From: Mobula hypostoma
Lineage: Eukaryota
NCBI RefSeq assembly: GCF_963921235.1
Contig: NC_086097.1
Coordinates: forward strand, 21,144,001-21,208,000
DNA: 64,000 bases
Reading direction: 5' to 3'
Shown piece after piece: positions 1-64,000 of this stretch. The translations under genes and the position numbers were made by a program. Numbering within the stretch: the stretch's first letter is position 1; every line of letters begins with the position of its first letter. Below the pieces are notes generated by a model. It worked only from the letters and a program-made list of their open reading frames with translations. It had not been told where the DNA came from and made no database searches.

Positions 1-510
1 GATGTGCTGAAACTTGAGATGGTTCAAAGGAGGTTAACGAAAATGATTCCAAGATTGAATGGCTTATCATATGGAGAGTGTTTGATGGCTCTGGGCCTGT
101 ATTTGCTGGAATTCAGAATGAGGGGGACCCGACTGAAACCTATCGTATGGTGAAGGGCCTTGATAAAGTGGATGTGAGGAGGAAGTTTCCTATGGTGGGA
201 GAGTCTAAGACCAGAGGACACAGCCTCAGAATAGAGGGGCACCCTTTTAGAATGGAGATGAGGAGGAATTTCTTCTGCCAGAGAGTGGTAAATCTGGGGA
301 ATTCTTTGCCACAGGCAGCTGTGGAGGCCAAGTATTTATGTATATTTAAGGAAGAGGTTGATAAATTCTCAATTGGTCAGGGCATGAAGAGATGCGGGGA
401 GAAAGCAGGAGATTGGAGCTGAGAGGAAAATTGGATCAGCCATCATGAGATGGCAGAGCAGACTCAATGGGCCAAATGGCCTAATTCTGCTCCTATATCT
501 TATGGTTTTA
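1..510 (+). mobile_element. CR1-clade LINE, 3' end
   Basis: RT C-terminal peptide ...TRGHSLRIEGHPFRMEMRRNFFCQRVVNL..., and 3' tail ggcctaattctgctcctatatcttatgg. Confidence 0.9.
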
Positions 511-939
511 CAGTCTAAGTATGAATATGTAACTTATTCCCTTCACTCTTACCACATCCCCACTTGTGACTAGTTACCATAATAAATGCGCAGCACAGAA
601 TATAATGCAGATACATGGCTCCTGTGGATTTCAAAGACACAACTACTGAAAGGAAATCCTATTGACATACTTGGAGAAAGTCTTGTCTACCACTTCTAAA
701 TTTTAGTAAGACACTTCAAACAAGAGAAATGCAGTAGTTGTAACATGAAGAATTGACTTAGATAGAGACAGATAGCATGGGAGTTGGCTCACCTGGAAGC
801 TGGCTGTGTTTTGCTTGATGCGTGAATATGGTTTGGAACCTGTTGAGGGAAAGAGAGTGGGGAAGGAACGGAAATTGCTGGGAGGGGGTCGTGTGGGTCC
901 GGTAATGGCAAGACAAGAGGGGGGATTGAGGGAAAGGAA

Positions 940-2133
940 GTGGAGAAGAAGTGGGATAGGGACTTGGGATCAGAGGTAGGCAGCTGGGGAGAGGTGGATT
1001 ATTGTGAAGGGAAAAATAAAGGGAATGAGGAGGTAGTGAGGGGTCGGATGAATAAAAACCAAGACAAAGGGAATAAAAGAATAAGAAATGATAGTGGAGA
1101 GAGCTCTGAAAGTGAGGAAGATGAACAAGCTCAGAGAGGAGGTGTTGTCATAATTAGGTTTAATGAGAAGGCTCAGGGACATATGAAGAAAATTAACCCG
1201 TTTGTGCTAACAACAACTCTGGCAAATAAGATAGGGGAAATAGTATTTGCAAAAGTCCTTAATGATGGCAACCTATTGGTAAGATGTGCGAATGAGGAAC
1301 AACTTGAGAAAGCACTCAAGCTAAAAGAGATAGGAAAATGCAAGGTGGAATACACTGGGAGGGTGGGAGCACAAAACATTGGTTGTAAAGGAGTGATCAC
1401 GGGGATACCAATGAGTATAAATATGGAGGAGATAAAGAGGAATATCAAGGGAGGGAAAGTAATGAATGTTCAAAGACTGAAAACGACAAAGGAGGGAGTG
1501 AAAAAGGAAAGTGAATCTGTATTGATTGAATTTGAAGAAGAAAGAGTGCCAAGGAAGGTGTTTCTGGGTTTCATGAGTTACCCAGTAAGGGTGTATGTGC
1601 CAAAGCCACTGAGGTGCTATAATTGTCAAAGGTTTGGACACGTGGCTAAAAACTGTAAAAGGCAGAGGAGATGTGCTAGATGTGGGGGTGATCATGAATA
1701 TGGAAAGTGCGGAACAGGAGTTCAACCAAAATGCTGCAATTGTGGAGGAGCTCATAATGTTGCATATAGTGGGTGTGAGGTTGTGAGATGGGAGACCAAA
1801 ATTCAAGAAATAAGAGTGAAAAGAAAGATCACTTATGCAGAAGCTGTAAGAATGTCAAGAGAACAGAATAATGCTCCTAATGAACAGGGAGCAATAGGGA
1901 TACGAGAGATGCAACAAAGAACAAATGACAGGATTTATGTAGACAAAAAGGCTCTAGTAACATTCATTGCAGGAGTGATTAATAGTACGGCTGAGGTAAA
2001 GTCAAAAAGTGACAAAATTCAGCTGGTGGTAAAAGCAGCAGTAAACCATTTAGGGTTAGTAGGACTGACATGGAAGGAAGTGAGGGAGAACCTCAGTAAT
2101 CAGTCAAGCCAGGAAGTGTCATGTGTTGGTTAA
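940..2133 (+). CDS. Nimb LINE ORF1, gag-like nucleic-acid-binding protein with three CCHC knuckles
   Basis: CYNCQRFGHVAKNC, CARCGGDHEYGKC and CCNCGGAHNVAYSGC. The start is uncertain: ATG 905 is 1 nt out of frame and the first in-frame ATG is at 1048. Confidence 0.85.
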   Translation: MEKKWDRDLGSEVGSWGEVDYCEGKNKGNEEVVRGRMNKNQDKGNKRIRNDSGESSESEEDEQAQRGGVVIIRFNEKAQGHMKKINPFVLTTTLANKIGEIVFAKVLNDGNLLVRCANEEQLEKALKLKEIGKCKVEYTGRVGAQNIGCKGVITGIPMSINMEEIKRNIKGGKVMNVQRLKTTKEGVKKESESVLIEFEEERVPRKVFLGFMSYPVRVYVPKPLRCYNCQRFGHVAKNCKRQRRCARCGGDHEYGKCGTGVQPKCCNCGGAHNVAYSGCEVVRWETKIQEIRVKRKITYAEAVRMSREQNNAPNEQGAIGIREMQQRTNDRIYVDKKALVTFIAGVINSTAEVKSKSDKIQLVVKAAVNHLGLVGLTWKEVRENLSNQSSQEVSCVG

Positions 2134-2141
2134 TACTAATT

Positions 2142-5100
2142 ATGGTGATTCTTTTACAATGGAATGCAAGGAGCTTACTGGCCAATAGCCAGGAATTCAA
2201 GCACTTTATTAAAGAAATGGTTGTAAAACCGGATGTAGTGTGTATTCAGGAAACTTGGTTGAAACCAACTTTAGACTTTGTGGTATATGGGTATACAATG
2301 ATAAGGAAAGATAGAAATCTAGGGAGAGGAGGGGGTTGTGCTATGTTAATCAAGCAAGGTATACCATATAGGGTACTGGAAAAAGGAGATGATCAGGAAT
2401 ACATAGTGGTGAAAGTGTGGGAGAGAGGGGAGGGAGTGGTTATAATTAACTACTACAATCCATGTAAAAGGTTGGATTTGGACAGCCTATTAAAGATACA
2501 AGGACAAAACAGACATAAAGTAGTGTGGTGTGCAGATTTCAGTGCTCATAGCACAATATGGGGGGGATCAGATTACAGATCCAAATGGAAAGGTAATTGA
2601 AGATTTGATGGAAGAAAGGGATTTGGTGTGTATGAATGATGGTAGCGGCACAAGGATAGATATAACAACAGGAACTGAGTCAGTGTTAGATATTACGTTA
2701 GTGTCTAATACCTTGGCTGGCATTAGTAACTGGGGAGTTTGGACTGCTTCAACAGTAGGCAGTGATCACTACCCAGTTTTATGTTCAGTGGGTGAAAGAG
2801 TTGAAGTAAGACCAGGTGGCGGAACCCCAAAGTGGGTGTTTGAAAAAGCTGATTGGGGTAAGTTCCAGAAGTTGAGTGAAGAAGGGTTGACAAAGATTGA
2901 TATTTCTGGAAATGTAGATGAATTAAACAGTCAGGTGACTTCAGCAATTATCATGGCAGCAGAAGGATCTATACCTAGGAGTAAAAATAGGATGAATAGA
3001 AAACTGGTACCATGGTGGACAGAGGAATGTTGTCAGGCTGTAAAAAACAGAAATAGAGCATTCAGGCTAGTTAAAAGAACCCATAACATGCAGCATTTGG
3101 TTCAATATAAGAAAGCACAGGTAGTGGTGAGAAGAACTATACGTCAAGCTAAAAGGGCAAGTTGGAGGAGTTTTTGCGACAAGGTAGGAAGAACAACACC
3201 TGTGGGAGAGATATGGGGAATGAATAAGAGGATGGGAGGAGATAGAAGGGAATGGGAATATCCAGTAATGATATCTGAGGAGGAAATAGCAGTCTCCAGT
3301 AGGGATAGGGCTGAGGTCATGGCCAAGTCATTTGTACTGATACACAGTTCAGAAAATTTGTCTGAAGAAGGGAGAAGAAGAAGGGAAAGAATAATGAGCC
3401 AACACCCAGGTGTGTTAAGCAGGAGGGAAGGAACAGATGATATAATTGATGATCCATTTACATTAGCAGAAATGGTGAGAGCAATAAAGAGATCGAGACC
3501 AACCTCCCCAGGGAAAGATCTGATATGCTCTGTGATGCTAAAAAATCTAGGAGAAGGAGTGCTCTTGAAGTTGCTGCATTTTTATAACAGAGTGTGGGAG
3601 GAGGGAAGATTACCAAGTGCATGGAAAGAAGCAGTAGTAATTCCAATAATGAAGCCTGGCAAGGATCTGTCAAAACCTACTAGCTACAGACCAGTTGCAT
3701 TAACATCAAGAATATGTAAGATAATGGAAAGGATGATAACAGAAAGGTTATCATATGAGCTTGAGAAAAGGGGAATGCTGGCAAGTTACCAGAGTGGTTT
3801 TAGAAAGGGAAGGAATTCCATGGACTCAGTGATTATGTTAGAGACTGAAATAAGGAAGGCCCAGGCAAATAGAGAGTCAGTAGTGGCAGTGTTCTTTGAC
3901 ATTGAAAAAGCCTATGATATGATGTGGAAGGAAGGATTATTAATTAAACTGCACAAGATGGGGGTTGGTGGGAGAGTTTTTAATTGGATTAAAGATTTTT
4001 TGTTTGGTAGAAAAATTCAAGTTCGGATTGGACCAGAATTATTAAAACAGTACATAGTGGAAAATGGCACACCTCAAGGTAGTGTGATTAGCCCGTTACT
4101 TTTCATCATTATGATCAATGATGTCTTCACAAAGGTACCAGTGGATATAGGTAGGTCACTGTTTGCGGATGATGGGGCCTTGTGGAAAAGAGGCAGGAAC
4201 ATGGACCATATAATCAGGAAACTACAAGAAGCAATTGATGAAGTGGTGGAGTGGGGTTATGATTGGGGATGTAGATTTTCAGTAGACAGAACTCAAACTG
4301 TATTTTTTACCAGGAAAAGGGTTGAGGTAGGGAAGAAGTTAAGGATGTATAGGGTTGAATCAGAAAGGGTTGCATCATTTAAATTTCTGGGAGTTATATT
4401 TGATTCACGATTAACATGGGCAGACTATATCAGGAAAGTTGAGGAGAAATGTAAAAAAGTAATAAATGTGATGAGATGTTTGACTGGTAGGGAATGGGGA
4501 GCAAGTTGTTCAGCTTTGAAGAGAATGTATGTGGCTTTAGTAAGATCTGTATTGGATTATGGAAATACAGTATATGGATCAGCAGCTAGGTCTCTTATAA
4601 AGAAACTGGATGTGATTCAGGCTCAGGCCTTGAGAGTGTGCAGTGGGGCTCTTAAAACGTCACCAGTGTCAGCCCTACAGGTAGAAATGGGAATAATGCC
4701 TTTGGAACTAAGAAGGATGCAACTGATGGCAAACTACTGGGCTAACTTGCAGGGGCACAATGATTCTCACCCTACTAAAGGAGTGTTGCAGGAGTGCTGG
4801 GAAAATGGGAGGTTTCAGAGGGATACCTTTAGTTGGGTAGGGAATGATATCGCGAAAGAATGTGGAGTGTTTGATCTGAGGATAAGTCCTTCAGTAGTTT
4901 ATCTGGTTGTAGCTCCATGGAAGCTTGTATGGCCTGACATAGACTGGCATTTGTTAGAGGTAAAAAGGAAAGAAAGATATAAAACAGATTTGGTAAATGC
5001 ATTTAACTGTCATGTGATGGAAAAGTATAGTGATTATACTCACATTTATACGGATGGTGCGAAGGAACCTGAAACAGGAGTGACAGGGTTTGGGGTGGTA

Positions 5101-5907
5101 ATACCAGCAAAAGAAATTGGAATCAGCAGAAGAACATCTAATAAGTTAGGAGTGTTTACAGTGGAGATGCTGGCAGAGTTGGTTGCGTTGCAATGGGTGC
5201 AGAAAGCCAGACAAGCCAAAGCATTGATATGTTCAGATTCATCCTCAGTTCTAGCAAGTTTAAGGTCTTTTCACACAAACAGTCGGCAAGATGTACTTTA
5301 TGAAGTCCTTCAGTTAGTTACAAGAATTGCAAATCAGGGAGGTCAGGTAAAATTTCTATGGGTTCCAGCACATGTAGGGGTGAAGGGGAATGAGAGGGTG
5401 GATGAGTTGGCAAAGAGGGCGTTAAAGAAAGAAAATGTGGAAATGCACATTAGTATCTATAAAGCAGAGGTTAAGTGTGTAATCTGGGAAAAAGTCAACC
5501 GAATGTGGCAAGAAAGATGGGACAGGGAGGGGAAAGGGAGGCATCTATATCAAATACAAAAGAGTGTTGCAGTTACTAGGGTAGGTAGTGGAAACAGAAG
5601 AGAGGAAACTGTGTGGACTAGGTTAAGGCTGGGGCATTGTGCATTAAACAAAACATTGAAAATGATAGGGAAACACCAGACAGGATTGTGTGAGGAATGT
5701 CAGGAAGAGGAGTCAGTAGAACATGTAGTTTTGTGTTGCAGGAAGTATGGGATACAGAGAGAGATGATGAGAAATAAATTAAGGGAGTTGGGGATGCAGG
5801 AATTCACATTAAAAGGGTTGCTGGGCATGGGTGAGAGAGCACAAGTCCGGGTATTTTTAGCGTTTTTAAGGGGTACAGGGGTTTTTTTTATAGAATATGA
5901 CGAATAA
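2142..5907 (+). pseudogene. Nimb LINE ORF2 (APE endonuclease, RT, RNase H, CCHC) with one frameshift near 2560-2566
   Basis: EN motifs LQWNARS, IQETW, SDH. RT motifs FFDIEKAYD, GTPQGS, LFADD. RNase H motifs IYTDGA, SDS, WVPAHVGVKGNERVDELAK. C-terminal CEEC..EESVEHVVLCC. Confidence 0.9.
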
Positions 5908-5955
5908 ACAGGAATAGGATACTAGAATGATCAAAGATGGGAGGGTGAAGTGTAG

Positions 5956-5958
<3 letters not shown>

Positions 5959-5995
<37 letters not shown>
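5959..5995. repeat. (TG)n microsatellite in the Nimb 3' UTR
   Basis: Directly visible. Confidence 0.95.
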
Positions 5996-5997
<2 letters not shown>

Positions 5998-7639
5998 TTA
6001 GAATGTATGTCTAGTGCACATTCTGGAGCAGAGGGTGGCGGTAATGCACCATTAAGCTGGATGCCAACCGCCGTAAAACAAGATACAGAGAGAGAGAGAG
6101 AGACAGATAGCATGGAAGCTGGCCTATTAGTCAACCACCAGAGTCCCATTTACATTAATCCCCTATCAGAATCAGGTTTATTATCACAAACATATGTTGT
6201 GAAATGCTTTATTTTGTGGAAGCAGTACAATGCAAGACATAAAAATTGCTGTAAATTACAATAAGAATATACCAAAATAAATAAATATTGCAAAACAGAA
6301 GCAAAATAGTGTTCATGAATCTGATGAAGGAGAGGAAGAAGCTGTCCTCAGAGAGTTGTGTGTGCGTCTTTAGGCTCTCCATTGTTCCTAGTACAGCAAT
6401 GAGATCCAGCACTCGAGTGACCTCTCTCCCCCTTGGTGCTGTCAGTGGATGGTGCCATAGTCAGGTTTATTCGACGCAGACTGTCGATTTGGATTCTCAG
6501 GTTTTCGTCACTCTTTTTTGTCCTACTCTTGGGCGATTTCTGAATCCGGATGGCCTGCAGACAATGAACACTGGGTCGACTTCTACTGGAATATGCCTTT
6601 TGATTTTGTGTTTTTATATTCTCTGTTTTTCCTCTTTTTTTTGTTGCTGTTTGCATTTTCTCTGCATGGGGAGGGGCGTCTGAAGTTTGACGTTTTTCTT
6701 TGGATGGGTTGGTTCCATGGTTCTTCTTGTTCCATGCCTGTCTGTGGGGGAAAACAAATTTCAGGATTGTGCACTGCTAACATACCTTGATAGATAAATG
6801 TACTTTGTGAAGAGGGCATGCCCGGGATGGTTTCCCATATTCCCATTGATTCCCTCCCTACAAAAGAAGCAATTTATTGTGGGTGATTAACCCATCAACG
6901 TGCACGTCCTTGGAAGATTGGTAGAAATTTTGGGGGGAATGAGCACATTCTCAGGAAGGACGTGTATGCTCCACCTAGTCTCCGAGTTGGGGATTGAACC
7001 AGATTCTACGGTGCAATGAGACAAGGGCTTTACTTGCTGGAACTCCATCCCACCTCACTGCTCGCTGGCCATCTCCTCCCTAATTTCCAGCAGCAACATT
7101 ATGTCGACAGTGTTCAGAGGAGCAAAACTGGAGATACCTCAGCTGCAAATCCAATAAACATTAACTACAGTGAAGACGCAGCCCATAAACTGCAAATTGT
7201 AAAGAGCAATAAAATGTGAATTATGCCAATCCCTACATTCTATATTTAAAACCAGAAATACTATAGTAAAACTATATTTCATTTGGCTCCATAACTCAGA
7301 AGGAGCTGATGGAGCATAACAGGGGAGATGATGGCAGCAATAAAATTCATCAAAGCTTTGTCATCTTAAATGAGAGCCATCAACAGTTTAAACAGATTCA
7401 CGTCTGTGCCTCGTTATCAAAGATATATCCTAACGGGACTATCCTCCAGTCTTCATGTTCGATAGAAAAGGAAATTAAAATGGGTTTTGAAATGTCAAGT
7501 TTTGTTTTAAATTCATAAAAAGAAATGTATTTTCCTTCGGTTTGAACTAATGGGAGGGGAAAAGGAACACCATCCGTTTCCCACCTTCATGAATAAAGCC
7601 TTTGCACAAAAAAGGATACTCTGAATTTTGCCATGGCAA

Positions 7640-10600
7640 GTGAACAAAATTATGCCACTCGGCCCATCAAGTCCCCGCTTTCCTTCTATCATGGCTGATT
7701 TATTATCCCTCTCAACCACATTCTCCTGCCTTCTTCCCATAACCTAACTAAGAACCTATCAAAATTCAAAGTGCATTTATTATCAAAGTATGTATAACTT
7801 TCTATAGGGGCACAATTGAGAGCATCCTGACTGGCTGCATCACTGCCTGGTATGGGAACTGTACTTCCCTCAATCGCAAGACTCTGCAGAGAGTGGTGCA
7901 GACAGCCCAGCACATCTGTAGATGTGAACTTCCCACTTTTCAGGACATTTACAAAGACAGGTGTGTAAAAAGGGCCTGAAGGATCACTGGGGACCTGAGT
8001 CACCCCAACTACAAACTGTTCCAGCTGCTACCATCCAGGAAATGGTACTGCAGCATAAAAGCCAGGACCGACAGTCTCTGGGACAGCTTCTTCCACCAGG
8101 CCATCAGACTGATTAATTCGTGCTGACACAACTGTACTTCTATGTTATATTGACTGTCCTGTTGTACATACTAGTTATTATAAATTACTATAAATTGCAC
8201 ATTGCACATTTAGACGGAGACGTAACGTAAAGATTTCTCCTCATGTACGTGAAGGATGTGAGTAATAAAGTCAATTCAATCCAATCCTTTTGGGCAGCCA
8301 CAAAACAAGAAATCCAAAAGAACCCATTAAAAAAATCCAATTAACATCCAATGGGGGCGGGGGGGGGGGGGAAGAGAGGGAGATCGTGCGAACAATAAAA
8401 ACAAGCAAACAGCATTCAAAACAAAAGTGAGCCCATAGGCTCAAAGCCCAGAGCAGCCGGGGCAGGCCCAAAGCCTCAGTTTCAGTGCAGCGGAGAGCAG
8501 ACCAAACATTGCGGAGCAACAAGCCAAACCAGTCCTAACACCCTGCCTTTTCAATCCACCCAGCCTGGTGTTTAAATCATCCAAACACCTTGCTCTGAGA
8601 TCTGGGCCCTATTGCATCGATATGCTCTGGGCCTGGACCCCGCCTGACCTGACCTTTCTAAATCGGCAAGGCACTCAGGTTGATCAAATCTTGCTCTGGG
8701 TTTAGGTGGACGGGCTCTGAAACTCCTCTGTTCTGACTTTTCTCCATTCTGCTCACTCCAGCTCCAGCCGTCTCACCCACTACAGGAAATATCCTCTCCA
8801 CATCCATTCTATCTAGTTCTTTTAATATACGATAAATTTCAATCAGATCCCCCCTCATTCTTCTCAACTCCTATAGGCCCAGAGCCATTAGATGCTCCTC
8901 ATACGTTAACCCTTTCATTCCCGGAATTATTCTCCTGAACCTCGTTTGGAACCCCCCCAATACCACCACATCTTTTGTTAGATAAGGGGACCAAAACTGC
9001 TCACAATACAAGTGTGGTCTGACCAATGTCTTATAAAGCCTCAGCATCACATCCTTGCTCATTTATTTTAGTCCTTTGGAAATAAATGTTAACATTGCAT
9101 TTGCCTTCCTCACCACCAATGCAACCTGCAAGTTAACCTTTAGGGAATCCTACAAAAGCTCCCGAGTCCCTGCACGCCTTGTACTTTTAAAATTTTCTCC
9201 CTGCATAGAAAATAGTCCATGCCTTTACTCCTCCTACCAAAGTGCATGACCATACACTTTCCTACACTATATTCAATCTGCCACTTCTTTGTACATTCTC
9301 CCAATCTGTCCAAGTCCTTCTGCAGACTCCCTGCTTCCTCAACACTACCATCTATCTTCGTATCATCTGAAACTTAGCCACAAAGCTATTATTTCTGTCA
9401 TCCAAATCGTTGACATATAATGTGAAAAGAATCAGTCCCAATACTGACTCCAGCAGAACACCATTTGTCACTGGCAGCCAAGCTGACTAAGTTTCCTTCA
9501 TTCCGACTCTTTGTCTCCTACCAATCTTCTATCCATGTTGAAATCTTTACTGTAATACCATGGGCTCTTACCTTGTTAAGCAGCCTCATGTGTGGCACCT
9601 TGTCAAAGGTCTTCTGAAAATCCAAGTAAACAACATCGACTGACTCTCCTTTGTCAATCCCACCTGTTATTTCCTCAAAGAATTCCAACAGATTTGTCAG
9701 GTAAGATTTCCTCTTAAGGAAACCATCCTGACATTGGCCTATTTTATCATGTGCCTCAAATCCTTATCTGTGATCATGGACTCCGACACCTTCCCAACCA
9801 TTGACATCAGGCTAACTGGCCTGTAATGTCCTTTCTTCTGCTTCCCTCCCTTCTTAAAGAGTGGAATGATATTTGCAATTTAACAGTCCTCCGGAATGCC
9901 TCCACAATCTTTTCAGCTATCTCTTTCAGAACCCTGAGGTGTAGACCATTTGGTTGAGGTGACTTATCTACTTTCAGATCTTTCAGCTTCCCAAGCACCT
10001 TCTCCTTAGTAAGAGCACCTACACTCTCAAATTTCTGGCATACCGCTAGTGTCTTCCACAGCTAAGACTGGCGCAAAACACTTACTAAGTTCGTCCACCA
10101 TTTCTTTGCCCCCCCCCATCACCTCTTCAATGTCCACTCTTACCTCCCTTTCACACTTTATAGATCTCAAAAAACTTTTGACATTCTCTTTGATATTACT
10201 GTCTAGATTACCTTTGTATTTCATCTTTTCTCTCCTTTTGGCTTCTTTACTTGCCTTCTGTTGGTTTTTAAAAGCTTCCCAATCCTCTAACTTCCCACTA
10301 ATTTTTGCTGTATTATATGCCCCCTCTTTTATGCTGTCGTTGACTTCCCTTGTCAGTCATGGTTGCCTCATCCTCCTTTAGAATACTTCTTCTTCTTTGG
10401 AATGTAACTATTCTGTGTCTTCCTAAATGCTCCCAAAAATGCCATTGCTATTCTGTCGTCATCCCTGTTAGTGTCCCCTTCCAATCAACTTTTGCCAGGT
10501 CCTCTCTCATGCCTCTGAGATTCCCTTTACTTGACTGTAATAATGATACATCTGACTTTGTCTTCTCCCTGTCAAAGTGCAGGGTGAATTCGATCATATT

Positions 10601-11670
10601 ACGATCCCTTACTTTAAGCTCCCTTATCAAATCTAGCTCATTGCACAACACCAATTCAAAATTGTCTTTCCCCATGTGGGGTCAACCACAAGCTGCTCTA
10701 AAAGCCATCTGGCAAGTATTCTACAAATTCTGTCTCTTGGGATCCAGCACCATTCTGATTTTCCCAATCTAACTGCATATTGAAATCCCCCATGATTATC
10801 TTAACATGGCCTTTATTACATGCCTTTTCTATTTCCTGTTGAAATTTATATCCCACATCCTGGCTACTGTTTGTCTTCCTGTGTATAACTCCCATCAGTA
10901 TAGTAGTCATAGTCATAGTCATACTTTATTGATCCCAGGGGAAATTGGTTTTTGTTAGCTTTTTACCCTTGCAGTTTCTAACTCTACCCACAAGGATTCT
11001 ACACCAACCTACCCTATGTCACCTCTTTCTAAGGATTTGATTTCATATTTTACCAACAGAGCCCCCCCCCCCATCCCTCTGACTCCCTGATTGTCCTTTT
11101 GATATGAGGAGAATCCTTGGATGTTAAGCTTGGGACTATGATCTTCTCCCAGCCACAAATCAGTGATGCCCACAGTGCTATACCTCCCAGTCTCTAATTG
11201 TGCTAAAAGATCATCCACTTTATTCTGTGTACTGTGTGTATTCAAATTTAACACCTTCAGTCCTGTATTCTTCACAACTTTCTGATTTTTTCTCCCATGC
11301 TATACTTCACCTCATTGCACAAAGTGAAATTTTGCCCTATCATCTGCCTGTCCTTCTGCGCAGTCTCACTACACACTGCATTGACTTGTACACCAACTGG
11401 CCCTTCCCCTGCTAACTGAGTGTAAAACCTCCTCAACAGCTCTAGCAAACCTGCCTGCAAAGAAATTGGTTCTCCTTGGTCTCAGGCATAACCCATCCTT
11501 TTTATACAGGATATACCTTCCACAGAAGTGATTCCAATGATCCAGAAATTAGAAACCCTGCCCCCCTGTACCAATTACTCAGCTACTCACTCATCTGTAC
11601 CATCATTCTATACCTGTCCTGAGTAGCACGTGGTACTGGAAATAATCCAGAGATTACTACTTGGACATCG
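7640..11670 (-). mobile_element. Degenerate CR1 LINE (3' tail, RT, EN, part of the ORF1 esterase), interrupted at ~7765-8765 and ~10900-10960
   Basis: Minus-strand peptides KVLNLNTHS, IMGDFNM, LKVDKSPQPNGLH, LYKTLVRPHL and RRMRGDLIE. Confidence 0.85.
7797..8280 (+). mobile_element. Rex1/Babar-like LINE 3' fragment
   Basis: FYRGTIESILTGCITAWYG-type coding sequence ending in aataaagtcaattcaat. A sister copy lies at 25192-25572. Confidence 0.8.
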
Positions 11671-11939
11671 AAATTCAGGTTCTTAGTTAACAATTTTGGA
11701 AAAATCATATTTGGTTTTTGTTTCACTCTACATAATGCTGTTTAGCAGGGAAACACCAGTTGTGGTAAATGCATTTGATTCTGGTTTAATGCATAACGTT
11801 GTATCTGGAATTGGCAGATTTTTGTGAATCAAGATTGGAAGGGAAGGTATGGAGTGCAATGATCTAGGTGCAGGTCATTGAGAATAGGCAGATTAATAGA
11901 TTGGCACAGACTAAATGGGCTGAAAGGCTTGCTTCTGCA

Positions 11940-13605
11940 CTGTCACTCTTCAAGACAGGAAATTATAGGACAGTTAGGCTGACCTCAGTGGTTGGGAAGA
12001 TGTTGGAGTCTATTATTAAGGATGTGGTTTTGGGGTACTTGGAGGCACATGATAAAATAGGCTGTAGTCAGCATGGTTTCCTTAAGGGAAAATCTTACCA
12101 GACAAATCTGTTGGAATTCTTTGAGGAAATAACAAGCAGGATTGACAAAGGTGAATTGGTGGATTTTCAGAAGGCCTTTAGCAAGGTGTTTAACAAGATA
12201 AGAGCTCTTGGTATTACAGGAAAGATATGAGCATGGACGAAGCACTGACTGACTGGCAGGAGGCAAAAAGTGGGAACAAAACAAACTTTTTCTGATTGAC
12301 TGCCGGTGATTAGTGGTGTTCTGCAGGGGTCGATGTTGGGACTGCTTCTTTGTATGTTAATGGAATTGATGGCTTTATGACCAAGTTTGCATATGATATG
12401 AAGATAGGTGGAGGGACAGGTAGTGTTGAGGAAGTAGGGAGACTGCAGAGGACTTGGATAAATTAGGAGAACAGGCAAAGAAGTGGCAAATGGTTTCAGT
12501 GCCGGAAAGAATATGGTCTGGATGATAACGTGGTTAACTAGATCAGCAAATTTGTGGATAGCACCAAGATTAGGGGTGTAGTGGACATTGAAGAAGACTA
12601 TCAAAGCTTGCAGTGGGATCTGTACCAGCTGGAAAAATGGGCTGAAAATGGCAGATGGAATTTAATGCAGTCAAGTATGATGTGTTACACTTTGGGAGGA
12701 CCAACCTAGGTAGGTCTTACACAGTGAGCGGTAGGGCACTGAAGAGTGTGGTAGAACGAAGGGATCTGGAAATACAGGTCCATAATTCCTTCAAAGTGGA
12801 GTCACAGGTAGATGGGGGCGTAAAGTAAGCTTTTGGCATATTGACCTTCAAAGATCAAAGTGCTGAGTACAGGAATTGGGATGTTACGTTGAAGTTTTAT
12901 CAGATGTTGGTGAGGCCTAATTTGTTTTCTGTGCAGTTTTGATCACCTACCTACAGGAAAGATATAAACAAAGTTGAAAAAGTACAGAGAAAATCTACAA
13001 GGATGTTGCCAGGACTGGAGGATCTGAGTTACAAGGAAAGATTGAATAGGTTAGAACTTTATTCCCTAGAATGCAGAAGATTGAGGGGAGATTTGACGGA
13101 GGTATACAAAATCATGAGGGATATAGATAGGGTAAATAACAGAAGGCTTTTTCCACTGAGTTTGGGTGAGACTACAATAGTGGGCATGGGTTACGGCTGA
13201 AGACAAAATGCTTCAGAAGAACATGAGGGGAAACATTCACTCAGAGGGCGGTGGGTGTGTGGAATGAGCTGACAGTGCAAGTGATGGATGTGGGTTTGAT
13301 TTCAACATTAAAGAGAAGTTTGGCTGGGTACATGGATGGCAGAGGTATGGAGGGCTATGGTCCTGGTGCAGGTTGATGGGACTAGGCAGTTTAAATTGTT
13401 CCTCATCAACTAGATGGGCTGAAGAGCCTTTTTCTGTGCTGTAGTGGTCATGCTCTTTGTTAGAATGAATGAAAGCATAGCCTATTTTCTAAATTGGGAG
13501 AAAGTTCAAAATTCCTAAGCGCAAAGGGACTTGGGGGTGCTCGTGCAGGATTCTCTAAGTTACTTTGCAGGTTGAGTTGGTGGTGAGGAAGACAAATGCA
13601 ATGTA
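11940..13605 (+). mobile_element. Composite CR1 fragments (one subfamily, ~12510-13455, inside another)
   Basis: GNYRTVRLTSVVGKMLES, SQHGFLKGKS and LPGLEDLSYKERLNRL. The FADD region occurs twice. Confidence 0.8.
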
Positions 13606-13609
13606 TGTT

Positions 13610-15465
13610 GTATGTCAACTGCATTGAGTTGTATGCTCGGGAGAGGGAGACAGATTACTCTTTTTTATTTGTATTTTTTATTTAGGCAGGTGGAGTTCAG
13701 AATTGCTTCTATGCATTTCTTGGGGCTTGCATCGATTAATATTGACTTATTTCTGGGCTTTGTAGGTTGGGCGGTTTTTTTTCTTTTTTTTATTTCTATT
13801 TTTTATTCCCATTATGGAATTCCGGAGTGTATGCAAATTGTTATCATTGTTGTTTATCACTGCCATTCAAAATTTCCTTATCCTGACATGTGTTTAATTG
13901 TTTTCTTTAGATATAAAGTTTCATGATGTTAGTTAAACAGTTAAATGTTTTAAGTTGGAACGTCCGTGGTAGGAATCATCCTATTAAGCATAAGAAAACA
14001 TTTAAAATTATTAATCGATTCCAACCTGATATAATCTTTGCACAAGAGACACATGTCAGGTTAGGTGATAACAATAAATTTTTAAATTTTGGAAGAATCC
14101 TCAGATTCACGCAAACTCTCAAAGTAAAATTGGGGGTGTTTCCATTTTTATTGATTATAATATTCCCTTTAATCAGGAGGCTATTACAAACTGTATCTGA
14201 TATTAATGGTAGATTTTTGATTGTTAAAGGAACAATTTACAATAAGAAAATGGTTTTGGTTAATATATATGGACCAAATACTGATGATCCTTCATTTTTT
14301 AAAGATATTTTTACTCTATTACCTGATTTAAATGAATATATGTTATTAATGGGTGGAGATTTTAATACTTGCTTAAATCCCTTGTTAGAAAAATCATCAT
14401 CTAGACATCAACTCCCTAATCGTTCTGCATCACTTATTAATTCCTTTTTAATTGATTATGGTTTAATTGAAGTTTGGAGACATATGCATCCTACTGATAG
14501 AGAATATTCCTTTTTTTCATACGTTCATAATAAATATTTGAGAATCGACTATTTTATAGCCGACCCTCGACTTTTACTTAATGTTCAGAAATGTGAATAT
14601 GTTGCAATTGTTATTTCTGATCATGCTCCTTTAAATTTAATATTTGATTTGAAAGATGTTGTTTCTACAAGACCACCTTGGTGTTTTCCAGAATATTTGT
14701 TACAAAGTTCAGATTTTGTTGAGTTTATTGAAACTCAGATAAAAGAGCTTTTTCTCTTTAATAATACAGGAAACGTCTCAAAGTTAGTAATTTGGGATAC
14801 GTTAAAAGCTTATTTACGTGGTTAGATTATTTCTTATTTAGCTAAATTGAAGAAACAGACAAGAATAGAATTAGATAAAACTGCTAAACAAATTAAAGAA
14901 TTAGATAATATCAACGCAATCGTTCCAAACATTGATTTGTTTAAAAGAAGAGTGGAATTACAATCACAACATAATTTATTATTAACTTATCCTATTGAAG
15001 AACATTTGCTTAAATTAAAAAGTCAGTTTTATATTTTTGGGGATAAAAATAATAGGCTATTAGCTTCCCAATTAAGGGCTGCTAAAGCTAAAAGACAAAT
15101 TTTAAAAATTCGTAAAGATAATGCAGATATAGTAAGTAATTATGAAGATACTAATAATATTTTTCAAGCTTTTTATTCCGATCTTTATAAATCTCAGTTT
15201 CCAGCAGATCCCTCTAAAATGAAAGCTTTTTTTTTATATAAGATTAAATTTCCTCAAATTACTGCTGAAGATCAACAGACCCTTGATGCTCCAATTGTTG
15301 AGCATGAAATTCAGAAAGCTATATGGTCAATGCAATCAGGTAAAGCTCCTGGACTTGATGGTTGTTCGGTAGGACTTTACAAAAAAATTGAAAAATTACT
15401 TTCTCCATACCTTTTGGAAATATTTCATGAATCTTTTGAGAAAGGTAATTTACCCTCTTCTTTTA
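13610..15465 (+). mobile_element. L1-clade LINE fragment: inter-ORF region, APE endonuclease and start of RT
   Basis: LNVLSWNVRG, IIFAQETH, LVNIYGPN, MGGDFN, RIDYF, ISDHAP, WDTLKAYLRG and MQSGKAPGLDG. Very AT-rich. Confidence 0.85.
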
Positions 15466-15752
15466 GAAAGTACAGCCTCAGAATAGAGGGAAGTCTATTT
15501 AGAATGGAGATGAGGAGTCATTTCTGTAGCAAGTGTGTTGTGAATCTGTGGAACTCTGTGCCAGAGGTGGCTATGGAGGCCAGGTCATTGGGTGTATATA
15601 AGGCAGAGGTTGATTAGTCAGGGTGTGCAAGGTTACGGGGAAAAGGCAGGAGAATGGGACCGACAGGGAAAAGGATCCGCTTTGATGAAACATCGGAGCA
15701 GATTCAATGGGCTGAATGACCTAATTCTGCTCCTTATGTGTTATAGTCTTAC
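15466..15752 (+). mobile_element. CR1 3' end joined to the L1 fragment
   Basis: YSLRIEGSLFRMEMRSHF and tail cctaattctgctccttatgtgttatagt. Confidence 0.85.
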
Positions 15753-15859
15753 AGCTCTATGCTTGTGGAGGCAGGTCAATGAAATTCAGATAAAGATCAG
15801 CTCATTGAAAGGAGGAATAGTCCTGAAGGGCAGAATGGCCCACTCCTTTTGATGGAATC

Positions 15860-16890
15860 ACAAACAAGAGAAAATCTACAGATGCTGGAGATCAAAGTAA
15901 TACACATTAAATGCTGGAGGAACTCAGCAGGTCAGGCAGCATCTATGGAAAAGAGTACAGTTGACATTTTGGGCCGAGACATTTCATCAGAACTGGGGAA
16001 AAAGAGATGAGAAGTTAGAGTAAGCAGGCGAGGGAGGGGTGGAAGAAATACAAGGTAGTAGGTGGTAGGTGAAACTGGGAGAAGGGGAGTGGTGAAGTAA
16101 AGAGCTGGGAAGTTGATTGGTGAAAGAGGTACAGGGCTGAAGAAGGAGAAATCTGATAGGAGATGACAGAAGGCCATGGAAGAAAGAAAAGGGGAAGGAG
16201 CAGCAGTGGGAGGTGATGGGCAAGTGGGGAGATGAGAGAGGAAAATGGGGATGGGGAATGGTGAAGGGGGCGGGGCAATTATAGAAAGTTAAGGGAATTG
16301 ATGTACATGTCATCGGGTTGGAGGCTACCCAGACAGAATATAAGGTGTTGTTCCTCCAACCTGAGTATAGTCTCAGTGCAGCAGTAGAGGAGGTCATGGA
16401 TTGACATGTCAGATTGGGAAAGGGAAGGTGAATTGAAATGGGTGGCCACCAGGAGATCGCACATTTCCTGGCAGACGTAGCGTAGGTGCTCGGTGAAGCA
16501 GTCTCCAAATCTACGTAGGGTTTCACTGTTATGCAGGAGGCCACATCGGGAGCACTGGATACAATAGATGACTCCAACAGACTCACAGGTGAAGTGTCGT
16601 GTCACCTGGAAAGACTGTTTGGGTCTCTGGATTGTAGTGAGGGAGGAGGTATGGGGGTATGGGGGCAGGTGGAGACACTTATTCTGCTTGCAAGGATAAG
16701 TACCAGGAAGGAGATCAGTGGGGAGGGATAAATGGAGAAGAGAGTCACATAGGGAGCAATCTCTGCTGAAAGTGGGGTTGGGGAGGGGAGAGAAAAATGG
16801 GCTTGGTAGTTGGAACCTGTGGAAGTTACGGAGAATTATGTGCTGAATGTGGAGGTTGCTGGGATGGTAGGTGAGAAGAAGAGGTCTTGT
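15860..16890 (-). mobile_element. Penelope-like element, 3' part (GIY-YIG endonuclease and 3' UTR)
   Basis: FTCESVGVIYCIQCSRCGLLHNSET..EH..VATHFN..RLEEQHLIFCLGSLQPDDM. A degenerate hammerhead core lies at ~15959-15994. Confidence 0.88.
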
Positions 16891-17881
16891 CCTCAGGTTG
16901 AGATTCTAAATTAGAGAAGGGCCAATTTTGGTGGTATCAAAAAAGATCTGGCAAGTGTGGATCTGGACATTATTCTGACAGGAGCATACAAACTCTGTAC
17001 TCTCAAAAATTCACTTTTCAAGGTCTCCCACTAACAAATACCCCTCTACCAGAAAGGCGAGGGTAACAGGTTTATGGAACCTTGGTTTTCAAGAGAGAGT
17101 GAGGTCCTGGTTAAGAAAAAGAAGCAGGCGCATAGCAGACATAGGCAGGAAGGAGCAAATAAAGTACTTCAGGAGTATAAGAAATGCAAGAGAACACTTA
17201 GGAAGGAAATCAGGAGGGCTAAACGAAAGCATGAGGTTGCTCTTGCAGCCAAGGTGAGGGAGAATCCCAAGGGTTTCTACTGTTATATTAAGAGCAAAAG
17301 GACAGTAAGGGGCAATTAGAGTGGTCACCTATGGATGGAGCTGAAAGAGATGGGAGCGATCTTAAATGGATTTTTTGCATCTGTACTTACTTGTCAAAGG
17401 AAGGGAGACAAAGCAGTAGTGAGGTTAACGGGTTGTCAACAGATTACAGAGGGGAGTGTTTGCTGTCTTGAAGAAAATTAGTGTGGGTAAGTCTCCAGGG
17501 CCTGATAAAGTGTTCCCTTGAACCCTGTGGGAGGCTAATGCAAAAACTGCAGGGACTCCAGCAGAAATATTTAAAACATCCTTAGGCACAGGTGAGGTGC
17601 CGGAGGATTGGAGGATAGCTAATGTTCCATTGTTTCAGAGTTCAAAGTACATTTATCATCCAAGTATGTATAATATATTGTGGCGAGTATTTGGTCCATA
17701 ATGACAGACGAGGAAGCTCGTTAACTCAACAACTGCTCATTGTGATAGACACAAACAGACCGGGCACCATGATCTGAAGAGTGAATCCAACCAGCCTCAC
17801 ACCGACGGGGGAGGTGACCATCACACACCCCGGTTACAGTTAGGGTGACCCACAAATACACAAGCAACCGACTGTGTATGT

Positions 17882-19347
17882 CTAGGTACCATATCTGATG
17901 CGGACGTTGGTGACCATGGTTTTCCATACAGATCTATCCCTCGTTCTTTGGATGACTTCCATTTCCTCGATGTGTAGCCACCTGGCTAGGCTTTCAATGT
18001 ACATAAGTCGAGGTCTTCCTCTAGGTTTGCTCCCCTTGATCTTTCCAGAGAGTATGAGTTTTTCTAGTTCATCTTTCCGCATGATGTTGTCATGGTCTGG
18101 TCCGTGAAATCCACATTCTGGTTCACAGTCTGGTCCATGGATCTGTATTCCAGGTTTTCTGGTTTTCTCTTGTCCTGTTGTGTGCCTTAATTGAGGCACA
18201 TGATTCTGATTTTGGGTTGGCTACAAAAACAGCTCCCGGGTTCAGCTTCAGTTGCTCCACCTTCTACCTGAAGCCTTGCCTGCAACCTCTGCCTGAAGCC
18301 TTGGCCTGAAGACTTGCCTGCAACCTAGCCTGTATCACTGTCAAGTTCTACTGCTGGAGCAAGACCGGAGCCATGTTGTGCCTAGATAAAGAACTGTATT
18401 TCGTTGTTTGGAACTGTCTCTGTGTCCACGCCTTCGCTAGGTAGGTCCGGCCGTGTGCCGCTACCTAGTGTGAGGAACTGTCTCGCCGTGTTCAGCATTC
18501 TGTGTATGAGTCCCGGCCCTATGTCTTGTTCCCGAGGAGGGGTCCTGGCTCTGTGTTCCATGATCCTGTTCTCCCTCAACCAAGGCTCTGCCTTCCTGTT
18601 CTCCCTCGACCAAGTCAAGGCTTCGTGTTCTCGTCCTGACCACGTGCCTCACCCAGCCCAGGAGTACCTCACCCAGCCCGGTGCTGGGGTTCTCTCGTCC
18701 TGTCAAGGAGTACCTCGTCTAGTCCAAGCCTTGCCCAAGTACCTCATCTAGTCCAAGCCTTGCCCAAGTACCTCGTCTAGTCCAAGCCCAGGCTTTATGT
18801 TCTCGTCCTGTGCAGGAGTTCCACATCCAGTCCTGTAGCCTAGCCACATCCAGTCCTCAAGGACACGTCATGTCTTCGCCTAGTTCCGGAGTCTGACTCC
18901 CGAGTCAAGACCCAGCTTCTGGGTCCTTGTCCAGTCTCTGGCTCGGAGTCAGAACCCAAGCCTCGTCATGTCCTAGCCACAAAGAACCTAAGTCTCGAGG
19001 AACCCAAGCCATGTCCAGTCCTGTAGCCACGTCATGTACTTGCCTTGTCCTGGTCCCGCTTGCCTAGCCAATGTCCTAGGCCAAGTCTGTGTTCTTGTCC
19101 CAGCTCCTAGTCTGCATCCAGTCACGTCACTAACTCTAGTCCCTAGTCCTGTCCTGTTCCTAGTACTTCAGTGTCTGTGTCTTGCATTTGGGTCCACCGC
19201 CAACGCCCCCTTATGACAGATGTGTCCTCGGAACCTGCGTTGCCTTTCTTATTGTTGGTATGAGTGATCTAATTGCTTGGGCTCTTCTGAGAACTTTTTT
19301 TGATGTGTGTGCGGTATATGATATTTTTAACATTCTCCTGTAGAACC
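17882..19347 (-). mobile_element. RTE-clade LINE 3' fragment inserted in the Gypsy 3' LTR and itself split by a solo LTR
   Basis: WFYRRMLKISY...(GHI)MRKDELEKLILSGKIKGSKPRGRPR...RDRSVWKTMV. Confidence 0.85.
18088..19218 (+). mobile_element. Solo LTR (Gypsy-type), 1131 bp, 5-bp TSD
   Basis: Termini TGTCAT...ATGACA. TSD gatgt at 18083-18087 and 19219-19223. Internal 29-bp tandem repeat at 18709-18788. Orientation is tentative. Confidence 0.85.
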
Positions 19348-20662
19348 ATAATGACTGTATAACCCAAGCTAAAATATAACAATAAACAAACTGGAACTTC
19401 CCACCATAATCCCACAAAAGCACTTTAACACAAGAACAATAAACAGTACTGGTCATTAGAAATGCAGGGGCAGGCTGTCGACCATACCTCCACCCAGAAC
19501 ATCACACTGCCCCCATCCAAGGGGTCAGCAGTCCCCGGCAACCCCAGAGTCCATAGCAAGGTCCAAAAGTTCCGGTGGGCGTTGACGCTGCCGCTTGTTT
19601 GTGTGATGCAAGAGGCAGGGCACTCGGAGTGTCACTTCCTTCCCTCAGCCTCGCTGGGGTAGTGGTGGCCAAGGGTTGGCATGGTGCCAGCACGACTGCC
19701 TTCCACCGCTCAGGCAACCACACCCGATATACCACATCAGAGATGCGGTCGAGCACCTCTCCCGGCCCCTTCCAGTGGCTTACAAGCCTGGGGGGTAGTC
19801 CCTTCTTTAGGGAGGGGCTGTAGACCCATACTGGGGCTCCCATCATGTACTGCTGCATTGGCACCCCAGACTGTCGACCCAGTCACTTCTGGGACTTGGA
19901 AACGTCACAGCGGTGCACGAACAGCTCCACGTCCCGCCTGTACCCAGGCCAGTAGAAGCGTTCACGCAGCCTGCCCAATGTCTTTGCCCCCACCAGCCCG
20001 TGCACTGACCGCAGCACCATGGCGCGGAGCACCCGGGGGACTACCAGCTGCAAGAGTCTATCACCATCGGACAACTGCCACCGCCTGAACACCAACCCGT
20101 CGTGGACCTCCAGTGTTCCCCATTGCGAGTACAGGGCTTTGGTCTCTGGATCCAGCTCTGCCCACTCCGGCCGTCGCCCCACACTCAGCCATTCCCTCAC
20201 CCGGGCCAGCACAGAATCGCTCACCTGTTCGCTGTGCAGCTGCTGGTCTGTGGTGGGGAGGTGGTCCCTGGCTATCACCTGAAGGGCCGTCACTATCGCT
20301 TGTCCCTGGTTCAGCTGTGTGGCGTTGGGCCGCTGCCGGGTGGCTACGGAGGCGAGTGATGCGCTCCGCTCTGACCCCTGGGTTAGGGAGCCTGGGTATG
20401 CTGGCTCCGTCGGGGCTCCCTGTGAAGGCACAATGCTCGGTTCCCAGGTTCTCCCTCTGGGTCCCGTCTTCACGAGCCCTGCCTGTGGGTGCGGGAGAGG
20501 CATACTTTCGGTCCCTCATCTTATTCCCTGGGTCTTAAGGCACTCTATCTGACATCGTAGCTCTTCAATCTCATCGTCGATCTCGCATCCCCCTCTTGAC
20601 ACCAATGTGGTGAGCATTTGGTCCATAATGACAGAGGAGGAAGCTCTTTAACTCAACAACCG

Positions 20663-22906
20663 TTTTATTTATTTTTTTATTTCAAAATATACTTTATTCA
20701 AAAATAAATATATATAATAACCCATTCAATAACTTTTCATCCTTTACATACGTTTCCATTATAGTCAGTACATATCCGTATTTATAGCCACCCACGTGGC
20801 ACTCCCGTAGTTCAGCTTACCATATCATTGTTGAGGGGTATACTCCCCGACCCCGACCCCTCCCACTCCCACGGGTGGGGAAACCTATACTGTGGTCCTT
20901 CCCCACCGGGCCCTTGCGGTGGCTGCACCGAGTTTCAGTGCGTCCCTCAGCACGTACTCCTGCAACCGAGTATGTGCCAGTCGGCAGCATTCTCCCACCG
21001 ACATCTCCGTGTGCTGGTAGATCATCAAGTTTCGGGCCGACCAAAGAGCGTCTTTCACCGAGTTGATGATCTGCCAGCAGCACCGGATGTTGGTCTCCGT
21101 GTGCGTCCCCGGGAACAGCCCGTAGATCAGAGAGTCCTCTGATACGCAGCTGCTGGGGATAAACCGTGACACTAGCCCGTCCATCCTCCTCCACACCCTC
21201 TTTGCGAACTGGCAGTGTGCAAAGAGGTGGGTCACAGACTCCTCCTCACTGCAGTCCTCCCGTGGGCAGTGGGGTGCGGAGACGACGTTCCGGGCGTACA
21301 GGAGGGCCCCTCTCACCGCCAGCCAGGCGAGGTCTTGGTGCCTGTTGGTGAGATCCGGCGATGCATTTTGCCAGATGAACTGGATAGTCTGCTCAGGGAA
21401 CCACCCCACTGTGTCCATCACGTCCTTCTCCTGTAGTGCCTGCAGGACACTACGTGCCGACCACTGCCTGATGGCCCTGTGGTCAAAGGCGTTCTCCTGG
21501 AAGAACTTTGCTACGTAGGACAGGTATGCCGGCAACGACCAGCTGACTGGCGTGTTGTGCGGGAACGGGGCCAGACCCATCCTTCGTAGCCAGGGCGACA
21601 GGTAGAACCTGGGCACATAGTAGTACTTGGTGCCCACATACCTGGGTTCTACACACGACCTGATGCAGCCACACACGAAGCTGGCCATCAGGGTGAGGGC
21701 GACATTGGGGACGTTCTTGCCCCCGTTGTCCAGGGACTTGTGCATGACGGTCCGTCTCACCCGCTCCATCTTGGATCCCCAGACGAATCTGAAGACAGCC
21801 CGGGTGATTTCCGAGCTGTAGGAGCGGGGGACGGGCCAGACCTGCGCCAAGTACAGCAGCCCTGAGAGCACCTCACACCTGATGACCAGGTTCTTGCCCG
21901 TTATCGACAGGGAGCGCCCTCCCCACAGTCCCAGTTTCTGTTTCACCTTGGCAGTCCGCTCCTGCCAGTTCTTGTTGCACGCCTCAGCCCCTCCGAACCA
22001 GATCCCCAACACCTTCACGTGGTCAGACCTGATGGTGAAGGGGACGGTGGATCGGTCGCGCCAGTTGCCGAAGACCATGGCTTCGCTCTTCGTGCGGTTG
22101 ACCCTGGCCCCCGACGCTAGCTCGAACTGTTCGCAGGTGCCAATCAACCTGCGAACTGACCTCGGATCAGAGCAGAAGACGGTGACGTCGTCAATGTACA
22201 GGGAGGTTTTCACTTGGGTTCCTCCACTGCCTGGCAGCGTCACCCTTCTTATGCCCTCATCCCTCCTGATGGCTTCCGCAAAGGGTTCTATGCAGCAGAC
22301 AAACAAGACAGGGGAGAGGGGACAGCCCTGCCTGACTCCAGACCTGATGGGGAAGCTGTCTGTTTCCCACTCGTTGACCTGGACTGCACCACGGATGTCT
22401 GTGTAGAGCAGTCTAATCCAATTCCGGATTCCCTCCCCAAATCCCATTTTGGAGAGCACGTCCGCCATGTACGTGTGCGATATCCTGTCGAAGGCTTTCT
22501 CCTGGTCCGAGCTGACCAGGCAGACGTTCACCCCCCTGTCCTGCACGTAGGCGATGGTGTCCCTCAGTAGCGCGAGGCTGTCTGAGATCTTCCTGCCCGG
22601 TACAGCACAGGTTTGGTCTGGATGGATCACCTGTCCTAGAGCAGACTTGACACTGTTGGCGATAGCCTTGGACAGGATCTTGTAATCCACATTCAGGAGG
22701 GAGATGGGTCTCCTATTTCTAATGTCCTCCCTTTCCCCCTTCTGCTTGTAGATGAGGGTGATGATGCCCTTCCTCATGGACTCAGACATAATGCCGGCCA
22801 GAAGCATAGCGGTGTACACTTCCAGCACGTCTGGGCCCATCCAGTTCCACAGAGTCGAGTACAACTCAGCCGGTAAGCCGTCGCTTCCGGGAGTCTTACC
22901 CGACCC
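20663..22906 (-). mobile_element. Tx1-clade (L1 group) LINE, 5'-truncated, with an open RT-zinc finger frame
   Basis: GKTPGSDGLPAELY, RPISLLNVDYKIL, DQEKAFD, SGVRQGCPLSP, YIDD and CPREDC..ESVTHLFAHC. Stop at 20885; AATAAA and an A-rich tail at ~20663-20698. Confidence 0.92.
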
Positions 22907-24879
22907 AAAGGATAGACACAAATAGACCTGACACCATGATCCGAAGAGTGAACCCAACCAGTCTCACACCAACAGGGGAGGTGACCATCACACATCCCGG
23001 TTACAGTTAGGGTGACCCACAAATACACAAGCCATTAACTGTATAACCCAAGCTAAAATATAATAATATTGGAACTGGAACCTCTCACCATAATCCCACA
23101 AAAGCATTTTAACACTAGAACAATAAACAGTACTGGTCATTAGAAATGCAGGGGCAGGCTGTTGACCACGCCCCCAGCCAGTATACAACTTTAAGATTCG
23201 TTTTGCAGGCAGCCACAAGAGAGGAACCCAGCACAACCCATAAGAAATACTCACATAGCAAAGACTGCCAAACATCCAATGTATGAAAAAAAGAATAAGA
23301 CATGCAAACAATAAAAAAGTAAACAAATAACACACAGAAAATGAACTGCGGATTTCCCGAAAGTAAGTTCACAGCCACGGAGCCAGTTCAGCGCTGAGGC
23401 GAGTGAAGCTGGTCCACCAGCCTGATGGCTGCGGGCAGCATCTGCAGAGTCAGTTCAGTGCTGAAGCGCTTTGATCAAATTGTGCATTGTAACTAATGTA
23501 ACAAGAACACATGCAACAGGAACGGCAGAGTCCCTGAACGCGAGTCCACAGCTGCGGAGACGTTCAGCACTGAGGCGATTGAAGCCCAACCAGGAGCCCT
23601 GTAGCTGCAGGACAACTGCTCCCAAACCCGACGGCGTAGGACTCCAGAGCCCGCCACCTCCCGCCCGATAGTAGGAGCGAGAAGGGAGGGAGCCCAGTCA
23701 GATGCAGGCAGACGGCGCTGAGCACCTGTTCATTTGCCACTCTCGTCCTCGATAATTTTAATCTTGCTCTATAATTTAATCAGCGCAGAGTAATGGCGTG
23801 GACCACAAGTTCGTGTTTGGCCTTCTGGCATCGCCCGCAATGACGGTCGTCCTGGCCTTACCTGCTCTCACGAGAGTCTACATCATTGAAACACCCAGGA
23901 GATCGCAAAACCATCGGATTGTTTAGTCAGCTCAAAAGTACATTCTTAAAAGAGAAATTATAGGCTCTAAGAATAAACGAGGAAGTTACAGGCCGATGAG
24001 CCTGACATCAGTAGTGGGTAGGTTATTAGAAGGTATTCTAATCGACTGGCTCTATAAGTATTTGGATAGGCAGGGACTGATTAGGGATAGTCAGCATGGC
24101 TTTGTGCATTGTAGCTTGTGTCTAGCCTATCTTATACAGTTTTTCGTGGAAGTTTCCAGGGAAGTTAATGAAATCAAAGCAGTGGGTGTTGTCTACGTGG
24201 ACTTTAGCAGTGCCGTTGACAAGGGGTCCAGCATGGGATGTTAGCCAAGAAGGTTCAGTTGCTTGGTGAATGAGGCAGTAAAATACATTAGACATTGGCT
24301 TCATGGGAGAGCCAGAGAGTGGTAGTAGATGGTTGCTTCTCTGACTGGAGGGCTGTGACTAGTGATGTGGTGCAGGGATCGCTGCAAGGTCTGTTGCTGT
24401 TTGTCATCTATATTAATGATCTGGATGATAATGTGATACACTGGATCAGCAAATTTGTGGATGACACCAAGACTGGGGATGCAGTGGACTGCGAGGAAGG
24501 CTATCAAAGCTTGTAGTGAGATCTGGACAAGCTGGAAAAATGGCAGAAGGAATTTAATGCAGACAAGTGTGAGGTGTTGCACATTTGGAGGATAAACCAG
24601 GGTAGGACTTCCATGGTGAGCGGTAGGGCACTGAGGAGTGGCATAGAATAGAAGGATAAGGGAATACAGGTCCATAATTCCTTGAAAGTGGCATCTCAAG
24701 TAGATAGGGTTGTAAAGAAAGCTTTTGAGACATTGGCCTTCATAAATCAAAGTATTAATTACAGAAGTTGTGATGTTATGTTGAAGTTGTGTAAGATGTT
24801 TAGGACCTTATTCCCAAGGGCGTAGAAGAATGAGGAGAGATTTGATAGAGGTATACAAAAGTATGAGGGGTATAGATCA

Positions 24880-25985
24880 AACGACCATAAGATCATAAGC
24901 TCTAGGAACAGAATTAGGCCATTTGGCCTTTTGATTCTACTCAGCCATTTCATCACAGCTAATACATTATTCTTCTTAGCCACAATCTCCTATCTTCTCC
25001 CCGTATCCCTTCATTCCCGGACCAATCAAGAATCTGTCAACCTCTGCCTTAAGTATACATAAAGATTGGCCTCAACAGCCACCTGTGGCAACAGATTCCA
25101 CAGATTCATCACTCTCTGGCTAAAGAAATTCCTCCTCATCGCTGTTCTAAAAGGACGCCTCACTAATCTGAGACTGTGCCTCTGGTCCTAGACACATCTG
25201 TAGATGTGAACTTCCCACTATTCAGGACACTTACAGAGACAGGTGTATAAAAAGGGCCCAAAGGATCAATGGGGACCCTAGTCACCCTAACTACAAACTG
25301 TTCCAGCTGGTACCATCCAGGAAATGGTACTGCAGCATTAAAGCCAGGACCAACAGGCTCCAGGACAGCTTCTTCCACCAGGCCACCAGACTGATTAATT
25401 CACGCTGACATAAATGTATTTCTATGCTATATTGACTGTCCTGTTGTAAATTGTAATAAATAGCATGTACTATAAATTGCACATTGCACATTTAGTTGGA
25501 GACGTAACATAACGATTTTTACTCCTCATGTATGTGAAGGATGTAAGAAATAAAGTCAATACAATTCAATTCACTCACCATAGGAAACGTCCTCTCCACA
25601 TCCTCTTTTTCACCATTTGATGGGTATCAATGAGATCTTCTGAAGTATAGTGAATATAGGCCCAGAGCCATAAATGCTCTTCATATGACAAGCCATTCAA
25701 TCCTGAAATCATTTTCGTGAACCTTCTTTAATCCCTCTCCAATGCCAGCACATCTTTTCTAAGATAAAGGCCCAAAACTGCTCGCAATACTCCAAGTTAG
25801 GCCTCGCTAGTGCTTTATAGTCTCAACATTACATCCTTGCTTTTATATTCTAGTTCTTGCGAAATGAATGCTAACATCACATTTGACTTCCTCACCACAC
25901 ACTCAATCTGCCAATTAACCTTTAGGGATTCCTGCACAAGGACTCCAAGTCCCTTTGAATTGAGATATTTGTATTTTCTCTCCGA
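24880..25985 (-). mobile_element. CR1 3' fragment interrupted by a Rex1-like 3' fragment (+, 25192-25572)
   Basis: The reverse-complement CR1 tail (accataagatcataag) and RT C-terminus flank a Rex1 3' end ending aataaagtcaatacaattcaat. Confidence 0.8.
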
Positions 25986-27930
25986 AGGATCCTTTTCTGG
26001 TTGGCTGCTCGTGACTAGTGGGTTGGTGTTGTGACTGCTTCTTTCTATACTATCAATAACTTAGATGATGGAATAGATGGCTTTGTTGCCAAGTTTGCAA
26101 ATGATGCAAAGATTGGTTGAGGGGCAGGTAATGTTGAGGAAGCAGGTAGGCTGCAGAAGGACTTAGATTACGAGAATGGGTAAGAAAGTGGCAAATGAAA
26201 TACAGTGTTGGAAAATGCAAGGTGATGCACTTTGGTCGTAGAAATAAATGTGCAGACTATTTTCTCGATGGGGAGAAAATCCAAAAATCTGAGATACAAA
26301 GTGAAATGGGAGTCCTTTTGCAGAACACTCTAAAGGTTAACTTGCAGGTTGAGTTGATGGTGAGGAAGGCAAATGCAATGTTAGCATTCATTTCAAGAGG
26401 TCCTGAGTACAAGAGCAGGGATGTGATGCCTCACCTTGAGTATTGTGAACAATTTTGGGCTCCACATCTGAGAAAATATGTGCTGGCATCGGCGAGGGCT
26501 CACAGGAGGTTCAAAAGGATGATTCTGGGAATAAAAGGGTTATCATATGAGGAACTTTTGACAGGTCTGGATTTGTATTCGCTGGAAGTTAGAAGGATGA
26601 GGTGGGATCTCATTGAAACCTTTCGAATGTTGAAAGGTCTAGACAGAGCAGAAGTGGAATGGATGTTTCCCATGGTGGGGGGGGGTCAATGACAAGAGAG
26701 CACAGCCTTAGGATAGAGGGGTGTCCATTTAAAACAGAAATGTGGAGAAATTACTTTAGCCAAAGGGTGGTGAATTTGTGGAATTCGTTAGCACAGGCAG
26801 CTGTGGAAGCCAGGTGTATTTAAGGCGAGATTGATAGGTTCTTGATTGGACATGGCATCAAAGGTTACAGGGAGAAGGCCGGGAAGTGGGGCTGAGGAGG
26901 GGGAAAAAGGATCAGCCATGATTGAATGGCAGAGCATACTCAATGGGCCAAATGGCCTAATTCTGCTCCAATGTCTTATGGTCTATGGTCTTTTCTGGTT
27001 GGCTGCTGGTGACTAGTGGCATTCCAATATTTTTTAGATTATATGTCAGTGATTTGGATGATGGAAATGATGGCTTTGTTGCAAAGTTTGCGGGCGATAT
27101 GAAGACAGGTAGTTATGAGGAAGTACAAAGACCACAGATGGAATACAGTATTGGGAAGCATATGGTAGAAGAAATGAAAGGGGGGTGACTATTTTTAAAT
27201 GGAGAGAAAATACAAAAGACCGAGGTGCAAAGGGATTTGGGAGTCATTGTGTAGGATTTCCTAAAGGTTAATTTGCAGGTTAAGTTGGTGGTGAGGTAGG
27301 CAAATGCAAAGTTAGCCTTCATTTCAAGAGGACTAAACTTTAAAAACAAGGACATAATGTTGAAACTTTATAAAGCACTGGTGAGGCCTCACTTGGAGTA
27401 TTGTGAGCAGACTTGGGTTCTTCATCTTAGAAAGGATGTGTTGAAACTGGAGAGGGTTGAAAGGATATGCACAAAACTAATTCCAGGATTGAATTACTTG
27501 TCATATAAAGAGTGTTTGATGCTTTGAGCCTGTATTCACTGGAATTCAGAAGAATGAAGGGTACCCTCATTGAAACCTATCAAATACTGAAAGGCCTGGA
27601 CAGAGTGGATGTGGAGAGGATGTTTCCTATGGTGGGAGAGTCTGAGACCAGAGGACACAGGCTCAGAATAGAGGGGCATCCTTTTAGTATGGAGATGAGG
27701 AGGAATTTCTTTAGCCAGAGAGTGGTGAATCTGTGGAATTCTTTGCCACAGGCAGCTGAAGAGGCCAAGTCTTTATGTATATTTAAAGCAGAGGTTGATA
27801 GATTCTTGATTGGTCAGGGCATGATGGGATACAGGGAGAAGGCAAGAGATTGGGGCTGAGAGGAGAATTGGAGCAGCCATGATGAAATGGTGAAACAGAC
27901 TTGATGGGCTAAATGGCCTAATTCAGCTCC
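25986..27930 (+). mobile_element. Two head-to-tail ~1-kb CR1 3' fragments (25986-26990 and 26991-27930)
   Basis: Each runs from ttttctggttggctg through KFAxD and LEFRRM to ggcctaattc.gctcc. Confidence 0.88.
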
Positions 27931-27932
27931 TA

Positions 27933-28860
27933 CAGTGTCTATAAAAGTACTCCCCCTTTGAAAGTTCTCATGCTTTATTGGTTTACAGCATTGAATCACA
28001 GTAAATTTAATTTGGCTTTTTTGACACTAATCAATAGAAAAGACTCTTTCGTGTCAAAGTGAAAACAAGTTTCTACAAATTGATCTAAATTTATTACGAT
28101 TATTAAACATAAAATAATTGATTGCATAATTATTCATTTCCTTCAAGTCAGTATTTAGTAGCTGCATTGTTGGCAGCATTTACAGCTTCGAGACTGTGTG
28201 GATAGGTCTCTACCAGCTCTGCACATCTGGACACTGCAATTTTTCTTTACAAAACTGCTCAAGTTCTTTCGGATTGCATGGGGATTGTGAGTGAACAGAC
28301 CTTTTCAAGTCCAGCCACAAATTCTCAATTGGATTGAGGTCTGGACTCTGACTTGGCCACTCGAGGACGTTAACCTTTTAACTGTTTTTAAGCCATTTAA
28401 GCTTTGGCTTTCTGCCTGGAGGTCATTGCCCTGCTGAAAAACAAATCTTCTCCCAAATCATACTCTTGCAGACTGCATCAGGTTTTCCTCCAGGATTTCC
28501 TTGTATGTTATTGCATTCATTTTACCCTCTACCTTCACAAGCCCTCCAGGGCCTGCTGCAGTGAAGCATCCCCACAGCATGATGCAGCCACCATCATACT
28601 TCATGGGAGTGATGATATGTTTTTGATGATCTGCAGTATATGTCAACCATAGCATTTAGTCTGATGGCTAAAAAGCTCAATTATGGTTTCATCAGACCAT
28701 AGAACCTTCTTCCAGCTGACCTCAGTCCCTCATAAGCCTTCTGGCAATCTCTAGCTGAGATTTCATGTTTTTTTTTACAACAGCAGCTTTCTTTTTGCCA
28801 CTTACCCATAAAGCTGCGACTGCTGAAGCACCAGGTCAACAGTTGTTATATGCTCTTATC
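27933..28860 (-). mobile_element. Tc1/mariner DNA transposon remnant with one TIR, inserted at TA
   Basis: ta|cagtgtctataaaagtactccccctt TIR-like end. Transposase peptide MKYDGGCIMLWGCFTAAGPGGLVKVEGKMNAITYKEILEENL. Confidence 0.85.
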
Positions 28861-29027
28861 TCTTGGATCATCTTGTTGCACTATCCAACTTCTATTAAGC
28901 TTCATATGATGGAGTGCTACCCTGTCATTCTCCTGTAAAATATCTTGATAATATTTTCAATTCATTGTTCCCTCAACGATTGCAAGCTGTCCAGGCCCCG
29001 AGGCAGTAAAGCAGCCCCAAACCATGA

Positions 29028-29440
29028 TACACAGGCAAAAAGCTGCAGGCACTCAGTAGGCCAGGCAGCGTCTACGGAAAAGATTACAGTCGAATTACAG
29101 TCAACGTTTCGATTAAGACCCTTCAGCAGAACTGGAGAAAAAAAGATGAGGAGTAGAGTTAAAAAGTGAGGGGGGGGGGAGGGAAAGGAGAAACACAAGG
29201 CAAAAGGTGAAACCAGGAGGGGGAAGGGTGAAATAAAGAGCTGGGAAGTTGACTTGTGGAAGAGATATTGGGCTGGAGAAGGGAGAATCTAATAGGCGAG
29301 GACGGAAGGCCATGGAAGAAAGAAAAAAGGTCGGGTGGGGGGGAGAGCACCAGAGGGAGGCAATGAGCAGGCAAGGAGATAAGGTGAGAGAGGGAAAAGG
29401 GAATAGGGAATGGTGAAGGAAAGGGGGGGGGGGGAGTGGA
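29028..29440 (-). mobile_element. Penelope-like element 3' UTR fragment
   Basis: Homologous to 15880-16270; carries a mutated hammerhead core at ~29099-29143. Confidence 0.8.
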
Positions 29441-29449
29441 TTCCCTCTA

Positions 29450-29850
29450 GAGCTCCTGGGATTCAAGGGCATTGGAGTTCCATACCAGGCTGTGATGCAA
29501 CCAATCAGTACACTATCCACCGCATATCTATTGAAATTTGTCAAAGTTTAAGGTGACATGCCAAACCTATGCAAACTTCCCAGAAAGTAGAGGCACTGCT
29601 GTGTAATGGCATTTATGTGCTGGGCCCAGGACAGACCCTATGAAATTGATAACACAGAGGAATTTAACGTTGCTGACCCTCCGATCCCCTGATCAGGATT
29701 GGCTTATGGACCTCCAGTTTCTTCCTCCTGTGGTCAATAATCAGCTCTTTGGTTTGCTAACATGGAGTGACAGGTTATTGTTGTGGCGCCATTCAGCCAG
29801 GTTTTCAATCTTCCTCCGATGTGCTGATTCATCACCACCTTTGATTCGGC
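29450..29850 (-). mobile_element. Rex1/Babar-like fragment
   Basis: NFNRYAVDSVLIGCITAWYG. Confidence 0.7.
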
Positions 29851-30459
29851 CAAAGAAAGAATGTTGTTCAATCAACTTGATTCCTATTAATGGACAAAGG
29901 TGCTCTTGTGGGACCAGTTAATGATAAATGCACACAGAGTGTGTAGATTGCTATGCCAATATTAATAGCTTATGCCATCATACTAGAAGACGTAGCAGGG
30001 TGAGGGTCAACTCCCATAACAGTAAAACATCAAGATCTCCAATCGGACCATCGCAACAAAAAGCTAATATGTGTCGGGGCCACGGTAACAGCACCTTTGC
30101 AAGCAGGCACTCTGTTCCACAAAATTGAATAAGTACTATGATTCTTAGCATCTACATGCTTAATGATAATGCATCAAATACATCTTGTCCATTTCTTGCT
30201 GATAATCAAGGGCTTTTATACTCCTTACCTCATACTGTGTGTACCAGTCAATACTCCATTTTAGTGGAAAGGACCCGGACCCGAAATGTTAACTCTCCTT
30301 CTTGCTGATTCTCTCTTCACCCATCAGACAGAAGATACAAAAGCCTAAAACCATGTACCACCAGGCTCACGGACAGCTTTTATCCTACTGTTAAAACAGA
30401 TGATTGAACAGTTCTCTAGTGGAATTAAGTGGACTCTGGATTTCACAAACTACCCAATT

Positions 30460-31915
30460 TCTCCAGACTTGGGGGGGGGGGTAACCATGGGCACACGTAT
30501 GGGTCGTAGCGATGCCTGCCTCTTCACTGGCTATGTAAAATAGTCCATGTTCAAAGCCTTCCCTGGTTATACTCCCCTTCTTCCTTCGCTACAATGGTGA
30601 CAGCACTGGTATTGTTTCATGCACTCATGCGGAGCTTGTCAATATTTCAACTTTGCCTCTAACTTCCACCCTGCCCTTAAATTCACTTGATCCATCTCTG
30701 ACACCTCCCTCCTCTTTCTTGATCTCTTTGTCTCCAACTGTGATTAGGTAACCATAACCCTAACCCTACTGATTCCTATGGTTATCTCGACTATACCTCT
30801 TCCCACTCTATCTCCTGTAAAAATTCTACTCCCTTTACTCAGTTCCTATGCCTCTGCCACATCTGTTCCCAGGTTTGGGTTTCCATATCAGAGATGTCCT
30901 TCTTCTTTAAAGAATGGGGTTTCCCTTCCTCCACTATTGACTCTGCCCTGACCCGCATCTCCTCCATTTCCTGTCTATCTGTGCTCACCCCACCTTCCCA
31001 GCGTCTCAAAAGACAGAGTCTCTCTTGTCCTCACCTACCACCCTATTAGCCTCTGCATCCAACACATTATCCTCTGTAACTCCCACCATCTCCAAAGGGA
31101 TCCTTCCACTTAACATACCTTTACTTTCCCCTCTCCGATTTCCACATGGATCACTCCCTCCGTGTTTCCCTCGTCCATTTGTCCCTCCCTACTAATCTCC
31201 CTCCCGGCACTTATCTCTGCAAGTGGCCTAAGTGTTACAGCTGCCCATACACCTCCTCCCTCACCTTCATTTAGGGGCTCAGGCAGTCCTTCCAGGTGAG
31301 GCAACATTTCACCTGCAAATCTGCTGGGGTCGTCTATTGTGTCCAGTACCCCCGATGCAGCCTTCTCTACATTGGTGAGACCCTTTGTAAATTGAGGACT
31401 GCTTCTTTGAACACCTCTGCACCATCCACCACAAGCGGGACTTCCTGGTGGCTGAACATTTTCATTCCTATTCCCATTCCAACACGTTGGTCTATGGCCT
31501 CCTCTTGTGCCAAGATGAGGCCACCCTTTCAGTGGAGGAGAAACACCTTATATTCCATTTGGGTAGCCTCCAATAAATTCCCTCACTCCCTTCCTCTAAT
31601 CCCCACTTTGACCTTCTACTTCTTCTCACTTTCCCATTACTTCCACCTGGGTCCCCTCCTCCTTCCCTTTCCCCTATGGTCCACTCTTCTCTCCTATCAG
31701 ATTCCACCTTCTCCAGCCCCTGACCTCCTTCCTCTCCCCCCACCTTTTTATTCTGGCATCTTCCCCCTGCCTTCTTAGTCCTGCAGGAGGGGATCAGCAT
31801 GAAACATTGATTATCTATTCTTTCCATAGATGCTGTGTGACCTGCTGAGTTCCTCCAGCATTTTTTGTGTGTTGCTTTGGATTCCAACATCTTTAGACTT
31901 TCTCTTATTTATGAT
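30460..31915 (+). mobile_element. Penelope-like element (RT, GIY-YIG, 3' UTR), degenerate
   Basis: RT-like GVTMGTRMG...ACLF and GIY-YIG-like FTCKSAGVVYCVQYPRCSLLYIGET. The 3' UTR matches the other PLE copies. Confidence 0.85.
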
Positions 31916-32528
31916 TTGTTACCTTGTTATGATTTTGTACCTTGTTTACCTGCACTGCACTTTATTCTGCATTCTCTTGTTTTTCCCTTGTTCTACCTCA
32001 ATGCACAGATTTGATCTCTATGAATGGTATGCAAGGCAAGCTTTTCACTGTACATGTGACAATATAAGCCAGTTCCAATCAACCCCATTCCATCAATCCC
32101 AATTCTAGCATTTTTCTTTCAAAGTTCTAGTAACTGCAGTATTTTGATCAATATTCTACTTGTTTCCCAAATTATGTTTGTGAGCATGCATGCTGTTATT
32201 CTGTGTTTCTCATATTAATAGTCCCAGATATTTCAGAACGCCCATATTTAATAGATTCCGACCTATTAATTCCAAAGTGGATTACTTTGTATTTTCCCCA
32301 CATTGCACCAAGGCTAGTGGCAAAATATTGTGAGGATAATACCAGCTGTTTCACCATTATTACTTTGTTTTACAGTCCTCTTTCATGCAGTTTTTGTATG
32401 CTTGCAAGGCTTCCTGAACTACAGAATAAGGAACTTAAAAGACCCATTTATCAAATCTGACATTATATTTTGCATTTAATTGAAGTATTTCAGGCAACTG
32501 AGAAGTCAATAACCATATATTAATACTT

Positions 32529-32534
32529 TTTATT
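32529..32534 (-). promoter_or_regulatory. Candidate ALKBH1 polyadenylation signal AATAAA
   Basis: tttatt on the plus strand, about 415 nt downstream of the stop codon in AT-rich sequence with no recognised repeat. Use is not verified. Confidence 0.45.
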
Positions 32535-32947
32535 ATTCAGATGGTATAAAATTGAAGCTCTCATCAGATTCGATCATGTAATAGCTATTGGGCTTTTTTT
32601 AAATACGTGCCTCTTTATCAAAATCGCCATCAGTTACAACACAATTCCTCTTTGTAAATAAATGTGCAACCATTACAACAATTTTCCAGCCATATTGAAG
32701 AAATATGGCTGGAAAACCCACAAAATTAGCCAAGGTTGCAATTGCAGAAAACATGCGTGGATGGAGAATGTATGAGAAAACCTTTTGGCATTTTCCCATC
32801 TGATTTTAAGGCCTTAAATGTGAAAAGGAATTTTGTAAACTAGAGAGCTGAGGCAGCTTTACATCTATGAATCTTCCACAACAAAATCTCCAAGGATAGT
32901 CAAAAGAATTAAGGAGTCTATGCCATATCAGTGCTGACCATTTTTTG

Positions 32948-33329
32948 TTAATTTGTCTCCATGAAGTAGCCTTGAGGATAAGAGGATAGCTGGATGCCTT
33001 CTCTTGTATCTCTGTCTGACTCGACTGGGAAACTTTGTCCAACTCCCAGCACCTGCCTTACAGTCATGTTCACTCTGGAGGTCTCCAGGTACTTAGCACA
33101 GATTTCCCAGTCACCTTCGTTGCTTTGCTGGTTGTTGCTGGGGTTTGTACCTTCTAAACAGCTGGGGAGTGGCCCTCCTTCCAAATTACGGATAATCCGG
33201 GGCACTGCATGGTACAGAAGACGGCTGCTGCCTGACATGACCATGATGTCTCCGCTGTGCATAAACAAAGGCTGGGGAGGATCCTGCCTCTTCCGGCCTC
33301 CGAGAAGAAACACAGCAGTCTGGCCAAAG
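32948..33329 (-). CDS. ALKBH1: ALKBH1 last coding exon (exon 6) to the TAA stop
   Basis: ctcctccag|CTTTGGC. Translates (S)[11 protein letters not shown]...[23 protein letters not shown]...[10 protein letters not shown]...FMETN*. The distal His and the 2-oxoglutarate-binding RxNxTxR motif are intact. Confidence 0.95.
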
Positions 33330-33331
33330 CT

Positions 33332-33619
33332 GGAGGAGGAAGATGGAGAGATAGAGATAGATAAATAGGTACAGTGAGAGATAGACAGATGGAGATAGAA
33401 ATATAGATGAGGATAGAGAAATAGAGAGAGATAGATATAGAGACACAGAGAGAGCAAGAGATAGAGGAAGTGATAGCGAGAGATAGAACAAGAGATAGAA
33501 CAAGAGATAGAGAGAGAAATAGAGAGAGAGATATAGGTAGATAGAGAGAGATAGATAGAGAGGTGGATAGATAGAGAGAGAGAGAGATAGAGAGATAGAG
33601 AGATAGAGAGATAGAGAGG

Positions 33620-33659
<40 letters not shown>

Positions 33660-33660
33660 G
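33332..33660. repeat. Degenerate (GA)n/(GATA)n microsatellite forming the polypyrimidine tract of ALKBH1 intron 5
   Basis: Directly visible; abuts the exon 6 acceptor. Confidence 0.95.
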
Positions 33661-36166
33661 AACATTTAACAATTTCAGTTATATTTAACCTGCCAATTTT
33701 CTCCACTTAACAGTCAGTGGAGGTATGACAATGATGTAATTAATGTCTGAGGGTCAAAAGGGATTACAGGGATAAGGGGTGCACTGCAAGATCCAACTGT
33801 CAACAAAATAAGCTTCAACCAAGGTCTCGAACCAGACTTCACCGTGTAGATGTGGTTAAGCAGAGTGAATGACAGAGAACTGCCAAGAGAGACAGAAAAT
33901 GAGGCAACCAAATAGGTAGAAGGGACATGACAGTAGTAGCTATGAGGAATGTTGCAGAGGTGAAAGTGAATAACCTTGTGGTGAAAGGAGAAAGTACAAA
34001 AGTTAGCATAAAAAAGGACCTAATAAACAGAACTGACAAGTGCCATACAATGCATTCAGAACAGACATCATCACGTAGATTATAATTTGTGAGGAATCAA
34101 TAGAAATCCAAATATTGATGTCTTAAAATAAACATGATATATCATTACTCTTTTGTATTTATTATCATGTTACACTGAAAATCTGGCCCAAGACTCTGGA
34201 TTTTCATTCTACATTCAGAATAGCAATATAATGGCAGTGTGACTATATTGAGAATGTTTGCTTCTCATGAAGCATCAATATTCTTCTTTAGCCTGAAGCA
34301 TTTCCTAAACAGTAGTTGAACTGGAATCTGGAAGGTCGATTGTACAAAACTTTGACAAGAACATTTTGATGGAATTTGAGCATGTACCCATGATCTTTCC
34401 CCCTTCAGGCAACAGTTATGGCAATGATTCTCCTGATATGATGTGTGTGACACCTATTGCCTTCAGAGAGGGGCTGCTAGAAAACCAAGATTGTCAAGCA
34501 CTGACAGATAGAAATTGTGCAACAGTGGAAGAAAATGCAATTTAAGTTTAGAAATGGTCAGTGTTTTGCAAAATGGTAGAATTACTTTCACATGCTGTTT
34601 TTTATTGCTCCCTCCTTCCACTTAACAATTCCCTGCAGTCCGCAAAGTCATGAAATATTTTGCAAGTGTTGCTGAAGAAGAGCTTTAGAGTCTTTGCTCA
34701 ATTGAATTTAGTGTTTGCAAACTGTTCTCCTTTCAAGTCTGTGTATATTATGATGTGGAGGCTAAACCTTAGCATAAATAAAGGGCATTTAGACCATAAA
34801 CAAGAGGCTCTTTTCGTTGGAGACACAAGAGACTGCAGATGCTGGAATCTGGTGAAAACAGCAAATTGCTGAGGAAAGTCAGCAGGTCTAGCAGCAGCTA
34901 TAGAGGCAGAGGGATGGTCACTGTTTCAGGTTGAGACTCTGATGCATCAGACTGAGGGTTTAGAGGGAAGATAGCCAATACAAGAAGGTGAGAGGTAGGG
35001 CTGAGATGGGCTGGTAGGTGACGTGGAACCTGGTGAGGTGGGAAAGGATGTGAGGGTGGTACAGGGTTGGGGGGGGTAGGTGGAGGAGAAGAGGGAGAAG
35101 GGGGATTTAGAGATAGAGGTTGGTGCATGGTAAGATGGTGAAAGGAGTGAAAAATCCTTTTCTATGCTATGACCACTCTTGGAGAGATGGAAATCAAGCT
35201 GAAAAGTTGAAATAAATAGTTCTTAAGGCTACTGGCTTGATGCACTAGAAACAGAGGAGCAGAACTCAGTACTAATAATAGTAATCTTCATCTGAAAGTA
35301 TCTAAGCAAAACCACCTGAATCAGAGACTGAAACTCCCACATCATACCAGCTCTTTGAAAGAACTAAAAGCAGACAATGCTGAGAAATGGTAGCAAGTCA
35401 GACAGTACCTGTGGAAAGAGGAACCAAGTTAATACTTTAGTTGGAGACCCAGCTCCAATGAAAGGTTGGCCCATGATGTTGTGCCGGTCTTTTAACTTCA
35501 GATTGATCTAAGATCAACCTAACCTTTCCCTACCACATTTCTTCCATTTTTCTACCAATGTGCTTGATTAAGAGTCTCTTAAACACCCCTAATGTATTTG
35601 CCTGTACCACCACCCCTCGTTCCACATACCTACCACTCTGTGTAAATTTTTTACCCTTGACATTCCCCCTAAACTTTCCTCCAAACATATTAAAATTATG
35701 CCCCCTCGTATTTTGAACATAAATCATTTACTCTTTATTTCTTTCCACAGATAGGGCCTGATTTGTTAAGTGTTTCCAGCATTTTCCATTTTATTCTAGA
35801 TTACCAGCATTTGCAGCCTTTTGATTTCTAATGCAATGGGTGTAACTGAATTTACATCTCATTCCAATTCACTGTATCCCCCCATTTCCCCCAAAAATCC
35901 AGTAAATTTTCAATCTTCATGTATTTATCAATTATTTTTCAAAATATTGTAACATTATTTTCCATGTAATATATTACTGATCATAAACAAATATGGAATA
36001 CATTCTTCTACATTTCTTCCCTGATTCTTTTGGCAGTCATTTTAAACCACTATCCTCCAATTACTAGCACTTTGTCACTAAAAACATTACCCGACACAGA
36101 CCATGAAGATCAGCAGAGGGTTTCAGAAAGAGGTAAAATGGTGGTATTTTGTTCACTTTTCTTTAC

Positions 36167-36360
36167 CTGAATGACAAGAGGGGTTTGGAGTAGTCCATCT
36201 CAGATTCATCAACATGAATACCCAGTGAAGAGTCAAAATGATAATAGTTCAATATTCCTGCTTCTGCCTTAAACTGGTGGAAGCCGCAAGCAGCTGCGAC
36301 CTGTTCTGACAGGTATGCGAGGTCTACAGGAAATGTTGTGTAGTGTTCAGCTGAATACCT
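36167..36360 (-). CDS. ALKBH1: ALKBH1 exon 5 (194 bp), contains the HxD Fe(II)-binding motif
   Basis: ccattcacag|AGGTAT ... TTCAG|gtaaag. Translates RYSAEHYTTFPVDLAYLSEQVAAACGFHQFKAEAGILNYYHFDSSLGIHVDESEMDYSKPLLSF(S). Confidence 0.96.
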
Positions 36361-36429
36361 CTGTGAATGGAAAGACCAAAAGATAGTCAATTGCACCCAT
36401 GGCAAAGAACCCTTTAAGGAGCATTATCA

Positions 36430-36590
36430 CTGGCTGCAGGGGGTGGGATGGTAGAGTAGTGCCAACTATCTCCGATCGGAGTTCAATATCCACCACCGCC
36501 TGTAAGAAGTTTGTATGTTCTCCCCAAGACTGCATGGTTTTCCTCCGGGTGCTCTGGTTTCCTCCCACATTCCAAAGACATACAAATTAT
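36430..36590 (+). mobile_element. V-SINE-like (HE1-type) fragment
   Basis: Conserved core gtttgtatgttctcccc...ttttcctccgggtgctctggtttcctcccacattccaaaga. Confidence 0.7.
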
Positions 36591-36624
36591 TATTTGTATA
36601 TCTGCCTAAATGTCAATTAAGTGT

Positions 36625-37362
36625 TGTAAGCTTACACTCATTGTCAAGAACTACAAAGAACTGATTGTGGACTTCAGAAATGGTAAGACAAGGGAACACA
36701 CACCAATCCTCATAGAGGGATCAGAGCTGGAAAGTGTGAGCAATTTCAAGTTCCTGGGTGTCAATATCTCTGAGCATCTATCCTGGATCCAACATATCGA
36801 TTCAGCTACAAAGAAGGCACGACATCAACTGTACTTCATTAGGAGTTTGAAGAGATTTGGTATGTCACCAATAATACTCGCAAATTTCTACAGGTGTATC
36901 ACGGAGAGCATTCTAACTGGCTGTATCACTGTCTGGTATGGGGGGTGGGGGGAGCTACTGCCCAGGATTGAAATAAGCTGCAGAGAGTTGTAAACTTAGT
37001 CAGCTCAATCGTGGGCACTAGCCTCTGTAGTATCCAGGACATCTTCAACGAGTGATGCCTCAACAAAGCGGCATCCATCGTTGAGGACCCCCATCACCCA
37101 GGAGGAGCTACAAAAGCCTGAAGGCACATACTCAATGATCAAAAACAGCTTATTCCCCTCTACCATCCAATTCCTGAATGGACATTGAACCACACTTCTA
37201 CCACACTTCTTTTTTAGTTTTTATTTTTGAACTACCTATTTAATTTAACTATTATATATACATTATATATTTTTTTCTATTATTATGTATAGTATTGTAC
37301 TGTTGCTGCAAAGACAACAAATTTCATGACATATGCTGGTGATATTAAACCTGATTCTGATT
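36625..37362 (+). mobile_element. Rex1/Babar-like 3' fragment
   Basis: KELIVDFR, FKFLGVNIS and LANFYRCITESILTGCITVWYG. Tail gatattaaacctgattctga. Confidence 0.85.
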
Positions 37363-37809
37363 TTAATTGTACTTGGTTTTCTCTCTTTCTCTGGCTGCTT
37401 GTTCCATATACCCATCACACTCTGAGTGAAAAACACTGCCCCTCAGGTCCCTCTTAAATCTTTCCTTGCTCAGCTTAAACCTATGTCCTCTTGTTATAGG
37501 CTCTCCTCTGGGAAAAAGATCGTGAACATCCACCTCATCTGTCAGGAGCTTCCAAGTCTTCCAGAAAATACTGACGACATTGTAACTGAAGATCATCGAT
37601 TACATGAGGCTCCAAACATAAGACAACCCCACTGATCCTTAAAGGGACCTACAGTATTCTCTTCCCTCACTTTTTGTTCCTAATTTGCTTTAGAAACAGA
37701 ATTAAGTTTATTGCCACTGACATAAGTTGTGAAATTTGATGTTTTGTGGCAGCAGTACAGTGCAAGTATTAGAAGTTACTGTAAGTTCCAATAAAAGTAA
37801 ATAACTTTT

Positions 37810-38567
37810 CTTCGGTTGTCCATCGAAATCTGATGACGACGTCCACTCCTTTAACGGTGAGATCTTTGATGACTATACAGTCCTATCCTGGACCCACAAG
37901 CTCTAATACAAGTGGGACATGTATATGTGGTAGTGGTGGCAACCCTGACTGCATTTCTCCTGGCTCTCTTCTGCTGCCTTCTGGTTGTTCTTTCCATCTC
38001 CAGAATACGAACCCCGTCCCTACACAGCTGTCGCCAAATGGTAAGGTCAGCAGCAACATCCTCCAAGTCCTTGGGTCTGATCTTGCACTTCCTTAAAGCA
38101 TTCTTCATCTGATCCTTATGGCGCTTCTTCGGCCCTCCAGCTGAGCATCGACCATGATGTAGCTGGCCCTATAACACTCTGCGGGGTAGCTGACATGGGG
38201 GCATCCTTATCACGTGCCCCAGCCACTGCAGCTGACACTGGGTGATCATGGCCTCAATACTCCTGCAGTTGGTCTTTACAAGTATTTCAGTGTGAAGCAC
38301 CCGCTCACACCAGGTAATTCCCAGGATGCGCTGGAGGCAGCTTATGTGGAAGTGCTCCAAGGACTTGATGTGACCCAAGCTTCACAGCTATAAAGGAGGG
38401 TGGTGACACAGACCGCTTGGTATACGGTGACCTTTGTGGAGGGACGAAGGCTCCTGTTCTGGAAGACTCTACACTGAAGTCTCCCAAAGGCGAGACTTCA
38501 AGGCGAAAATACCTGTTTAATGTGGCTCTGGATGTCGTTGTCAATGCTGCTATCCTCAGAGAGAATG
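37810..38567 (-). mobile_element. RTE-clade LINE 3' fragment with a C-terminal C2H2 finger
   Basis: LEHFHISCLQRILGITW, QLQWLGHVIRM and CPTCIRACGSRIGLYSHQRSH. Confidence 0.85.
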
Positions 38568-39105
38568 GGACAATTGCCATATCACACTGAGATACAGTTG
38601 GTGAGTATGCTCTCAATGGTACAGCGGTAAAAGTCCGTCAGTATCCTGGGACAGAGGTGAGCTTTCTTCATGCTCCGCAGGAAATAAAGGTGCTGTTGCG
38701 CCTTTTTGATCAGGATGGAGGAGTTCAGGGACCAGGTGAGATCCTTGGAAATGTGGACACCAATGAATTTGAAACTTGATACACGCTCCACTACAGCTCC
38801 GTTGATGTAGATGGGGATGTGAGTGTGGCTCCTGGCATGCCTAAAGTCCACAATGATCTCCTTGATCTTCTGGGTGTTGAGGGCCAGGTTGTTGTCGGCA
38901 CACCACATGGCCAGGTGCTGGACTTCATCCCTGTAGGCTGTCTCGTTGTCCCCTCTGATCAGGCCAACCACCATGGTGTCGTCTGCGAACTTGATTATGG
39001 AGTTAGAACCATGTACAGGAACGCAGTCATAGGTGAAAAGGGAGTACAGAAGAGGACACAGGAAGATTCTGAACATCCTGGATAGTAGCAGTGGACGGTA
39101 GTTCA
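38568..39105 (-). mobile_element. Rex1/Babar-like RT fragment
   Basis: PLLYSLFTYDC...IIKFADDTMVVGLI...KEIIVDFR...FYRCTIESILTNCISV. Confidence 0.88.
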
Positions 39106-39244
39106 AAAATATTTGCAGAGTAAAAGAAATTACTTATAACCATAACCATATAACTTGGATGACTAAGATTGCTGGGATGCATTTGTGAGAGTAGGAGAGG
39201 TTACTGAGCAAGGGCTTCTCCTCAGTGAATGAAGTGGATTCCAA

Positions 39245-40452
39245 GAGGTTGGTCGAGAAGGTTCAGTTGCTTGGCATTCAGGATGAGGTAGTAAAATAGA
39301 TTCAATATTGGCTTTGCAGGAGAAGCTAGAGAGCGGTAGTAGATGGCTACTTCTCGGAATGGATGCCTGTGATTAGTGGTGTGCTGCAGGGATTGGTGAT
39401 GGGTCTGTTGTTGTTTGTCGTCTATATCAACAAACTGGATGATAATGCAGTAAACTGGATCAGCAATTTTGCGGATGACTCAAAGATTGAGGGTCTACAC
39501 TGTGCTAAGAAATGGCAGATGAAATTTAATGCAGACAAGTGTGAAGTGTTAAATTTTGGGAGGACAAACTAGAGTAGGATTTACATGGCAAACAGTAGGC
39601 ACTGAGTATAGTAGAACAGAGAGATCTGAGAATACAAATTCATAATTCCTTGGAAGTGACATCACAGGTAGATAGGGTCGTAAAGAGAGCTTTCAGCATA
39701 TTCGCCTTCATAAATCAAAATATTTAGCAAAGGAGTTGGGATGTTAGGTTGAAATTGTATAGGATGTTGGTGATGCTTAATTTGGAGCATTGTGTGCAGC
39801 TCTGGTCACCTACATACAGGGATAATATCAATAAGGTTGAAAGAGTGCAGAGAAAATTTACAAAGATGTTGCTAGGTCTTGAGGCTTCGCAGAAAGAGAA
39901 GATGAGTCCTGATGAAGGGTCTCGGCCCGAAACGTCCACCGTACCTCTTCCTAAAGATGCTGCCTGGCCTGCTGCGTTCACCAGCAACTTTGATGTGTGT
40001 TGCTAGGTCTTGAGGACCAGATTTATAGGGAAAGCTTGAATAGGTGAGGACTTTATTCCCTGGAGCATAGGAAAATGAGGGGAGATCTGACAGAGGCCTA
40101 CAAAATTATGAGGGGGATATTGCGTTAATGTAAGCAGGCTTTTTCCAGAGGTTGGGTGAGACTAAAACTAGAGATCATGGGATAAGAGTGAAAAGTGAAA
40201 TGTTTAAGGGAAACATGAGGGGAAACTTCTTCACTCAGAAAGTGGTGCGAGTTTAGAACGAGCTTCCTGTAGAAGCGTGGGTTTCATTTCAACATTTAAG
40301 AGAAATTTGAATAGGTACATGGATGGGATGGGTATGGAGGGCCATGGTCGGTTGTAGATTGATGGGCAGAATAATAGTTTGATTAGGCAGAACAGTTTGC
40401 ATGGATTAGATGGGCCTTAGAGCCTGTTTCTGTACTGTAGTGTTCTATGACT
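39245..40452 (+). mobile_element. CR1 3' fragment carrying a ribozyme-motif mini-insertion
   Basis: SGVLQGLVMG, NFADDSK and HCVQLWSP. 3' tail cctgtttctgtactgtagtgttctatga. Confidence 0.85.
39905..39940 (+). ncRNA. Minimal type-I hammerhead ribozyme motif, PLE-derived (stem I 3' strand mutated)
   Basis: agtc-CTGATGA-a-gggtctcggccc-GAAA-cg-TC-cacc. Confidence 0.6.
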
Positions 40453-40620
40453 TTGGTTAACTTTGCTATCAACTAAGTGTGAAGTTGACAAGCGACTAGG
40501 AGCTGGATAGGGAGGACATCACAAAAAAAAATGAAACTTGATAAAAAGGACTTTTGCTTGATAATAGATACTTAATAGATGTTTTCTTAAAATGCTCTTT
40601 TAGTCATAGAGAAAAATTAC

Positions 40621-40711
40621 CTTTGTTTCCCAGTTGTAATGGTATCCTAAAGTAACCCATCGCAGCTTCTCTAGCAAGCTTTTAGCCTCTCGTTTACCAG
40701 GGCATTTTAGC
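40621..40711 (-). CDS. ALKBH1: ALKBH1 exon 4 (91 bp)
   Basis: ttttttgatag|GCTAAAA ... ACAAAG|gtaatt. Translates (R)[30 protein letters not shown], the hallmark LRWVTxGYHYNW motif. Confidence 0.96.
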
Positions 40712-42684
40712 CTATCAAAAAAAAAGTGAAATCCCATTAAAAGCTGGACTTTCATTTATTCGTCTCACATTCCTTTGGGTTACACACCACTTCTATATAG
40801 CAAACTTCATCCGGAGATTTCTGCTCTAATGATATCAAATCGGGATAGTGTATCACTGAAGTACGTCCTGACATTCTTCCACCCCTTCATTGTTGATGCG
40901 ATAAGGTGGCTCATATCTAAGAGTACTGCTCCTAGCAGTGTGGACTAGAAACTCACCCAAGCACATAAAACATGTGGGTTGTGATTGGCAGCTCAGGGAT
41001 TTGAACTGCACATTAGTGAGAGTGTAAGCTTCGTGTTCCTTGCAGTCAGACACCTTGAAACTGAAGTTTTTTAGTTTTCAGGAATCATACAGTACTTTAC
41101 CAATGTTGACTGTCTGTGATGTTAGGGTATGCCTAAAACCCACAAGTTTTGTTCTTGATTCAAAAAAAAGAAAACCAAAAATTATGAAATGCCCTTTAGC
41201 TCTATAAAACATATTAAAGTGGCTTTACAATGAAGATTAATAACTTAATCATAATCCTTTACAAAACAAAAGAATAGAGTATGAACAGTGACAGAGGGTG
41301 GCAGTGGGGAAGACAGCAAGTGACAGGAATAAGGAAAGAGAAAAAGTCTGCAGATCTTCGAAGAAAGATTTGATGCCTTTCCAATGAAATCAACTAAAGA
41401 AAAAATAACAATTCTCTTCATGCTGATATAAGATTCTGACACAATTCCTGATTGGCAGAAGGAAAGGTTAAGTCATAAAAGAAAGAAAACACTGGATTTT
41501 CTTTCAATTTTTGCATCCATGAAGTTTGTATTTGGGGAAGGGATAATGGAGTTTGTGGAGGTGGGGAGGAGGGAGATACAAACAAAGGGTTACATGATGT
41601 TCTTTGTATATTAAGTCAGAATGTATTTAGCTTTATTGATTAGGAAATGTAACTTAAACAGATCATTACAGTCCTCCACCTCAATAACTACATTTATATA
41701 GCACCTCTGACATCATAGCATGTCTTGAGGTAACCAAATAGAAAATGACAAATCCTATACAACTTTAAGAATCCAGCTTTAGGAGGTGCTAGCATTTATA
41801 AAGTTCTTGACTTTCTGCCCAGCCTACAAGACTATACGAATAACTATGCAGTTCCACATCCACCTTTTAAATTTCATTTTATGGACTTGCTCAGAATATT
41901 TAAAATGAATTTACATATGTCTAGCAAGTTGTGAAAAAAAAACATTTGGTTCCCACATTACATTCAGATCACCAAGGAATGATTACCTATGTGATAATCA
42001 GTATCACCGTCTTTTATAGCTACTGGTGCATTCATGGGAGACATTTTGAAATTAGAGCTTCATTTTCTATACATTCCTTCAATGTTAATTAGCAGCTGAT
42101 GTAATTTAAACTGCCATTAATTAGTTCTAGTCAGATGTGTTAACTCATTTGTGGCTTTTAAAACAAAGTGCATTGCATCCATTTAGATAATGTCAATTTT
42201 ATAAATGCTTACTGAACGATGAATGGGAATACTAACATTGAAAAGAAAACAGAATACTCATCAGGTTGGATTCAGCATCTGTGAAGACAGGAACAGAATT
42301 GTAATCAAATGTCATCAAACCAAAACATTAACATTATTGGCATAATTTTACGATGATAGGAGGAAAGTAAAGGTGGGGGGAATATCAGAGTTAAGTTTTT
42401 ACAGAGTGTGGTTGAGTGAAATGGGTGCAGGTAATGGCAGATATATTAAGGGCATTTAAGAAACTCTTAAATAGGCATATGGATATTAGAGAAATAGAGA
42501 GCTATGTAGGAAGGGTTTAGATTGAACTTAAAGGCTGTCAACGCCAAAGAGCATAGCTATGAATATAGCCACAGAAGCTGCCTGACTACCTGTGTATTTT
42601 CAGCAATTTATATAGTAGACCTCCAGCATGTGCAGTAGTATTGAAATTAAGCTGTTATCCAGTAATATAAAGCCCAGTGATATC

Positions 42685-42872
42685 ACAAAGAAAGAAAATC
42701 TGCAGATGTAAGAGGTTGAAAGCAACACACACAAAATGCTGGAGAAACTCAGCAGGCCAGGCAGCATCTATGGAAAAGAGTAAACAGTCGACTTTTGGGT
42801 CAAAGCCCTTCATCAGGACAGAAAAGAGTAAACAGTCAATGTTTTGGGCTGAGACCATTCATCAGGACCAGT
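42685..42872 (-). mobile_element. PLE 3' tail with two tandem degenerate hammerhead motifs (42786-42819 and 42834-42868)
   Basis: A 48-nt duplication. Each copy reads gtc-CTGATGA-a...ccc-AAAA...gact on the minus strand. Confidence 0.75.
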
Positions 42873-43790
42873 GATATAACCACATCAGTCTAACCTGTAC
42901 ACTTTTGGAATGTAGCAACATAGTCTAACAATAAAAATGTTTTATCGTAACTTCTAGAACATGACTGAGCTAGGTTTTAGCAGTGCAGACTTCAGGACAC
43001 TTGTCAGCTCTTTCTGATATTTTAAGATATTTGATGTGGATGGTTGGGCAGTCTTATTTTCAAAACAAGCCTCTTTTATACCTGCATTTGCTTCCTTCCA
43101 ATAGGAGATTAATTAGCTGAATTTACATTTACCAAAGCTTATTTTAGAGGACATGGACAGAATGGTTTTATAGGATAAAAGGAAAATTATGATGAGGATC
43201 TGGAATGCTTATACAGGATGTAGTGTAATAAATTAGTACACTAAATTAGTACCTAAACACTATTGTGTGGCTTCCAAGTGTAAACTTAGCAAGTTTCAAA
43301 TTTGACATACAATAATGATCCTTACTAAAAAGGGAAATTCGAGAAGTAACTGAAGTTACATTAGGATATAATGTACTTGAGAGAATAAAAACCCATTTCT
43401 TCTCATCAGTTTTCACAAGCTTTTTAGCTCCAGGCATAATAATATGGCAACTCAGGGAATAGGAGGACAAACATTATTAACTGCAAGTGAGCACTGCAGT
43501 TGTGCAGTTATATGCCACACTGAAAAGTCAAGCAAAAATATCCTCATCATCGTTCTACATGAATAATGTCTTCTCCATTAAGCAACAGGAATTTGATCAT
43601 TTCATTTTTAAGTGCTGAATAGTTATTACTCTTCAATCATCAGGCTCCTGAACCAGTGTGGGTAACAAATTTCACGACATATGCTGGTGATAATAAATCT
43701 GATTCTGATTCACTCACCTCAAATGATCACTGAACACAACCTATGGACTCACTTTCAAGGACTTTTATATCTTATGGAATCCACAACTAA

Positions 43791-44782
43791 TAGTCATAGT
43801 CATAGTCATAATTTATTGATCCCGGGGGAAATTGGTTTTCGTTACAGTTGCACCATAAATAATAAATAGTAATGGAACCATAAATAGTTAAATAGTAATA
43901 TGTAAATTATACCAGTAAATTATGAAATAAGTCCAGGACCAGCCTATTGGCTCAGGGTGTCTGACCCTCCAAGGGAGGAGTTGTAAAGTTTGATGGCCAC
44001 AGGCAGGAATGACTTCCTATGACGCTCTGTGTTGCATCTCGGTGGAATGAGTCTCTGGCTGAATGTACTCCTGTGCCCAACCAGTACATTATGTAGTGGA
44101 TGGGAGACATTGACCAAGATGGCATGCAACTTAGACAGCATCCTCTTTCCAGACACCACCGTGAGAGAGTCCAGTTCCATCCCCACAACAATGTTCTTAG
44201 TATTACTTCAAAGTAAAAATTTATTATCAGAGTACATATATGTCACCATACATCTTTGAGATCCTTTTTCTGCGGGCATATTTAGCAAATCTTTAGAACA
44301 GTAATTGTAAACATCAGGAACTGTTAACTGTAAACAAACTGGACAAATGCAGCTGTAAATAAATAGCAATAAATAACAAGCATGAAATAACAATGTAACA
44401 GTGTTCTTAAATGAGTGTAGCTATCCCCTTTTGTTCAAGAACCTGTTGGTTGAGGGGCAGTAACTGTTCTTAAACCTGGTGGTGTGAGTCCTGAGGCACT
44501 TGTACCTTCTACCTGATGGCAGCAATGAGAAGAGAATATGGCCTGGGTGGAGAAGATCTTTGATGATTGATGCTGCTTTTCTACGGCAATGTTTCATGTA
44601 GATGCATTTCATAGTTGGGAGGGTTTTACCTGTGAGGTACTGGGCCGAATCCACTACTTTTTGTAGGAATTTCTGCTCAGAGGCATTGGTGTTCCCATAT
44701 CAGTGTGTAATGGAGCCAGTTAGCACACTTTCTTCCACACATCTATAGAAGTTGCCAAGGTTTTCGATGACATGCCGAATTA
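43791..44782 (-). mobile_element. Two adjacent Rex1/Babar-like 3' fragments (43791-44190 with an (ATGACT)n tail; 44206-44782)
   Basis: SHPLH...PRCNTERHRKSFLPVAIKLYN and HPGHILFSLLPSGRRYKCLRTHTTRFKNSY. Confidence 0.8.
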
Positions 44783-46899
44783 TTATTATTATTTTTTTAC
44801 AGGAGCCTTAGTTCCTACACCACCAAGTTCAGGAACTATTATTACCCTTCAACTGTCAGGCTTTTGAACCATTTGGACAACTTCACTCACCTAAACACTG
44901 AACTGATTCCACAACCTACAGACTCACTTGCAAGGACTTTACAACTCGTGTTCTGGGTAGGATTTATTTATTTATTTATTATCTCTTTTTGAATTTGCAA
45001 AACTTATCTTCTTTTGGTTATTTGACAGTCTTTGTGTGTAGTTTGTCAACCATTCTATTGCATTTCTTTGTTTGACTATGAATGCCTGCAAGAAAATTAA
45101 TCTCAGGATAGTATGTGGTGACATATACATAATTTGATAATAAATTTACTTGGAACTTTGAAAACTGAATATCTCTTCAGATGCATATACCATATTACAG
45201 TAATTTACTCCAGACACTCAACCAGCCATAGAAACAACTGAAGTGCTAAATGTTTTTTTTAGAAATAGGTAGAATTGGAGGAGCAATAATAAAATAAATA
45301 CTAGTACTAGTGGACCAGTTGTATTATTTCAATATATTATTTTTATTTCCCAGTCACTGAACCTAGATTCAACAAACAGAATCAGCTTGTGATGAGTTTT
45401 TCAGAGCTTCGATGTGCTTCACCGAATGCTGAGCAGTCAGGGTGTAGCTTTATTTGGAGTCAGCTGGGCTTATAAGCCATGAAAAAGCACTAAAATTGTT
45501 GAATAATTTAATGGAAGTGCTTTAATCTATGTAGAGGATTTATTTTTAAGAGATGTGCTTGTCTCTCAATGTGCGTTGTGGGAAATGTGTGCACATGTCC
45601 TAAACCTTTTTTAGCATTATTCTCTTTGCTCCTCATTTTGCATTTCTTCAAACTTAGGCTCCAATTTTCCAATGCCTGCCACTTCCATTCCACAGGAATA
45701 ATTCATTTGGCCTGATTTCAATTCATATAGGATGCATGTTATAGATTCCAACTAAAGAACTTTACAAGAACACAATGTTAACAGCAGATTAAGGCACAGA
45801 CAAATAACTGCCTGGTGAATTGAAAACAGCATGTGCTCTTTGGCAGAGCTTACTCTACATAATGCCCACTTTCAACCTCTTCCCCTTTACTGTTTGATGG
45901 ATGATCTCTTTCTATTGCTATTTCTCAATCCTTATGGGCTAAGTTTTTTTTTGTTTTCTAGCTTTCACTTGCTGTTAGAACAAAGGGTCTTGGGAAATTA
46001 ACTGTTCTAATATGAAAACAGAGAAGTTGCCTGTTTGCAGGTAACCAATGTATGGGTACTAGGAAAAAGAAAAGTTTCAAAGATTAGCTTTATTTGTTAC
46101 ATGTACATCAAAACATTCAGTGAAAGGTACTGTGGGTATGAAATTAAATCAATGAGGATTGTGTTGGCATAGCCCGTAAATGTCTCCATACTTCCAACAC
46201 CAAAATAGCATGCCCATAACTCACTAAGCCTAATGTCAATGGAATGTGGGAGGAAACCCATGTGGTCACAGGGAGAATGTACAACCTTCTACAGACTGTG
46301 GTGGGAATCAAACCCCAATCTTACAGCTTGCATTGTAAAGTGATGCAATAAATAAGATAATATAGTCAACATTTTTTCAGCTTGTTGCGAATATTTTTAT
46401 TAGGGTTTTCTGTTCCATTGTACAGCTAGTTCCCTAATCATTTAGTACCCTTCTGAATGTTCTGACAGAGGCCTCCGTTGATCAAAGTTGACCATGGATG
46501 TTGCATTCTTGCCGCCTAGATATGCGAGCTGTTGCCCATGTAGCAAGCCCTCCCTCTCCATGCATCTGATTAACCCAAAGGAACAGCAGAGTCATACAGT
46601 TTGGTACCAGCAGCGTTACAGAAGTTGCCAGTCAGCACTGAACTCAACAGAGGACTGCCTTAGGGATTTTCCCTGGGGGTTTACTCCCGAAGCCTTCTCC
46701 ATGAGTGGGTATAGCTGCAGGCAGCGGAGGTTTGAGAACAGAAATTTTCTTCTCCTAGATGAACTGCCAACCATAGCTGATGGGCGCCATCTGCCTGAGG
46801 TGACTAGGACAAAGGCTTTAGTAACCTGCCTTTGCCCCTTCTCCTGTCAGTAGAAATGGTTCCACTGGGCTTAGTAGCTGGACTTAGTTGTCAGAGGGC

Positions 46900-49800
46900 A
46901 TTTGAGGTGCACACCGAGGTGCCTAAGCGCAACTTGAGTAGCAGCAGTACTCTCAATGGATACGATTAAATATTCTCATTTCAGCCTGATGCAGCTAAAA
47001 AGTACAACTGCTTCCAAGGTCAGTACAGTCAACAAAGATGTCTTAATGCGTTTAAACAAACTATCGCAGCTTAAAATTGATGGAAACAACACCGATTGTG
47101 GTCGGAAGTGCCCATGTAGGATATCTCAGAGAAGCACGGGTGCAGAGCGGGGTTACAAGTGCGTTTAAGGAAACGGGGTTTTAAACTCTCAATACCGACC
47201 ATCTTGCTGGCAAATTTACAGTCTCTGGTGAGTAAAATTGATGATCTCAGAGCTAGAGTGCTGAATCAGAGGGACATTAGGACAGTGTGTCCTCTGTTTC
47301 ACGGAATCCTGGTTAACCCTCTCCATACCGGATGCAGCAATTCAGATCGACGGGTTTACTATACACCATCAGGATAGATCTATAGAGTCTCTCAAAAGCA
47401 GAGGTGGAGGAGTATGTCTCATGATCAACTCTTCTTGGTGCACAAATATATCAGTGCTGTCTCAATTCTGCTCACCAGACCTGGAATATCTACCAGTTAA
47501 GTGCTGGTCTTTTTACCTACCACAGGAGTTCTCTGGGATTCTTTTGGTAGCAGTGTACATTCCACTTCAGGCCAATGTCAAGCAGGCTTTAGATAATCTG
47601 AGCAAAGGCATCAACATGCACGAAACAATGCACCCTAACTCCTTCACCACAGTTTTAACCAGGCCAGTTTTGAAAAAAAATCACTAAGCAATTACCATCA
47701 ACAGATCACTTGCAATACCAGATGAAACAACACACTGGACCATTGCTACACCACCATCAAAAATGCCTACTGTGCTATTCCACGCTCTCACTTCAGGAAG
47801 TCTGATCACCTGGCTGTACTTCTACTCCCTGAGTATAGGCAGAGACTGAAGACTGCAGCACCAGTAGTGAGGATCAAGAAGGTATGGACAAGGGAAGCAC
47901 AGGAGTGTCTACAGGACTGGTCTGAATTGCTGGACTGGACTGTATTCAGGGATTCATCTTCGAATCTAGATGAGTATGCTGCAGTTGTTACTGACTTCAT
48001 TAAAACCTGTGTGGATGAGTGCATGCCTACAAAGACTTGCTGTACATTCCCAAACCAAAAGTTGTGGATGAACTGAGAGGTACATCATCTGCTGAAGGCT
48101 AGATCTGCGGCATTCATGTCTGGCGGATCCAGGCCTGTACCAGAAATCCAGGTATGATTTGCGGAGGGCTATTTTAACGGTGAAGAGAAAATTTTGAATG
48201 AGGTTGGAGGCGACATCAGACGCACGGCAACTCTGGCAGAGATTGCAAGACATTACTTCCTACAAGGCAAAACCCAACAGCACGAATGGCAGCGATGCTT
48301 CACTACCAGATGAACTCAACGCCTTCTATGCACGCTTTGAAAGGGAGAACACAACTACAGCCGTGAAGATCCCTGCTGCACCTGATGACCCTGTGATCTC
48401 TGTCTCAGAGGCTGATGTTAGGCTGTCTTTAAAGAGAGAGTGAACCCTCGCAAGGCAGAAGGTCCTGATGGAGTACCTGGTAGGGTTCTGAAAACCTGTG
48501 CCAACCAACTAGTGCAAGTATTCAAGGACACTTTCAACCTCTGCTACGGGCAGAAGTGCCCACTTCCTTCAAAAAGACAACAATTATACCAATGCCTAAG
48601 AAGAATAAAGTGAGCTGCCTTAATGACTATTGCCTGTGATAAGACTGAACTCCTGCCTCACCAAGGATCCATTGCAATTTGCCTATCATCATAATAGGTC
48701 AATGGTAGACACAATCTCAATGGCTCTCCACACAGCTTTAGACCACCTGAACAACACAAACACCTATGTCAAGATGCTGTTCATCGACTATAACTCAGCA
48801 TTTAACACCATCATTCCCACAGTCCTGATTGAGAATTTGCAGAACCTGGACCTCTGTACCTCCCTCTGCAAATGAATCTTCAGCTTCCTAAATGGAAGAC
48901 CACAATCTGTGTGGATTGGTGATAACATATCCTCCTCACTGACGATCAACACTGGCGCACCTCAGCGGTGTGTGCTTAGCCCACTGCTCTACTCTCTAAA
49001 TACACTATGACTCTATATAGGCATAGCTCAAATACCATCTATAAATTTGCTGATGATACAACCATTGTTGGTAGAATCTCAGGTGGTGACGAGAGGGTGT
49101 AGAAGGGTGAGATATGCCAAGTAGTGGAGTGGTGCTGCAGCAACAAGCTGGCACTCAACATCAGTAAGACAAAGAGCTGATTGTGGACTTCAGTAACGGT
49201 AAGACGAAGGAACACATACCAATCCTCATAGAGGGATCAGAAGTGGAGAGAGTGAGCAGTTTCAAGTTCCTGGTTGTCAAGATCTCTGAGGGTCTAACCT
49301 GGTCCCAACATATTGATGTAGTTATAAAGAAGGCAAAACAGCGGCTATACTTCATTAGGAGTTTGAAGAGATTTGGCATGTCAGCAAATACACTCAAAAA
49401 CATCTATAGATGTACCATGGGGAGCATTCTGACAGGCTGCATCACTGTCTGGTATGGAGGGGCCACTGCACAGGACCGAAGGAAGCTGCAGAGGGTTGTA
49501 AATCTAGTCAGCTCCATCTTGGGTACTAGCCTACAAAGTACTCAGGACATCTTTAGGGAACAGTGTCTCAGAAAAGCGGCTTCCATTATTAAGGATCTCC
49601 AGCACCTAGCGCATGCCCTTTTTTCACTGTACCATCAAGTAGGAGGTACAGAAGCCTGAAGGCACACACTCAGCATTTCAGGAATAGCTTCTTCCCCTCT
49701 GTCATCTGATTCCTAAATGCACATTGAACCTTTGGAGACTGAACCCTTGGACACTACCTCATTTTTTTAATATACTGTTTTTTGCATTTTTTAAAATCTA

Positions 49801-49952
49801 TTCAATATGTATACTGAAATCGATTTACTTATTATTATTAGTATTTTTACTTTTTTTCTCTTCTATATTATGTATTGCATTGAACTGCTGCTGCTAAGTT
49901 AACAAATTTCACCTCACATGCCAGTGATAATAAATTGGATTCTAATTCTAAT
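46900..49952 (+). mobile_element. Long degenerate Rex1/Babar LINE (APE endonuclease and RT)
   Basis: [42 protein letters not shown] and KFADDT. Tail gataataaattggattctaattct. Confidence 0.88.
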
Positions 49953-50134
49953 AGTCAGTGGGAGCTTATCTCCACTACCATCCCTGGTTATAATAACCTT
50001 AAGGAACTCTTCTGAATTTTTTGACTGGTCTGGTGAAAAAGCTAATTCTATATACATGACACTGCCATCGAAGTGAAACTTCTCAAAAGCATTCTGGAGA
50101 ATTATCAAACAGTAATTATAACTGTTTATGAAGG

Positions 50135-52505
50135 GACGACTGCGCAAGTGCGTGGACGTCAGCGAGTTAGACCGGCGCAAGTTTAAAAGGAGACAGCTTT
50201 AAAGAGTGGGCGCCAGAGCACAGCGAGACAGAGTAGGAGGGCTTTGGCGATAATGGGTTGAGGCAAGATAGGTTACCTGTGAAGAATAGAAACAGGACGT
50301 ATGTCTGTGAGGCCGGTATTCTGTATAGGGTGTCAGATGTGGGAAGCCCTGGAGACTCCCAGTTTCCCGGAAGGCCTCATCTGTGCCAGGTGCGTCGAGC
50401 TGCAGCTCCTTAAGGACCGGATTAGGGACATGGAACTGCAGCTCGATGACCTTCGTCTAGTTGGGGAAAGCAAGGAGGTGACAGAGAGGAGCTATAGGCA
50501 AGTAGTCACACCAGGACCTCGGGAGACAGATAAGTGGGTTACAGTCAGGAAGGGCAAGAGGCAGATATTAGAGAGTATCCTAGTGGCTGTTCTCCTTAAC
50601 AATAAGTACTTCTGTTTGAGTACTTTTGGGGGGGGGGTTAACAGCCTACCTGGGGGAAGCAACAGTGGCCATGCCTCTGGCACAGAGGCTGTCCCTGTGG
50701 CTCAGAAGGGTAGGGAAAGGAAGAAGGCAGCAGTAATAGGGGACTCTATAGTTATGGGGTCAGACAGGCGATTCTGTTGATGCAGGAAAGAAACACGGAT
50801 GGTAGTTTGCCTCTCTGGTGCTAGGGTCTGGGATGTTTCTGGCTGCGTCCACGATATCCTGAAGTGGGAAGGTGAACAGCCAGAGGTCGTGGTACATATT
50901 GGTACCAACGAATACGTAAGAAAACGGAGGAGGTCCTAAAAAGACTACAGGGAATTAAGAAGGAAGTTGAGAAGCAGGACTTCAATGGTAGTAATCTCGG
51001 GATTACTGCCTGTGCCACGCGACAGTGAGTATAGGAATAGAGTGAGGTGGAGGATGAATGCATGGCTGAGGGATTGGAGCAGGGGGCAGGGATTCAGATT
51101 TCTGGATCATTGGGACCTCTTTTGGGGCAGGCGTGACCGATACAAAAAAGACAGGTTGCATGAATCTGAGGGGGACCAATATCCTGGCAGGGAGGTTTGC
51201 TAAGGCTATTGGGGAGAGTTTAAACTAGGATTGCTGGGGGGTGGGAACCAAACTGAGGAGATGGAGGAAAGGCAGGTGATAGAGAAGGGATGTGCTCAGA
51301 CCGATGGTTTGAGATGTGTCTATTTTAATGTAAGAAGCATCATGAACAAAGCGGATGAGCTTAAGAGTGTGGATCAGTACTTAGAGCTAGGAGGTTGTGG
51401 CCATTACAGAGACTTGGATGGTCCAGGAGCAGGAATGGTTACTTAGAGTGCCAGGCTTTAGATGTTTCAGGAAGGACAGAGAGGGAGACAAAAGAAGTGG
51501 GGACCTGGCACAGCTGATCTGTGTCATGGCTACAGAAAAGGAGGAAGTCATGGAAGATTGTCTACTGAGTCTCTGTGGGTGGAAATTAGAAACAGGAAGG
51601 GGTCAATAACTCTACTGGATGTTTTTTATAGACCACACAATAGTAACAGGGACGTCGAGGAGCAAATAGGGAGACAGATTCTGGAAAGGTGTAATAATAA
51701 GAGTTGTCGTGGTGGGAGATTTTAATTTCCCAAATATTAACTGGCATCTCCCTAGAGCAAGGGGTTTAGATGGGGTGGAGTTTGTTAAGTGTGTTCAGGC
51801 AAGTTTCCTGACACAATATGCAGATAAGCCTACACAAGGAGAGGCTGTACTTGATCTGGTATTGGGAAATGAACCTGGTCGGGTGTCAGATCTCTCAGTG
51901 GGAGAGCATTTTGGAGATGTGCCCTTAACTCCTGGTGGAGTCGTCGGGGCGCTACCATGACAAGCTTTTTGCACTGATCTTTTTGGTATGCTCATCATAC
52001 GGTGTGTCTTGTGTATCTGAAACCTGGTGGAGACCATCCCTCTCCAGGTTTTTTTTTTACAAGGTCAATTTGTTAGCTCGACACTCAATCCAGGCACGGA
52101 TGGACAGCGTGCGAGGGAGCCGGCCAGATTCGAACTTGGGACCTCTCGCCCTGAAGATGATGAGAGGCAATGATCGTGTGGATAGTCAGAGGCTTTTTCC
52201 CAGGGCTGAAATGGCTAGCACGAGAGGGCACAGTTTTAGGGTGCTTGGAAGTAGGTATAGAGGAGATGTCAGAGGTAAGTTCTTTTTAACGCAGAGAACG
52301 GTGAGTGAGTGGAATGGGCTGCCGGCGATGGTGGTGGAGGCGGATATGATAGGGTCTTTTAAAAGACTCCTGGACAGGTACAAGGGCCTTAGAAAAGTAG
52401 AGGGCTATGGGTAACCTTAGGTAATTTCTAAGTAGGTACACTTTCGGCACAGCGTTGTGGGCCGAAGGGCCTGCATTATGCTGTACGTTTTCTATGTTTC
52501 CATAA
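50135..52505 (+). mobile_element. CR1 with 5' end (ORF1 zinc finger/coiled coil and SGNH esterase; EN), a large internal deletion and a 3' end
   Basis: CIGC..CARC, VIGDSIV, VVVHIGTN, FLDHWDLFW, CVYFNVRSI and VGDFNFP. An unrelated segment at ~51920-52155 is followed by TRGHSFRV and the 3' tail. Confidence 0.85.
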
Positions 52506-53036
52506 CGAGTTACACCAAGGAGATGATGGGGAAGGCGACTAAAAGTGTCATCAAAATTGTGTCTTTATAACAGGAAAAAGATAGACAACACAAGATGCTT
52601 CGAGAGAGAGAAAAACAATTCCATTGCTCAGTGGTCCAAGCAGCAAAAGGCCCAGCCATGAATGGCAGAGCGGTTACATTTGGGAATGATCAAGAGGCCA
52701 GAATTAGCACAGCATGCTGGGTTGTAGTATTGGAGGAGAATATAGATATTGAGGCCATGAAAGTATAAAGCTTTAATTTTAATGTAAAAGCATTGGGAGC
52801 CAGTGAACTTAGATGTGACAAGTGATTACAACATGGTAAAAAATTGGCCAGGGCACAGGTTGGAAGACTCATGTTTATAGAGAGTTGAATAAGTATCACA
52901 ATCAGGTGTATTATCACTGAAATATGTCAGGAAATTTGATGTTTTGTGGAGGGCAGCTGCAATGGTGTAGATTTGGGATAGGTTGAAGCTGGCAGGTAGG
53001 AAACAAGGCTTATCAATTAACATCCTGTGCATTTAC

Positions 53037-53199
53037 CTTAGCTGTTCTTTGCTCCGCTCCCATATGTCGTTAGTTTCCTCTGGTGACATGTGCAGGTCTA
53101 AGTTGCAAACATTTGGTTTCTGAGGGTAGGTTTTCAAACACTGCTTGGCCCAGTAACGTTGCCATCCAGGAAGAAAGGGATCCGTAATGAACATGAATC
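53037..53199 (-). CDS. ALKBH1: ALKBH1 exon 3 (163 bp)
   Basis: ctgcttag|GATTC ... CTAAG|gtaaat. Translates (G)[53 protein letters not shown](R). Phases fit exons 2 and 4. Confidence 0.95.
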
Positions 53200-53327
53200 C
53201 TAAGCAGAGGATCAGTCAAATAACTTGCAGCAAAATATTTTCAAATAACACACCTATATCAAGAGTATTTTGTATCTGTAAGTCAAACACAACAAGAGCT
53301 AACCAAAGCCCAGGGAGCTAGCACATT

Positions 53328-53764
53328 TGCAAGAAAAAGTTTGTGAACCATTTGCAATTACCTGTTTTTCTGTATTAATCACTCATAAAATGTGATCTGA
53401 TCTTCGTCTAAGTCACAATAATAAACAAATACAATCTGTGTAAACTAATAACACACAACCAATTGTACTTCTTCTCGTCAATACTGAGTACACCATTTAA
53501 ACAATTACAGTCTAGGTTCAAAAAAAGTATGTGAACCTCTGGGGTAGTGCCTTCTACAAAACCTATTTCACCAGCGACAAAAAGGCAGTTTCTCCTCTCC
53601 GTAGCAGAGCAATCTCACCAGCAATAAAAGTGTTCAATAAAGCCATGAAAAGTACACGTGTTTGTGTGTTATTAGTTTAGGCAGATTGTGTTTGTCTATT
53701 ATTGCCACATTTTATGAATAATTAATGCAGAAAGCCAGGTAATTGCAAAGGGTTCAGAAACTTG
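53328..53764. mobile_element. Tc1-derived non-autonomous element with long inverted arms
   Basis: aagtttgtgaaccatttgcaattacctg (~53337) is inverted to caggtaattgcaaagggttcagaaactt (~53736-53763). Internal direct repeat aaaagtatgtgaacc. Confidence 0.75.
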
Positions 53765-53944
53765 AACTGTACTTCCTTTGGCCTGGCTACTGATGACCTT
53801 TTTCAAGGCACTGAGTGCTCAAAGGTTTTCTGGCTTTACTTTGTTATGAAACAGTATAATAGTTATAAAGCTCTGATCTATCTTGTAAAAAAATGGGAAT
53901 GCACATCTTTGCAAGACATCAAAATTCATGCACAACAGGCGGGC

Positions 53945-54240
53945 TTCATGGGGTGTCACAGTAGCATAGTGGTTAGTGTGACACTATTACAAATCAGGGG
54001 TGTTCCGGAATTCAGAGATCAATTTTGGTATCCTCTGCGAGAAGTTTCAACACCCTTCCCGTGAACAAGTGGGTTTCTTCTGGGTGCTCTGGTTTCCCCA
54101 CACAGTTCAAAGACATACCGGTTAGTAGGTTGATTGGTCAATGTAAATTGTCCTGAGATTAGGGTGGGGTTAAATGGCTGGGTTGCTGGGCAGTGCGACT
54201 TGTTGGGCTGGAAGAACTTGTTCTGTGCTGTATCTCTAAA
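53945..54240 (+). mobile_element. V-SINE-like element
   Basis: tRNA-like head gtagcatagtggttag and V-core gggtttcttctgggtgctctggtttcc. Confidence 0.7.
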
Positions 54241-54339
54241 TTTTTTTTTAAGTACATGGTAGGAAAAGCTTTCTTTTGAATGACAATGTATTTTTAAATT
54301 TGTCCAGTTTTAGGCACAGCAAGAGATGTTTTCACTGTA

Positions 54340-55400
54340 TTTACTGGCCAGTTGGGGCTGGCTTCTCTTCAACCCACCTTAAAATGGGCCAGGACAGATG
54401 CAAAGTAGTCCAGGAAGAGGTGTGAGCAGCTGACGAGGAAGTCTGTCCCACCAATATGGTAGGAATGGGGCAGCAGGTAGCTTGGACAAGATGGGACGGA
54501 GCACTGAAGAGGGAGATCTCCTGGTCCAGCATCTGGCAGGTAAAACACCAGTGCATCAAATTCATGACCCAGGCTGTGTACACTGCCCTGCCTGATCCAG
54601 TGAAGCTTTATGCTGGGGCAAAAGTGAGGCACCATCATGTCCTCTCTGCCCTGGCAGAGGGGTCCTGAAACATATACTCAGCAGCTGGGCAAAAGCTCTG
54701 GGAGAAGGCCACTACTGCTGGTGCCATGACCAGGTACTGAAGGCAGTGGCAGAAAATATCTCCTCGGTTATTAACAACAGTAAGCACCTCCACTAACCCA
54801 GAAAGCCCATAGCCTTTGTCAAAGTTGGAGACCAACCACAGCTTCAGTCCAGATCACCAGCAAGCTTGCTCGCCACAGTGTCTGACTGGCAACTGAAAGT
54901 TGATCTTGGCAAGCAATTAAAGTTCCCTTACTTCATCATATCATCATCACTGAGGCCTGACATAGTCATTCTGTCAGAAACCTTGAAGCACGTGGTCATG
55001 GTAGTACCAACAGTTCTTTGGGAAGACTGGATTGAGGAGGCGTTCGAGTGTATGAAGGCCAAATATCAGGAGCTAGTATAGCAATGCCAGAGACAGGGAC
55101 GGAAGGCATGTTGCGAGCCTATAGAGGGGGGTGTAGAGGTTTTGCTGGCTGCTTGCTCTGCAGATCCTACTTTCTCTTTGGCATTATGGGAGCTGCAAAG
55201 AGAAGAGCCATCAGAACCATCACAGAGGCTGCTGACTGTGCCTCCGGATAGCTATGTGTCAAAAGGTGTGTCCTGTGGACCAATGCTGTTGCGAAAAAAA
55301 CTGGGGCCTGGTCACCCTTGGCTGGGTCGCTTGGGTGAGGGTACCTGATGTTGAAAGACCCAAAATACCTGAAAATCCCAGGTTACGTCACAGAACATCC
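54340..55400 (+). mobile_element. Degenerate non-LTR element with a restriction-like endonuclease (Hero-like), 3' part
   Basis: QQVAWTRWDG, DWQLKVDLGKQLKFP...LRPDIVILSE...TVLWEDWIEEAFECMKAKYQELV and GCRGFAG. Confidence 0.75.
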
Positions 55401-55574
55401 TAGTATAAATCTCAACATCATCTTGTTAATATTCCTAGAGACATTTACTGGAGAAGGTGTGGAGCTGAAAAATTTCTGCCTTGCCAAATAATATAGATTT
55501 TTTTGTCAATGTTTAAGACAAAGGCAATCTATCCTAAGGAAAGGTATTTTATTTTTGCTTTAACCCAGTGCAGC

Positions 55575-57716
55575 CATTACACAAATGTAAGAAAATACTA
55601 AAGAAGGAAATCAGGAAGGTAAAAAAGATGACATGAGGTTGCTTTGGCAGATAATGTGAAGGTAAACCCCAAGGATTTCTACAAGTATATTAAGAGTAAA
55701 AGGATAGTAAGGGACAAAATTGGTCCCCTAGAAGATCAGAGTGGTCGGCTATGTGTGGAGCCTCACGAGATGGGAGAGATCTTAAACACTTTTTTTGCAT
55801 CAGTATTTACTCAGGAAACTGGCATAACGCATATGGAAGGAAGGGAAACAAGCAGTAGTGTCATGGAACATATAGAGATTAAAGATGAGGAGGTACTTGC
55901 TGCCTTACAGCGAATAAAGGTAGATAAATCCCCCAGGCCTGACATGATATTTCCTCGGACCTTGAGAGAGACTAGTGTAGAAATTGCAGGGACCCTGGCA
56001 GAAATATTTAGAATGTCCTTAGCCACAGGTGCGGTGCCGGAGGATTGGAGGGTAGCTCATGTTGTTCTGTCGTTTAAAAAAGGCTCCAAAAGTAAACCAG
56101 GTAATTACAGGTGAGCCTGACATCAGTAGTAAGTAAATTATTGGAAGGTGTTCTGAGAGGTCGGATATACAAGTATTTGGACAGCCAAGGGCTGATTAAG
56201 GATAGTCAGCATGGCTGTGTGCGTGGTAGATTGTGTTTATCGAATCTTGTAGAGTTTTTCGAGGAGGTTACCAAGAAAGTAGATGAAGGAAAGACTGTGG
56301 ATGTTGTCTACATGGCCTTTAGCAAGGCCTCTGACATGGTCCCACATGGGAGGTTAGTTCAGAAGGTTCAGACACTAGGTATCCATGGAGAGGTTGTAAA
56401 CTGGATTTGAAATTGACTGTGTGGGAGAAGACAGAGAGTGGTAGTGGATGATTGCTTCTCAGACTGGAGGCCTGTGACTAGTGGTGTGCCTCAGGGATCT
56501 GTGTGAGAACATTGTTGTTTATTGTCTATATCAATGATCTAGATGATAATGTGGTAAATTGGATCAGCAAGTTTGCCGATGACACTAAGATTGGAGGCGT
56601 TGTGGACAGCGAGGAAGGCTTTCAAAGCTTGCAGAGGAATCTGGACCAACTGGAAAAATGGGTCAGAGAGTGGCAGATGGAATTTAATGCAGACAAGTGT
56701 GAGGTGTTGCATTTTGGAAGGACAGATCAAAGTAGGACATACACAGTAAATGGTAGGGCACTGAGGAGTGCGGAGGAAGAAAGGGATCTGGGAGTTCAGA
56801 TACATAATTCCCTGAAGTGGTGTCACAGGTAGACAGGGTTGTAAAGAAGGCTTTTGGCATCCTGGCATTCATAAATCAAAGTATTGAGTATAGGAGTTGG
56901 GATGTTATGGTGAGGTTGTATAAGACATTGGTGAGGCCAAATTTGGGGTATTGTGTGCAGTTCTGGTCACCTAACTATAGGAAGGATATCAGTAAGATTG
57001 AAAGAGTGCAGAGAAGATTTACTAGGATGTTGCCAGGTCTTCAGGAGTTGAGTTACAGGGAGAGATTGAACAGGTTAGGACTTTATTCCTTGCAGCATAG
57101 AAGAATGAGGGGGGATTTAATACAGGTTTACAAAACGATGAGGGGTATAGACAGAGTAAATGCGAGTAGGCTCTTTCCACTTAGATTAGGAGAGATAAAT
57201 ACGAGAGGACATGGCTTTAGGGTGAAAGGGGAAAGATTGAGGGGGAACTTCTTTACTTCACGTGTTGGACACGTGGCCAAGTGGTTAAGGCGCTTGTCTA
57301 GTGATCTGAAGGTCGCTAGTTCGAGCCTCAGCTGTGGCAGCGTGTTTGTGTCCTTGAGCAAGACACTTAATCACACATTGCTCTAGTGTCTGTGCGAGGA
57401 GTGGCGCCCCACACAGACTTCCAATCTGCACCTTGTAAGGCATGAAAATGCCCGATGCAGGCCTCTCATGGTCTGAGTTGATGTCCCCTCCCCTCTTCAC
57501 TCAGAGAGTGGTGGGAGTGTAGAACGAGCTGCCATCTGATGTGGTAAATGCTGGCTCACTCTTAAGTTTTAAGAATAAACTGGATAGATACATAGATGGG
57601 AGAGGTCTGGAGGGTTATGGACTGGATGCAGGTCAATGGGACTAGGGGAATAAAGTTTTGGCACAGACTAGAAGGGCTGAATGGCCTGTTTGCTGTGCTG
57701 TAGTCTTCTATGGTTC
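55575..57716 (+). mobile_element. CR1 RT fragment with 3' tail
   Basis: KVNPKDFYKYIKSKR, EDWRVAHVV, KFADDTK and LYKTLVRPNL. Confidence 0.9.
57262..57494 (+). mobile_element. tRNA-derived SINE with a CORE-like central domain, inserted in CR1
   Basis: A box TGGCCAAGTGG, B box GTTCGAGCC, central gtgtccttgagcaagacactt. Flanking direct repeat cttcac at 57256-57261 and 57495-57500. Confidence 0.8.
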
Positions 57717-58833
57717 TACACCCTACTGTACAAGTTCAGATACATACTTCTCTCCTGACATTATATATTTTGATTTTCATCATCATCATCCATTCTTGCA
57801 TGAGAAATCCTTCACATTTAAAAGCATTCATTGGAGTTTTTCAAGGTTCTAGGAGATCAGAAGCTATTTACTGCTTCCAGGCAGATGCTGCTGCACTCTC
57901 TAAAGTATCAGCTGGAGATAAGAGGCCTTTGATTCAGTATTTGTAAAGCAGAATTTTGAAATGAGGTAAAACATACAAAGCTCAAGCAGACTTACAAACC
58001 ACAAAAACACTATTAATGCTTTATAAATGACCAAAATTACAAATCCAGTCAATGGTTTTGTCTTCTTGGAAAATAATTGTGCTATTTTAGAATTACGTAT
58101 ATCATGCTATTTTGGAAGACTGGGTTTATAGAGTAGAATATGGGAAACCATCTGCAATAGTATTGGAATAATCAACTCTTTAATTCATAAAAAATTTTAA
58201 TATTTTGAGATTAGATCAAGTTTAAAGTAAAACTCAGTAGTAATAAATTTTCAGTTAAGATCCTGAATAATAAGGAAATAAAGATATGAACGTCCCAGAT
58301 TCTATGGTGACATCATAAATGACAAGACAGGCTCAGCCATCTGGAAAGTACAAAGTTAAAGGTCTGATTGAGCATTACCATGATATAAAATGAGAGACTA
58401 AAAAAAGGATTAGTTGAAGATAGCAGAGCACCATTCTCCATAGTTGATGCAGAAAAAAAAAGTACCTGCATTTAATTTACTGTCAGATCAGTTCAACTGA
58501 TTGTAGCTAATACTACCTGCAGACAACCAAGTCAACCGCTTGCTATTCCCAGAGCAGTGGTGCTTGACCATAATCAGCTTCGTTCAAGTGCTCGGCGCAT
58601 TATTGTAAAATGTAGTTCCCAGCTTTCAAAGAACCACTTCAGGCACAATAGGCCAAATGGTCTCCTTCTGTGCAGTTCAATACCAAGTATATTTTCAATC
58701 TGCAAACAGACGGCTCTCCACTGACAGATGAAGACACTGGTCATCATTCTAAGCAACACTCACAGTGGTTCTATTCATATTTCATTGAAAATGATAGAGT
58801 TGTAATCTCCTCAGGTTGCATGATGTACATTAC

Positions 58834-58942
58834 CTGGATACCCAGCTAAAGTATATGCTTTCCACTTGCTAACTGGCTGCAGTCCCGCTTTACAGGCATC
58901 TCTAGCGCTGACAGAGGCTGCATTAAGGGGAGCATTCAGAAC
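58834..58942 (-). CDS. ALKBH1: ALKBH1 exon 2 (109 bp)
   Basis: Acceptor ttttcctcttcag|GTT and donor CCAG|gtaatg. Translates VLNAPLNAASVSARDACKAGLQPVSKWKAYTLAGYP(G), matching human ...AGLQPVSKWQAYGLKGYPG as recalled. No exon 1 was found between 58943 and 64000. Confidence 0.93.
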
Positions 58943-59184
58943 CTGAAGAGGAAAAGAAAAGTTACACTATGATCTCAAATTACTAACACAATTGGGCAGA
59001 TGGCAAATAATTGAAGCAATTGCAGAATTATTTAATATTGTATTCTCTTAAATAGAGAAAATGGTTGTCAAGCTGAGGTGGTTAAGGTAATTAAATGTTT
59101 TGAATGTGGACATAGAGGGAAAATATTTCCATTGGGAGCTAAGAACAAAACAGCATAACCTTATGTTGTTTTAACATAATCTGT

Positions 59185-59490
59185 GGGTGGCACACTAGCG
59201 TAGCGGTCAGCACATCGCTTTATAGTGCCAGCCGTCATTGATCAGCATTAAATCCTGGAGCTGCCTATAAGGAGTTTTACGTTCTCCCCATGGCTGTGTG
59301 GTTTTCCTCTGGCTGCTCTGGCTTCCTCCCACATCCCAAAGGGTTAATGAGTTGTGGGCATGCAGTGTTGGCACCGGGAATACGATGACACTTGTGGGCT
59401 GCCCAGCACAATCCTCGCTAATTTGATTTGATGGAAAAGGCAAATTTCACTAAAGGCTTCCATGTGCATGTGACAAATAAATCCAATCTT
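59185..59490 (+). mobile_element. V-SINE-like element
   Basis: Head tagcgtagcggtcagc, V-core gttctcccc..gtggttttcctctggctgctctggcttcctcccacatcccaaa, tail gtgacaaataaa. Confidence 0.7.
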
Positions 59491-60071
59491 TTTAAAACAG
59501 TGCTACGCTATTCATAAAGGAAATCAGGAAACACTTTGAAGAGAGCAAATTTGGAACTAGATGAGACAATTGAAAATGTCAGTACTGATCTTGATTGTAT
59601 TTTGCTTGAATACCGGAGGAGTTAGAGCCAAGTGGGCACGTGGAGTAGAGATGAAGATAATCTATGAAATAATTGACTGGTGGAAAGGACTGAAGGACCA
59701 AATACTGTACTCCTGTCCTCTCTTTTTAAATCACCTAACTTCATACTGTATAATAGGGGTCGCCAACCCATCGGTCGCGATCGACCGGTCGATCTTTGAG
59801 ACTTTCCCAGTAGATCCCAAAAAAAATCAAAAATAAATACACAAATACTGTTGTAAAGTGAGCATTATAAAAATAAGTAATACTAATTAGGATAATGTCA
59901 ATATAGCAATACTTTTGCTACAAAGCTGTTTGTAAAGAGAGATTGTTTCCGGGTTGCGGGGTTTCAGTTCCGTTCTTCCTGTCCAGCGCGCATGTGTGTA
60001 GCACCCCCACCATGAACTGCATTTTCAGCGTAGCTTGTGCTGCATCAAAGCGACCAATTAAATTAGATACA

Positions 60072-60363
60072 CAGTGGTCCCCAACCACCGGGCCGCGAAG
60101 AATGCAGCAGTACAGTGGTAGTCAGAACGCACCAAGCACATCTTTAAGAAAAAAGCTGAAATAAACAAGCTAATTAATTAGGTGCCGCCCGACACGATTG
60201 CGTCGTCTCTGATCTGGGCCTACATTTTCGTGTCGGGTGGCACCTAATTAATTAGTTTGTTTATTTCGGCTTTTTTTTCTTAAAGATGTGCTGGGTACGT
60301 TCCGGCCACCGCTGTACTGCTGCAGCACTGCATTCTTCGCGGCCTGGAGGTTGGGGACCACCG
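60072..60363. mobile_element. Palindromic hAT MITE nested in the hAT element
   Basis: TIRs cagtggtccccaacc / ggttggggaccaccg and inverted arms of about 125 bp. Confidence 0.85.
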
Positions 60364-61511
60364 GATAAGAGTACAAACTGTCACAAACATCAATATATGG
60401 CACTCGCTCATGATATCCTGATAGCATGGCGGAGGCTCCACGAAAGAAGGCGAAAAAGTACAAATTCCATCCAGAATGGGAAGAGGAATTTCTATTTACT
60501 TTGGTGAAAGACAAGTGTGTACGTATGTTGTGCCACCAAACACAAGCACTGACTAAAGGAGGGAATCTGGAGAGGCACCACAACACCAACCACCAGGAAT
60601 TTAAAGACACCTACCCCCCAGAGAGCACAATTCGTGCCTGGAAAGTTGAGGAGCTGAAATCAGGGTTGAAGGCCCAGCAATCATTTTTCACAAAACATGC
60701 TGCTGAAAATAAGGCTGCTATTGAAGCATCATTTCGTTTAAGTCACCTTTTGGCCAAACACAAGAAGCCTTTTACAGATGGCGATTTATTCAAGGAAGCA
60801 ATGGCCATTACCACAGAGACTGTTTTTAATGACTTTAAAAACAAAAACGACATCACAACCGCAATACATAATATACCACTTGGCCCTGCAACAGTGACGA
60901 GGAGGGTAGAGTCACTGTTAGAGGACGTGGATATTTTTCACTACAATTCGATGAATCCCTGGATGTAATGCAAACAGCTCAGCTTGTTGTATTTGTCAGA
61001 ATGGCTTTCCAGGATTTTACAACAAAGGAGGACTTCCTCACTCTTTTGCAATTAAAGGAGAGAACGAGAGGTGAGGATATTTACAATGAGTTTAAAAAAT
61101 ATGTCTGTGAAAATGACAACCCCATTCATAAACTGGTGGCAATTACTACTGATGGGGCCCCAGCAATGCGCAGTGTGCACGTTGGTTTTATAGCAGTAAA
61201 AGTCAGTTTCTACTTCCGGTCAACTTATCTATGTGAAATTGCATTTTCACAGATGAAAAATTATTAAATATAAGTACAGGAGCTGTCTTACTGACAGACA
61301 CCTCACAGACTGTCTTGGACTGGCTGTCTGTAGTTATGAGCCAAATTTCAGGGAACTAGCAATAAGTATTCGGCCCCAGTCATCACACTGAGTGCAACAG
61401 TCAATTTTTATTCATTTATTTTTCGTGTTGAAATAAAATTAAATAATGAAACTTAGAATTAAAGGTGTGAAGTATTGTAATATTCTTAAAGAAAGATATG
61501 CTAGTTACAGT

Positions 61512-61549
61512 TAGTCCTGACGAAGGGTCTCAGCCCGAAACGTCGACTG
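61512..61549 (+). ncRNA. Minimal type-I hammerhead ribozyme motif, PLE-derived (intact core)
   Basis: tagtc-CTGACGA-a-gggtctcagccc-GAAA-cg-TC-gactg. Stem I is agtc/gact, stem II is ggg/ccc, stem III is the palindromic ACGT. Predicted cleavage is after 61544. Confidence 0.72.
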
Positions 61550-62454
61550 TACCTCTTCCTAGAGATGCTGCCTGGTCTGCTGCGTTCACCAGCAACTTTG
61601 ATGTGTGTTACAGTGTTTTCTTGTATGAATTAATTTTAAAGTTTGACAAAAGTATTTTGTGTAACTCAAATACAATTAGCCCAAATAAAAGGCCTCAAAT
61701 TGGCAGTACAATCTGAGCTGTTTTTTCTCTAAATGATTCAGTAGGTAGATCTTGCCTTTCACTAAGGTCAAGGTAGGATATGTTGGGCTTGAAAAGGTTG
61801 GTGACCACTACTGTATAACATTAATGTTTGTACAAGTATCCATACTGTTCTAAGTCTATAAGGTTAAATGACTGGGTAATTTGAAATGATGCAACATCTT
61901 GCTCTGAATTAAAAACAGAAAATTTGTGCTTAAAATATTTGCTGCCATATCCCATTGGTTATGCATAAGTAGAAGCCAATGTACTTACATTTAAAGTAAT
62001 TGGCAAAAGATCAGAGGGGAGATGTGCCCTCAGGGTAGTAGGACTCTGAACCCCACTACCCATAATGGCTGCAGAAAACTTCAATGTGTTTAAAAAATAC
62101 TTCCATGTTTTGGGAGATCTGTGCACCTGGTGATGAACGATGAGATTAGCTTTGGTAACTCTTTTTTGACTGGTATGTACAAGATGAGCCAAGTGGCCTC
62201 CCCTGCCATAGCAGCAAAGTATCAAGCCCTTCCACACTCTTTGCCCAGGCTGATCACCAAGTACGTATCTATACTAATTCCATTTACCAGAACTAGGTTA
62301 AGAGCCTATGAGCATTTGGCTCATATCTTTCAGATATTTCGTTAATTTTCTGGGAGTATTTGCATGAATGCTTCCTCAGGTAGTGTCTTCTGGATTCCAA
62401 TCACCCTTTGATCCCCTTAAACCTCTTATTGCTTGCTTGTCAATTTAAACCTAT

Positions 62455-64000
62455 GTTCCTGGATTTCAGTGCTTTAAAAGGGATAGAGAGGGAGGAAAAA
62501 GGGGAGGAGGGGTGGCATTACTGGTCAGGGATACTACTACAGCTACAGAAAGGGTGGGTAATGTAGCAGGATCCTCTTTTGAGTCAATATGGGAGGAAGT
62601 CAGGAACAGGAAGGGAGCAGTTACTCTACTGGGGGTATTCTATAGGCCCCCTGGTAGCAGCAGAGATACAGAGGAGCAGATTGGGAGGCAGATTTTGGAA
62701 AGGTGCAAAAATAACAGGGTTGTTATCATGGTTGACTTTAACTTCCCTAATATTGATTGGCACCTGATTAGTTCCAAGTGTTTAGATGGGGCAGAATTCG
62801 TTAAGTGTGTCCAGGATGGATTCCTGTCACAGTATGTGGACAGGCCGACCAGGGGGAATGCCATACTAGATCTAGTACTAGGTAATGAACCGGGTCAGGT
62901 CACAGATCTCTCAGTGGGTGAGCATTTGGGGGACAGTGACCACCGCTCCCTGGCCTTTATAATTATCATGGAAAAGGATAGAATCAAAGAAGACAGGAAA
63001 ATTTTTAATTGGGGAAAGGCAAATTATGAGGCTATAAGGCTAGAACTTGCGGGTGTGAATTGGGATGATGTTTTTGCAGGGAAGTGTACTATGGACATGT
63101 AGTCGATGTTTAGCGATCTCTTGCGGGATGTTAGGGATAAATTTGTCCCAGTGAGGAAGATAAAGAATGGTAGGGTGAAGGAACCATGGGTGACAAGTGA
63201 GGTGGAAAATCTAGTCAGGAGGAAGAAGGCAGCATACATGAGGTTTAGGAAGCAAGGATCAGATGGGTCTATTGAGGAATATAGGGAAGCAAGAAAGGAG
63301 CTTAAGAAGGGGCTGAGAAGAGCAAGAAGGGGGCATGAGAAGGCCTTGGCGAGTAGGGTAAAGGGAAACCCCAAGGCATTCTTCAATTATGTTAAGAAAA
63401 AAAGGATGACAGGAGTGAAGGTAGGACTGATTAGAGATAAAGGTGGGAAGATGTGCCTGGAGGCTGTGGAAGTGAGCGAGGTCCTCAATGAATACTTCTC
63501 TTCGGTATTCATCAATGAGAGGGAACTTGATGATGGTGAGGACAATATGAGTGAGGCTGATGTTCTGGAGCATGCTGATATTAAGGGAGAGGAGGTGTTG
63601 GAGTTGTTAAAATACATTAGGACAGATAAGTCCCTGGGGCCTGACTGAATATTCCCCCAGCTGCTCCACGAGGCGAGGGAAGAGATTGTTGAGCCTCTGG
63701 CTAGGATCTTTATGTCCTTGTTGTCCACGGGAATGGTACTGGAGGATTGGAGGGAGGCGAATGTTGTTCAAAAAAGGTAGTAGGGATAGTCCGGGTAATT
63801 ATAGACCAGTGAGCCTTACGTCTGTGGTGGGTAAGCTGTTGGAAAAGATTCTTAGAGATAGGATCTATAGGCATTTAGAGAATCATGGTCTGATCAGGGA
63901 CAGTCAGCATGGCTTTGTGAAGGGCAGATCGTGTCTAACAAGCCTGATAGAGTTCTTTGAGGAGGTGACCAGGTATATAGATGAGGGTAGTGCAGTGGAT
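62455..64000 (+). mobile_element. CR1 ORF2 (EN and start of RT), running off the window
   Basis: GVFYRPP, VDFNFPNIDW, LGDSDH, KEPWVT, GNYRPVSLTSVVGK and DSQHGF, with few stops. Confidence 0.92.

Follow-up and report, generated by a model that had tools for sequence, protein, structure and literature searches.

Minimal hammerhead ribozymes (min-HHRs) of Penelope-like elements (PLEs) sit in the pLTRs of these elements, and most copies are dispersed singly and have been ascribed to truncated PLEs; they are known from fish Neptune, Poseidon and Xena (PMC4209133, in part). In PAc, a Poseidon element of Anolis carolinensis, the hammerhead cuts only with protein and is dispensable for insertion (PMC11167929, in part). 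A preprint by Li, Clavereau and Pollet already contains the idea that retrozymes come from PLE ends, and reports that one of nine tested dimers cleaved (10.64898/2026.07.22.740005, in part). A pile-up of end points is not described in the consulted parts of PMC4209133, 5' truncation sites are not mapped in those of PMC11167929, and a search of mostly open-access literature found no pile-up of PLE 5' end points.

The locus described here is itself ordinary, being a truncated PLE end with a known min-HHR motif. It lies in the window, the 64,000-nt stretch of Mobula hypostoma DNA that we analyzed, which comes from a 3.48-Gb genome. Direct reading, a motif scan and the published definition (PMC4209133, in part) place a minimal type I hammerhead, with predicted activity, at 61512..61549 on the plus strand. 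Stem I pairs TAGTC (61512-61516) with GACTG (61545-61549). The core is made of CTGACGA (61517-61523), an extra A at 61524 and GAAA-CG-TC (61537-61544), stem II is GGGT-CTCA-GCCC (61525-61536), and stem III is the loop-less palindrome ACGT (61540-61543), with the predicted cut at 61544/61545. The CUGANGA and GAAA core, the UH cut site, stems I and II and the loop-less palindromic stem III of min-HHRs are thus all present in the sequence. An earlier note had claimed a complete minimal type I hammerhead, and the intact core letters and stems bear this out, with cleavage itself a prediction. An Rfam scan of the window at E ≤ 1 returned no hammerhead and three chance-level hits, and the fold of 61508-61552 has a z of -1.61 (13 of 200 shuffles were equally good), so the hammerhead is recognized by its core letters and stems and not by folding energy. 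Direct reading and the motif scan found a single hammerhead at the locus and no tandem. The predicted monomer pairs both core strands (-13.5 vs -9.5 kcal/mol for stems I and II), and the active-type dimer is predicted at -17.9 against -30.2 kcal/mol for the best dimer; these energies exclude tertiary contacts and protein. On this modeling, a single hammerhead on its own would pair its core wrongly, and a dimer of the active type is not the preferred one.

The hammerhead opens a 95-base insert (61512-61606) that direct reading places between two copies of an 8-bp direct repeat, GTTACAGT, at 61504-61511 and 61607-61614. The insert interrupts a decayed hAT-like DNA transposon (59754..61810, plus strand, by direct reading) that has terminal inverted repeats (TIRs) of about 15 bp and many genomic copies, and is itself flanked by an 8-bp duplication, CTGTATAA, at 59746-59753 and 61811-61818. 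The TIR and duplication anatomy suggests that this host is hAT. It contains a Spin-doc zinc finger match below its cut-off and a nested palindromic MITE (60073-60361) whose termini resemble the inverted repeats of the host. Downstream lies a fragment with LINE-like endonuclease and RT (62440-64000), which is presumably CR1-type. A candidate host exon near 58,945 on the minus strand had no open frame.

We searched for empty sites in other hAT copies. From 1,471 candidates, 40 were scored and 30 loci taken, 29 of them besides the window copy. The insert was absent from 28 of the 29: 17 had exactly one GTTACAGT and 11 had a variant of it. Since the uninterrupted site in these copies has a GTTACAGT-type sequence only once, the duplication is real, and the view that the insert is flanked by a direct repeat inside a hAT element is upheld. 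In the remaining copy (L053), a member of the insert's PLE family sits at this spot in inverted orientation, as an independent insertion. L053 and the window copy, two cases only, suggest a target preference at this hAT site.

The insert boundaries are ambiguous by 3-4 nt because short stretches belong to both repeat and element, as the sequence, the empty sites and the long copies of the family indicate for both target-site duplication copies. The left copy (61504..61511, plus strand) ends in CAGT, which is element sequence too (CAGTTAGTC occurs in 23 of 23 long copies) and constitutes a 5' microhomology. The right copy (61607..61614, plus strand) begins with GTT, which also matches the 3' continuation of the element. 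The PLE copy may start anywhere at 61508-61512 and end at 61606-61609, within an element-matching span of 61508-61609. The proposal that it starts at the 5' strand of stem I therefore stands to within about 4 nt, and the CAGT microhomology leaves the exact base ambiguous. We also note that the inverted insertion in L053 (about 1,300-2,000) has the same right-hand boundary, after ACAGT-like bases, as the window copy.

The 95-base insert is most probably a heavily 5'-truncated, dead-on-arrival copy of an autonomous Neptune-type PLE, that is, the 3' end of such an element (61512..61606, plus strand) lacking an optional tail of about 40 nt. A 32-letter tail pattern had 55,687 exact matches in the genome and its control had none, and the window copy shows two differences over 97 nt to 3 of 22 long copies. 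Upstream, the long copies have a pyrimidine-rich stretch followed by broken ORF pieces with YIDD, C-X4-C-X2-C and GIY-YIG; the fetched copies comprise pieces of long copies and no full-length element. We take YIDD and the neighboring motifs in these pieces to be RT-type. The RT pieces (C-terminal part) had no Pfam match and no PDB match, and an Atlas search gave a lead, namely PF26215 clusters (0.96) and one in which RVT_1 is present in 19% of the members. The GIY-YIG endonuclease is C-terminal in the parent ORF (PF01541, 22.7 bits vs a cut-off of 22.6, in L003), and the C-X4-C-X2-C linker is present in L003 and L022. A CX2-5CxxC motif between RT and GIY-YIG marks Neptune, Nematis and Naiad, and a C-terminal EN excludes Naiad (PMC8557442, in part). 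The Cys motif and the C-terminal endonuclease point, at the sequence level, to Neptune or Nematis, and we label the family Neptune-type.

The GT-rich sequence at 61550..61609 (plus strand) runs from the hammerhead to an internal 3' end, which would be an internal RT start under the model of PMC11167929 (in part). It matches long copies that lead into the GIY-YIG ORF, as expected from the claim that a PLE 3' tail follows the hammerhead. Copies of the family stop at either of two 3' ends, separated by about 40 nt, with the optional tail present in 29 and absent from 35 of 64 sampled copies; they often have an inverted 5' partner arm, and their 5' ends span 32 to >1,500 nt. Target duplications of at least 8 nt occur in 19 of 37 testable rows (27 of the 64 rows were left out as inverted or open-ended), with a median of 13, and 5 of the 19 lie far from the 5' end. 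The insert was probably mobilized by PLE proteins, as the earlier note proposed. The window holds a second short copy of the family (39905..40001, plus strand, from the motif scan and comparison), which also starts at AGTCC; it has an 18-bp duplication (39867-40015 region) that overlaps the element end by 7 nt, and a 20-nt filler at its 5' joint. An older decayed subfamily of the same PLE end is found on the minus strand at 15920-15980 and about 29050-29140, and at 42750-42868, where it carries a duplicated hammerhead segment.

We assessed where copies of the family end in a direct sample of 64 strand-copies in 50 loci, taken around exact tail matches that follow one another in the initial 3 Mb of contig 1. 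Loci from a separate search were left out of the end-point counts, since its query had selected for them. Positions are counted back from -1, the last T of GATGTGTGT (window 61608), which puts the cut between -65 and -64 and the start of AGTCC at -96 (61513). Nine copies have their 5' end at -31 to -64, none at -65 to -78, 22 at -79 to -105, 7 at -106 to -135 and 6 at -136 to -400, and 20 are longer (6 long copies run beyond the fetched DNA); the bins were picked after the data were seen, and one copy (L096, true end about 132) was placed by hand. Per base, ends occur at a rate of about 0.018 across the hammerhead's 5' half vs 0.0045 downstream, 0.007-0.008 just upstream of the hammerhead and 0.001 further up. 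Of the 22 hotspot ends, 8 (at -96 to -105) keep the whole hammerhead and little more, and 14 cut into the ribozyme. Simple units like the window copy account for 4 of the 64, plus 2 in the window. With 22 of 64 copies ending in the hammerhead 5' half and a peak near AGTCC, the 5' ends do not follow ordinary uniform truncation, in agreement with the earlier note.

Short copies stop at a common place in the element with or without the tail (medians 89.5 and 92, respectively; p 0.87), and the data reject the 39-nt shift that a constant cDNA length would predict (p 0.0016). Since these ends coincide although the cDNAs differ by about 39 nt, element position and not cDNA length sets the end. Tailed copies are, however, less often in the hotspot zone (6 of 29 vs 16 of 35 untailed), which counts against a reading based on position only. 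Thirteen of the 22 hotspot ends adjoin reverse-complement element sequence, compared with 18 of 200 random window pieces used as control, and several of these inversion joints run through stem I or palindromic letters (L079, L107 and L061). The other hotspot joints have short fillers of ≤25 nt that mostly echo target or element.

Genome-wide, we counted 32-letter anchors alone and anchors preceded by three purines, a flank that the intact element cannot give. Purine-marked ends made up 687 of 50,142 matches (1.37%) at the stem I start (-96), 139 of 88,609 (0.157%) at the cleavage site (-64), 123 of 49,914 (0.246%) at -124, 28 nt upstream of the stem I start, and 47 of 83,426 (0.056%) at -48, 16 nt downstream of the cut. 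The odds ratios for the excess at the stem I start are 8.8 vs the cleavage site, 5.6 vs -124 and 24.6 vs -48. A sample of ordinary copy lengths combined with a counting bias, due to purine-rich inverted arms and diverging older subfamilies, might imitate such an excess where no real hotspot exists. GGA or AGG make up 42 of 100 marked flanks among the -96 matches listed, which fits the purine-rich inverted partner arm, and counts on the same footing cover only four positions. The excess nevertheless grows when AAA flanks are taken alone (20 of 100 listed of the 687 at -96, 9 of 100 listed of the 139 at -64, 11 of 100 listed of the 123 at -124 and 7 of 47 at -48), reaching about 19-fold vs -64, 10-fold vs -124 and 33-fold vs -48. 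In each of four sequencing runs, the contigs place the largest of the listed loose 5' ends at -96, and their tail ends fall at the expected place. An older subfamily whose sequence departs from the others at -96 contributes to these loose 5' ends and appears in their consensus, so the loose ends are consistent with a hotspot and are not independent proof of one. The step in the direct sample from no ends in 14 nt to 22 in 27 nt, and the shared stopping place of tailed and untailed copies, also speak against a mere bias, which we regard as the least credible of the alternatives considered here. GAA stands before about 40 of 100 listed cut-site matches, as would be expected from a 5-nt deletion recurring just ahead of the cut rather than from truncation.

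A pile-up of 5' ends would equally be produced by a discrete short family. Retrozyme identity was considered for the window copy and fails, since the copy has one hammerhead and no tandem, with the cut site inside the unit, where marked ends are rare. A broader possibility is a retrozyme- or SINE-like mini-family, in which transcripts of units made of ribozyme plus tail would undergo processing by the hammerhead before PLE protein inserts them again. The surplus of ends where stem I begins, the simple units of this size and the top loose end at -96 in four of four runs, mixed as it is, would all be expected of such a family, and the 2026 preprint derives animal retrozymes from PLE ends (10.64898/2026.07.22.740005, in part). 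Cleavage at the single hammerhead would, however, cut the unit in two and leave ends at GUC, where marked ends are 8.8 times less frequent than at the stem I start, and most hotspot ends damage the ribozyme. PAc moreover requires RNA well beyond the RT start, and the window copy has no such sequence (PMC11167929, in part). Neither a shared 5' joint nor private variants were seen among the sampled short copies, a small sample. The subfamily letters of the 22 hotspot copies fall in four sets, all of which also occur among 27 long copies (chi2 8.2, permutation p 0.62), in a test that is low in power (22 vs 27 copies, 3 diagnostic letters). The 100 listed hammerhead matches include no same-strand pairs within 500 bp, as against eight head-to-head pairs within 1 kb (counted by eye). 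Tandems are rare, consisting of one 145-bp triple among 100 listed matches, head-to-tail joints to -96 in DNA contigs, and L102; the joints and the three-unit array, known from its coordinates, would suit a mini-family. We consider such a family highly improbable. The three same-strand matches of that array (G000:C2:12242897, 12243042 and 12243187, minus strand, 145-bp period) are a candidate retrozyme-like array.

Because the short copies span all the long-copy subfamilies, and because 14 of the 22 lose part of the ribozyme and 13 have inversion joints, we read them from these sequence features as a recurrent truncation hotspot and not a lineage. The earlier note had suggested a non-autonomous retrozyme-like family, which the single hammerhead, the rarity of ends at the cut site and the shared subfamily letters do not support. 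Plotting the end points, the check it proposed, thus gave a mixed outcome: the pile-up is there, in the sample of 64 and in the four-position counts, but a distinct family is not supported and the joints are heterogeneous.

The pile-up might also mark an RNA boundary: transcription could begin where stem I begins, or a 3' splice acceptor could lie there, so that some templates would start at this point or be spliced to another exon. Long copies (e.g., L099, -116 to -95) have a TACTAAC-like sequence, a pyrimidine run and CAG-TTAG just before TCCTGA, and in D. virilis Penelope the 5' end of helix I is where the intron stops (PMC4209133, in part), but the whole sense strand is pyrimidine-rich anyway. 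In one run (X11, guessed to be RNA), 29 loose ends lie a single base further in than the peak; a loose end at the cut site in one contig of this run carries no weight as evidence. A pattern of different construction at -94 had 895 matches, with a denominator of at least 50,142, and the TCC and AGTCC counts (895 vs 687) are compatible with exon joints ending in AG. If flanks are random, however, ends exactly at the acceptor are fewer than those at -96 (roughly 4% vs roughly 11%, both rough estimates). The ends are spread over about 25 nt and not fixed at one base, no upstream exon is common to the joints, and their fillers are short. In the contigs of the four runs we saw no site where many molecules start or stop, and contigs cannot show RNA ends or circles. 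An RNA boundary is in our judgment an improbable cause, slightly ahead of a mini-family. The 5' ends of L095 and L064 lie right at -110, within the splice-acceptor-like stretch.

Under the preferred reading of a truncated insertion, the PLE protein would bind a longer uncleaved RNA and nick the hAT DNA, as inferred from Anolis PAc (PMC11167929, in part). Reverse transcription would start inside the template at the GT-rich inner site, one of two, where 3 nt of target match at the window copy. A single cDNA of about 100 nt would be copied, and the 4-nt CAGT match would then serve to join it to the opposite end of the target. Both target strands could be extended, and the order of these steps is drawn by analogy with PAc. 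The hotspot may arise because the self-complementary arms of the hammerhead, or a protein bound to it, stop reverse transcription, or because they offer microhomology for joining after reverse transcription has passed through the 5' arms. The mirror hairpin in the cDNA is predicted to be weak (-4.0 to -4.9 kcal/mol), which leaves fold-back as the cause of the hotspot without energy support. The hammerhead would be a passenger, and the lone copy, having no cis partner, would not be a template for further rounds.

The preferential break-off in the 5' half of the ribozyme suggests that its structure shapes insertion. The low number of copies that begin at the cleavage site provides in vivo support for the in vitro finding of an uncleaved RNA template (PMC11167929, in part). 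Both family-level results bear on the role of the PLE hammerhead. We tentatively raise the further idea, which is more likely to be wrong than right, that the hammerhead fold or bound PLE protein, and not cleavage, sets a preferred 5' boundary of PLE cDNAs in vivo, yielding ribozyme-plus-tail modules, the few head-to-tail ones among them being retrozymes at birth. If this is true, cis dimers can form where units have landed head to tail, as in the 145-bp triple on C2 and in DNA contigs with tail-to-stem-I joints. It would then show concretely how a retrozyme can arise from a PLE, and genomic copies would record how the PLE hammerhead acts during reverse transcription. With >50,000 young copies in the genome, PLE truncation could be mapped at single-base resolution, and so could the origin of tandem hammerhead units.

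The hammerhead resembles the metazoan PLE min-HHRs in its type I core, the extra base between positions 9 and 10.1, the short helix I, the lack of a helix III and the palindromic 15.2-16.2 (PMC4209133, in part). It differs in helix II, which has 4 bp in the window copy vs 7-8 bp in the Schistosoma families, and the copy number of the family is more than 10 times the 4,000-9,000 of coelacanth and Xenopus (PMC4209133, in part). As in PAc, there are two 3' ends downstream of the hammerhead, which are 30-40 nt apart in PAc. PAc extends both target strands, which the inverted arms of the Mobula family fit, and its template RNA is uncleaved, without RNA ends at the cut site, in line with the small number of genomic ends there (PMC11167929, in part). 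The Mobula family has a Neptune-type Cys linker, and the distance from cut to end is about 64-67 nt vs 85-92 in PAc (PMC11167929, in part). PAc primes without homology in vitro (PMC11167929, in part), whereas the window copy has a 3-nt target overlap at its 3' end; the mean in 10 untailed copies is 1.2. Animal non-LTR retrozymes share with the window copy a type I hammerhead, a noncoding nature, a PLE-derived end and a target duplication (PMC7761336; 10.64898/2026.07.22.740005, both in part). They are, however, tandem repeats with at least two hammerheads, represented by cut-to-cut monomers and circles (PMC7761336; 10.64898/2026.07.22.740005, both in part), whereas the window copy is a single truncated end.
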